A stretch of 57,154 bases of DNA, the filler included, from Basidioascus undulatus (lineage: Eukaryota): assembly GCA_000826855.1 (NCBI GenBank). It is 5 parts of 5 records of this genome, joined end to end, with 100 filler letters (N's around TTAATTAATTAA, not from the genome) between each part and the next. Parts side by side here need not be neighbours in the genome. Positions count along the whole stretch, not along the records: positions 22,910 to 34,261 come from JTLS01001018.1; 4 more parts are not named here. One strand, written 5' to 3'. Positions within the stretch are counted from its first letter, which is position 1. The number at the start of each line of letters is the position of its first letter. The notes beneath the pieces were generated by a model. The model searched no databases. It was not told the origin of the DNA and saw only the letters and a list, made by a program, of their open reading frames with translations. Positions 1-57,154 of this stretch are shown in pieces. The translations under genes and the position numbers were made by a program.

Positions 1-785
1 GGGGGGGGGGGGGGGGGGTATGGGACATTTCGTGGATAGGCTTGCGGAATGGGAGGGGAAGGAAGATACCCTTGGCGTTAGGATACCACCGCATCGCTGC
101 TTATACCTTCATGCATTTTGAACACTTCATTTTGTTACTTCATACACGGGGTTGGGTGGTTGCTGCAGCGTTGCATAGCACGGGCCTTCTGGCCTGTCTC
201 GCAGCATTGGAAAGTGCTAGCATCCAGAACAGGAGAGAGAGTCCATCTGCATGCCCGAACTTAGAATATCACTGAAAGAAGCTGAGCTGGCAGGCTGCAC
301 CTACAGGATGATCCGTTGCCTCGAGGCTTTCTGATAGCGAGCGTAGACGGCTTCCTGCCTTGTTCTCTCGAAGCAGGGATTTGGGAGTTCTTCGTGCGAA
401 ATTTTCGGCCGCCTGGCAGCCGAAAGCGCCGTGTGGGTAGGCGTCCACTTTACCTCTGTCCCCACAACGTTGACTGCCCCCCCTCTTCCACCCATCCGGC
501 TTGTACTTCCCATGACCCCAAACTACTCTACGAGCCTTCCTTTCCGAGTCCCAGTACTCTCCCATTCCTCTCCTCTCCGACTCGAGCAGCAGCAGTACAC
601 TTACGCCGTCCAGACTGCACCGGAGCACCTTGCAACGCGCTGTCCCGAAGTTGCACTAAGAGACCGTAGCCGACCGTAGCCTTTGGAGTGCTTTTGTTTA
701 TATGGTTAATGGTGATTACAGGAAGAATTGCTGATGCGTGTTTTGGGGAGATTTGTGAAGCCGAATGCACGGTCTTCCTTGAATA

Positions 786-1960
786 GCTGCGCTGCGTGAG
801 CTCCCTGGAGCGGCGCGACCTTGAGGAAGCGTGCGAATCTCGCGAACCGAAATTGCGGTTTGTGTCTCTTGGGCGGAGGCGACATCGTCGTCTGCTATCG
901 AGCGAACTGCGGGCGTGAGTGAGTAAGTTAGAACGGCTACGGTTTCAGCTGCCCGACGACGGCTCAGGCGTGCAGTGGCAACCCTAAGGAAGCTCCAGAA
1001 AAGGGGAAGAAGAACCTTGGGATTCTTCGTGAGTTAATTCCTGAGGGAACACGCGTCGCGATGGGCTACCGAGGGAGCTGCGGAGAAGTTCTCTGAGTAG
1101 GGTAGCTGCGTTGCTCGACGACAGCTCGGTTCAGCAAAAGCGCTAGCGGCAACCCGGAGGAAGCGCGCGAGGGAGGTGAGATGTTGTATCTTGGGCCTTG
1201 AAGTTCGTACATTGTGCCTTGGGCGGAGACGAGAACCAAGTCTGTTTTCGAGCGGTGGGCGGTACAGACGCCGACGGCTCCGTGAAACAGCGACAACCCG
1301 GAGGAGGCGCAAGAGACGGAGAGAATTTCCTTGGAACTTATTTGCTCCTTGTACCTTACGTTTTGGGTGAAGATGGGTGGACGAGATCGAAGCCGGGTTT
1401 CGAGAGATCTATGGCGAGTGAGTAATACAGACCTGAGACACACTGCATTCGACGGCTACATGTTCGACGGCAGCGGAAACCAGAAGGAATCAAGGGACTG
1501 AGAGGGACCTTGAGTCTTGATATTGATTCTTCGATGGAAGCCGGGTCGAGATGAGCTTCGAGCGAGCTGCGAAGGAACAGCGAGCGGGAACGCGCACTGT
1601 CCGACAGCTCTGGGGAGCAGCAGCGACCCAGAGGAAGCGCGACGGCGGAAATAGAAGAGCCTTGCGTCTTTCGGGGTAGTTTTTGGGGAAGAGACGTCGA
1701 GCGATCTGCGGAAGAACGGTGAGTGGCACAGCTGCGCTGCAGCTGCCCGACGACGCTCCGAGAGTCGGTGCAACCCTGAGGAAACGCGAGAGACGCTTTG
1801 GTCTTGGACCCTTGTATCTTGTGTCCTTGTGTCTTGAGTGGGTAGAATATCGTCGTCGGTTAATCGGAGATCTAAGGGGAGTGATCGATATACGGTGCAG
1901 ACGCGAGACGCGCTGCCCGACGACAGCTCCGTAGAGCAGCAACAACCCGGAGGAAGCGCG
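786..1960. repeat. Degenerate tandem array, about 7-8 units with ~145-180 bp period
   Basis: A recurring motif, roughly GCTGCCCGACGACaGCTC-n4-GAGCagc..cAACCCnGAGGAAGCGCG, occurs at ~786-834, 946-994, 1104-1168, 1262-1310, 1591-1642, 1731-1790 and 1909-1960, with a weak copy at ~1445-1490. Secondary motifs CGAGCGAnCTGCGG and CTTGGGC also recur. The copies fall in different reading frames. Confidence 0.75.
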
Positions 1961-3868
1961 AACGGGCCCTCCGGAGAGCGTATGGGGGATGGTATTCTGG
2001 TAATTAGGGGATGGTTGGGAGAGAGGGGGGGCAAAGGCGAGCGGCGGGACGCGGACGAGGATGTGGACTGGAATGTTGCTGTTCGGTGTCTCGCCTTTAG
2101 GCGGGTGATGCGGGCTGACTGGTGGCCGATGATTTGGCTCGAGAAATTTAATCCTACCTACTAAATACTGCATCCGTCACCGGATATATCATCAAGATAG
2201 GAACCCTGGCCTGCCCGAGGAGCGTGTTGCCTGTTGAAAGATATTCCAGATCCAGCAATGCACGGCGGTAATAGACTCCCGTTCGGCGCAAGTCCAGCGT
2301 AAACCCCCCAAGCTTCCTTTCTTCACATATCTCATTTCTATTATTGGACCCCCAGAAGAGATCTTGCGTTGGAGGAGTTTACCTCGTTAGACTGTCCTGC
2401 CTTTCCTTGCCTCGGCTATTATCCACTTGAACCACGTTTCCGCAAACTTCCCCGCACCTGGTTTAGTCTGAATCTGTATTGCCTCTCTTCGATTCCGTCC
2501 AATTGACCACGATACTCGATGCAAACTATCATGGATCATGCATCGCAGTCGCTGTTGACAAAATCATGCCCACCTGTTCCATTCGCAACGAGCGAGCCAA
2601 CGTGCCCAATTTCTCTGCGATACACATCGATCAAAGTAGAAGACATAAGCTCTTTGACTGTCGGGGAAGGTCCACAGTTGTCTGCGCGCAGCACGATCAC
2701 GATGTTGCAGCCTGCAGTGATCCCCAATGGGGTATCACTCAAGCTTTGAGCAGTACACGCAGCCAATCAATTTTGAATATTCTCTGCTCCTTAGTGACAG
2801 TAAGATTATTGATCACCAATTGGGCACCTTTGGAGGCAACTAATAGTGCAGATTAAAGCGGAACCCTGAAAACCGGTTCATTGACCATCAGTCTATTCGT
2901 TGTGAAAGATGTAACATACCTTCTTCTAGGGGATGAACGTCGTTTGTTTGGAAGAGAATCCACAGCATCCGCATGTGACAGCGGACCGTTGCGGGGGCCA
3001 GGGGCTCCGTCTTTCTCTGTTCACCAATTCCCACTCGCCCTGTTGCTCCACAACCACCACCTTGTGCTTTTACCATGTCCTCTTCGCCGAGCCTCCCATC
3101 CGAAATCTGGTCCTTCACCTTAGAGTCCGTCGTTGGAAGCCCACCCCTCACTCCCGCGGACCCCTTTGTGCTGCACCCCACCATCGCTCGCTTCGAGTGC
3201 ATGGCGGTACACCGCTCGAAGAAGGCCCCGGGCGTGGTCTGCGGGGCCTGGGAGGTGCGTCTTCCGAGCGTCTGACACAACGAAAGAGTGGGTGAGGTCT
3301 TACCCGATCTTAATGGATATGTTCATAGTCGCCCCGTCGTCTTTCGCCAGCTCCTCATCGCATCGGTTCGCTCGCTGGATTTCGTTTCTGTGACTGAGTG
3401 GAAGTCGCGCTCCCGCTTGAGGTTGACCCTGCGCACCCGGTGCAATCTGCTTCGATCAGTGTTCCTCGACTCCCCTTGCGCACCATCTCCTTCCATGCGC
3501 GTGCGTATCCTTGAGTTCGTGGTGGTGTTGATACACTGGCGGCCAAACTCCGAAGCCTCAAGCGGTACAACGGGGGGTTCACAACAGCGGTCGCAACAGC
3601 CTGTCACTTGGGTCCCAGTCCATGCAAGCTGCGACATCTCTTGGAAGCGTGTCTGTCTGGCAAGGTATGGTTCATCATGAGCATTTCTATCCGAAGGGGA
3701 CGAAAAAGACTTGAATTCGTATCATCTAATATAGCAAGGGGTGAATGTGAGAAGGTTGAGAATGGAAGAATCGTCAAGTGTATGGCGCAGCGGAATGCAA
3801 CGTGGCCGAGATGAATGGTGGGAACGAAGAAAATGATCAGGAAGGAAAGGGCTCTCGAAATCGCATTC

Positions 3869-6800
3869 TCAAACCGTGGCCTTGTTTTCGCGCTTCCCCT
3901 CGTTGACCGTCTCCTTGACGAGCTCGGGCTCGAGCGACTCGCCCTCCAGCCGCGTCCCGTCCAGCGTCTTGACCTCCACGGCGTTCTGGACAGCCTTGAG
4001 CTTGAAGTCTGGGTTCAAAGCCATGTCAGAAGAAAGGGAAGAGGGAGAGAGGGACGAGGCGTTCGACGTGACGTGCCTTTGACGAAGAACGCCGCGATGA
4101 AGGGGAGGAATGCGAGGACGAGCGCGGGAATCAGCATGAGGCGCATGGTCGCGCTGAAGGCGTTGTCTGTGTTCGCACGATGTGCATTGCATGTAAGCCG
4201 AGGGCTGAACGGTACGCCGAGCGGAGCAGAGAGATGCACTCACGCAGCGCTACCCGGTTCAGGTCATTCAGGTCGTGATACTTTATTTGAGCGTTCGCCG
4301 GCATGCCAACGAAATCCCCGATCTCGGTACTGGATTTGGATACCAACCATTAGAACCGAACACGAAACGGGGAGGAATTAGGAAAAATGGACGTGCGCAT
4401 TGAGGAATGGCAGGTTCTTGGCAATCTCAATCGGCAGGCGATTCTTCCAGATCGCGCCCGCGCCTGCCGTGCCAACGACGTTGCCGAGCTCGGCGGCCAG
4501 GAGGACTGCGGCGGTTGCAAGGGCGACGTCTGAAGGAGGGAAGGATGGTTAGTAGGTGGTAGTGCGACATCGAGCGGTGAAGGGGTGGTGAAGAGCTCAC
4601 CCTGATGAGGGACCGCGCCTTGCGCGCCGATTTGCGAGGTGACGGCCGCGATACCACCGCCGGCGCCTTGCAGAATCTGGGTCATGACCAGCTCGCCGAT
4701 GTTCTCACGGCCCTGACGGGCGTGCAGCATAAGGCCCACTTTGGGTTCGGACAACGTCAGTCTGCTGAACGCGTTGATTCACGAGAAGGCGCTGGACATA
4801 CCGCCGATGATGCTGCGTTTTGTAGAAGCATTCAAGTTCAGCCTGCAGAGCCCGCATCATACTGATTCATGAGATGAGGGCAGACGTACCGCACGCCCAG
4901 CGCACAGACAAGGGACCACTTGTAGCCGATCTTGAACCATCCAGCGAAGATACCCCAGAGTATGGCGAAAAACTATAGGGTGGAAGGATCAGCGCTTGGA
5001 CATTCACCGAGGGAGGAACGCAATTGGACTAACAGTCAGGCTGAGCGACTGACTGTGGACGAGCAAATGGTCAGCGGTTGGTTTGCCGGAGAAGGTGAGT
5101 TGACTGACGCGTTGGTGTAGTAGATGATGTCCTGGTAACCCCAGTTGGTGGTGGCTGCAAGACACCATGTGAGCAACACAAGAGGGAATATTGAAGGGGG
5201 TGGCACCCACCGGCGATGAAGCCGTAGAGCTGGTTGATCGTGAGATTGGAAGTTAGTTAATAGCACAAAGTGGATTGGGAAGGCGCAGGTCTTGCCTGGT
5301 TAAAAGTCAGGTAGAAGCTGCAAGTCGAAACGGTAAGACTCTATCTCTTGCATGACCAGCGGACGGCGGAAAAACGTACGAGATGAAGTCAAAGAAGTTG
5401 ACCACGACGCCAGCGAGGACAGTGCGGTTGCGAAGCAAGCGCCAGGGGAAGACCGGGTGCGTGGCACGCTTCGCCTCCCAGTACACGAAGGCCGGGAAGA
5501 CCACCACGCCACCTACCACCATCATAGCCGGAATGGCCGGGTCGTCCCAGGTGGTGGTTACGTACTGACCTGACTGACCTGCGCCGCCAGCAATGACAAT
5601 CGGCACTGTGGGCGAGTTGAGGTCAGCGTCGAAGATGGGAAGAACAGGTCGGATTACTAACAGAAGACGAGGGCGAGGGTTCTGCGGTAGTGGCGTTTAG
5701 GTTAGCAGATGTATCAGAGGTTAAAACAAGGCTTTTTACTTACGCCGTGAGCAAAAAGAGCCCGACCGCATCGATGTCCTCGACGAACTTGAGGAAGCGC
5801 TGGCCCACGGTCGCGCCCTCGAGCTTCTCCTGGTAAACGATACCGCGCTTCTTCGCCTTGCGCTGAGCCCAGAGAAGGACGACGATCTGGAGCAATGAGG
5901 TATGTCAGTTTGAGCCCCAGCTGTAAGAGGGGTAGAGCGACAGACAATAGGAATCAGCGCCGGGAGATAGCAGAGCGCGTAGATGCCGTAGCCCCACCGC
6001 CAGCCGGGACCCTTCACGATCCGGTCCGAGATCCTGCAGAAAATTGGTCTGCCGTGCGGCGTAGAATGAATCCGATAAATAGAACCTACTTCGCATTGGC
6101 GTAGAAGTTGATACTGAAAAATACGAAGAAGGCGGGTTTCAGATGGAGGACGACGTCCAGGATGGAAGGCCAACGCACAAGTACCACCCGCCGGAGGACA
6201 TTTGCGAGATGATGGGGCGCCAGCGCAGAGTCGTAATGTCCGCAATCACAATCTGATCCCAACGTCAGTGACGGTCGTTCGATGAATGGCTTCACAACAC
6301 ACCTGCAGGGCAATCTGAAGTCCCGAGAACCCGAGCTCCCAGATGCAGTTGCCCGCTCCCAGCCCGGTCATAGTAGGTGCCGCAGCCGAGATGATGCTGC
6401 GTTGTATGTCAACGATCTATCCCTCACTTTGCACGGTAAGGAAACGTCAACACACTATCCGAGGACGTAGAAGAATAGAGCCAGAGCGATCGCCTCAGCA
6501 CGGCCGATGACGTCGGTAAACTTGGCGAAAAGGGGCTTGCCAATGGCAACTGCATCCTGCAGTTAGAGAAGCTGTGGGAGAGTCTAAGCACATTGAGAGA
6601 AACATACGCAAGATAGCCATACTGTGGGCGCTAACGTGAGCAAGCAGACAACCAGTATCAGGCGGAACTGGTACGCACGCGCATTGGATCGCCGCGAACT
6701 GCTCATAGTGACCCAGCGCTGAGGACGCATAGCTGCCCCACGCCCAGTTGGTACCGTTGTCGAGAACATACATGTAGCTATCATAGGTCTCGACGGTCAG

Positions 6801-7089
6801 GGATGACCATCATCCGCAACATGGACGCTACACACCTAGCGAGGGCGATCGCTATCCACAACGCGACCTTGGACCACGGGCCCCAGACCTTTTACATCCC
6901 CAAGTTGAGATTTGACCATGACCAGGAGAGACCGGCAAGGCTTACCGCTTGCAACGCTTCGACCTTGCGCACACCCTCCTGCGTCTCATGATCGAGCACT
7001 GGCACGGGCCCGTCGTTGGAGCCGGGGAGCCCCTCCGGCTCGTGTGGCTCGTGCTTCTCGTAGGGCGGGGGGATCTTTGTATCCGACAT
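3869..7089 (-). CDS. MFS siderophore-iron transporter (SIT / Str / MirB / ARN-like), many introns
   Basis: Spliced peptides: MSDTKIPPPYEK..QEGVRKVEALQA, LDNGTNWAWGSYASSALGH, GKPLFAKFTDVIGRAEA, IVIADITTLRWR, GPGWRWGYGIYA, YWEAKRATHPVFPWRLLRNRTV, LVMTQILQGAGGG..QIGAQGAVPHQDVA, and a C-terminus ..KRENKATV*. These are typical of fungal 14-TM siderophore transporters. Confidence 0.9.
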
Positions 7090-7202
7090 ACTCGTTCCGC
7101 GACGTGGTCTCGAAAGGACAGACTCGACGACGATGGCAAAAGGCGAGTCGGTCGCACGAGAGGGTGAGGAGAAAGAGAAAGAAGACGCACGGTCTGATCG
7201 AG

Positions 7203-7229
7203 TTATCTGATTCGCAGTGAGCCAGATAA
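7203..7229 (-). promoter_or_regulatory. Candidate iron-responsive GATA repressor (SreA/Urbs1/Cir1-type) sites
   Basis: TTATCTGAT at 7203-7211 reads ATCAGATAA on the minus strand and matches the ATCWGATAA consensus. A second CAGATAA lies at 7223-7229 on the opposite strand. Both are ~115-140 bp upstream of the siderophore transporter ATG. Confidence 0.65.
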
Positions 7230-7884
7230 AGATCAAGATCAGAGTGCACGGGGTGTGACGTCGGCGCCTTCGGACGATCTCGGCCTTTTCTGCTGCACTC
7301 CTGCTGCGTCTTCGTCGGTCTGCATGTGTATGTATACTTTGATTCAAAACAGGCATGTTTTACTTTACATATGCATCCAAAGAGAATTTGAGCCTCAATG
7401 TGCTGCTGTGTGTTGTCTTGTGCGGCTGCTACCCCGCTCACGAGCACGCGCTGGTTTAAGAATTCGTTACCAAGCGCGGCAGCCGTGGCATGTTCCCGCA
7501 TGGAAGTAAGGCCAGGTTTCCACCAAGCTCATCCGTATAAGTCCATGATTGACATCCAACATCCGCCGGCGAAAGGGGTGCCCGTTCTTCGGTGACAATC
7601 GGTGTAGAGAGCCTGTAGAGTATCTTCATGGTGACCTCCCACGACTGCGGTTCCCACTGCGTTGTACTGCGTCGGGGCCGACAGGCGCACATACCACTGC
7701 CGATGGTGACCATGTGGTGCGCGAAGGCCGACCGAACATGACAAGCAGCGTCCCAGCCCCTGACAAGGAAAATTTTCTACGAGCTGTCAAAGGTAGGGAG
7801 CGTACTTGAGGGTACCTTCGAAGGGAAAAAGCAGATGCAGTCCCGACCACGCACACGTAGCTACACCGTTCCATCGGCGAATCA

Positions 7885-7942
7885 TTCTTCCTGGGGTGCT
7901 CAAGGGGCACTTTCTTCCTGAGGTGCTCAGGGGGCACTTTCT
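7885..7942. repeat. 27-bp direct tandem repeat (2 copies)
   Basis: TTCTTCCTGGGGTGCTCAAGGGGCACT followed by TTCTTCCTGAGGTGCTCAGGGGGCACT. Confidence 0.85.
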
Positions 7943-8369
7943 GCATTTCGAGGGTGGGTGAGGCGTCTGGCTTCCGCATCGTGACGGTGATGAAACGCCC
8001 AGCTTTACGGTTGAGTAACCCTGGGCATTGAGGTAGGCGCGGCGCTTTCGTCCTTCCCCGGCTTGAACTACAAAATGAACAGTCTTGATCATTTGATAGT
8101 CTACTTCAGTCAGGTGTAAACAAAATCAAAGCACAACAGAATGTATGGTCAATGTCGACCTTTTCCCCCAGTCAAACCCAAGTGTGTCGCGCGACCGCCA
8201 AGCGAAGAGAAATGGATGTGGGGCCCAAAATGAAAGCGCTTGTCCACGAAAAAAAAGGGAAAAGTACAAGGCGACGGGAAGCATTCGTAGGTATAAGGCA
8301 AGATGGACACGAAGTGAAAAGGAGCGGGACTGTGGGGTGCACTTTTTGAGTCACAGTAGCAGGGAGGTG

Positions 8370-9548
8370 CTACCGGTTTTGCTCAGCTCTGGCGAGGTTG
8401 CGGAAAATCCTCCTGGGTAAGAATGGCCTTGGCAGCGGAAGATTGCGGGATGCTTCGAAAACGTACCTCGCAAGCATCTCCTTTACTCCCTCGTCCTTGC
8501 CCCCTTCACCGCCTCCTGCTCCGCCGACGACCCGAGTGGAAAGCGTTTCCTGACAGCCTTCCGCATCCTCTGCACCTTTCTCCCAGCCATTAGTCTCCTC
8601 GTATATGAAGATCTCGTCCAAGTGCGACGATGCCATGGAACGGGGTAAGATGGAGCCGGCGCTGACCTGACTGAACACGCACGGCCGATTTTTCCGCACG
8701 CACTGGTTGCACGGCTCGGTACGAGAGCATCGCAGGTGAGATTGGCGGCATGCTGAAACAGCGGAGAACAGACGGAGAGAAGACGGTAGCGGAGTGGTCA
8801 GTCGCGAGCGTTTGAAGTTGGGGCGCTCCCATGAAAGTGCAGCCTACCGGTGCATGCGAGGGGCTTCGTTGGCGGACCCGGAAGGTCCGGCGAGTGTGCG
8901 GATTGGTGCGGTGGGATCGAAAGCGGAGGAAGACCCACGTTGGGCCTAGGTAACGGCGGACTGTTGAATGGAAATGTTTAGCACCCGTGCATCAAACGAT
9001 TCGTTGGACAAGAGAGATTCAGCTCACCTAGGGCCATTGACAAATGGGATTCCGCTCCATCCTGCGGCTTTCACATCTCCCCCTCCTCCTACCCCACCCC
9101 TAAACACTAGGGGCGCAGTCGTGTACAGCGCGCTTACGCCCTCCTGCGGCATCTGGTACTCCTCGTCCTCCTCCAGCCGCCCGCGGCCCCACACCGCCGG
9201 CGAGAGCGGAAGCGTGGGCGACTCGGGCGAACTGGGCCCCGAGGTCGAGGGCGAGGAGTAGCTTTGAAGGGGCGATTGGGGCAACGGCGGCTCCGCGAGG
9301 CGGTCCCATGGGGTTGACGTGAGGAGAGGATGCGGGGGAGGGGGAGGCCCATAAGTGGGTGGAGAGTAACGATGGGAGTGATACGCTTGAGGCTGGCGGA
9401 GGTCGTAGGTGTACGGGAACACGGGGCTAGGGTGCGCCGGCGGAGGAGAAGGCGGCGACAGGACAGAAGAGTAGGGGTAGGAAGAGCGCAGATGCGGGAG
9501 GTAAGAGTCGTGTTGCTCGTGCTGCTGCTCGGGCTGGTAGTACGCCAT
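8370..9548 (-). CDS. Zn(II)2Cys6 fungal transcription factor with a Pro/Ser-rich N-terminus
   Basis: Removing the GT-AG intron at 8847-8753 gives KPLA-CTAC-RQSHLR-C-SRTEP-CNQC-VRKNRP-C-VF, a canonical C-x2-C-x6-C-x5-C-x2-C-x6-C. The first exon (ORF 9024..9548) joins in phase through AG|GTGAG. The 3' end is approximate. Confidence 0.85.
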
Positions 9549-10965
9549 TGTTTTCGATTTTGAGTATAATAATCGGGGAGATGATGGTGGTTGCCATCAG
9601 AGCTGCAGGACGAGCACGGATTTTCGAACTCCACTGCCGCCAATATCGCCGTCCACCCGTTGCAGCTACAATTTGCTCCGTATCCATTTGCGCGAGCAAC
9701 GGGACGAGTCACCCTCGAAATTACGGTAATTCGATAAAATAAGCTCCGACCCGGGAACTTGTTCAGTTCCCGCTGGGACGCGGACGAACAAGGAACGAGG
9801 GTCACGGTAAACCAAACAACCAAAACTGGCGTTCTGGTCTGCCGTGCGTTCGTGCCGCCTTTATTGGTACTGCAGACTTCCGGGGGTTTACCTCAAGCCA
9901 AAGGCTCAAGCTGTGTAACGAAATGTGGAGAGTGCAGGGGTGGCAGGCAATCACAGAAAATCAGGGGCCAACGCCAGGCCTGTCGGCGAGCATCGATGAG
10001 CAGGTTGGACGAACACTTCCCTCACACTTGGAATAACTTGACTTTCCTGATCATTGTAGAGTAACTTCACATACTGTTGATCCGGTAGTACGCAGATCAC
10101 CGGATCACCTTTGTGGTCCGAAGCAACTAGCCGGCAACCGAAGTCCAGGCAGCACCCTGCAAAATCGCCTTCTGAAAGATAAAGGGGCCTCGCCAGGCAA
10201 CACTCGCTCGCCCCCGAGCCATTTTATTCACTGTGAGTGTACCTCAAGAAATTTGGCCACGGCGGAATGGCGCAACAGTATGGCTCGAGCCGCCAGGTTG
10301 TGAACGAGGCGAACAAGGTGTTGCTCTACCTTGATGCTCCCCTCAGAGGGGACGGGATCACCAGGCGCGTCGACCCGTTCGTGCTCATTGAGCCGTTGTA
10401 AGTTTCTACGCTGGATGTTGGAGTGGGTCCAATGTCAGGCCTCCGGTTGACGTGGTGCTTCGTGCTGTGCGTTCGTCGGGCCTGACGCGTGGGCATATTT
10501 CGTCGCGCTCGTCACTTTTTGGACGATCGGCCATACGCAGTAAGGGATAACTCTTGGAACTTTTTTAAATTTGGGGGTGGAAACATTTGCTGAGAACTCG
10601 GTAAGCCTGACATTCCGGAAGCTTCAAAGCCAGCCAGCCGTCCGACTCTCCGACAACCCACAGCGAGAGATGAGAAGGGAGGAACTGAGCCACTACGAGG
10701 GCAAACTTTCTTGCCGTAAGGAATTGAATTCAATGAGCTTGCAAGAAATAACTGTTGTTTCTTCAGCCTGCGCATGAAACATACAATGTGCAGCGCACTG
10801 GCAAAACCTGCCGGTCGTCCTGAGAAACGAAAGAGTGCTCGAAAAGTATGGCTCTACGCTCAATCTTACGAAAAAGCTGTACATGAGGGCTAGGATACAG
10901 ATGGGAAGTCTATGTGAATGCGCTTTATCTATGACCAGTCGACCAGCGACGGCTGCGAGTCTCGC

Positions 10966-11356
10966 TCAGTGGCAGGCGTGCACTTCCTTGTCCTCGTTCC
11001 AGGACATGACGGGCTTCAGGCCGGGCTTGCAGCTGTCCCCGGATCAAACCCTATCAGTCAGCCCTGACCTCCTACTTTCAACCGAGGGAGCGGAAAGCTG
11101 GCGTACACCGACTCGCACCCCTTCTCCTCCTTCCACTCCGCGCCATGGCCGCACTCCTTCTCCGGGCACTCCTCGCGCGGGGCGTTGCCGAACCCAAACT
11201 TCTTGAGCTCATGCTTCTCGTTGTACTCATGCTTCTCCTCCTGGTAGTAGAACGGCTGGGGCTGCTCCTCGTGGTACGGCTTCTCGACAGGCTTGTGCTC
11301 GGGCTTCTCTTCCTCCTCGCACTCCTCCTCTGGCTTGTGCTCGGGCTTGTGCTCGG
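10966..11356 (-). CDS. 3' end of a Pro/Glu/His/Lys-rich repetitive protein, truncated by the contig end
   Basis: Minus frame reads PEHKPEHKPEEECEEEEKPEHKPVEKPYHEEQPQPFYYQEEKHEYNEKHELKK...KECGHGAEWKEEKG|CKPGLKPVMSWNEDKEVHACH*, with strong GC3 bias and one GT-AG intron. Confidence 0.7.
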
Positions 11357-11456
11357 NNNNNNNNNNNNNNNNNNNNNNNNNNNNNNNNNNNNNNNNNNNN
11401 TTAATTAATTAANNNNNNNNNNNNNNNNNNNNNNNNNNNNNNNNNNNNNNNNNNNN
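11357..11456. other. Artificial contig spacer
   Basis: N44-TTAATTAATTAA-N44 linker with stops in all six frames. Confidence 0.99.
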
Positions 11457-11820
11457 CTCTTCAGGTGAGACTTGAACTCACAACCTCCCGATTAACAGTC
11501 GGACGCGCTAACCAATTGCGCCACCGAAGACGATGGCATAGAAACTGTGGAGAAATCCATGAGCTTTGAACATCGACGTCGCTAGCCAGCAGGACTTGGA
11601 TTCGTTGGCGTCGCTTTCTGAAGGCACAGCCTTAGGGTAAAGGTTGAAAGGATAAGAGTTGAGCCTTGCCTGGGGCCTTGTGGGACAGCAGTGACTGCGT
11701 GTCAAGATGTTCCTACGCGCCTTGACGCTCCGCTGCTCGTGTCCCAGCATACCCCCGTTTGCGATACATCCACAACTCGGACCACATTCGCTTCAAACCT
11801 CACACTCACTAACTGCCGCC

Positions 11821-12540
11821 ATGAAGTTCGCGGCTGGCGCGGTCGTCGCGCTTCTCGCTGCTTCAGCCTCGGCACACCCTCACGGCCACGCCCGGCACGA
11901 CTCGAGGATCCATTGTTCGCTTGAGCGACTTGCAGACCCCGCATGACGCGCTGCAGGAAAAGGAGGAGGGCGGTGAACCACACGCTGGCCAAGGGCGATG
12001 ACGTCGAGCATCGCTTTCCCTGAAGCTTGACTGCTTATGCTGGAGGGCCGGGTGCAGTTGTCGAGCAAAATGTCTTTCCACGCAATTGGCGTTTGTAGCC
12101 TTTGCATTTTGGACCCGATGTTCATACGCTGACACATGCGACAGGGTGACACCGGTACAGCCGGTGCCTGTAGGGACATCCACTTCGTGCGTATCTCTCT
12201 TCTGTTCATTTTCGGTACTGGCGACTCATCAGTCGCATTCTTTATCTAGGATAGCGAGTGGGTATGCGCAATGAATTGTACGGAGTGTATATATGCTGTT
12301 ATCCGCTGACAATGGACGAGCGATGGTGTGCAGAGGCACAATGGGATGGCGGCTCGCACTGGTCAGTGTTTACTGTCTGGTGTAAGAGTCGCTCGCCGCT
12401 GACAACAAATGAATGATGGTTTTCAGTGGGAGCCAAGTTGTGGTTTCCTACAACGCCGCGGTGCAGATGGTGACTGTGGTCGACCGCTGCGGATCTGGCT
12501 GTCCTGGATATGGCATGCTTGATCTGTTGCCCTCACTGGT
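11821..12540 (+). pseudogene. Degenerate secreted expansin-like / RlpA-type double-psi beta-barrel (loosenin-like) gene
   Basis: Signal peptide MKFAAGAVVALLAASASA. Exon remnants read KRRRAVNHTLAK, DTGTAGACRDIH, DSEWVCAMN, AQWDGGSHC and GSQVVVSYNAAVQMVTVVDRCGSGCPGYGMLDLLPSL. The first frame stops early, the first donors are not recognisable, and a TAG forms at one splice junction. Confidence 0.7.
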
Positions 12541-13325
12541 GCGTCGTCTCTTGTCATCTCTCTCATAACGTTCATCTTCTCATATCGGCTTAAAAGTTGC
12601 CGCAATAACGGCAACAGATGCTGTTATCTTCACGTAAGTCCCGAACAGCCTGTGGAAGCGTGTGGTAGCGTACGGGCAGGTCTGACATAGCTGGATTGTC
12701 TGAAGGGGAACTTGGTGGTTCGGTACGTGTAGCAGGCTTGAAAAAGAATGAAAACCTTGCTGATTCGAGTCTGATTCGCAGCTGGTGAAGGTGGAGTTGC
12801 GCCCACGAGTACCTCCGAGTACCAGCAGCCCCCGTACCAGCCTCCACCGACGACGACCAGCACGACAGAGAACTGGGGTATGTCCTGCAAAAACCACCTA
12901 CCGTTGACGGTGGACAACACTTGTCCCTTTGAGCTGTAGATTGGACTTCATGGACGCGCAGACCACATCGACGTCGCAGTGGGCGGTAAGTGGTCCGAGG
13001 CAACGTGGCGCATACATTGTATATTGACGGCTTTCTTACAGCCGCCCATTACCTCCACGACGAGCACGACGCCGCCTCCGAGCACCACCTCGTAAGAATT
13101 TTGGTTCTTAATGGCAAGAGCATCCTCGACGATGTGATACTCAAGCAGTATGCCTCTTGTCCCCTTGCATTGCGGAGCTGCTCACTTCGCCTGAATTTGA
13201 ACGTTGCGGAGTTTGGCTTTTCGTGGAACGCTGCGTACAAATGCGTCAGTTTCGGACTGTTTGGTCGTTGCATTCCCGTTCAGGTTCAGGCCTGCGTTCC
13301 CTCAAGGATGCAAACCCATACATTC

Positions 13326-13589
13326 GTCCGAACGTATCGATCGTCCCCTTTGTCTTGGGAACGTTGCGGAACGACGCGCAACCGCCGTTCTGAGGGGACT
13401 CAAAACTGCTAAATAAGCACCTCCCAGGTTGATCGGCTCTTCGCACAACCGTCACGCCAACAGCCGTCCGAACGTATCGTCCCCTTTGTCTTGGGAACGT
13501 TGCGCAACCGCCCTTCTGAGCACTCAAAACTGCTAAACAAGCACCTCCCAGGTCGGTCGGCTCTTCGCACAACCGTCACGCCAACAGCC
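13326..13589. repeat. Tandem duplication (140-bp and 124-bp copies)
   Basis: GTCCGAACGTATCG...CACGCCAACAGCC occurs at 13326-13465 and 13466-13589, differing by small indels and substitutions. Confidence 0.95.
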
Positions 13590-14491
13590 TTGAACAATGG
13601 CTCCATCGGCTATGATACAATCCCGCATACTACTCGCATCGTCAACTCTTCTGGTTCTCATGCTGGGAACATTGACGGTCTGGGCGCAGCACAGCAATGT
13701 CGCTTGCGGTGACTGTAAGCCGTTCTGCTTCTCCACCTATTTCTGCGCCAGCGCTTGATCCGCATTTTGTCAAAAGGGTCTACGTGGATGGTACGATATA
13801 TCGGGAATCGATCGAGAGATCCCCTGACAGGGTTTTCCCAAATATCAGTTGAACGAGCACGGCGAAACGCCCTGCGATGTTTGGGCTCGCATCGGAGCGT
13901 TGTGTTCGGGAGGCGATCGTGAGTCGGTCGCATTGCTTGCCCATACGAATGCAGACTGACATGGATGGGCCCCACTAGACACAGTGTTGCCACTAAGAAC
14001 CGAAGACTACATCTACCTTGCTCCGACCAGGAGCCAGTGCACGCCTTGCCAATGCAACAGCGTTGCGTACACCCTCATGGTGCGTCACACATACCGAATT
14101 AGCTAGCTGTTTCCTTGAATAATCCACCTGATAATATGGATGTTCCACTCAGTCCGCGTGCACAGTCTGCCAATATAGAGACGCACGCGCCCGCCTCCAA
14201 TTCGACAATCAGCAGTACTGGGCGTTTGGATGTGATACTTCCGGAGTCTCGGGGTCCCATTATCGCTCGAAGTGGGTCTTTTTAATAAAAAAACATGTCT
14301 TTGCTCAAGACGTGCAGCTCATCGAAGGAGTAGTGGCACGATGAGTGTCGGCTTGGAGGAAGCAGCGGCAGACGCGGATGTGAGCATCCCCATATGGGCA
14401 AGGGTGCCGGTTGCGGAGAGGCCTGGGTGGTGGAACGAGCGTTGAGTCACCAAGTCAATAGAACAGTCAGACTTCAACTAACGCTGACAGG

Positions 14492-14855
14492 TGCCACAGA
14501 ACATGCCTACCAGGTCGCCCTTGCCGCTCTCCCAACGTCCTCAATTGCAGCCACCGCGTCCTACAACGCGCCGCCGCCGGCGACTTCTTCCCCGACAGCC
14601 TTTTCTATTACAGAAATCTTGCTACCTTTAAGTCTTTGGGAGCTTGGGGCCGCCCGGGGCGTTATCATGTCGATTCTAGGACTTGCGCTCGGGTTGGCGG
14701 TTTTATTGGGTCTGTTCTGCCGTCGTCTACGGCGCGATGACGAACGAGCGGGTTGGCGCTTGCCCGGTTTCGAGAACCGGCAGACCAAGGGCGAGATCTG
14801 GCAGTCGCTTTCCCCTCACTCGTCTCGGGTCAAGGATGTCGATGAAGCTTTTTGA
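14492..14855 (+). CDS. Possible last exon of a hypothetical single-pass membrane protein
   Basis: A Ser/Thr/Ala/Pro-rich stretch is followed by hydrophobic IMSILGLALGLAVLLGLFC and basic RRLRR. Upstream exons were not resolved. Confidence 0.35.
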
Positions 14856-17800
14856 ATAGCTATCTTGCCGCGCAGTCCACTTCATGCAGGCATGAACTCC
14901 CGCTGCTTCTTCGCGTGATCGTCATCTATGATTGCAACTGCGGTTTGATCAGTGCGGGCTTGATTCAGAAGGTTATACGCTTACAATGTAATGCCGCCTC
15001 CGTCGCGATTCTCGATCTCGAACTATCTATTCTTCCCTACACTACGATCGCACCGCCAGCGAGTCTGAAGGTCTCGAGTATCCTCTTCCTTGTAGATATG
15101 GAAGCTATGCCGTTTGAGTATGATGGAAAGTAGCTTATATGCATGCGGGGAGAGCTGTCGAGCAAAGGGATACGCAGGCGCATCTCACTTCATTGTTGTC
15201 GTGCGAACTGCACCACCACAAGAATACGATTGATTCAACCAGAAACAGAACCTCGTTCTCAAAACAACCCGGATGACGAACTATTGTTTCTTCCACGCCG
15301 CACTCGCCCCTCTTCAAGAAGAAATGGAGGAAGGGCGACGGGGGAGAAACAAAAGGTGGCCAGCCTCTTGTTCCTCCGTTAGCTGTGCACCCGGGGACTC
15401 CTACCTAAGTCCGCCGATCATCTGTTTGCTACGGTGTCGTGCTCCAGCCGCTCTTCCATCTTCAGCCCGCCAATGGATCTGTGAGAAGAGGCCACAGATC
15501 CTCGAACGCAGTCAGCTCAAAGCGAGAGTGTCAGGAAGGAGCGACGTACACGATACGTTTTGTGAGACCGTGGGGAAATGCAACGATCCCCAGGGTGACT
15601 GCCTCAAAACTGGTCCGGAGTTGACTTGGTAAAAGTGACAAGTCGCAAAGTCCCCAGCGCCGAGACGTTTAGTGACCATGAGAGGAGTGGAATCCGCGGG
15701 GATTGAGGGACAGCGCTTCATACACCATCGATAGGATATGAGCTGTGTTTGTTATGATGCAACGTCCGCCTGTTGTGCTTGGTGTGTCGTCCAGGTAGGG
15801 CATCCTTGTGGCCGGATGGCACGGACGACGACTTGACGGCAAAGCCTCTTCTGGAGAGCCATCTTCCCGATGCGTTAGAGCGACATTCCCCACCGTTCCA
15901 TTTTCAAGGAAGTGTAGATGTACGGCTTGTTCAATAAAAGCTGTTAAAAAAACGTGCGATGCGTGTGCTCTAACCAGCCTCCCGATAATCACGTTACACG
16001 CTGTCGAGCGATGCAGGTAAGAATCGGCTCACCTTGTCTTCTCTGGAGAGTGTCTTGCGTTTTTTGGCGGTTATTACCACAGTCAACATGATTACCCCGG
16101 ACGAGGCAAGTGAGATGAAGTGAGCGCGATGCGTACTTAACGCAATGGGGATGTTGGTGTTGGCCTTCCGTGAAAGACTGTGATGAAATCGGTTATGCGT
16201 CAGAGCGGGCTTGGAACACAGCCTGCGAGGGAAATATTGCACTTTTGATCAGATATGGACTATGCTTCCAATCCCGACTGTAAACGGCGCAAAAACGTGT
16301 CAGAACGGTCATCCACGGTCCAATGCTTGTGCGAGGACTTGCGCACCTTCGTGTCCAAACACAACAGAAGTGTGGATCTGTTGTCCTTCCCAGCAGTCAG
16401 GACCTCATCAACGAAGAATAGAGGCAGAGGAAAGGAAGAGTTAGAAGGGTTTGGGCTTGAGAGAGGCCCGACCCATAGCGGGGCATGTCGCTTCTCGTCG
16501 GCCTCGGGGGCGGTGGAAGTGGGAATGGGGGGAACAAGCGAATGCAGTCCGCGGCGCCCATTTTGTAGCGCTCCGAGGCCGTGCAAAGTCGCTTTATTGA
16601 ACGTTCGGAGACGAAAGCGGGAGTCTGGGACACGTCCGAACTGTCTTCAGTCGTCGTTGGGATCGCCGGTTGTGGACAAGTGTGCCCCCTTGCGACCTCT
16701 CCTCGCGCTTGCTTCAGTCATCGCCAAGGAGCACATAATATTTTGGGTAGGTTTGAACGGGTATGGCCATAAAGCAAGAAGCCACAACGAGCCATTCTTA
16801 CGTTGTTTGGACTGAGGTCGATGCGCAACGTAAGATGGCCGAATGCAGCAGCGCGCCTCAACGCGTTGCCCAGCTGGAAGAACTTCGCTTGGCGAGTCGT
16901 GTCTCCGAATTATCACGAAGGGAATGCTTGTAACATATCTAGGTTTCTGACTCGCCAAAATGGAAGGTCTTTCAATAAGTGACTGAGCTGTACTGCTTAT
17001 CAGAGCGAGGGCAAAGGGAGCCTGGCATCCAAAGCCACAGTTAGCTCCACCGAGCCAGTTAGTATAATACTTTATAAACTGTAGGTTTTGGGTTGAGAAG
17101 AGCACCGCACTTTCATTCATGGACAGAGAAGGGCTGACGGAAGGAAGCCACTGTGAATGCTGGCGAGTTTCTTCCTTTGTCTGTTTCCCATGCGCCGATA
17201 GACCTGAAGCACAGCAGAGGACCCCTAATGTTTGTGCAGTCTTCGTATGAATGTTAGCGCTATACCTCCGTGTTTGAAGTTGCGGGGCGATGCGACGTCC
17301 GGCACCGCTGTCTCTGACGCTTGAGCATGGCAGCATGCAATTGCAGGCCTTTCATCCAGGCCCGCCCTCCATCCGCAGCGGTCCTCAGCAATCCCCGTGC
17401 TTTCCTCCTGTCGGTTTTACTTCCGACTCCTGTTTATTGAGTTGTGATGCGGTTGGCCGCTAGAGGCTTGCGTCCGATGGTGAAGCAGCTGGCACACCCA
17501 CGACGCTTCTCGGTATTCAGCACTTATATTCCCTTTTCTCTTTCTTCAACGGCTGCATTCTTCCTGCAAAATTACACCGTTCGGATGATATCTCACTTCC
17601 AAGGAAAGCCCAATGTGCCCCAAGTTTACTCCTTCATACTTCTTCTCGAGCAGTTCAGCCGCATTTCTTTCCGTGCTACATTGCGCAGCTTGGAGTGATG
17701 TGCGTGCGCTAGGACACACCGCAAATTTGGCAAAGCACGTCGGGGGAAGCAATGAGGTTGCCCATATTTTCATTGGGCGAAAAAGAACAATATAGGAGGC

Positions 17801-18079
17801 GCGTCATGCAGACGCTCGCAACGCAAACGCGCGCGTCAATTGCGCTCCTAGTTGATTGGGACCGAACCTACTCCGCCCAGTGATATTAGCACGATGCTTT
17901 AAATCGCAATTGGAAAGTTAAGGGATCGCACGGGAGTGTCTCCGAAATGTTGCCAATCTCAGGAGGGCGCTCCCGAGGCGATTGGCCGGAGCGTCCAGGA
18001 CTCACGAGCGAAACGCCACCTCGATCACGGCCGGGCAGGACGATATTCAGAATTTCCGATATCCCTCATCATTCCTTCA

Positions 18080-18915
18080 TCACTCGCCGCGTCCCTTGCC
18101 CTTCCGTCCGCGCCGCTTCGCTGGCGGCGGCGCGCTCGCCGGCTCGGCAGAGGCGGAGGTGCGTCCGCGCTTGCTGGAAGGCGCTGCCAGGACGGGTGAC
18201 AGTGAGCGTTGAGCGGCGCGGAGACTGGCAAAAGAATTCGTGCTAAATGTCAAATTCACCGGGATGAGCGTAGATGTCAACCGGTCACGTACGATCTCTC
18301 CTGCTCGTCCAGCTGCGCCTGCAAGCTGGGCAGTTTCTCCAACCCAAGGCTATCGCGCAGCTCGTCTACATGCTCTGCGTGAACGATAGCTTATGAGTAC
18401 TCATAGCGCTCATCAAGGGTGTTCCTGCAGGCGTACCTCGGACACCGGCATACCCCGACCTTCCGTCCCTCAGCTTTCTTTCCTCCTCCTGCCCAGTGCA
18501 CCCTCATCAGCGCCACGCTCATCCCGACAGGTACCATCAGACGCACCTCTACCTCCGCCTCAATCTGCCTCTCCGCCGCTTCCACCCTCTTCCTGTCCTC
18601 GCCCACGCTCGCGAGCGCCTCGAGCAGGCGAGCTCGCTCAGAAGCCAGCCAGTTGCGCTCGGCGCGAAGGTCCTGGAGCGTGCTGCGCTTGGAGATGAGA
18701 GATGCGTGCATTGAGAGGAGAGAAGAAGTGTGTGAGAGCATGGCGGTCGTTTCTCGGCTGGAAATGAAGTAGGTAAGCATCGTCAGCGTCCGGTGGGCTG
18801 GGAGATTGCAGACGGACGAGAGCTCTGAAACGAGGGAGAGTGAAGTCAGCGCCGGAATGCAGGGATCTGGGGCAGCGGTCGTCGTCGATGCATTGGAGAA
18901 CACTCTCGATGCCAT
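18080..18915 (-). CDS. ZC4H2 (zf-C4H2 family)-like coiled-coil protein with no C-terminal zinc finger
   Basis: Spliced product reads ...STLQDLRAERNWLASERARLLEALASVGEDRKRVEAAERQIEAEVE|EEERKLRDGRSGYAGVR|EHVDELRDSLGLEKLPSLQAQLDEQERS|LRAAQ...KRRGRKGKGRGE*. EHVDELRDSLGLEKLPSL resembles [18 protein letters not shown] of animal ZC4H2 (recalled, not searched). Confidence 0.7.
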
Positions 18916-19192
18916 GACGGTTGACGATATTGCTGTGTGGAAGGAGCAAATGAAGGACGAGCAGGCGTCGGTGGGACAGGCGCCTTCGGGTCCCAGGCAC
19001 GCACGATGCGAGTTGACTCATGTGCTGAGGATTGCCAAATTGTCCTTGCGGGCATCTTTCCAACAGCCAGTTGGCTTGAATATCTGTAGGTACCCTTTCC
19101 CCAGAGGAAAGGAAAAATGCGAGTACCAGTTTGAGCCTTCATTTGCGAATTGCACACAGCACGCATCTTTCAAGAAATCAATGAATGCCGAC

Positions 19193-21060
19193 TCAAGCCC
19201 AGCGTGCTAGAAGAGCCATCAGCCCAGCACCTGTAATGACAAACCATGTCGCAGTCAGCTTCATGTCGACTGCAAAGAGATGCTGATGCAGCTCACCGAG
19301 AAGGATGCAACAGCACGCATAAGCGACGTGGCCGTTGGATGCCCTGCGCATCTTCTGGGAGAACAGGAACTCGCGAGCAAGGAGCTCCACGAATCCAGTG
19401 TACTGAGTAGCAATAGAGTTTCTGTGAGCATTCCAGTGGCCCTCGAAATGTGAAGAGCTACGCACCAGGAGGATGCCCGCCGACAGTGCATCCAGCACTC
19501 CAGCGACAATGGAGGCGGCCGTGGACTCGGCGTTGTACGTAGATCGTACTCCGAGGCCGATGGCCTGTGCACAGTCCCTTAATCATTAGGCAAAGCGGAG
19601 TTGGGGTCGGCAAAGCTAAGAGAGAGCCTGACCATGAACACCGGCGTGACAGCTGAAGGAGGCGAAGAGATCAGCGAAGGAACCGTGTGACCGGTGTTTG
19701 CGTACTGACCCGAGTAAAGGAGGCCACAAGCATACCTTACAGCATGAAAGCATGGAAAAACATCAGCACTTAATCAAAGTAGTAGAAGGACGAGACGGAC
19801 GGGACCCAGTTTAAAGACTGCGCAAGCGGCAGCTCAGAAAGACGAGCGCCGAGACCGATGCCCTCGAAGGTCTGGTGGCTGAACACGTGGAAAGACAGTC
19901 AGCTCTCGGTTCATAAGCACACCCTGGGAAGACAAGAACGACCCACAAGATGATCACGACCAGCAGAGTGGCGAACTCGTCCGAGGCGGTGACGGCCAGA
20001 GCGATGCCGATGACAGCGGCTTCCAAGTGACGAGGAGCGTGAGCAACAAACGGGTTCGCGGCAATAGTGAAGTTGAAGAAATACCCACAGTGGAACAATA
20101 CGCCAAGCTCCAAGATGGCCACGCCCAGGACGGTTGCCGTGGCAGGCGAGCCGGTCTCCTCCGTGGAGAGGGACGCTTGGTCGGCAGGGAGTTTCGCATT
20201 GCGGGCCAGCGTGGCTTCATCGGCTTCAGCAGGGTGATGTGCGTGCGCGTGGTCTATCGAAAGGGGTTGGCTTCAGTTGATCGGACCATGTTGCGGGGGC
20301 GGGAGGGCGAGATCTTACCGGCAACGATGCCGCGGCGTGCCAGCCATTGCTCGCCGGCGCGGAACGCCGAAAGCTCCACGATGAACATGGCGAATACAGA
20401 TGCCATCGCCAATGCTGGTGCCCTATAGGAGATATCATTCAGCGTCTAAGTTCTGCGGCAGAGCGGTTTAAGGCTGAACCCACCAGTCATAATCCTTCCA
20501 TGCCCCCGACAAACACTCGCTCCCCAGCGCCTCAAAGGCTGGCGTGACTGTTGGAGACGGGGCATCAGCCCGAATTTTACTGATGTCTCACATGGGCCCA
20601 TGACGAACGCAGATGCATGAAAGCCGTCTGTGTATCGGTTAAAATATGTCAGGATGTTCCGAGTTAGATGGTCGGGAAGCAGCACACGAACCGCGATGAT
20701 GACGCCGCTACCGAAGTACTACAGCGCGAAGGAGACATTGACGTCAGTATAGTATCTGAAGAATATATCAAGGAAGACGATGTGAACCTTTGCGAAGTCG
20801 AAGACGGCTACAGGCACGCGAGTGCGACGCAAGACGATGGGCAGCAGGGTGCCTGTTACCGATGTGACGAGGACGATGAAGATTGCGCCGATTCGCAAAG
20901 GCATGTTTTCGGCCTCATTGTACACTGCACCACAGGCGACTGGATGTCGGGGATGCAATCACGAGTGAGTCTCGACTCGAGGGGTGTAGCCCGGAGCAGA
21001 AGACTGACTGGCTTCCTCGCCGCTCGCTTCTTCCGCACGAGCACGAAGTTGGGAAATCAT
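19193..21060 (-). CDS. ZIP-family zinc/iron permease (Zrt1/Zrt2-like)
   Basis: LRIGAIFIVLVTS..FDFAK|YFGSGVII, AILELGVLFH, VIGIALAV..EFATLLVVII, HQTFEGIGLGARL, GVLDALSAGILL, YTGFVELLAREFLF, and C-terminal GAGLMALLARWA*. A His-containing loop HTHH is also present. Confidence 0.95.
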
Positions 21061-21383
21061 GGCGATTGGGGATAATCGATCGAGTACGAAAGTGAAGTGT
21101 CAGTTAGCACGTGCAGAGCACGAATGAGGAATCAGTGGGTGACCAGCGATGAGGTGCGGTTATGCGCGGTGCTCGACAGCCTGCAGCCAGCAGCACTTCG
21201 TATGGGCATTTTTCGACGTTGCGGGAGGACCGTCGCGGTCGGGAGACACACCTGGCCGGTTCTTGGCACACTGATAAAAGATCGAGAGATGGAACCATTT
21301 CATAAGGTTTGGCCCAAATAGACGTGTCTCAGACAAAGCCATTTCAAACTCCAGAGACTTCCTTCGTTTCTTACGCCTTTGTC

Positions 21384-21421
21384 TGCTCTCAACAACTGTG
21401 AGTGCTCTCAACAACTGTGAG
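21384..21421. repeat. 19-bp perfect tandem repeat upstream of the ZIP gene
   Basis: TGCTCTCAACAACTGTGAG x2. Confidence 0.9.
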
Positions 21422-22004
21422 TGTTGTTTATTGAAATGTGCTGGTGCCACAGTGTATTCTTAGCAAGCGAAGGTCTGAGCGTGCAGCGAGTGTATGGAGG
21501 AGCTGAGAAGGCGAGCGATCCGCAGGCGCCATTTATCCGCTGCGGCGCTACCGCCTCTTGCCCGAGTCGCCCTCCGTTCAACTCCACCGGGCGGATGGGT
21601 TTGCACTCGCATTCTATGCTCTATTGCAATCCTGCTGCACCAAATTGTCAAGGAGATCTCCAAGATACGGAGTGTAGAGGTCTCGGCAGACGCGTCAAAA
21701 GCCGAGCGAAAATCCGAGGTGCATGGGCAACAAGAAGGCAGAGGTAAAGGAGTCGATCGTGAAGCATGAGTGTACGTCGTAGGTAAGAGCGAAAGTCGGA
21801 GATGGACCAAAAGGACAATAGGACATGTATCGAGGAAGGGTGAAAGCGCACGACCGGCGGGCGAGACGGACAAGGATACAGTGGATGCGAGAGGTCGTCG
21901 AGGGGTAGTACGGAAACAGGTAGAATACAGAGCGGGAGTGGGAAGACGTGGAAGAAATAAACCGAGATCGGAGAAAAGGGTAACGAGAGTCCGGTAGTAG
22001 AGCA

Positions 22005-22809
22005 TCAGAAGCCTGAGCACAACGCAACCATGATCAGCAGTTTGTAACCAAGGCAATGCGGCGGCACTTACATCGCAGCTTGCTCTCTGCGAAAGCGATG
22101 GACTTCCGTCAGTGCTTATTCTCATCGCAAGACAGAGAGGGATGTGCTCGGCGTACTCTTCTTTTGCATCTCCTCCATGCGTTGTTCGAGTTGCATACGC
22201 GCACGTTCACGTGCGGCACGCTCCTCGTCGATCTTGGCCGCGCTTGCGCGCTTCTCTTCGGCCACGCTGTTGCGCGCGCTCTCGATCTCGTTCTGCTTCT
22301 CTTCGAGTTCCATGCGCAGAGACGCGACGGAGGCGTTCGCGGCGTCGCGCTCCTTCGCAAGCTCGTTCATCTGTACCCGGGCCTTGCGAAGCGAGCGCTC
22401 GGAGTCTGCGCATGATTGCTTCGTTAGCGTCCACTTCGCATTGCTCAAGGTCACTCGACGCACCCATGAGCGCATTCTCGAGGGTTTGCACTGTCGGAAG
22501 AGCACAGGTCAGCGATGCAATGAGGCTCGCGCAACGGGCGCAGACTCTCACCAAGATCGATATTCGCCTGCAGGTCGGCCTCGCAGTGGTCGAGCTGCTT
22601 CGTGAGCGTCCGAATCTGCTGATCGGCTTCTTCCAGCTGCTTGGCCATCTGGGCGTCAGCGACGGGCGCGATGCTGGTTGCGTCGGTGGAGCCCGAGCGA
22701 ACGCTGGTGGAGGACTCGGGGCGAGAAGAAGTGGAGGACCGCACGGGGCGCGGCAAGGGTGGAAGAGCGGGTTGGGTGGAGGGAAGGGGAAGGGAGGAGA
22801 GGAATGGGA
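22005..22809 (-). CDS. 3' end of a large coiled-coil protein resembling the fungal kinesin-4 (KIF21-like) tail, truncated by the contig end
   Basis: QIRTLTKQLDHCEADLQANIDL|VQTLENALM|DSERSLRKARVQMNELAKERD...EERAARERARMQLEQRMEEMQKK|KSKLR|CF*. The family assignment rests on recalled tail similarity; no motor domain is in the window. Confidence 0.6.
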
Positions 22810-22909
22810 NNNNNNNNNNNNNNNNNNNNNNNNNNNNNNNNNNNNNNNNNNNNTTAATTAATTAANNNNNNNNNNNNNNNNNNNNNNNNNNNNNNNNNNN
22901 NNNNNNNNN
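22810..22909. other. Artificial contig spacer
   Basis: N44-TTAATTAATTAA-N44. Confidence 0.99.
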
Positions 22910-23285
22910 GTGCCACACTTACAGTTCCAGGCATTGATGAGGGAGGTAACGCTAAGCTTCATTGCAATGAACGTTTGGTGCGTCCCCTTTTCGGTTCTCT
23001 GGTAAGAAAGTGAGGGTGCGAGTGCTGAATGGTTGCAATGGTTGCTGCGGATGCACACAGCCATATCCCCACGCGCAAGATTCTTTCGCATAACGCGCGC
23101 AAGACGCTCTTCCGCCCGACGAACTTAAAGGAGACGATGGCTGCGTGGGAGCGCGGCGAGGGCGCGGGGCTGAAGCTGAAAGGTTCGTCGTTGTTCTCCC
23201 CCTTTCAACCCCCCAGGTTTCCAAGTTTGTGCAGGAAGAGCTAGCATGCTGATAGCTGTAATCTCATAAAGAGCTCTACCTCAAC

Positions 23286-23561
23286 ATGCGCTGGACCTTC
23301 GTCCTCGCCTTCCTCGCGCTGTACGTTCCCCTTCCCCTTCCCCTTCCCTCTGTCCCCACCTTCCCCCGCTTCCTCCCCTTTCTCCATCCACTCACCGTCG
23401 CACCCGCCCAAAGCGTCTACGCCCTCGGCATCCAAGCCGGCCTGATCGACAACATCCTCCCCGTCCTGATCGCCAAGCTTGGGCGCGGCGGGCTCGAGTC
23501 GGCGCTCGTCCAGGCGCCGGCGCACAACGTGCCTTTGCCGAATGGGCCGGCGGTGCCGTAG
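23286..23561 (+). CDS. Small secreted peptide (~60 aa, one intron)
   Basis: Removing the GTACGT...CCCAAAG intron gives MRWTFVLAFLALVYALGIQAGLIDNILPVLIAKLGRGGLESALVQAPAHNVPLPNGPAVP*. It has high GC3 and a signal-peptide-like N-terminus. Confidence 0.65.
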   Translation: MRWTFVLAFLALYVPLPLPLPSVPTFPRFLPFLHPLTVAPAQSVYALGIQAGLIDNILPVLIAKLGRGGLESALVQAPAHNVPLPNGPAVP

Positions 23562-24817
23562 TTGTAGTCGGTGGGCGATTTCAGGCTGGAGGGGGAGGTG
23601 GGGATGGTAATATTGATAATGATAGTGCTTGCTTGTGAGGCTTGCCGAGGCAGCGTAATCTTGCGTCGAGCCGCTTCTTCGCTATGCCTCTCTGCTAACG
23701 GAATACATCTTCAATTCCTCTAAAGAGAGACTAGAAGCGTTAAGGCCAAAACATGCATATGACATCTACTGAACGTTTCCGACAGACATGTTCCTCCCAC
23801 GAGAAGATCTGGGAATCCGAAACTTCCGCAACGCTGCCTTCAGCACCTCCGGATACCCCGGACCGTTCTGTGCCATATTTCAAGCTCCACCGAGCCCCTC
23901 AAGGACCCCTCGCCACCAATAATAATCTATAGCAAGCATAATAATCATAGCCATGTCGGAAACAGCCTCGACCTCGACCCGCTCAATGCAAAACGACATT
24001 CGCAGCAGAGCGCAGCGTGCGCCGTACCGGGACAGCGCACTGTCACCACGGTGGTCGGCTCGTGTGGTACGCAGCCTTTATTCTTCTCAAATTACTTCTC
24101 AAAAGCACTTGAAGCTCAGTGAGCCACCGATGGTCCTCAGGTATTCGTCAACGACGAGACAGGCGAGATCGCCGTTTCGCCGCCGCCCGCACCGCCCAAC
24201 CCGAGCGATCGCGACGAGGAGCGCGCACAGGCGGAGGCGCAGGCGCAGGCGAGGGAGCGCGAGGCGCGGGCTGCGGCAAGGAGGGCGGAGATCTCTGCTC
24301 GGTTGAGCAAGGTGCTGAGGGGGTCGGGGATGTTGCATCTTTAGGCAGTGCGAGGGAGGGGGTGGGCGGCTAAGGAGAGGCTGCCGTGGGTGCGAGTTGG
24401 GCGCAACTGAGACCTGATTTTTTACGGCACGCTGTTTGGGAGCTGCCTTGAGCGACACACACCCATGTCTGCGGATAACGCTGCGTCTAGTCGCAGCGGC
24501 CGGAAAGCCCATGCACAGACACGAACGCGGAGGCTAGCGCCAGGGTCTCGAGACTGAGTTCGTTTGTTGTCGATCGATGCTGGCACGAAAGATGGGGGTG
24601 GGTGTGTGGGTGTTGCGAAGCAAGCGCAGCGCGAAGGCATACTAAGTATATAGAGGGAAGGCAAAGAAAGTGAGGATGGAAAGAGCGCAGGATAGACCGG
24701 AATTTGCCCGAATGGTGTGAGGGGAGGGAAAGCGAAGCGCCCGAAGATAGGGGAGATACGCGTGGGGGATAGGAGAGGGCGGAGGGGTAGGGTAGGGGAG
24801 GTGAGGGGCAGATGGGA

Positions 24818-25761
24818 TTAGAGGGAGTCAAGCTGCTGCGAGAGCTCTTCGAGCTCGCGCTTGGAGGTTGCGAGCTTGTCTTGCGCCTCCTGTTGGCATG
24901 AGTTGTGCGTGATGAGCAGGGGCAAGAGAGAGAGAGAGGAAGGTCGAGGGGCGAAGAAGGAAGGATAGGTGGGAGGGAGGCGGGGGATGGGGAATGGGGG
25001 AGATGAGGGAAGGGCGGGATCGAGAGAGCACGGAAGCACGGACCTCGTACTTCTTCTCCCACGCATCGCGCTCCTGCTCCACGCGCTGGACCTGGCGCTC
25101 AAAGTGCTCAGCCTTGATATCGACCTGGCGCAGCCTGGCGAGGGGCAGGGGAGGTGATTAGACGCGTCAGTCACTCGGAAAGTCCAGGCGACGCGACTGG
25201 GTGTCGGGAGTCCCTAGCGCCCCCGTGATGGGGAACCATGGAAGACAGGGGAACGCACTTCTCCGTCGTCTCCTTCAAGTTCTTCTCCGCGTTGTCCAGC
25301 TCGTCCTCCAGCAGGGCAATCTTGCGCGTGAGGCTCTCGGCGGTGGAGCGGTGCGTCTCCTCGTCGTCCTTGAAACCCTTGGCCTCGGCGATGCGCGACT
25401 CGAGCTTCTCCACGTCCTGCTCGAGCAGGCCGTTCTTGTGCAGCAGCGACGCAATCTCCTGCTCCTTCTGCAGGAGCTCCTGCTCATACGTCTTGTTCTT
25501 GGCCTCGGCCGCCTCGGCGCGGTCGACCGCCGCGTCTGCCTCGGCGCGCAGAGAGTTGAGCTTCTGTTGGAGGGGAAGATGGGGGTTGTGAGAGGTCGGG
25601 AGACCTTAGGAATGGGAGATGGAGAGAGGGGGCCAGATCGGGGAGGGGAAAGGCGGACGGACCTCCTTGATCTTGTCCTGTACAAGAGGCGTCGGGAGGA
25701 GAGGGGTCCAGTCAGCCGGGCGTTGAGCCTACGACTCTGAATATATTATGGTGCGCACCAT
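24818..25761 (-). CDS. cdc8: Tropomyosin
   Basis: M|DKIKE|KLNSLRAEADAAVDRAEAAEAKNK...LTRKIALLEDELDNAEKNLKETTEK|LRQVDIKAEHFERQVQRVEQERDAWEKKYE|EAQDKLATSKRELEELSQQLDSL*, matching the fungal tropomyosin pattern. Confidence 0.97.
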
Positions 25762-27473
25762 GGCTAACGGGGAGATATGTGGGGAAGGAGCGATGTGGTG
25801 TTTGTGGCGGGTGGACAGAGAGAAGGGTGAGAGTGCAAGCGGTGCTCGTGCGGATGGGCTCGATCCAAGGTGTGCCAACGCCAGCACGTCCCTGCGACGC
25901 GGCGCGCGCTCGCCGGGCAACTCGAGGGTGAACCGCGGAACGTCCGCTGCGGAGCGAAAAGACAAAACTCGCCTCTCCATCTCCCTCCATCTCCCAGTCT
26001 TCTTCCATTTCCGTCAATCCCCATCGCCTCTCCTTTTCATGTCTTCTCGACCTCGGTTTCCCATCACTAGATCATGCCATGTCATTTCACCCGTTCACAT
26101 GCATCCATGCACACATCCACATCCGTCTGCATTCGTGAGCTCGCCATCTCCCACTTTCTTCCCTTCTTCCCTTCTTTCCACCCCCGCAAACATCCACCGC
26201 GACTTTTATCTGTCCCCAACGGGGTCCACCCACCCGTCGGGAACTAAACTAGGTCGCAAGAGCATCCCCTACGCCTCTTGCAGATCGCTCCCGCCTTTCT
26301 TTACCCCGTGGCGGACGCGTTTTGAAGAGGGGCGACATCTCATTCATTTGCAGCTCCGGTGGTTGAGGAGGGCGCGGTTGGGGCGGAACGGTGGAAGGGG
26401 TTGGGGAAGTAGGACGTGCGACGTATCGGGTACCTCGCTGCGTAGTGACCATACACCTGCTCTTCCTCGAACACCTCTCATATGCCGCATGCACGCCCAG
26501 AGTTCATCCATCCGCCCATCTCATTTTGACGATGTCTACCACGGTCTTCGCACGGCTTTAGAACTACCAAAGTATTCGTGTCCCGAATACCGGATCTGTG
26601 ACGCGCGATCAGAGGCTTGCACACCTCTGCATACATTCATGACATTTTGTATTCCCCTCTAAGACTTCTTGTATGCTCTGTACTCGAAGCTGCTCGAACA
26701 GAACGTCCGATGCTTGCTTGCCATTCAGCGTGCCGCCCACAAGTCTTTCCTGCCCTGCGCCTGCTCACTCCGGTTTGGCATGTTTTCAGCCCCCACTTAG
26801 ACACGGGGAATTTTGCTCCTGGGCAGTATACGTGCCGGCGGGTAGCTTTGAATGGGTCCTGGCTGAGAGTGAGACCGTCACAGTGGAGCTGGGCAGCGCA
26901 CCAGAGGTACCAAAGGAGGGCCGGACACAGGTGTTCCTTCCACTTTGTTGTCTCAAAAGGACATCCTGTATGAGGGACCGCATAGGGTGCACAGCAACAT
27001 GCATGTCCGCAGTTCCGGTAATACAGCATGGCACTTGAGCACAGCTGGTGCTATCGCTTCTCAGTAATTCAACATAAGGACAGATCTGGACCATCAGCAT
27101 GAGTTAAAGGAAAATCTACTGTGATGAAAATTGAATAAGTCAGCCAGTACCCTGGGAGGATGAGGTCTGCCTAGTGAGAAGTGGTGCACTAAGCACCCAA
27201 GCTGGTACGGCAGGCGCAGATAAACTGTTCAAATGGTTGTGGGTAGTTGGCCCCAAGGTTGCAATACATGTAAATATAGATGGATAAAGAGAAGTTGTAA
27301 ATTCAGGGCCTCATAGTACACTGAGGTAGTATGCACAGGGTTCCGAGGTGGCCGCCTGCGAATGGCATGAACCAGACAGAAGATGCAAGTGGAATAAACT
27401 TGCACCAGTTACCAGAGGTGCCCGGAGTCAGCTGTTTGCTCGCATCCACCATTTTTGAGGGAAGGACACACTC

Positions 27474-27549
27474 TCGGGATTGCAGGTTCGATTCCTGCAT
27501 CAGTCAAGGCCGGCTGGCTCAATGGTAGAGTATCTGACTACAACTTTTT
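27474..27549 (+). other. Permuted tRNA-like sequence (3' half upstream of 5' half), probably from tRNA-Arg(ACG), degenerate
   Basis: T-arm GCAGG-TTCGATT-CCTGC (27482-27498), then acceptor 3' strand ATCAGTC and A (27499-27506), one extra A, then the 5' half GGCCGGC-TG-GCTC-AATGGTA-GAGT-A-TCTGA-CT-ACA-A (27508-27543) followed by CTTTTT. Confidence 0.75.
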
Positions 27550-28630
27550 GCCCACCTGTTTGCCACATAATACTAGCTTTGTGTTGTTTATAAAGCCTCC
27601 TTTTCAGTTGTTGAACTGGCTTTCAGCTTTGGCCAGGCTGTGGCAGAATTGGCAGTCAGACAGCTTTAGCCTGATCATGTCAATGTGACCATCGCTGCTT
27701 GGAGCTAATTGCATGGCTTAAAATGCATCCTCTTCCCAGGCCTTGTCTATGCCTTTATCTAGGCCTGTGTGCATGTTGAGTCTGAACCAAAGCTTTTCTG
27801 CTATCCTGATCAAAACAGCTAGCCTACTCTATAGACAGGGGTGAGTTATACTAAAGTTACCCAAAGTACAAACAGCCACAGTCAAGCACTGTGCACAAGT
27901 TGCTCCAGCCTCAAGCTGTGCCCATCCTACATGTAAGACTGTTGTTGCAGTGCCTTACAGCCATGTTCTGAAAAGAGTGCTGGGCACTTTGACTATGTCC
28001 AGTTGCATGAGTGGCCCAGAGGGAGAACAATTGTGTCACAGGCAACCATATGTCTGCAGAAAGTCCCCTTGCAGGTCTGTTTTACCTGTATGTTCTGGAA
28101 CTGTTGACACATAAGCTGATCATGTGAGAAATGAAAGCCTACACACCTCACATGGGTATACCAAGTCAGTTGCCTACACGTGATGTTTAACAGTGGCCAC
28201 CCTGATTCAAATTTCTGGCATTGATTCTACTACCTAGAAGGTCATCATGGCTGCACTCTGGGCTGTGCATGTTCAAAACTGAAGACTCACTGAGAAATAG
28301 CATAGAAGCAAGGTCCCAATAGGCAGGCAACAGGACATCTCAGTCACTGTGCAACCACTCCCAACTTGAAGCACACTACATTGTGTGGGGTTTTTCAACT
28401 TTAACCAACTGAAGCCAACACTCTCTTGGCACCTGCTCAGCTTGTAGACACCCAAACAATTGATTCTTCAGTGCCTTGACTCTGTTCCATCCTGGAGGAT
28501 CCAAGCCACCCTCTGTGGCTGTGACTCTACTCTGAGCATCTCACACAGTTGCACCTTTCTTTAAGCCATGAATGAGCATGGGCATGTGTTGCAAGGGTAA
28601 ATATTATGACTGTAAACATTCAGTCATAAT
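27550..28630. mobile_element. CpG-depleted, TpG/CpA-rich block; probable methylation/RIP-decayed repeat relic
   Basis: Only about two CG dinucleotides seen by eye in ~1.1 kb, in an otherwise CG-rich genome. There are no long ORFs, and the element family is not identifiable. Confidence 0.5.
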
Positions 28631-28726
28631 ATTTGCATCGTGCTGGCTTACTAGCTCATCTTGCATGAGCTGTCCGTTGGTCTGCCTCTTGCTGAGCCAA
28701 AATGAGGTTCCACAAGCAAAAGAGAC

Positions 28727-28808
28727 TGCGTCGTCCGGGAATCGAACCCGGTTCTCCGCCTGTCTGGAAGATGGGAAAGCGAAATCATAACCATTAGACC
28801 AACGACGC
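28727..28808 (-). tRNA. tRNA-Gly(CCC) with a ~10-nt intron at 37/38
   Basis: GCGTCGT-TG-GTCT-AATGGTTA-TGAT-T-TCGCT-TT-CCC-A-[TCTTCCAGAC]-A-GGCGG-AGAA-CCGGG-TTCGATT-CCCGG-ACGACGC-A, with a perfect acceptor stem and T stem and TTTT downstream. Confidence 0.92.
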
Positions 28809-31046
28809 CTTATTTTTGCATTGTAGGGGACTGAAGTACAGTGAGAGGCCGGCAAAGCACCCTGACCTCAACTGGTCCCTTTTGTGAATAACAAGCAGGG
28901 CACTGAATATTACTCCGGCTATTAAACTGAATAATATATAAGTACATTCTGTCCAACTGTGGCTGGGAATGCAGAATCAACGGGCAGTCCGGGAGGGGGT
29001 CGAAACGGAGGCTGCGCACCCTGACCTTGAACCTGAATGGTGACACTCAACTCCTCACCGACGCATTAGCCGGGTGAAATTAGGTTGTAACTTTCAAAGT
29101 AATCTTTGGATTTCCCACCGCAACACCCAACAGGTGTAGCGAGCGTTTGGAGAGTAGTGTGCGGGTGACACCCCGGCCCCAAGTCCACAAGCCGACACCC
29201 ACAAGTTGGCGAATATAGGTCCTCTTATTCCAGTTAAAATACTGGGGTCAAAATAATTAGAAAATTGGTCCTGGCTTGGTCTGAAACCCTCACAGGCGCG
29301 TAGTATTAGACTGACGCATAAAGCTGTGGAAGGCTTGCTCTGCCCCCTGAAAGCGCAGATGAATGTCCGCAGTGAATGAGGAGAATACACTGGAAAATGA
29401 AGCTGGTGGAATACGACTGCGCCAGAGCAGGCAGTGAAGGTAAGAGCACATGGTTCGAAGGCGACACGTATAGGGGTGCTCCCGAAGGGCGATCAGGATC
29501 TGCGGTGAATGTACTCGAGCTTCTCAGGCCCTTTCTTTAGTCCCTCTGGGGACGGACGTGGTCTGGCCCCTGTGGGGAGCACAGAAGATCCAGGGCTCGA
29601 GAACGTACTCAGCTTTTCGAGTTTTCTGCTGCCGCCTGCTGGATGTTTTGCAGTCGTGTTGCGACATTGGCGGTGCATGGCCCAGAACAGCCTGCCGTCG
29701 TAGTTTGTAGATTTGTAGAATGTTGACCTACTCTTCATAATCTCATCTTTGGTAACTCTCGGTTGCACTGCTCACCAAGGCGCAGTCACAGATGCGACAG
29801 AGGCCGATCGCGGTCACATGACATGCAGACGGGCACGGCGATGTGGCTGTGAGCGACGACGACGCTGCGACTCCAGATTGGATCAGCTTGAAAGTGTATT
29901 GAAAACCCGTCGTATTCTTTGTTGCTGTGATGATGAGGCGTAACGCCTCGTACATCTCGCAAACTAAACTTGCCTTCTGTGATTCACTGCCGACGGTCGT
30001 TGGTCTGTTGTGGTCTGCTCTCTTTTTTTCGTCTTTGCTTTGTCCTTGGCGAGCAGGGCGAACAGCAACCCAGATGCCCTCTGGGCAGGCCGTCTCACCA
30101 AAATATTCATGGCTCGCTGATTCACTGTGACTGTCCACTGTGACTGTCCAGACAAGGTGATGAAGCTGCCAACAGGAGCAGGACGACCACCAAAGCTATA
30201 AGCTATTTCATCAAGACGCCCAAGACACACTGTAACGCTCTTTTTTCCATCCGTCGCTTCGTCCAAACCCGCGCCCAGCGCGCTGTAAGGTTTCATTATG
30301 GATAGCGTTGAGGTTGACTTGAGTTACGTCGCTTCGAGTACCGAGCGGACAAGACCGGACTCCAGAATTTTCTGTTTCGACCACAGAGCATGGCGGCACG
30401 GGTACTTCGACGCATGGACGGAGGAATAGAAGGCACCATGAGCTTGCATGAGCGTTGATTATGATGAGTGCGACGTTGATGCACGGCCCTTTTTGCAGAG
30501 AGCGTTCGGCGGAGCATCCGGATTTCAGGCCTCGGGCCAGCTGAGTATTTTAACCAAGCAAAGATTGCCACCGACATGGTCGATCGTTAAGTGCTGGAGA
30601 CTCCCATACAGCTCTGGATCAGTGGAGCGAAGTACACGTCTGTTGAGGCGGGGCGAATATTACAGTAGCACAGCCAAAGCACTGGGTGGAGTGTTATTAT
30701 TGTTTAAAGGTCGCAATGCACAAAAAATAATGCCAATATGTGGTGATCGAGGGCGAACCCACAAAATCGGCGAAACTGCGCGCGTGCCTGGACGGTGAGG
30801 CCGACTCGACAGGCATGATACCTCTTTCCGTCTTTCCATCTCTCCGTTCGCGTTCCCCATCCCCGCCCTTTCCCCGCCGCTCCCCGCCCGTGTCGCGGCG
30901 CCCCCGACGCTCCCGACGCGTTAAGCACCCCATCCCGACGCCTGCGCTCGCCAACCCGCACGTCCCAAGCCGACCCCAGAGCATCCGCGTGCCCCACCAC
31001 CCGCCCCGCGGGCCTCTCCCTACCACTCGCTTCCTCCCCGGTCGCC

Positions 31047-34000
31047 ATGGCGGACCCTAACGCTGGCGGGCTGCCCAACGGGATGCCTAACCTCTCCAAT
31101 CTCGCGCCGGACGCCCAGCGCGCGGTCCTCGCCCGTCTGTTCCAGCAGCAACAGCAGGCAGCCGCCGCGGCCGCTGGGGGGGCTGCTGCCCAGATGTCTG
31201 CTCAGCAGCGCCAGCAGGTCAGTCCTCCGCTCTTTTCCTACCCGCCTGCGCTCTATAGGACGGGTGTGGACGTCGGGGACGTAGGGGACTTCGGCGTGGC
31301 GTGGCTCGGAGGGCATGCTCGGTGCTTCGCATCGCCACAAAGCGAAGAACGACCTCGTCCGCACTCGGCGTTCCCTCCTCGTTCCACCGGGACGACCGGT
31401 CCCGCCTAACCGAGTGATGCATTATTGACGCCACCTATTATTTTCTTTCCTCCGCAGGCGATGATTTCGCACCTCGCGCGCATGCAACAGCAGCAGCAGC
31501 TTGCACAGCAGCAGGCCGTCGGCGGCAGCGCCGCTCCTCCCCAACACTTCCCCGCCGGCCTCGTCCCTCCTCAGCCGGGCCAGCCGCAGCAGCAGGCACC
31601 GGGTATGATGCCGCAGGGCCAACCTCAGCCGCAACAGCAGCAGCAGCCCGGGTTCGCCGGGATGAATCAGGCGACGCTCCAACAGGTCATTCAGCTGGCG
31701 AAGAACGGCCAGCTCAACCAGCAGCAGATGGACCAGGTGAGAGACTATTGGCATTTTCTGGGTTGAGCGGGGACGGGATCGGAGAGGGCGTGAAGGCACG
31801 GCGTTTTCGGGGGTTTGACATTGCTGACGCGTTCCTGGTTCTCCTCGAATGCAGCTCGGCAAAGTCCTGCACGCCCGCCAGGCGAACGTCCAGCAGGTCC
31901 AGCAGGCGCAGCAGCAGGCCGCCCGTCAGGCACAGGCCGGCGTCGCGCCTCCGGGCGGCCTCCAGCTGCAGCCGGGGCAGCTTCAAGTCGCGCGGACGCT
32001 GCAGCAGAAGATTGCCGCGATCGAGCAGCAGCTCAACAACCCAGCGCTCCCGCCTCAGGAGCGCGACCAGCTACGCAAGAGCTTCGAGGACGCCAAGTCG
32101 ATGCAGAACGTCTTCCTCTCCCAGCTCCGTGCTGGTGTTGCCGGTGCCACTCCACAGTGAGTGCTTTGCTCTGGCGTCTGGGTTGTCGCGGTGGAAGGGG
32201 GACTGACCGCCTTCCTATGCTTGCGTAGACAACACGCCAACGCCTCACCGGCGATGCAGCACGCCTTCCCCCAGCCCGACCCGTCAGCCGCGCTCGGCGC
32301 GTCTCCGCAAGGCGGGCCCGCCGCCCCTCAGCCGGGATGGCCGGGGCAGCCCGGCGCGCCGCACGCGCAAGCGCAAGGGATGCTGCACATGGGCGGACCG
32401 CCGCCGCCAGATCAAGGGCAACACAACAACATGCTCGGGCTCGGCCTGCACGTCCCGCCCGGCCAGCAGTCGCAGATCCCCGGACGGCCGCCCTCGGCGC
32501 AGGCGATGCAGCCGCAGCCACACAAGCCGGCGCCGTCGCCGCAGATGCGCCCGGCGGCACCGCTCGTGCCCGGCTTGCCCGGCGGCGTACCGCAGCTCCA
32601 GCCGGAGAACTTTTTGAAGGCGCTGGTAGACCTTATGAAGAAGCGCGGGACGCCGATCGAGAAACTGCCGGAGGTCGAGGGCAAGGGCATCGACCTGCAC
32701 AAGCTCTACATGTGCGTGATGCAGTACGGCGGTAGTCAAGAGGTGCGTTATTCTACTGCTAGTGCGACGGGTGGGGAGTGGCGAAGCTGAATATGTGTCG
32801 GCTTCGACGGTGCAGGTCAACCGGCACGGCTACTGGGCGATCATCGCCGCACAGATCGGCTTCCCGCCACAGACGGCGCTCCCGAACGAGGTCCCGCGGA
32901 CAAACCCGCAGACGGCGCAGGCGATCTCGAAGGTGTATCTTGAGTACCTTGCGCCGTTCGAGCAGATCTGGATCAAGGCGCTGCAGGATCAGGTCGCGCG
33001 ACGCGCCGCCCAGGCCGCCGCCATCGGGCACGCGCCGCCGCACCAGCGCCCGCCGCAGGGCTTCCCTCCTCAACCTCCCCACGTCCCCCTCCCTCCACCG
33101 CCCCAGGGCGTCGCCCCTCCGCCCGCCGCCGCCGCCGCTGCTGACGCTGCGGCGAACGCCCACACCCCCGGCGTCTCCGCTCCCGTCGCGCCTCAAGGCT
33201 CGAACGACGCGAACATCATGGCGACACTGAGCACCATGACCGACGACCAGCTCCGGAGCTTCGGCCTTCAGCCGGAGCAGATCGCGCAGATCCGCCGCAC
33301 CCAGTCGCAAACGCCTCAACAACCACCTCAACAGCAGCAGCAGCAGCAGCAGCAGCAGTCGTCACGAGCGCAGTCGACCGTGCCAGTCGCGCCGTCCCCG
33401 CAGATGCAGACGCAGCAGCCGCAGCCGACGCCGACGCACGCGAACCTCGGCAACGGCATGCAGCAGCCCTTCGGGCAGGCGCCGCCCGGCGGCACGTTCC
33501 CCGGCGTGCTCGCTGGCGTGCCGATGCCTGGCATGCCGGGCGTGCCGGGAATACCTGGTATGCCTCCCGGGCAGGGCCCGAGGCCGGTCATGCCAACGAA
33601 GGAGAAGCTCGCTCAGGCGATCCAGATCATCAAGAACATGCAGGCGGCGATCAACCAGTCGCGGCGTGAGTGGTCACCCGTTTCGTTGCATGCTAGCGCG
33701 CTCACGCTGATCGTTTCTGTCACAGCCCCGACCAACTCTCAACCGAATCTCTCGGTCCAGGAGCAGGACGCGATCATCCAGCTCTGCCGCGACATGGACC
33801 CCGTCATCACGCCGCTCGAAAACCTCCTCCCCTTCTTCCTCTGTCTCACCGGTCAGCTCGAAGCGACGAAGAAGATCTGCTTCATGGTTGGTCCAGTCTC
33901 ACCGATGCGGTCGCCTGCCTTCCGCTTAGCGGCTGACATCGTGTGTCCCTTCCCCAGACCGTCTGCTACCGCCAGCAGACGGCGATGCTGCCGTCGCGCC

Positions 34001-34261
34001 AGTTCAACTTCACGCACGAGGACCTGTCGAAGATGCGCGTCCAGCTCGCGCGCTGCTACATGTTCGTGCGGAACCAGCTCAAGACCGCCGCGGACCAAGG
34101 CGTCCCGCTCCCGGCGAGCTTGAATGTCTACATGAACCCCGTCGGGCAGGCGGCTCCCACGCCGGACGCAGGGCAGCAGCAGCAACAGCAGCAACAACAG
34201 CAGCAACAACAACTGCAGCAGCAGCAACAGCAACAGCAGCAGCAGCAGGCCGCACAACGCA
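31047..34261 (+). CDS. Gln/Pro-rich ARID (BRIGHT) domain protein, 3'-truncated by the contig end
   Basis: ENFLKALVDLMKKRGTPIEKLPEVEGKGIDLHKLYMCVMQYGGSQE|VNRHGYWAIIAAQIGF...AQAISKVYLEYLAPFEQIW is an ARID signature. The gene has several GT-AG introns and polyQ tracts. Confidence 0.9.
34173..34247 (+). repeat. CAG/CAA trinucleotide repeat (polyglutamine)
   Basis: Run of CAG/CAA codons just before the contig break. A shorter CAG run lies at ~33332-33358. Confidence 0.95.
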
Positions 34262-34361
34262 NNNNNNNNNNNNNNNNNNNNNNNNNNNNNNNNNNNNNNN
34301 NNNNNTTAATTAATTAANNNNNNNNNNNNNNNNNNNNNNNNNNNNNNNNNNNNNNNNNNNN
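34262..34361. other. Artificial contig spacer
   Basis: N44-TTAATTAATTAA-N44. Confidence 0.99.
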
Positions 34362-34992
34362 GTAGAGGACGTTGCGGGAGGACAGGGATGGGAGGACGAG
34401 GGGATGCAATGCGGATGCGGTGCACACTGGCAGTGTTGAGTTGAGGCGCGTCGTTCAGGGACGGGAGCGCCGGACGCGAGGGGGCCATTTCGGCGAGGGG
34501 AATTCACGGTTGCGATTCGGATGAGGACTGGGGTCGCAGTGCTGCCTTAGGTATCCTCGGCTAAAAAAGGTTTGGTATGTCCTTCTTATTGGGGAAGACG
34601 AGCGCAGGAACTCCGTTTTGACAATCTGAAGTCCAACTAAAGCGGCTCAGTGTCCGGGCTTGCGACTGGGCCTGCAGGAGCGCTGCCGGACTCCCCTGAG
34701 ATGCCAGACTCTTTGCTGAATTGCCTTGCTCGTTGCTCGTTCTCAAATTCGACGTCCTACTGATTGAGAGCAAGTTGCTTCATCAGAAACCCTGATGTGT
34801 CAAATTCGATGTAGAAGTGTACTGTGCAGCGACTTTCAAGCAGCGACTTCCAAGCTCACTGCAATCGCCGACCGCCATATCACCCCTCCGAAAGCCTCCT
34901 GCGCACTTCCAACTGACCTCACTTCGCGTTTCCTGTCTTCCTCCTTAACACAACCCGCGCGTCTCTTCCCCCCACACCGCGTCCAACCCACC

Positions 34993-36446
<1,454 letters not shown>

Positions 36447-37372
36447 ACGCGCTCGCCCTGCCTTCTCCCTCCCTTCCCCTTGCCCCCCTCTCGCGCATCC
36501 CCCACCTCTATCCCGCGCCCGTCCGCCCGCCTCGGCGCCCCTCTAAAATTCTGCGCATTATTTTTCGAGCATCGCATGATACCCCCTTTGTTGGAGATAG
36601 GATGGATGAGATGTGGAGGGCGGGCATGGGGAGGGGGGGATGAAAGGGGAGAGGGGAGAGGGAGACGAGGGAGGGTTGGGAGGGAGGCGTAAGGGGACAA
36701 GGGGAGAATGAGAAGGGGTAATTAAGGATTGTTGTAGTTGTACGGTTTAATCGCGCTGGAAGAAAGAAAGGTGCATGGGTCGTTTTGACGCGCCTGGCGG
36801 TCTGGGGGTTGGGCGTCGGGAGAAGGGTGCGCTGGGCACACTACTCGAGCGCTGCGACTGTGCCCTTAGGCTGGCTGTCTGGACGTCGATGTCGTACGGC
36901 GGGCGTTGGCACGATCAATGCAAGTCGAATGAAGGACTCCGTTGCGGGCTTGCAACGTCATAGTCAGGGAGCTGACTGCCGTCACTTTCATGTTGTGTTG
37001 CGCAAGGTCCGCTTCGCAATCACCGGGACTCGTACGTCCAAGGCACGTTGACGATGAAGCTGCTGCTCGCGGAGATCCCAGCATGCGGGGCCGGGGCAGG
37101 GGATCAGCTCCTCCTGGCACTCAACCACGTCGACTTTTCACTGGTTTCTCCAAGCTATTTTAAGGCCGCTCAATCGGACCCAAAGACGCAAGTTACGATC
37201 CACGCATAGTTAGGGTGCGCCGAGAACCATACGGCACGTTCATGAAGTTGCTGCAGGCTCATTAGGTGTGAGCATTTGTGGATCACGAGTGCCTGAGACG
37301 CAGCAAGGCTAGAAAGGGAATGTGATAAAAGTAGTGTAGTAACGCGAGCGGTGAGAATCTATTATGGAGGAC

Positions 37373-39432
37373 CTATACAGTCCGGTACAGTCCGGTGGGA
37401 GATGGGAAAGGACCGGACGGTGCAGTTCTACTACGAGACCTCCGCATCGCGTTTGGTGAGCTCGGGGAAGAGGTCCTTCTGGCACGTGTGAGCCGAGTCG
37501 CCGATGCTGCTGCGGGAGTCGTTGGGCTGCCTGCTTTTCCGAGAAAGGACCACGGCAGTGTCAGAACGCGTGCTGGGAGAATAGCCAGACTAGACCGTGG
37601 GAAGCTCAAGCTCACCTCGCTTCGTACCCGACGTGCTCGAGCTGGACTTCCACCTACGTGGGGAGGGGGTCAGGCGAGTGAGAAAGGGGGGGATTTTGGG
37701 AATACAGAGGGGGAAAAGAAAACACGCGGCGCACTGCGATCCGCGTCTGCGATTGAGCGGAGACCAGGCGGGACGGTGTCGGTCCTGGAGGTCGAGGGGG
37801 CTTTAGCTAGAGGGTTGGGTGGGTACAGACAAGAGGGAGACGGACGGGTCGTAGCGCGACCGCGAGCAGGACTTGGACTTCGAGTTGCTCCTCGGGTCGC
37901 TCTGCGTCGAGCCGAAGTTGGGGCTCATCTAGTAAGCAGGAGGAGCGGGGTTCAGCACGTCGCAACGAAACGAAAAGAGAACGAATGTTTCTGGTCGCAC
38001 AAAGTTGATCAGGCTCAGGTAGAGTTTGCAGGAGGCGACCACGCTGTTGTCGTAGGGGAAAAATCGAGTCAGCACTCGCCCAAGATGCAGTGACTGACTG
38101 GAGGTGAAAAGCTAAGTCGCACCAAACAGTGGGGACGATGCAGGCGAGTTGCTGCAGGGAGTTCCAGTAGTTCCCGTCCCTGATTACCAGGCCCAGCACC
38201 ATCTGAAGGATGTTGACTGCAATCGCGATCTGGGGAACAGAAAGGGTTGCCGGCGCTGTTGCGGGCGCAGTTCAGCTCAATGTGCGGCCAGATTGGGGAA
38301 GCTTTGCGCGTACCGCCAAGTACATGAGCCCGTCGGAGATGAGGAGGCGGGTGAAAGAGTGCTGTCGGAGCATAAACCAAGGTTAACATCGTGAGATGGA
38401 GTAGAGGCGAGGTACTCACTGAGCCGTGAGCTGCGAGCCGCATCCGGAACAGCTTGAGCGCGGTCAAAGCCAGGATGAGAGAGTCGAAGAGGACGCCTGG
38501 AGAGCTCATTCCCGTAAGTGCTAAAAGTAATGGAATCTCTCTGTATGGGGCCTACCGTAGATGTATTTTGCAGCGGCACGAGCAGCGCCAGCAGCGGCTG
38601 AGGTGTTCTCGCATGCCTGGTCTCGACCCATTCGAAGCTTGCGGGAAGACCTTGGGATGGCCTCGAAGATCTGGAGGTAGCATTTGTTCAGTCCGGGCAT
38701 CAGATGCTGGATAAAGCGAGCCGGGATCCGACCTGGAAGCTGGTGATGTACGCATGGCATTGCGCACATCGAAACGGTCTCACCCAATGCACTTTCTGAA
38801 CTCATGATTTTTGCGATAGAACAGAGCTCTGGACGACAAGATAAGCGACGGAGCAATTCATACGTTTTGTGCCGCTGTTTACTGTGCTCGGGCACAGAGC
38901 GATTGATCGAAGCGATTATGATAACCTCCATGAATTAAACCCGTAGGAGGGCCCATGAAACGGGCGGTCTGTTGGCTGTCAGACGCTGAATACTGGGTGT
39001 TGCGTTGCGTGGCGCGTTGCCCAGCACCTCCAAGATGCCTTCCTCGCGCTCCCCGTAGGACGGTCCATTATTGAGGCGTGCTCTCTAAGCCCCCAATGCT
39101 TACCCCGCGGAACCGATGCTTGCGTTACCGTGGCCTGACCTGATTCCCTTCCATTGGACAAGCCATCACAAGGTCGTGGCGAAGCGACGAGGCTAGGGAT
39201 GGACTTGGCGTGGCGCGCCTTGAAGGGGGAAGTTGGCAACCCCATGCAGGCTTTTGCTGGCACTGCCACAACATTGATATTACCGTAACAGTGAAGGTTT
39301 AATCTTATTACCACACTTCTAGCTTTCTTCTTGCTTTGATGGGGCACTGTGGTACTGCGGGTTGGATTCACGTCCGTTTTGCAACGTCGCTTTCTCAGCT
39401 TGTAGCTCATCGACTGTCAATGGCGCCGTCAT
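37373..39432 (-). CDS. Hypothetical multi-exon integral membrane protein (7TM-like)
   Basis: Hydrophobic exon fragments between GT/AG sites: GVLFDSLILALTALKLFRMRL, LSRLLISDGLMYL and IAIAVNILQMVLGLV..LQQLACIVPTV. A possible start reads MTAPLTVDELQAEK. Boundaries are uncertain. Confidence 0.45.
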
Positions 39433-40019
39433 CGAGCAGAACCCAGACGCTGCCGGGTCCTATGAGCTGAAGAGCAAAAAAGGTAGGATGAACCAAATGT
39501 CGGGTCACACTCTTAACTAGCATCAGCAACGTTGAACAGCCCTTTCAACCGGAAGCCTGCCGCTCGAAGTGGCAAACCATCACCCACCAGGATAGAAGGC
39601 CGAAAAAGGATGTCTCATATTCTCCGGTATTCTGGAAACCAGAGCATGGAAGCCTTTTAAGAGAGGTGTGGCAGCTGGGCGCTGGCGCGGAACCGACCTA
39701 ATCGACGTGTTGGATGATTCGCTAGCTTTTAGGAGGACGTGCACCCATTGCATCCCTCAACTCCACTTACTCAACCATTTTCCAAAGATATTCATCAAGT
39801 TTTGGCAGAGTATATATGCGATGTATAGACGTGTCGATGTGCGAGAGTCGTATTCTGAAAGTAAATCCGGTATGATCTAGCGTGCGACGACGTATACGAG
39901 AAGGATGGAGGAGATCGGTGGGACTGGTAGTCGTAAAGGGCCGTAAAGGAGAAAACATGTGATTGTCGTGAAACTTGTAGTAGCTCCTCAACCACCTGTC
40001 GAGGGCGTTGCGATGTCGT

Positions 40020-42404
40020 TTAAGAAGAAGAAGAGTTGGAGTGGCACCATTCCGGAGCAACCCGACGCTCAGGGTCGTAGTGCCGGCATACTGCCTCTGT
40101 TGGCATTATCGTACGTTTTTCAGAATTGATTCGCTCGCAGTATTGGAGGAAATAAAAAAGGCGACGGACTGAAGCCAAAGGGGAAGAGATAGCCGCGTTC
40201 TCCGGTACGGAACTCGTCGACGTAAGATAAAAGGCGATCCTGTAAACATGCTGGGTCAGACCGCAATGACTTGGCCATGTCTAGCCCGACCCACAAGCTT
40301 TCGAGTGGTGGTCAAGTGCTGGCGAGCATAGTGTAGCGCCTGCGTAGCCATGCGCTGCAGCTCGAGAGGGTCCTGCAAGGCATCGGCGACAGCGCTTTCA
40401 ATTGTCTAGACGAAGAACCCGGCTCAACTCAGTCTATTGGTGCATACTCAGTGACAGTTGCTGACCGTCAGATTCCAGTCGAGCTTCAACGGGATAATGA
40501 GGTCGCGCAGCTCCTCTTGATGCTCGGATGGGATATCCGCCGCCACAACGCAACTGTTGGAGCAATGTCAGAGCTTCCTTCAAGAAGAAGGAAACGGGCG
40601 TACCCGCTCAGCATAGCTTGGGAGTACCTGAAAAACGTCGATATTTAGTTCGATTCCTTTCCGGTCAAATCACATCGGACACGACGCACTTTCGAATCAT
40701 CTTCCGCTCCACGCTGCCGTCAAAGACGCAAATCTTGCTCTCGCGCATGGACCGGGCGAAATCTGCCTTGGTCTGTGCAACCTTTGCGAGGGGTGGCCAT
40801 GCCGGATCGTAATCCTCAGGAGGGTTGGTGAGCATGTCGGCGGGCCACTCATTGATATATCCTTTACATGCAGCGCCTCTTCAGAGATGCCCGAGCTCGA
40901 AGGAAGGGAATGAACCTGATTGACCTGGATGTTCGAATTTCTTGATCCTGTGCCACTACCATTAGACGAAGGCAAGATACGAAGGAAGATTTCTCTACAA
41001 TGGACTAACCATGTGTCTGAGGCGTTGGATACAGTGGCTCTGTGGCATGCCTTGTAAGTGTCACATTACTTCTTGAGACTCCGAAGAGCGCCAGGCCACT
41101 ACAAGGGGCGTACCGGATTGGATCTGTAATACATCGTCTCAGGGTCTGCCGCTGAAAGTGTGTGAGCTCGTACACTCACAGAAGTCCCAATCGCTTCCAA
41201 ACAGCGTCGCATTCTCCTTCTTATGCTTCCAGGACCTAACGGGGTAGTAGTCGTCCGGCGAGCTTGCATCGAGCGTTGCCCCAAAGAGCTGCATCTCCCA
41301 ATCCGGATAGATCTCGTGGACTTGGTCGGGCCGAAACATGTCTGTAATGAACAATAATTAGTCTTTTCCTACTGGGATCATTTGCAGTAGAGCGTACCCA
41401 TGAGCTCAAAGGCGTACCGGACGGTCATGATGTTTGTGCGTTGCGGCGCGAGTTCGTGCCGACACGCTTCAAAGTGGCTGTGCGAATCGAAAACCCGGTC
41501 AAGTCAAAAACCTATAACAGTGCGGTACATTTTGAGAGCTTACCAGTCTCCGACTTCGGTAATGACTATCGGGCCCTTGCCTTCCTCACCAATAGCGCGA
41601 GGACCGAAACCGCAAGCGGGCGTCGTCTCGTTGCCTTCGTCAGGAAGATGGCCCATGGTGTAGATACTGGCTTCCAGGGAAACTTGGTTAGAAGCTGTTC
41701 GGCGAGATAATGTGATCAATTTGAAAATCGTACATGTCGAAGGCGTCACAGCCGAAACGTTGCTCGACGTTGTGCGAGAGAGGCAGCGAAGAGTTCCAGC
41801 CACGCCATCCCGGGCCCCAGACCGTCCCGTTGATGAAGGGGTGTTCGAGAGCAGCGTCTGGGAGAAGGATGGGATTCATGAAGCAGTGCACTATAATTTC
41901 AGAAGCAAGTTACAACTCACCTGCGAGGTCGAAGAAGAAGCGGTCCATCCTCCCTAGATACCCGTCGTACCCCTGCAACAGTGTCAGCCAGACGGCTATC
42001 CCTTTGAACAGGTGAACGCAACTCACCTCCACAAGAAGCATTCGCTCCACCGTGTCCCGTCGACGAGGCTTGTAGATAGACCAGTCTCCCCCGACATCCC
42101 CTCTCTCGCGCTCGACAAGGTCCGCCTGCTGCTCCTGCTCCAGCGGCGGCAGGGCCACTGCCGTCTGGGTCTCGAATAAGCCAACGGCCTTGACCGGTGG
42201 GCTCGTGGCGCGCGGGGTGCGGTTTCTCAGGGCGGGCGCAAGCGGCGGACTGAGCCCTTCGAAATCGATCCCGTCCGTGTCCGGCGAGCGCAGCGCTGTG
42301 AAAGCGAGGTACGCAACGGCAGCGACGAGAATCGGAAGAGCGAGGGCCGCAGCGCGCCCAGGTCGGCTGATGGGGGTGGTATTTTTGATATTCTTTCCCT
42401 CCAT
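40020..42404 (-). CDS. Type II membrane glycosyltransferase (GT-B fold, Glyco_trans_1_2/CgeB-like C-terminus)
   Basis: N-terminal anchor AAALALPILVAAVAYLAFTAL. C-terminal ADFARSMRESKICVFDGSVERKMIRK|YSQAMLSG|CVVAADIP and ALQDPLELQRMATQALHYARQHLT resemble the GT-B nucleotide-sugar-binding half. Confidence 0.65.
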
Positions 42405-42990
42405 CCAAGCGGTGGGTGGTGCTGCGCGGCGGATGGTGAGTATGCGAACGTATTTGTGAAGATGGGTACGGCTACGGCCGGATGTGGCGAGGAAGCCCAG
42501 TTAAGGGGATCTTGGAACGTGGCCTTCCGTCGCGTCCACACAATGGGATATGTGGCAACCGAATACCCGGCTTGCTTTAGGTTCTATGACCACTAATGAG
42601 TGCACCGCAGCTCCCCAGTCACCGCAGAGTGTAGAGCTTTACCAGCGACACAATTGCCATCGCCTCAGGCTGACGTTCGCGCAAACTAGGTTCGAACAGG
42701 TCAAGCTACTAGGTTCAAACGTGTCTCTGAAAATAGAAGAGCCTATCATCAGGAATCAAGCCCATCGGCAAGTGCGCAAGGCGTGCTGTTGCACCCTCGA
42801 GTCTTCCAGCTCGCGTTCTGGCCAACCATAGCGGCGTGTTGAAACTGCGAGCGCAATCCCGCATTTACGGTGCCAGAGTTCGCATAATTTAATAATATAA
42901 GTTTTTGATACATGGGACAACATCTTAACCTCAGCCGGGTCCCTGTTAGATATCTTACCCAAACGCCGACGCTGCAAAGAGCTCAGCAAC

Positions 42991-44896
42991 CTATGCAACA
43001 CCCGGCGCACGCGGCCAGAAGTGAAAGGCGTCGCTGTTGACGCCGTCTCATCAGAAATATTCCTGTAAACACGAGACTGGCGAGCAACGCACCCCCTCTC
43101 AAGATAGACGACCTCCTGGTCCAGCCCCGCCTCCTTCATCGTCTTCTTGAAGTCGTGGAGTGGCGAGAGGAAGACGTCCTGGAGACTGAAATCAGTATCA
43201 ACTCATCAAGCGCAGCGGACGAGAAACACAAACATAGTCGTCGTAGTGGATCGGAAGCGTCAGGTCTGAACGCAGGAGGACGGTCAGTTGTGCAGTGAGG
43301 GAAGCGAGCGGCACTGCGGAGCGCACCGGGCTTGATGAGCTGGACGAGCTTGACGCCTTGTGCGGCATCCATGGTCACCATCACCATCTGCGAATATGAA
43401 TTGTTCAGGTGAGGCTCGGGAAGGGTGGAAAGCGATTTGCAAGGAACAAAGGCGGTCCCACGTACTGGAAGCTTCGGGCTCGGGATGGTCGTCCCGCCGA
43501 GGTGCGCAATCAAGAGATCGACGTGCGGGAAGCGCTCGGGGATTTCCTGGTCACAAGAGCCTTTCTCCCAGCTACGGCCAGTCTCTAAGAGAGCGTGCCC
43601 ACTCACGGCCAAGTCATCCACGAACACCGTGTCGCCGGACTGGTCGACAATCTCAGCAAGTCAGCGGAACGCCGCGCCGCAACTGCCAGCGGATGACCCA
43701 CGATGTAGATGCGGTATGCGCACTCCTTCGAGCCTTCCCAGCCATACTCGAGCATGAAACCAGTTCTATGGCAAAAGTACTGTCAGCATGCGTCTGCACA
43801 GATGTGGTGGCGAGGCCTACACGGGAGGGATCGCATCGAGCCACTCGTTGACCTTGCCTGGAACCGAAGTTCAGCCGCTGATGGACATTTAAGCAATGTG
43901 CAGCCCGGAAGACCAACCGATGACCCCCGCAACGTGCTTCCCCGGCATGCCTACCACGCGGATCTGCGGCTTGCCCTTCTCGCGCTGCGGCAGGGAAACG
44001 AGCGCCGCTTCCCAGTTGTTGAGTCCATACTGTCGCGGCTCCAGGTGAATACCCTGGATCAGGGATGATATACGGTGAAATACTCACCACCGACTCGAAG
44101 CCGTGCTCCTTAGACGTCAGGATCTCGTGCGTGTGTGGCGTCGTTATGATCGGGATGTCGCGCCGCAGCTTCTGCTGCACGAGCTTGTCGAAGTGGTCTG
44201 AGATCGTTCCTACATCAGCTTCTGAGAGAAAGGGAAGATATAAGTTTTATGAGGATACCTTCGTGGAAATGCGACAGGAGAATAGCGTCGACACCTGGGG
44301 TGTTCCTGTGGGAGGTCCTGTTGGTCAGACTGCCGGAGAGGAGACCGGGGGAGAGACGCACTGAATCTCAACGGCTGGGTTGGTCCGGCGCTCTCCCGTT
44401 ACACCCGGACCGAGATGAACCTTAGACGGTGCTGCTGTCAGCTGGTCGTTCCGCAAGAGTAGCTGTTCGGACCTACGTGGTCCCCGGCGTGCAGGAAGTT
44501 GGGATCGGTCAAGAAACGGGCGCCCTGCCTGGACCGCCGTCCCCTATCAGTAAATCGCACTTGACTTACAGTGTAGTACAGGACTCTCACCACTCAAGCA
44601 CCATCGTAGCCGTCCCCACTATCTAGCTCCCGCGTCAGTCACCCCTTGTCAACTTTCCACGTCCAGCACGCGACTCGCTCACCGAAATAAATCAGTGCCC
44701 TATCATCCTCCTTCTCCTTCTCGCTCGTCGGAGCGTACTTAGAGCTCCGGGCATGTGTCTGGACGACCTTGGGTTCCGGCAAGCCCTCGCTTGCTGCAGG
44801 CGCCGGATCGGGAATGATCCCCAGCGGGCGCGCGTTCGGCTCGAGGTGCAAGCGGTGTCGGGGGATCTGCTGTGCGGGCTGGGAAGGGGAGGACAT
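42991..44896 (-). CDS. Metallo-beta-lactamase-fold hydrolase (UlaG/Lactamase_B_2-like)
   Basis: LIYF|VGTATMVLEW, LTDPNFLHAGDHVHLGPG, DAILLSHFHE|DHFD (HxHxDH motif), MPGKH, SGDTVFVDDL, DLLIAHLGGT, VTMDAAQG and PIHYDDY|DVFLSPL. Confidence 0.9.
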
Positions 44897-45708
44897 GGTG
44901 CTTTGGGGATTGAGTGTATGCGTGTGTGGAATGAGGGTGTAAGATGGTTAATGGAAGAGGGAGAGGTTTTGAAGCCGGTGCGAAGGCGGGAGCAAGCGGG
45001 AATGGATGATCCATGAGGCTGTCTCTTCGTGTCTTGTGTCGGTGCCTTGAGCAACAAAGTGGACGTTGAGCGCCTTGTCAAGGAACATGAACACCTTTGA
45101 AGTTCTATCTCGAGGCTGGTGCATGGGCAAATCCACAAGCAACTACCTGCGTACGAACGCCTGGCGAGTGCATGCGCTATCGAGCCGTGTTATCGAGACG
45201 CGTCCGGCGGAATCTTTCCGCCCTACAGAACGCGTTTCACTCAAGCTCACAGTTCCGTAGAGCATAAGAGAGTTGAATGGAAAGAATGGCTTGGATCTAT
45301 AATCATACCCGTCAGAGTCTTGACCGGTCTAGCTGAGACTGTCGCTGTGAAAAGCGTTGCAGTGTCCGACCGTCGGCAAAGTGCGCGTCCTGCCATCCAC
45401 TAGCATGACCGGCGACTGCAGGTGTACGAGACACTACATGCTTACGGAATAGTACGCTCCACCAGTGCTGCTGGTGGTCTCGCAGCACCTCGACTAGCCC
45501 CGGCACGTACTCCTCAATATGGAGTGCACGAAGATTAACCTGCGGCGACCTGAGAAGAGCAACCAAGGCTAGGGTACGGTCTGTAGCTTGTCTTAGCACC
45601 TCAGAAAAGCAAATGAAGGAATACCGACCGTCAACTCACCACTTTCAATCTTGATTTGCGTCTTGCTGCCGTACCCCGGTCGCCGCCAGATGCCGATGCA
45701 GAGCTCCC

Positions 45709-45808
45709 NNNNNNNNNNNNNNNNNNNNNNNNNNNNNNNNNNNNNNNNNNNNTTAATTAATTAANNNNNNNNNNNNNNNNNNNNNNNNNNNNNNNNNNNN
45801 NNNNNNNN
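45709..45808. other. Artificial contig spacer
   Basis: N44-TTAATTAATTAA-N44. Confidence 0.99.
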
Positions 45809-46019
45809 CCTCGTACTCGTCCACGATGACGGAGACGAGCCAGGTGCGCTTCTCGGCGGACTCGGGCCCGCCCCAGTTCTCGGATACGGCGATGCGGAGC
45901 GCGGGCCAGAGGTGGATGATGGCGAGCGTGGAGCGCGCGAATAGGGGGAGGTAGATGTCCGCGGGAGCGTAGATGGGCACGTCGAGGGCGGACATGATGG
46001 CAGACTGTGGATGGGACAT
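45809..46019 (-). CDS. TSR2: Pre-rRNA processing protein Tsr2 (WGG domain), 5' part only
   Basis: LFARSTLAIIHLWPALRIAVSENWGGPESAEKRTWL matches the WGG-domain pattern W.AL.lAV...WGG..S.eK..wl. The start may be 45995 instead of 46019. Confidence 0.9.
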
Positions 46020-46225
46020 TGAATTAGTTTATTGAAATTTATAGATCAGTCAGATATGAACGCGCGTTAGTTGTAGGTGAACGTGTAACGAGCGTAGCGA
46101 GCAGCGAAGATGAGGGCGAGAGGCAGGGTGAGCAGCCGGCGCTTCCGGGCAAATTTCGAGCGCTACTGCCCCTTCGACTGCGCTGGTTCTCTTGGTTGTT
46201 CACCCTCGCCTTCTTGCTATCGACA

Positions 46226-48756
46226 ATGTCGACATCAACGCCTCAGCAGCCGCAACGGAAGCGCAAACGCGTTCCATCGACGGCGACGTCCTCAGCGCCC
46301 CTCAGCGCAATTGCAAAGCGCAAGCTCGCAGCAGCCGCTGCAGCCTCACTCTCGGCGGCGCCCATCCCTGCCCCTGCACCTCCCTCGCCGGCGCCCAAGG
46401 AGCCGAGTCCCGAGCCGGAGAAGGAGTTCGAGGCGGCTGTCCAGGATGTTCTGAGCTCGGAGGAGGAGGAGACGCCCGCGCCGGCGGAGAAGGGGAAGAA
46501 GAAGAAGGCGAAAGGGAAGGCGAGCAGGTACTTTGCGGGCGAGGAATGGCAGAAGGACGAGCTTGCGGGTGGGGAAGATGTGGTGATGGTTGAGAGGGAG
46601 GAGGAGATTGCCGTGGAAGAGGAGGAGGACGATGTGCAGGTTGTCGTGCAGGAAGAGGAGGAGGTCTTGCCTGCGCCTCAACAGGGTCGCAGGCGAAAGA
46701 ACAAGAGGTGCGCCCATCTCCTAGCTCCTCATCGCCCAATGTTACGTCTGACCCAGAGAGTAACCCACAGTTCATACCACGACTCCGCATCCATATCCAC
46801 CTGGACCCTCTCCCCCACGCACAACCTCTACACCCAACCCCGCACAGCCGCGTCCCCGCCCTCCGTCCTACTCGGTCTCCTCCCTTCCGAAGTGCGTGCC
46901 CCTTCCCATCCCAGAATCCCATCCCAGAATCCCTAACCTCACACTCCCCTACCAGACATTCATCTTCTCCGGCCTCTGCACCCTCACCGTCCTCTCCGGC
47001 ACGCTCTCCCTCCTCGGCGCGCACCTGCGCCCGAACCCCTCCGTCTCCCACCCGGTCTACGCCCCGCGCTCGCACCCTCTTCCGGTCCTCCAAGCGCTCG
47101 ACGCACCGGCCGCTAGTGCGCGCGCGCGGAAGCCGAGCGCGGACATTCCGACGGGGTGGGAGAAGTTCGCGGTGGTCTTGAGGCTGGAGGAGCTGTCCAA
47201 TGGCGTGGAGGGGTGGGGGAAGGCCTGTCCCCCTTTTGCCGGGAGCTGGGACGACCCGAGTGGGGAGGGTCGGTACGGGGACTGGGGGATCAAGGGGTTC
47301 TTCCCTGTGCGTTTTCACCGCTTTTCCCCTTGTTTGCTATCCACCCGAGCTCACACGTGCCTCCCAGATCCTCGCACCTACCCCGAACCTCACGCCCTAC
47401 CTCATCCCGCCCTCCTGGTCCAGCGCCCTCGCGTCTCTCCCCGGCATCGCTACCTCGTCCGCAGCCGCTGACGAGGACGAGGACGAGGAGTACGTTGACC
47501 CGCCCGTGGCGCTCGTGCGCGGGCCGAAGAACACGGGCAAGAGCTCGTTCGCCCGCGCGCTGGTGAACCGGCTGTTGTCCCGGTGCGTTTTCCCTCTTGA
47601 GCTGAGGGGCGAGGCATGAAAGGCTGCTGATAAGGTGTACGTGCGGATGCAGGTTTGATAACGTCGCGTTTCTCGAGTGCGATATTGGGCAGTCCGAGTT
47701 CACGCCCAGCGGGATGGTCGCCCTGAACCTGGTCACGTCTCCACTGTTTGGTGCGTCGCAGACTATAATTCTAGAACACTCGATCGTGGTTCCAACTGAC
47801 CTGCGACCGCACCCGCAGGCCCTCCACCCACGCACCCGTCCCTCCCGTACCGCGCGCACTTCATCGGCTCCACGTCCCCCACGTCTTCTTCCGAGCACTA
47901 CCTGTCCTCCGTCCACTCCCTCCTCTCCCACGTCCCGCCCTCGACACCCCTAGTGATCAACACGCAAGGCTGGGTGCGCGGCCTGGGCGCGTCCCAGCTC
48001 TCCTCGATCGGGTCCATGCTCCCCATGCACGCCCTGCACTTCTCCATCGGGGACGACGAGGGCTCCTTCCCCTCACCTGCACCCGCGTTCGCTATCGAGC
48101 CCGTCTCGAGCCCGGAGAGCCCCCTCGCGGCGCGGTACTCCGCCGCGGACCACCGTGCGCTCGCGCTGCTGAGCTACTTCCACGCCGCGCCGGCATTGCG
48201 GGAGGACGGCGCCCCGCCAGAGCGGTGGGACTTCTCGCGCCCGCTGTGCGCTGTCCCGCCGTACGCGGTCGACTGGGCGCAGGCGTTTGACAGCGTCCAC
48301 CTGATCGCAGGCGAGGACGTCGCCCCCTCCGAGGTGTTCTACACGCTCAACGGATCGCTCGTCGCACTCGTCGCTTCCACCCCCTCCTCCTCTTCCTCTA
48401 CCACCCCTTCTTCCCAAACCTCCCTCCCCCTCACCCCCGACCCGCCGACTCCCCACGGTTCCACGACCCTCGGCCTCGCCCTCATCCGCTCCATCCACCC
48501 GCCCACGCGGACACTGCACATCGTCACGCCCGTGCCCCCCGCGCAGCTCGCGCGTGCGCGCACGCTCGTCAAGGGCGCGCTCGAGCTGCCCGTGTGTGCG
48601 AGCCTCGACTGGCGCGAGGGCGCCGGGGAGGACGGCGTGGCGGGCACGGAGTGGGGGCGGGTGCCGTACTTGAGCGTTGGGGGCGTGGTGGGCGAGGGCG
48701 GAGCGCGGAGGAGGGTGCGGAGGGGCGTGATGAGGAGGGGTCAGTTTGGGGGTTGA
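46226..48756 (+). CDS. GRC3: Polynucleotide 5'-hydroxyl kinase Grc3/Nol9 (Clp1 family)
   Basis: Walker A VRGPKNTGKSSFARALVNRLL, FLECDIGQSEFTPSGMVAL, HFIGSTSP, PLVINTQGWVRGLG, LGLALIRSI and VPYL, with a basic/acidic N-terminus. Confidence 0.93.
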
Positions 48757-48919
48757 TGGGTGGGGACGGCGCATAGATGAGTGTTGCTCGGGAGAAGATG
48801 CGTTTGGGGAGTGAGCGAGGATGGTATGCGTATGGAAGTTTGGAAGCTCGGACCATTGCGCACGATTTCGCAAGCTAAAAGCATAGCTCATGGTGAAGCC
48901 GTCTGGAAGAAGAGTGTAG

Positions 48920-50510
48920 CTAGCGGTTGACGAGTGAACCAACCGCGAGCCTTACACGACAGATTGCGATCCCGCAACGGATGAAGACTTTATACCTACA
49001 AGAAGTCACTGGTCGAAATGTCTTCGCTGTCCGAGGTCGTTTGTGTGGAAGTCGCAAGGCAGCGCAGCCATCGCTCAATGACAAGCAAACGATCACATTC
49101 TCTGCCGGAACACCTCGTCGACTATCCTCCGTGCCTTTACCCAAAATCACCTGTCCACCTCTCCCTCGCCCGGACAACGTGGACCATGCCCTCCCCCTCG
49201 GAGCGCTCGACGCAATACTCGGCCTGCAGCTTCCCCAGAGCCTCCGCAAACGAAAGCGAAACTGCGCCCACCCAGTCGCCGGCCTCCTCCAGCCGCTTCT
49301 CGAGTGCACGCAGCGACCCCTCGGCCACATCAAGCACGCTCTTCGCCGTCTCCACCGCCTGCCGCGCCTCGTCGTACTCGTCGTGCTGCCGGGACATGTT
49401 GTCGAGCGTCCGGGTGAAGCTGGACAAGTAGCGTGTAATGTTCTCCAGGGAGGGTTGCCAAAGAACGGGCGGAATGTCCGTGTCGACGGTGAGCGTTGTC
49501 AGCGATGGCGCGTGGACGGAAAGGGCATGAATGACCTGCTCGGCGCCATAACATTTGACCGGGGAGGGAAAAACAAGAGAAAAGGGAACTCTTGGGCGAC
49601 GTACGTCTTTAAGCGGAGGTCGGCTGGCATAGTACTGCCCCGAAGCATGAACTTCAGAGAGTCGAAGGCGGGTGATGTGCGAGAAGCGCTTTAGCTGCTC
49701 GATGAGACTGGAGAGGCTGAGCGTAATACGCGAGCCGATCGTAGCGCGCGAGAGATCGAGGGCGCGGACGTCTTGGGTATTTGACTGGGGGACGCATGGC
49801 TGAAAGTGTTGGAAGTCCCATAGGACGAGATACTGAACTTTGAAGTGGCAGCGGAGCTCGTAGTCATTGCTCTGGGTCTGTCTTACCCGCTCTGGCATCC
49901 ATATCAGCTGCTACAGGTCCTGCACGAGTGCGAGCAGCGAGCGCAGCTATGCGCCGATGCCTTGGGCAGCGGTGACCCAGCGACGCGACGACTCGAAGGC
50001 AGCTGTTGTTGTGCACCAGCCCGAACATCAGCAAGCCACCCCTCCCCCCAGTCGGCGGTTCAAACACAACGCTCACCGCACATGCTGCACCACGTCCCCC
50101 TTGACCAGCATCTCCAACTGCGGAGCATCGACCGCGTTCGATACTGCGCGCACGGTCATGCAGGACCAGAGTGCGGGTCGAGCGAGAGAGCGGAAAAGCC
50201 GCGAGGTCTCGCACAGAGATCTCACAGCGGCTCGAGCGTCGCCGTCTGCCTTCCGATACGATTCCGCATGCTCGCGCTTGAGATCGGCGTGAACATTATC
50301 GATGATCTGGGCGAGGAGCTCGGTGGCGAGGTGAGGAACAGCCAAGCGGGCTGAGCATTTGATGGGATGTAAGACAACAGGCGGGCCAGCCGGCGGGACG
50401 CTTGAACCCCGAAGCCGCGGAACGCTGAAAGATTCCGTAATCACCAAAATTCTGCTGAAGCGTTCAAGGACAGAGGATAAACATGTGTAGAAACAATCCT
50501 GTATTGTCAT
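48920..50510 (-). CDS. F-box-like domain protein (hypothetical)
   Basis: VPHLATELLAQIIDNV...AVRSLCETSRLFRSLARPALW is an F-box-like pattern, followed by LRR-like VRALDLS and ITRLRLS segments. Both ends are uncertain. Confidence 0.6.
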
Positions 50511-52493
50511 TGGTAGGTTCGGGCGGGTAGGACCCTATGCTCGTACCTCAGGAAATCGGGCTGAGCGAAGTTCTAAAGGTTGCGAGGCAACTAACTTCCG
50601 TGACTGTGCGCTTCGAATTCGGTGGGTCAGCCTTCACTTCCAGCACGCCAGGCCTGCAACGATCCCTTCCTCGTATTCAATTACAATAACAGCAAACTGA
50701 TTTCAAAGAACCTGTCAAGGAGCGGGAATGCTCTCTGGAAGCACTGACTGCACACAACGTGCCGCTGTCGGCATAAAGATGGTACACAGCAGAAAAAGAC
50801 AGACCTAGATGTCACACTTGACTTATAAGGGAGGATCCATGACAGCCCGCTACGCCCTCTGTGGAAGTGAGCAACAGCGATGCAAAAGCGACGCGAGCGA
50901 TGACTCTGCGAAGTCTTCAACGTTGAACAGTGTGGATAACGAACCTTAGGACTACTCAATGACAGGGACAAAACCAGCTATCCTCAGGACGACTTTTTAG
51001 TTCCAAAAGAAAGGGGAGGGTAGTCGAAGACTACTCAACTTTGCATTGTGATGCTTGGTGCAGCCTGAGCGCCTTCCTCTGCTGCTGCACGACCTCCGTA
51101 CAGAAGACGGGTCAACGGCATAAATAGCAAGCGTTTTTGACCCAACTGAGCTCTATTATGCCTCCATGTACTTGGGCGAAGATGCATTCAAGTACTGTGC
51201 ACCATCGAGACAGCGACATCCGACCAGCTTTCAGTGTCGAGTTCGCCGAAGCTCTACAAGGTGCTGGGAAGAAATGCGAAGCACCTCTACAGTGACTTAT
51301 TCCGTACCCAATTTGGGAGGACTCGAGTGGTCGACCAGTATCCGGACGACAAGTCAAAAGCTTCACGGCGAAAGGTTACCGCGGAGTCGCGGTCGCAGTC
51401 GCCCAGCACTCTGCACTCCAAACAGCTTGTCTATGGCTGCCTAAATCAACGTTCAATCGGACTGAATGCTTAAGAAACATTATAAACCTGTTGCTCTTCA
51501 AGCGTCTTCAAAGGAAGTAGACTCGACACAATCAAGAGCACAACTGCAGCACAACGTTGACCTTCAAGCTTCACTGTTCACAGCGGGCCGTCCCAATCTC
51601 CGCCGCCTTTCCTCAACCAGTACATATCATAGACCCGTCGCGGACGGACCACAGTGCGGGACGGCACGTTCCACCCATGTGGATTGGTTCCCGAAGCACC
51701 GCCCCGTCGTTCGGTGTCCTCCGCCATCAAGGCGCTCAGCTTCTTGCGTCTTCTCGCAGCCCTCCACAAAACCAGCCTAGCAGCGCAGACCACAATGCAG
51801 ACAAGCGGACGAAAGTGATACTATACAAATGTAATGGATGCGAGGTGGAACAAAGCGGGGTCTGTACAAATTAATACAACGCGCGAGAACAAGGGAGCAA
51901 GAACGGACAGACGTAAGGGACCGAAACGGCAACGGGACGGGGACGAAAGGAAAGCGGGTCGAAGCGAAGCGCTATAAGGAGGGCGAATCGAAGCGGGTCA
52001 AGCACAGGTTGGGGGTACAATCAGACAGACGGAGACGGGGGCAGGAGGCGTGGACGGCACGATGCGGAGAGTTGGAGGGAAACAAGCATGGGAGGATCAA
52101 GGATGGGGTGGGAGAACGTGGGACGTGGAGAACAAGCACAATAGAGCGCGACTGGACTGGATGGGCTAGTAGTACACTGGGCGGAAAGCAATGACAGAGA
52201 AGACGAGGCGATTGGGCATAGGGGCGGGTGGACGGGGAGCAATGTGTGTCGTGCGTGGTGGGAGGGGCAGCAACGGGTCGTGGGGATCGCGCAAGTGGAA
52301 ATGGAAATCGAAGTAGCAACATGGTGACCAAGAAAGAGGAAGAAATCGAACGGTTCATGCGACAGCGAAAGCAGGGGCTAAAAATGGACCAGCATAGATA
52401 TGGGTGAGAGATCCGGCGGGGACAGGCGTCCAACGGACGCGCAGCCGATCCGGGTGTGCGCGACGATGCGCAGCCAGCGCTGCAGTGGAGCGC

Positions 52494-54002
52494 TCAGTAT
52501 CCGTTCGCCTCGTACACGGGCGCGAGGCCTTGCACAAGGCGCTTGGCGAGGTGCGGTTCTTCGGCGGCGTACGCGTCCGCGCCGCTAGACGGGTTGAGCA
52601 TGTCGGCGACTGCGATGCTCGGGCGGAGGGTCGCGGGGGCGCCGGACGGGGGCGTGTGCAGCTGCGCCGACTCGTCCGAGCACGGGCTCCACTCGCGGCT
52701 GCCGCGCCGGAGGTCGGGGAGGGGCACGGGGAGCGCGGACGGGCTGGGCTCGGAGCGCGCGTACGAGTCTGGGTAGGAGCGCGCCGAGACGGACGAGCGC
52801 CGATGGTAGGTGTAGACGGTGGTCGTGTAGGAGGTCGGGCTGGGCGGGTAGCGGAAGAGGGTGGACGAGGCGAGGGAGGGCGGGGAGTAGTACGAGTTCG
52901 TCGCGAGCGGCTCCTCGTCCTCGTCCTCGGACCCGGCGTCGGATGATGCACACGAGGAGCACGACGACGCATCGTACTCGCGCTCGCTGGGCGTCGTCGC
53001 AGAGCCGGCGGTGCTGGGCGGAGGAGGGGGCGCCTTGAATAGCGTGGACGCGGCAATCATCGCGGGCGTCGTAGGAGGAGGGAAGATGGGTGCAGTGGGG
53101 GACACAACCGACTCGCGACGCGCACGCTTGGTAGGCGATGCAGCCGCCGCGGTAGCGGCCTCGTCGTCCCCGACAGTCTCCACGTCGACATGCCCCTCCT
53201 CGTCGTCCACCTCGCCATCGCCCTCACCGTCACCGTCGTTCTCCGTGCTCGGTCGACGACCGCCGCGCACACGCTTGGGTGCGTTGCGCTTCAGCTTCGC
53301 GAGGTCGTCGGCGGTAGAGCCGCGGCAGATGGTCGGATGGTACCAGGTAGACGGCATCATCCGGTTGGCCTGACCGGGGCGGTTGCGCTTGACGGTGGAG
53401 GTACGAGAGAAGCCATAGATCTGTGGGAGATGCGCAGTGTTAGTTACATCGAGATGAGATAGAAAGGCAGGCGCGAGCAACGCACGTTCATCTGCCGCTG
53501 GAACGTGGGGTACGAGGAAGAACGCCAGATAGTGCCCATGATCTTCTCGAGCTGTGAGTGACGAACGCGTTACGAATCCGGATAATTCAACATTAATATA
53601 CAATCCCAACGTACCTCGGCGGGCTGGATAGATAGGAGGCGGCGAGGCACAAAGGGAGGGGAGGCGCGTGTGGGTCAGCGAACGGGACGTGCTGCGGCGA
53701 GGCGATAACGGGGGGGCATGGCGTCAACGCGTCTACTCACGTCGTGGATGTACACCATCTTGCCGTCCTCGCTCCAGCTAATAACGTGCGCGTACTTGTT
53801 CTGCTCGAGCATGCTGCAATTGCCCATCCGGTCGTTAGTGGGTGCTGCCCGTCCAAGCCGCACACGTGCGAGCACAGCCATGGACTCACTGGAACAGCTT
53901 GTCGGGGAAGCGACCGCCCGCGTCGGCGCCCTTGGAAGGGCTCGGCGCGCTTTGCGGCCTGTAGGAGGTGGATGCCTCGGGCGCGGGCGAGGAGGTCGTC
54001 AT
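52494..54002 (-). CDS. HSF-type DNA-binding domain transcription factor
   Basis: GRFPDKLF|SMLEQNKYAHVISWSEDGKMVYIHD|PAE|LEKIMGTIWRSSSYPTFQRQMN|IYGFSR...WYHPTICRG..DLAKLKR, followed by a Ser/Pro-rich disordered C-terminus. Confidence 0.88.
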
Positions 54003-57000
54003 GGCGGTGGTGGGTGTGGGTCGGGGAAGGTGGGTGGGTGGGCGAGCGGGCGCTGCGGGTGGAGATAGGGGGCTGGTGGGGTCGTTGCGTCGAGTGCGAA
54101 TAATGGACTAGGTCGTGCTGGTGTCGTGCAGGGGTGTCGGAATGTTGGCTCGTAAATGGGGTGTGTGGGTCTAGAGTGCAAGGGGGGCGGGATGCGTGCG
54201 GCGGGGGTTGTGATGGTCGGAAGGCAAGGCGGGAGGCTCAAGGGGGAAGACAGTGCAGCTCGGTGGAGAGCCTCAGCGCGTGCAGCCTTCCGGCCCGCCC
54301 GCCAGTCGCCCGCCTCACTCAATCTCGGCACCGTGGACCGCCTCAAGCGCTGACTCGCCCCGCGCAGCGTCACTACCTAATTGATTTGGTTCCAATATTC
54401 GTGCAGAACACCACCAAACTAAAGAAAATATCCTTATCTCACTTACACAACGCGGCGCTGTTTGGCCTGCGTAGCTAAGTCGAAGGCGAGCGCGATTAGG
54501 CCACGTCGCGTGACACTGACGGGAGACGCGACAGTCGCGGGCAATCGCAATCACATGCCATGCTTTGTTACTTTGATCGACGCACCCCAATTCTCGCCCG
54601 TCGCCCGCCCCCAGTCCAGTCTGCGTTCCTTCAACATGAGGCATGAATGTCGCGATCTCAGCAGCATCTTGCCACTCGCTCGCCATTCGCAGCCCCCGAA
54701 TGTAAATCCGTCGAGAGGCTTCGGGTCGCTGCCAAGGTTCGAATCCGCCGCCTTCTTCCTTTGTCCACGTAACGCACGTGCCGTTTGGCCCGCGTCTATC
54801 GGAGAGATGATGTAATTTCGAGATACGAGCTCAAGCTCGTGTCTTCGCGACTGCTCCTTCTCGCCTTCCAACTCGCCAGTCATAATGATCTGATGGCTGA
54901 ACTGGGCTGACTGTTAACATCAAGGAAGGGGCTGTGAATGCGGAGATGGTTTAAGCTGAGTTTTTCGGCCGGCGCGAGGCTGCTCCTCAGTGCGCATGGC
55001 GAGGGTCAACCTCAGTCCAACCTCCGCACAATGTTCTCGCTTGGAAAGAGCGTCAACGCACGCCCGCACGCTCCCAACGCAGGTGCGAGTAAGGCTCACA
55101 TGGTACGCACTAAGTTGGGATCGCTAGTCCACCATGTAGTGTCCCAAGCAACCCAGTCAGGAGCCTCGTTACCGTTGCATCAGAGCACGCTTGTCTTCCA
55201 CCAATGCGCTGCCATTCAGCTCGACAGCGCCGCCAGTTTGTGTTGGATTTATTGAAATGAAGATCTAGAGACAGGAGTCCAGATATCCGCATACGCACGG
55301 GGAAGAACACTAGTAAATCTGCAAGGCAGCAGCTGCGCACTCAGCACTCAGCAGAAGACGAGCAGCATCCAGGCGGCCCGTTTCACCTGCGCTGACCCCT
55401 TCCCCATCGTTTCCACTTACTTCGAATGATATTGTATGTACCTTTTGAACCCGGGCTGTATTGTTGAAGGCGTAATAGGCGCAAGAAGAGCTGCACTGAG
55501 CTTTGCTGTGTCGCTGCGCTGAAGCAGACGGAAGGTCAGGCTCGGTCTGAACGCATCTGTCGAAACCAAGAATTTTAATTTGGTGTAGAAACTTGAGCTT
55601 ATCCTGCTACCTCCTGTTGCCAACCGTCCAGGAGCACAATCGAGCAGTAAAAGCAAGCATTGATCAGCACTCCTTCCCCGGCCCTAGATCCCGTCGAGCC
55701 GATCCTGGTTGCGCCAAAGACATCCCGGAGCTCCCAGTCCCTCTTTCCTTTCAAAAGCCGGTTCCAACAACCCCAACCATCCCAGGACCTGTCTATGAAG
55801 GTCTTTCCTCGCCTGTTCCCTCATTCCCCTACACGCGCTCCCGCCCATGCGCTTCTAGCTCCTTGTTAAACGCCCTCAGACCTTGGAAATCGGTCCTAAA
55901 ATAGTCAAAAGAGTTCATATCAGGATAAAACATGGTTGTTGTTGATTGAGGGGCACTCACTCTCCCGGACACATCCCGCAAAACAAACAGCGCACGAATG
56001 CCTCGAAGTTCTCCCAAAGGCGTGAGGGCGCGGGGTACGATATGTGGTGCGGCATGTGAAGACGTAGCGGGGGTTAGTCTGTGCCTGGGTATGCCTGAAT
56101 ACCTCCGGCGGAGGAATAGTGAAGAGTGAAAGGGTCGAAGGATGCAGATGAGCAGTTCGAGAGGGCAGAACGCTCGGTTGGCATTCGTGCACTGCAGACC
56201 GCGTGCCGCTAGACCTCGTGCCACCAGTGCCAATGGCGCGGTTGTTTGCGACGGGAGCTACAAAGGGTGTAAAGAGACTGCAGAAGTTTCCTGTTCATTT
56301 TTGTTTATTTTGGCTGAAGGCTTCGGTGTAGGAGGTGCGGGCGGACGGCGACTTGCACGCGGGGAACTTCGCTGTGGAACTCGGTGATGCATCCCTCGAC
56401 AGCCTTTGCATGTGAAGCTCCATCTGAATGGAAATAAAGATAAACAGATTTGTTTCCCTCCAGGAAGGTGTAATTCGTGGATTGAGTGGAAAGAGGAGAG
56501 GCGTCCCTCGAACGCTTATAGAGAAAGCACACCTAGGTAATCACTGATGGTCCGCAATCCGAAACTCCGCTTTCTCGGCTCTGATGTCCAAACGCAAGAG
56601 GTGAGGCCTGGTGAGGCCGAGCGAAGCAAAGGAATACGCTCGTTGACGGCGGCGACGCTACCTCCACCACCACATCGGCGAAACGAACCAGAAGACGACC
56701 GGCCAGCAGGCCAGCGACACTCCACGCGAACGCTTGTGATTCGGTACACAAGGATGTATAAAGAACTTACAGACACAAAGCGGGGAGGCTGGCGTTGGCT
56801 GGATCTGGCGTGACCAGCGGCAGAGAAGACGTCTACGTCACCGGCCCGCCACGCGCTTATCGATCAAGAGCCTCCGCCCTCTCCTTGCCGTCGGCGGGCG
56901 GGCAGGTTGACAATAAACTCACTGTATATCAGGAAAAGAAGGCCCAGGCCGCCAGGCCAGGTCAGGGAGGTCGGGCTCCGCCTTAGCATGCAAAAAAGTT

Positions 57001-57030
57001 GACAGGCTGTTCAGGCTGTTGTCTGTCCAT

Positions 57031-57111
57031 CGCCCAGTGCGGGGCTCGAACCCGCAGCCTTGAGATTGACTACGTAAAAGTCTCACGCTCTTCCAATTGA
57101 GCTAACCGGGC
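57031..57111 (-). tRNA. tRNA-Lys(TTT) with an ~8-nt intron at 37/38
   Basis: GCCCGGT-TA-GCTC-AATTGGAA-GAGC-G-TGAGA-CT-TTT-A-[CGTAGTCA]-A-TCTCA-AGGCT-GCGGG-TTCGAGC-CCCGC-ACTGGGC-G; all stems pair. Confidence 0.95.
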
Positions 57112-57154
57112 TGTGCGAATGAAGGTAAAACGGTCCCCCGAGTCAGGCAGCAAG

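Follow-up and report, generated by a model that had tools for sequence, protein, structure and literature searches.

Does a short unit in the genome of the basidiomycete Basidioascus undulatus represent a tRNA gene whose two halves stand in reverse order, and if it does, is it a gene, the remnant of a gene, or a copy of some other RNA? The unit lies in a window of 57,154 nucleotides, the whole stretch of DNA that was analysed, and the preliminary description had rightly placed it in a fungus, which a homologue search supports. The reading that fits the evidence best, and that we consider on balance probable, is that this basidiomycete has a family of some ten circularly permuted tRNA-Arg(ACG) genes, broken between positions 37 and 38, and that the locus is a dead paralogue among them. 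A more far-reaching claim, that all tRNA-Arg(ACG) genes of this fungus (about ten) are functional and share both the permutation at 37/38 and the one-base intervening sequence, falls somewhat short of probable, and we put it forward tentatively.

On the plus strand, the unit (27473-27549) reads as a tRNA 3' half (positions 38-73), an extra A, the matching 5' half (positions 1-37), a C and TTTTT. The 3' half (27473..27506) begins with C38 (27473), followed by the 3' strand of the anticodon stem, TCGGG (27474-27478), and a variable loop, ATT, of only 3 nt (27479-27481), both as drawn by ARAGORN for the swapped halves. It continues with a T-arm that includes the B box (GCAGG/TTCGATT/CCTGC, 27482-27498), the 3' strand of the acceptor stem, ATCAGTC (27499-27505), and the discriminator A (27506). 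The one-base intervening sequence, an A at 27507, fills the gap between the discriminator and G1; it is crossed alike by a contig from the locus itself, by a 56-nt contig of high depth and by the contigs of a second locus. The 5' half (27508..27543), again supported by the ARAGORN structure, consists of the 5' strand of the acceptor stem, GGCCGGC (27508-27514), a D-arm with the A box (27517-27531), the 5' strand of the anticodon stem, TCTGA (27533-27537), and part of the anticodon loop, CT-ACA-A (27538-27543), with the anticodon ACA. Directly 3' of position 37 stand a trailer C (27544) and a run of five T's (27545-27549) that resembles a Pol III terminator. Both halves are thus on one strand with the 3' half first and 1 nt between them, and the T-stretch is located behind the 5' half, with no such signal in the intervening sequence. 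This is the layout of the known permuted genes, for which passages of PMC3978253 give intervening sequences of 1-74 nt and a T-stretch behind the 5' half. Neither the sequence nor ARAGORN or Rfam reveals a part corresponding to positions 1-37 on the 5' side of 27473 or to positions 38-73 on the 3' side of 27549, as would be found in an ordinary dimer or an abutting pair of genes.

In its native order, the unit gives no ARAGORN tRNA, no Rfam match at the gathering score and no tRNA match up to E = 10. With the halves swapped, ARAGORN draws a cloverleaf for 26 of 38 constructs, 13 of 19 with the sequence as it is and 13 of 19 with the sequence restored, where restoration put G back at 27499, 27502 and 27542 (three reversals of the CpG type). 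In both sets a call requires a left edge at 27474 or further 5': all 13 called constructs have one, and the six per set that begin at 27475 or later are not called. Eleven of the 13 calls in each set are typed, as Cys(ACA) when the sequence is left as it is and as Arg(ACG) when it is restored; the other two have an undetermined anticodon of 2 or 4 bases. The structure as drawn has a 4-bp D stem, a 5-bp anticodon stem formed with TCGGG, a 3-nt variable loop and a 5-bp T stem. The acceptor strands form five of seven pairs as they are and all seven once restored, and the two strands of the anticodon stem, which lie at opposite outer ends of the unit, form five of five. As a control for chance, the same swap was applied to all N-free 71-nt frames on both strands of the window; these 112,806 frames gave nine tRNA calls, every one of them at this locus (four plus-strand frames starting at 27470-27473, and five minus-strand frames at the same place). 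The permuted layout is not random. Sequence, swapped-half calls and control together confirm the claim in the preliminary description that the 3' half precedes the 5' half, and the ARAGORN results on the re-ordered halves, a check it had called for, bear out its parse into the halves of a single tRNA with a break at 37/38, with Arg(ACG) recovered upon restoration.

The copy in the window looks dead, and we file it as a pseudogene member of the family. The ACA anticodon, two C-A mismatches in the acceptor stem and the short variable loop lead us to agree with the earlier opinion that it is unlikely to function. The mismatches, C7-A66 and C4-A69, coincide with two CA dinucleotides (27498/99 and 27501/02; altered bases within 27499..27502 on the plus strand) that set the sequence as it is apart from the restored one in ARAGORN, and that we infer to be decayed CpGs with G changed to A on the plus strand. 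This copy would have lost its function through three such changes at CpG, of which two hit the acceptor stem and one turned ACG into ACA, and its variable region would have been shortened as well. CpG decay had been proposed from the start as the cause of the mismatches and the odd anticodon, and this idea gains support from other copies, which differ from the window copy at three places in 27480-27532, and from one contig with G at 27542. The contig of the locus itself and the 56-nt contig both end at 27532, as would be expected if position 27502 differs between copies. By contrast, the additional repair suggested for the D stem, from GAGTA to GAGCG, would require two hits in one CpG, and the contig ends suggest that GAGTA is common to the other copies; the G10-U25 pair would then be native and not a product of decay.

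The surroundings of the unit are consistent with this history. By dinucleotide composition, it is located in a CpG-depleted island (26700..29000), the only one in the window, whose core (27512-28638) has just 2 CpG left. The island has an excess of TG and CA with TpA not elevated, a pattern that points to methylation-driven decay and not to RIP, which we reject as its cause; the island is probably methylated. We found no transposon domain in the 75 reading frames of at least 40 aa across the island (the six weak matches are all to unrelated families), no repeat of the island sequence within the window, and no TGG/CCA at the would-be primer-binding site. Lacking CCA/TGG, common flanks and element proteins, the unit is not an LTR primer-binding site, and with these results and unrelated flanks it does not resemble a transposon module in general, be it a SINE head or a primer-binding site.

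The window copy is one of several. We compared it with assembled contigs of two DNA runs, X1 and X2. The 56-nt contig spans the junction and aligns to 27480-27532 with three differences from the window copy. Its depth is 175.4 in X1, where single-copy neighbours have 18.7, 15.8 and 14.2, and 472.7 in X2, where they have 46.7, 40.7 and 42.8; in both runs the junction is thus present at 9-12 times single-copy depth. The contig corresponds exactly to T-arm, junction and D-arm. It begins at 27477 (position 44) instead of position 38, so that the conservation it indicates among copies starts 3' of the anticodon-stem strand. A second locus contains the whole 74-nt unit (27476-27549) without gaps and with 11 differences, in contigs of 4,220 nt (X1) and 18,542 nt (X2) that match 32 and 42 letters on either side of the junction; it may represent another permuted isoacceptor. 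Contigs of both DNA runs cross the junction, which argues against a misassembly, the first refuting outcome named in the preliminary description, with the reservation that the assembly may have been built from X1 and X2, which would then not be independent of it.

The flanks of the further copies, which are known from the contig matches listed (24 of 104 pieces and part of the loose ends), indicate a dispersed family. In each run, seven or more contigs match through the 5' half as far as 27541-27552 and then part into differing flanks; the matches end at 27548 (one), 27549 (five) and 27552 (one) in X1, and at 27541 (one), 27548 (one) and 27549 (five) in X2. The right flanks of the five contigs that end at 27549 agree with one another at only 0.47, which we take to be about chance level. 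What follows the unit on its right is therefore unrelated from copy to copy, although all keep the 5' half with a T-run close by, and the possibility that copies share flanks was not borne out. The unrelated sequence behind the T-run in these contigs also leads us to reject a tandem array of ordinary genes. One X2 contig continues behind 27541 with G, A, three other letters and TTTT, which gives this copy an ACG anticodon and a trailer of its own. Trailers that differ while the T-run is retained are the pattern of a tRNA gene family; copies of one master transcript would have a common trailer. The number of distinct right flanks (at least seven per run plus the window locus) is close to the copy number estimated from depth. 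The summed depth on 27503-27669 is 889 in X1 and 2,734 in X2, far above that of ten copies, so other tRNA-like contigs must align to the 5' half, and some of the right-flank contigs may lack the junction. The 56-nt contig implies that about ten copies are identical over its length and retain CpGs that the window copy has lost, which suggests either selection or very recent spread.

How would an intact copy work? If the algal genes are taken as the model, a single short transcript would be produced by RNA polymerase III, composed of a leader, positions 38-73, the A, positions 1-37, a short trailer and a U-run. The halves would fold as a normal tRNA body with an open anticodon loop and with a small loop capping the acceptor stem. 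The tRNA splicing endonuclease would remove leader and trailer at the canonical 37/38 site, and the fungal ligase, assumed to be Trl1, would seal 37 to 38 to give a circle. RNase P would then cut 5' of G1, the extra A would be trimmed, and CCA would be added. Transcription, this processing route and a decoding function of the permuted copies are all predicted, as is the absence of ordinary Arg(ACG) genes. The window and a second basidiomycete indicate that the machinery and the raw material for a break at 37/38 are present. Three ordinary tRNA genes were called in the window, two of them with an intron, which by our own parse interrupts each at the canonical 37/38; one intron-bearing gene lies close by, at 28727-28808, with a T4 run 5 nt behind its end. 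In Cryptococcus neoformans, another basidiomycete, 132 of 143 tRNA genes contain introns according to a review. Fungi are described there as having a Trl1-type ligase and no ligase of the RtcB type, which counts against the circularisation step.

Two features of the start region count against such a transcript. The 50 nt 5' of the unit contain no TATA-like element, only a T5 run at 27451-27455; the window copy thus has no upstream promoter of the algal kind, an expectation drawn from algal genes that may not bind a fungus using TFIIIC. In the permuted unit the B box stands 5' of the A box, an order that a passage of PMC3978253 calls unsuitable for TFIIIC. We also reject a stable fold of the RNA in native order: from leader to trailer the minimum free energy is -19.8 kcal/mol, a value that 149 of 200 shuffles equal or better (z = 0.69). 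In the fold of the decayed window copy, the leader GAAGG pairs with the U-run beyond an 8-by-6 internal loop, and no clear BHB is formed. A third run, X3, behaves as RNA, since a 70-nt GT..AG intron is skipped and the intergenic island has no cover. One of its contigs, of 45 nt (27499-27543, depth 60.7), spans the junction. So does a cyclic contig of 93 nt, which measures 63 nt round, unlike the expected circle of 74 nt, and neither contig shows position 37 joined to 38. The unique flanks of the window locus have zero X3 cover, which we do not take as evidence on expression of the window copy.

Among known systems, the closest are the type II permuted genes of Ostreococcus, Micromonas and the Bigelowiella nucleomorph, which are broken at 37/38 (Maruyama et al. 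2010, as reported in passages of PMC3978253 and PMC13578239); in green algae generally the break is mostly at this place (PMC3978253). As in these genes, the 3' half comes first, both halves are on one strand, the break is at 37/38, only a short intervening sequence separates the halves, and the 5' half has a T-stretch behind it. The fungal unit differs in its basidiomycete host, in apparently having about ten near-identical copies of one isoacceptor, in an intervening sequence of a single base, and in a fungal Trl1-type ligase without RtcB; the window copy, moreover, is decayed. The genes of C. merolae (2007 and 2013, as reviewed in PMC3978253) follow the same logic, with a downstream T-stretch and a proposed route from a linear permuted precursor via a circular intermediate to cleavage by RNase P and tRNase Z. 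However, in C. merolae 11 of 43 genes are permuted, at several break positions and with intervening sequences of 7-74 nt, a TATA-like element lies upstream, and no TFIIIC subunits that bind A and B boxes are reported as identified there. The fungal unit shows no TATA-like element, and its host presumably uses TFIIIC. The only published 1-nt intervening sequence, according to PMC3978253, is that of the permuted tRNA-Tyr(GTA) of Thermofilum pendens (Chan, Cozen and Lowe 2011); the fungal unit shares this feature, whereas the T. pendens gene is archaeal, is broken at 59/60 and has a genome-encoded CCA (PMC3978253).

An alternative explanation, which we consider unlikely, is that the family is real and does not decode: the units would be dispersed relics, retro-copied from a circularised or dimeric tRNA-Arg transcript when reverse transcription ran round a circle or jumped between templates, and decoding would fall to ordinary Arg(ACG) genes elsewhere. 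The single A at the 73/1 joint looks non-templated, the window copy sits in a CpG-depleted, repeat-like island, the high-depth contig begins at position 44 and not at 38, and the 63-nt cyclic variant in X3 reveals that rearranged derivatives of the same parts exist. Reverse transcription of circular or tandem pre-tRNA is also mentioned in PMC3978253 as a possible origin of permuted genes. However, retro-copies of one RNA should match in their trailers, and those of the window copy and the X2 contig differ while the T-run is kept; at the window copy, no A-tail is visible and no target-site duplication was identified, and the 75 frames of the island encode neither a reverse transcriptase nor another transposon domain. 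The apparent identity of about ten copies over 56 nt, with their CpGs retained, also argues against this explanation. The preliminary description had preferred a captured cDNA, which the retro-copy explanation extends to many copies, or the promoter or primer module of a repeat family. About ten copies of the junction, trailers and T-runs belonging to the individual copies, and unrelated flanks speak against both, as does the absence of transposon domains in the island and of repeats within the window. Its first alternative, a decayed permuted gene, fits best, with the amendment that the locus is a decayed member of a family of permuted genes.

A second possibility, close to the repeat module of the preliminary description and in our view improbable, is that the units are small Pol III genes in their own right, either a 5' tRNA half that uses the T-arm as its B-box promoter or an RNA with a closed acceptor like that of YrlA. 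An A box normally sets the start about 10-20 nt 5' of itself; by this rule transcription would start near G1 and yield a transcript of about 40 nt up to the T-run. In its native order the unit indeed matches YrlA best among the Rfam families (RF02553; 24 bits, E = 0.0063), because the order of T-arm, closed acceptor-like helix and D-arm is the same, and the high-depth contig comprises just these parts. The score is far under the gathering score of 69, however, and we reject the identification; YrlA is bacterial and has no anticodon-arm halves at its outer ends, whereas the fungal unit refolds into a complete cloverleaf of the Arg type. A half-tRNA would need neither the pairing of the acceptor strands (five of seven, or seven of seven restored) nor that of the anticodon-stem strands (five of five), and an ACG anticodon is retained by at least one copy.

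That the locus is a single-copy accident, with ordinary tandem tRNA-Arg genes fused or trimmed by deletion or with an error of assembly, is very improbable. In favour of it, closely abutting tRNA genes are known, and the contig of the locus itself extends only 25 letters past the junction, under the 31-letter rule. Yet that contig runs with 0 differences from a private left flank through the 3' half and over the junction into 25 nt of the 5' half, and no tRNA part flanks the unit on either side. The depth of the junction in two DNA runs and the second full locus also contradict a single-copy relic of tandem genes, an outcome under which the 'system' reading of the preliminary description would have failed.

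In metagenomes, a scan for the junction itself, written with R in place of either decayed base and allowing a linker of 0-6 nt, gave 0 matches. A generic scan (T-loop, 17-23 nt, this D-arm motif) returned 34 loci, all of them unrelated to the fungal unit. ARAGORN finds two complete tRNAs at 28 of the 34, 0-5 nt apart or, in one case, overlapping by 1 nt; 27 of these pairs are for two different amino acids and one consists of two threonine tRNAs with different anticodons, so that none of the 28 is a pair of one isotype with matching halves, which counts against the single-copy accident. By Rfam, two further loci (L002 and L020) have a tRNA with a long insert downstream; another (L033) lies inside a tRNA array. 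Three (L006, L014 and L007) have no ARAGORN tRNA and no Rfam match over the matched stretch; by Rfam, L006 and L014 have ordinary tRNAs some 200 nt further upstream. In the literature searched, judged by title and abstract among the matches listed, we find no nuclear permuted tRNA gene in a fungus. Apart from one archaeon and a nucleomorph, PMC3978253 and PMC13578239 describe permuted tRNA genes only from a few unicellular algae, in agreement with the distribution given in the preliminary description.

If the more far-reaching claim is correct, with all tRNA-Arg(ACG) genes of the fungus permuted and functional, it would, within the literature searched, provide the first permuted tRNA in fungi or in opisthokonts, and the first case of a whole multi-copy isoacceptor family with the permuted layout. 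A permuted family would also account for a tRNA-Arg(ACG) that standard finders would list as missing, since neither ARAGORN nor Rfam makes a call on the unit in its native order. A fungus, perhaps simpler to grow and to work on genetically than the algae, would allow tests of transcription from a reversed order of B box and A box, and of the circularisation of pre-tRNA by Trl1. The dead copy in its CpG-depleted island, next to a CpG-rich working tRNA gene, represents a natural experiment on methylation-driven decay. For the organism, the more far-reaching claim would mean that its main arginine tRNA is made via a circular RNA intermediate, with the Sen endonuclease, Trl1, RNase P and 3' trimming. 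Discussions of permuted tRNA genes often treat them as relics from the early evolution of tRNA. If a basidiomycete has many copies of such a gene, for which the intron-rich tRNA genes typical of basidiomycetes are the likely raw material, this would show that the permuted layout is capable of recent origin and spread, in a lineage whose Pol III and TFIIIC machinery is ordinary and whose ligase is of the Trl1 type.

The permuted unit occupies 27473-27549 on the plus strand, in the third piece (22910-34261) of the window, whose 57,154 bases are composed of five pieces of about 11.35 kb each with N44-TTAATTAATTAA-N44 spacers between them (11357-11456, 22810-22909, 34262-34361 and 45709-45808); distances and neighbourhood across the spacers are therefore meaningless. 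The host is a basidiomycete, since a protein encoded on the third piece matches Pfam Med15_fungi (31.5 bits, cut-off 25.2) and a Grc3/NOL9-type kinase fragment on the fifth piece has its best named relatives in Agaricomycetes and Pucciniomycotina (41-43% identity; homologue search, 83 proteins, E up to 0.001). Among the kinase homologues found there is no close named relative.

The preliminary description of a circularly permuted tRNA-Arg-like sequence is exact as to the sequence, and our parse is borne out by the ARAGORN drawing of the swapped halves. C38 (27473) is followed by the 3' strand of the anticodon stem (TCGGG, 27474-27478), a 3-nt variable loop (ATT, 27479-27481), the T-arm (27482-27498), the acceptor 3' strand (27499-27505), the discriminator A (27506), one extra A (27507), the acceptor 5' strand (27508-27514), the D-arm (27517-27531), the 5' strand of the anticodon stem (27533-27537) and the loop CT-ACA-A (27538-27543); by our parse, a C (27544) and five T's (27545-27549) complete the unit. 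This is the structural layout that defines a type II (37/38) permuted tRNA gene. In its native order the unit yields no ARAGORN call, no Rfam match at gathering and no tRNA match up to E = 10. The halves were swapped by script, and ARAGORN was run on 19 constructs as they stand and on 19 with G restored at 27499, 27502 and 27542. A tRNA was called in 13 of 19 constructs as is (Cys(ACA) in 11) and likewise in 13 of the 19 restored ones, where 11 calls were the Arg(ACG) expected from reversing CpG transitions; the remaining two calls in each set had an undetermined anticodon of 2 or 4 bases. Every tRNA call required a left edge at or before 27474. As a chance control, swapping every N-free frame of both strands (112,806) gave nine tRNA calls, and because all nine fall at the permuted-unit locus, the permuted layout is real and not the product of chance.

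The focal copy is not intact, and we read it as a pseudogene: in the ARAGORN drawing it has, as is, two C-A mismatches in the acceptor stem, an ACA anticodon and a variable loop of only three bases. It is contained in the window's only CpG-depleted island (about 26700-29000; the window has a GC content of 56.8% and a CpG observed/expected ratio of 1.00 overall), with an excess of TG+CA and no rise in TpA. This composition is the mark of methylation-driven CpG decay and speaks against RIP as the cause of the island. None of the island's 75 reading frames of 40 aa or more encodes a transposon protein domain, and, a 36-nt palindrome excepted, nothing in the island recurs at other places in the window. 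The palindrome is imperfect (83% self-complementary) and lies at 28599-28634, within a single-copy, non-coding block of 1.1 kb (27512-28638; 2 CpGs, 46% GC) that separates the permuted unit from an intron-bearing tRNA gene and looks like a methylated relic. That gene (28727-28808, minus strand, about 1.2 kb downstream of the permuted unit and on the opposite strand) keeps nine CpGs and scores 46.9 bits against the Rfam tRNA model, under permissive filters only; the CpG-free block is thus bounded by a decayed tRNA-like unit on one side and a working tRNA gene on the other.

All copy-number evidence comes from Logan contigs of three coded sequencing runs, aligned to 26000-31000 at 80% likeness. 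Runs X1 and X2 are DNA runs of about 35 million letters, each with 0.99 of the stretch's words; they are possibly the assembly's own source and so not independent of it. A contig of the focal locus starts in the unique left flank, passes through the 3' half and across the junction and ends at 27532, with no difference throughout; it extends 25 letters beyond the junction, which is under the 31-letter bridging rule. A 56-nt contig spans the junction over 27480-27532 with three differences from the focal copy, and its depth is 175.4 in X1 (single-copy neighbours 18.7, 15.8 and 14.2) and 472.7 in X2 (46.7, 40.7 and 42.8). These ratios imply that the junction occurs about 9-12 times per genome in the form with three differences. 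A second full locus matches 27476-27549 without gaps and with 11 differences; it is carried by a 4,220-nt contig in X1 and by one of 18,542 nt in X2. In each DNA run, at least seven contigs stay aligned as far as 27541-27552 before passing into unrelated sequence; with the focal locus, the seven distinct right flanks per run come close to the copy number estimated from depth. Five contigs that stop at 27549 agree with one another at only 0.47, which we take as about chance for five sequences. Beyond 27541, one X2 contig reads G, A, three other letters and TTTT, and thus has an ACG anticodon, A37 and a trailer and terminator of its own. Conservation thus stops at position 37, behind which every copy carries a short trailer and a T-run of its own, and the flanks are dissimilar, as expected of a dispersed tRNA gene family. 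A trailer in common would mark copies made from a single master transcript, and flanks in common a longer repeat. As an alternative explanation, a family of non-decoding relics or retro-copies is in our view unlikely.

Further points can be reasoned from the ends of the contigs. The focal-locus contig and the 56-nt contig both end at 27532, as 31-letter words would lead one to expect if their sequences diverge at 27502 but agree from 27503 onward. This supports the presence of G69 in other copies and suggests that GAGTA (27528-27532) is common to them. The D-stem change had been interpreted as a decayed CpG; with GAGTA apparently shared by the copies, judging from the contig ends, the G10-U25 pair is better seen as native. 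The 56-nt contig begins at 27477 (position 44), so the conservation across copies that this high-depth junction contig attests does not extend to positions 38-43. Such a start would follow if position 43 differs between copies, or if the 3' part is also found with something other than the linker behind it.

The third run, X3, is from the same sample as X2 and was automatically guessed to be 'DNA?'. We take it to be RNA-derived, because its coverage is confined to the coding flanks of the region and one contig skips 30594-30663, a 70-nt intron of a minus-strand gene (GT...AG, with a CTGAT branch-like site). A 45-nt contig of X3 crosses the junction over 27499-27543 at a depth of 60.7, which indicates that junction-bearing RNA exists. 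Longer transcripts that read through may account for some of it; an 874-nt contig begins in the 5' half of another copy and continues beyond the T-run of that copy. In a further X3 contig, 93 nt long, the 30 letters at the start recur at the end (27499-27528 in both cases), and ten other letters separate 27528 from 27476. This contig forms a closed 63-step cycle, made up of the 3' half, the linker, roughly 21 nt from the 5' half and the ten other letters; it falls 11 nt below the 74-nt circle expected from a permuted precursor, and is absent from the X1 and X2 contigs listed. The cycle may represent a small circular RNA, a rolling-circle cDNA or a tandem repeat.

Neither default ARAGORN nor a whole-window Rfam search at gathering detected the minus-strand gene at 28727-28808. 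In its intron mode ARAGORN reports Val(TAC) and puts a 12-nt intron at an odd place; our parse gives Gly(CCC), the intron being canonical (37/38) and about 10 nt long. For another gene (57031-57111, minus strand), ARAGORN gives Val(TAC) by default but, once introns are allowed, Glu(TTC) with one of 8 nt; our parse disagrees with both isotypes, giving Lys(TTT) with a canonical 37/38 intron. By tool calls, two of the three ordinary tRNA genes of the window thus contain an intron, which is short and canonical in our parse. Introns are reported in 132 of 143 tRNA genes of Cryptococcus neoformans (PMC4090602), and together these observations suggest that the raw material for permuted genes is at hand.

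Two reviews, of 2014 and 2026 (PMC3978253, PMC13578239), restrict permuted tRNA genes to Cyanidioschyzon, prasinophyte green algae, the Bigelowiella nucleomorph and Thermofilum, and the titles and abstracts of the literature searched gave no fungal case. Among Rfam families, bacterial YrlA matches the native order best (24 bits; gathering score 69); membership was rejected, the match being explained by the common order of T-arm, closed acceptor and D-arm. Of two metagenome scans, the one with the junction pattern had no hit, and the one with a generic pattern gave 34 loci but no relative of the fungal unit: 31 of them belong to clusters of adjacent tRNA genes and three are unclassified at the matched stretch. 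The metagenome loci L006 (1501-1546) and L014 (1301-1346), which have the same sequence there (GC 0.63-0.65), and L007 (487-535, GC 0.33) each show a T-arm followed by a short hairpin and then a D-arm. Their matched stretches have no ARAGORN tRNA call and no Rfam family at gathering, and in L006 and L014 Rfam finds ordinary tRNAs about 200 nt upstream. These loci have a layout like that of YrlA, are probably bacterial and are unrelated to the fungal unit.

By analogy with the algal genes (PMC3978253), a single Pol III transcript would comprise a short leader, positions 38-73, the A, positions 1-37 and a U-run, and its body would adopt a tRNA fold in which the acceptor end is closed and the anticodon loop open. 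The splicing endonuclease would cut at the canonical 37/38 site, a ligase would join 37 to 38 into a circle, and RNase P would open the circle before G1, with the single A trimmed and CCA added. Fungi are described as having the Trl1 ligase and lacking RtcB (PMC4090602). The model has four weak points: the B box precedes the A box, an order called unsuitable for TFIIIC (PMC3978253); we saw no TATA-like element upstream of the focal unit; the leader-trailer fold is unconvincing for the decayed focal copy (z = 0.69); and for an intervening sequence of 1 nt, the sole published case is archaeal (PMC3978253).

We give little weight to the reading that the units have another small-RNA function, and a one-off accident is highly improbable beside a junction that recurs across the DNA runs. 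Taken together, indirect but consistent evidence suggests that a basidiomycete has about ten permuted tRNA-Arg(ACG) units better preserved than the focal copy. We lean, by a modest degree, towards a working permuted gene family of which the focal locus is a pseudogene member, and greater interest attaches to the better-kept permuted units than to the dead focal copy.
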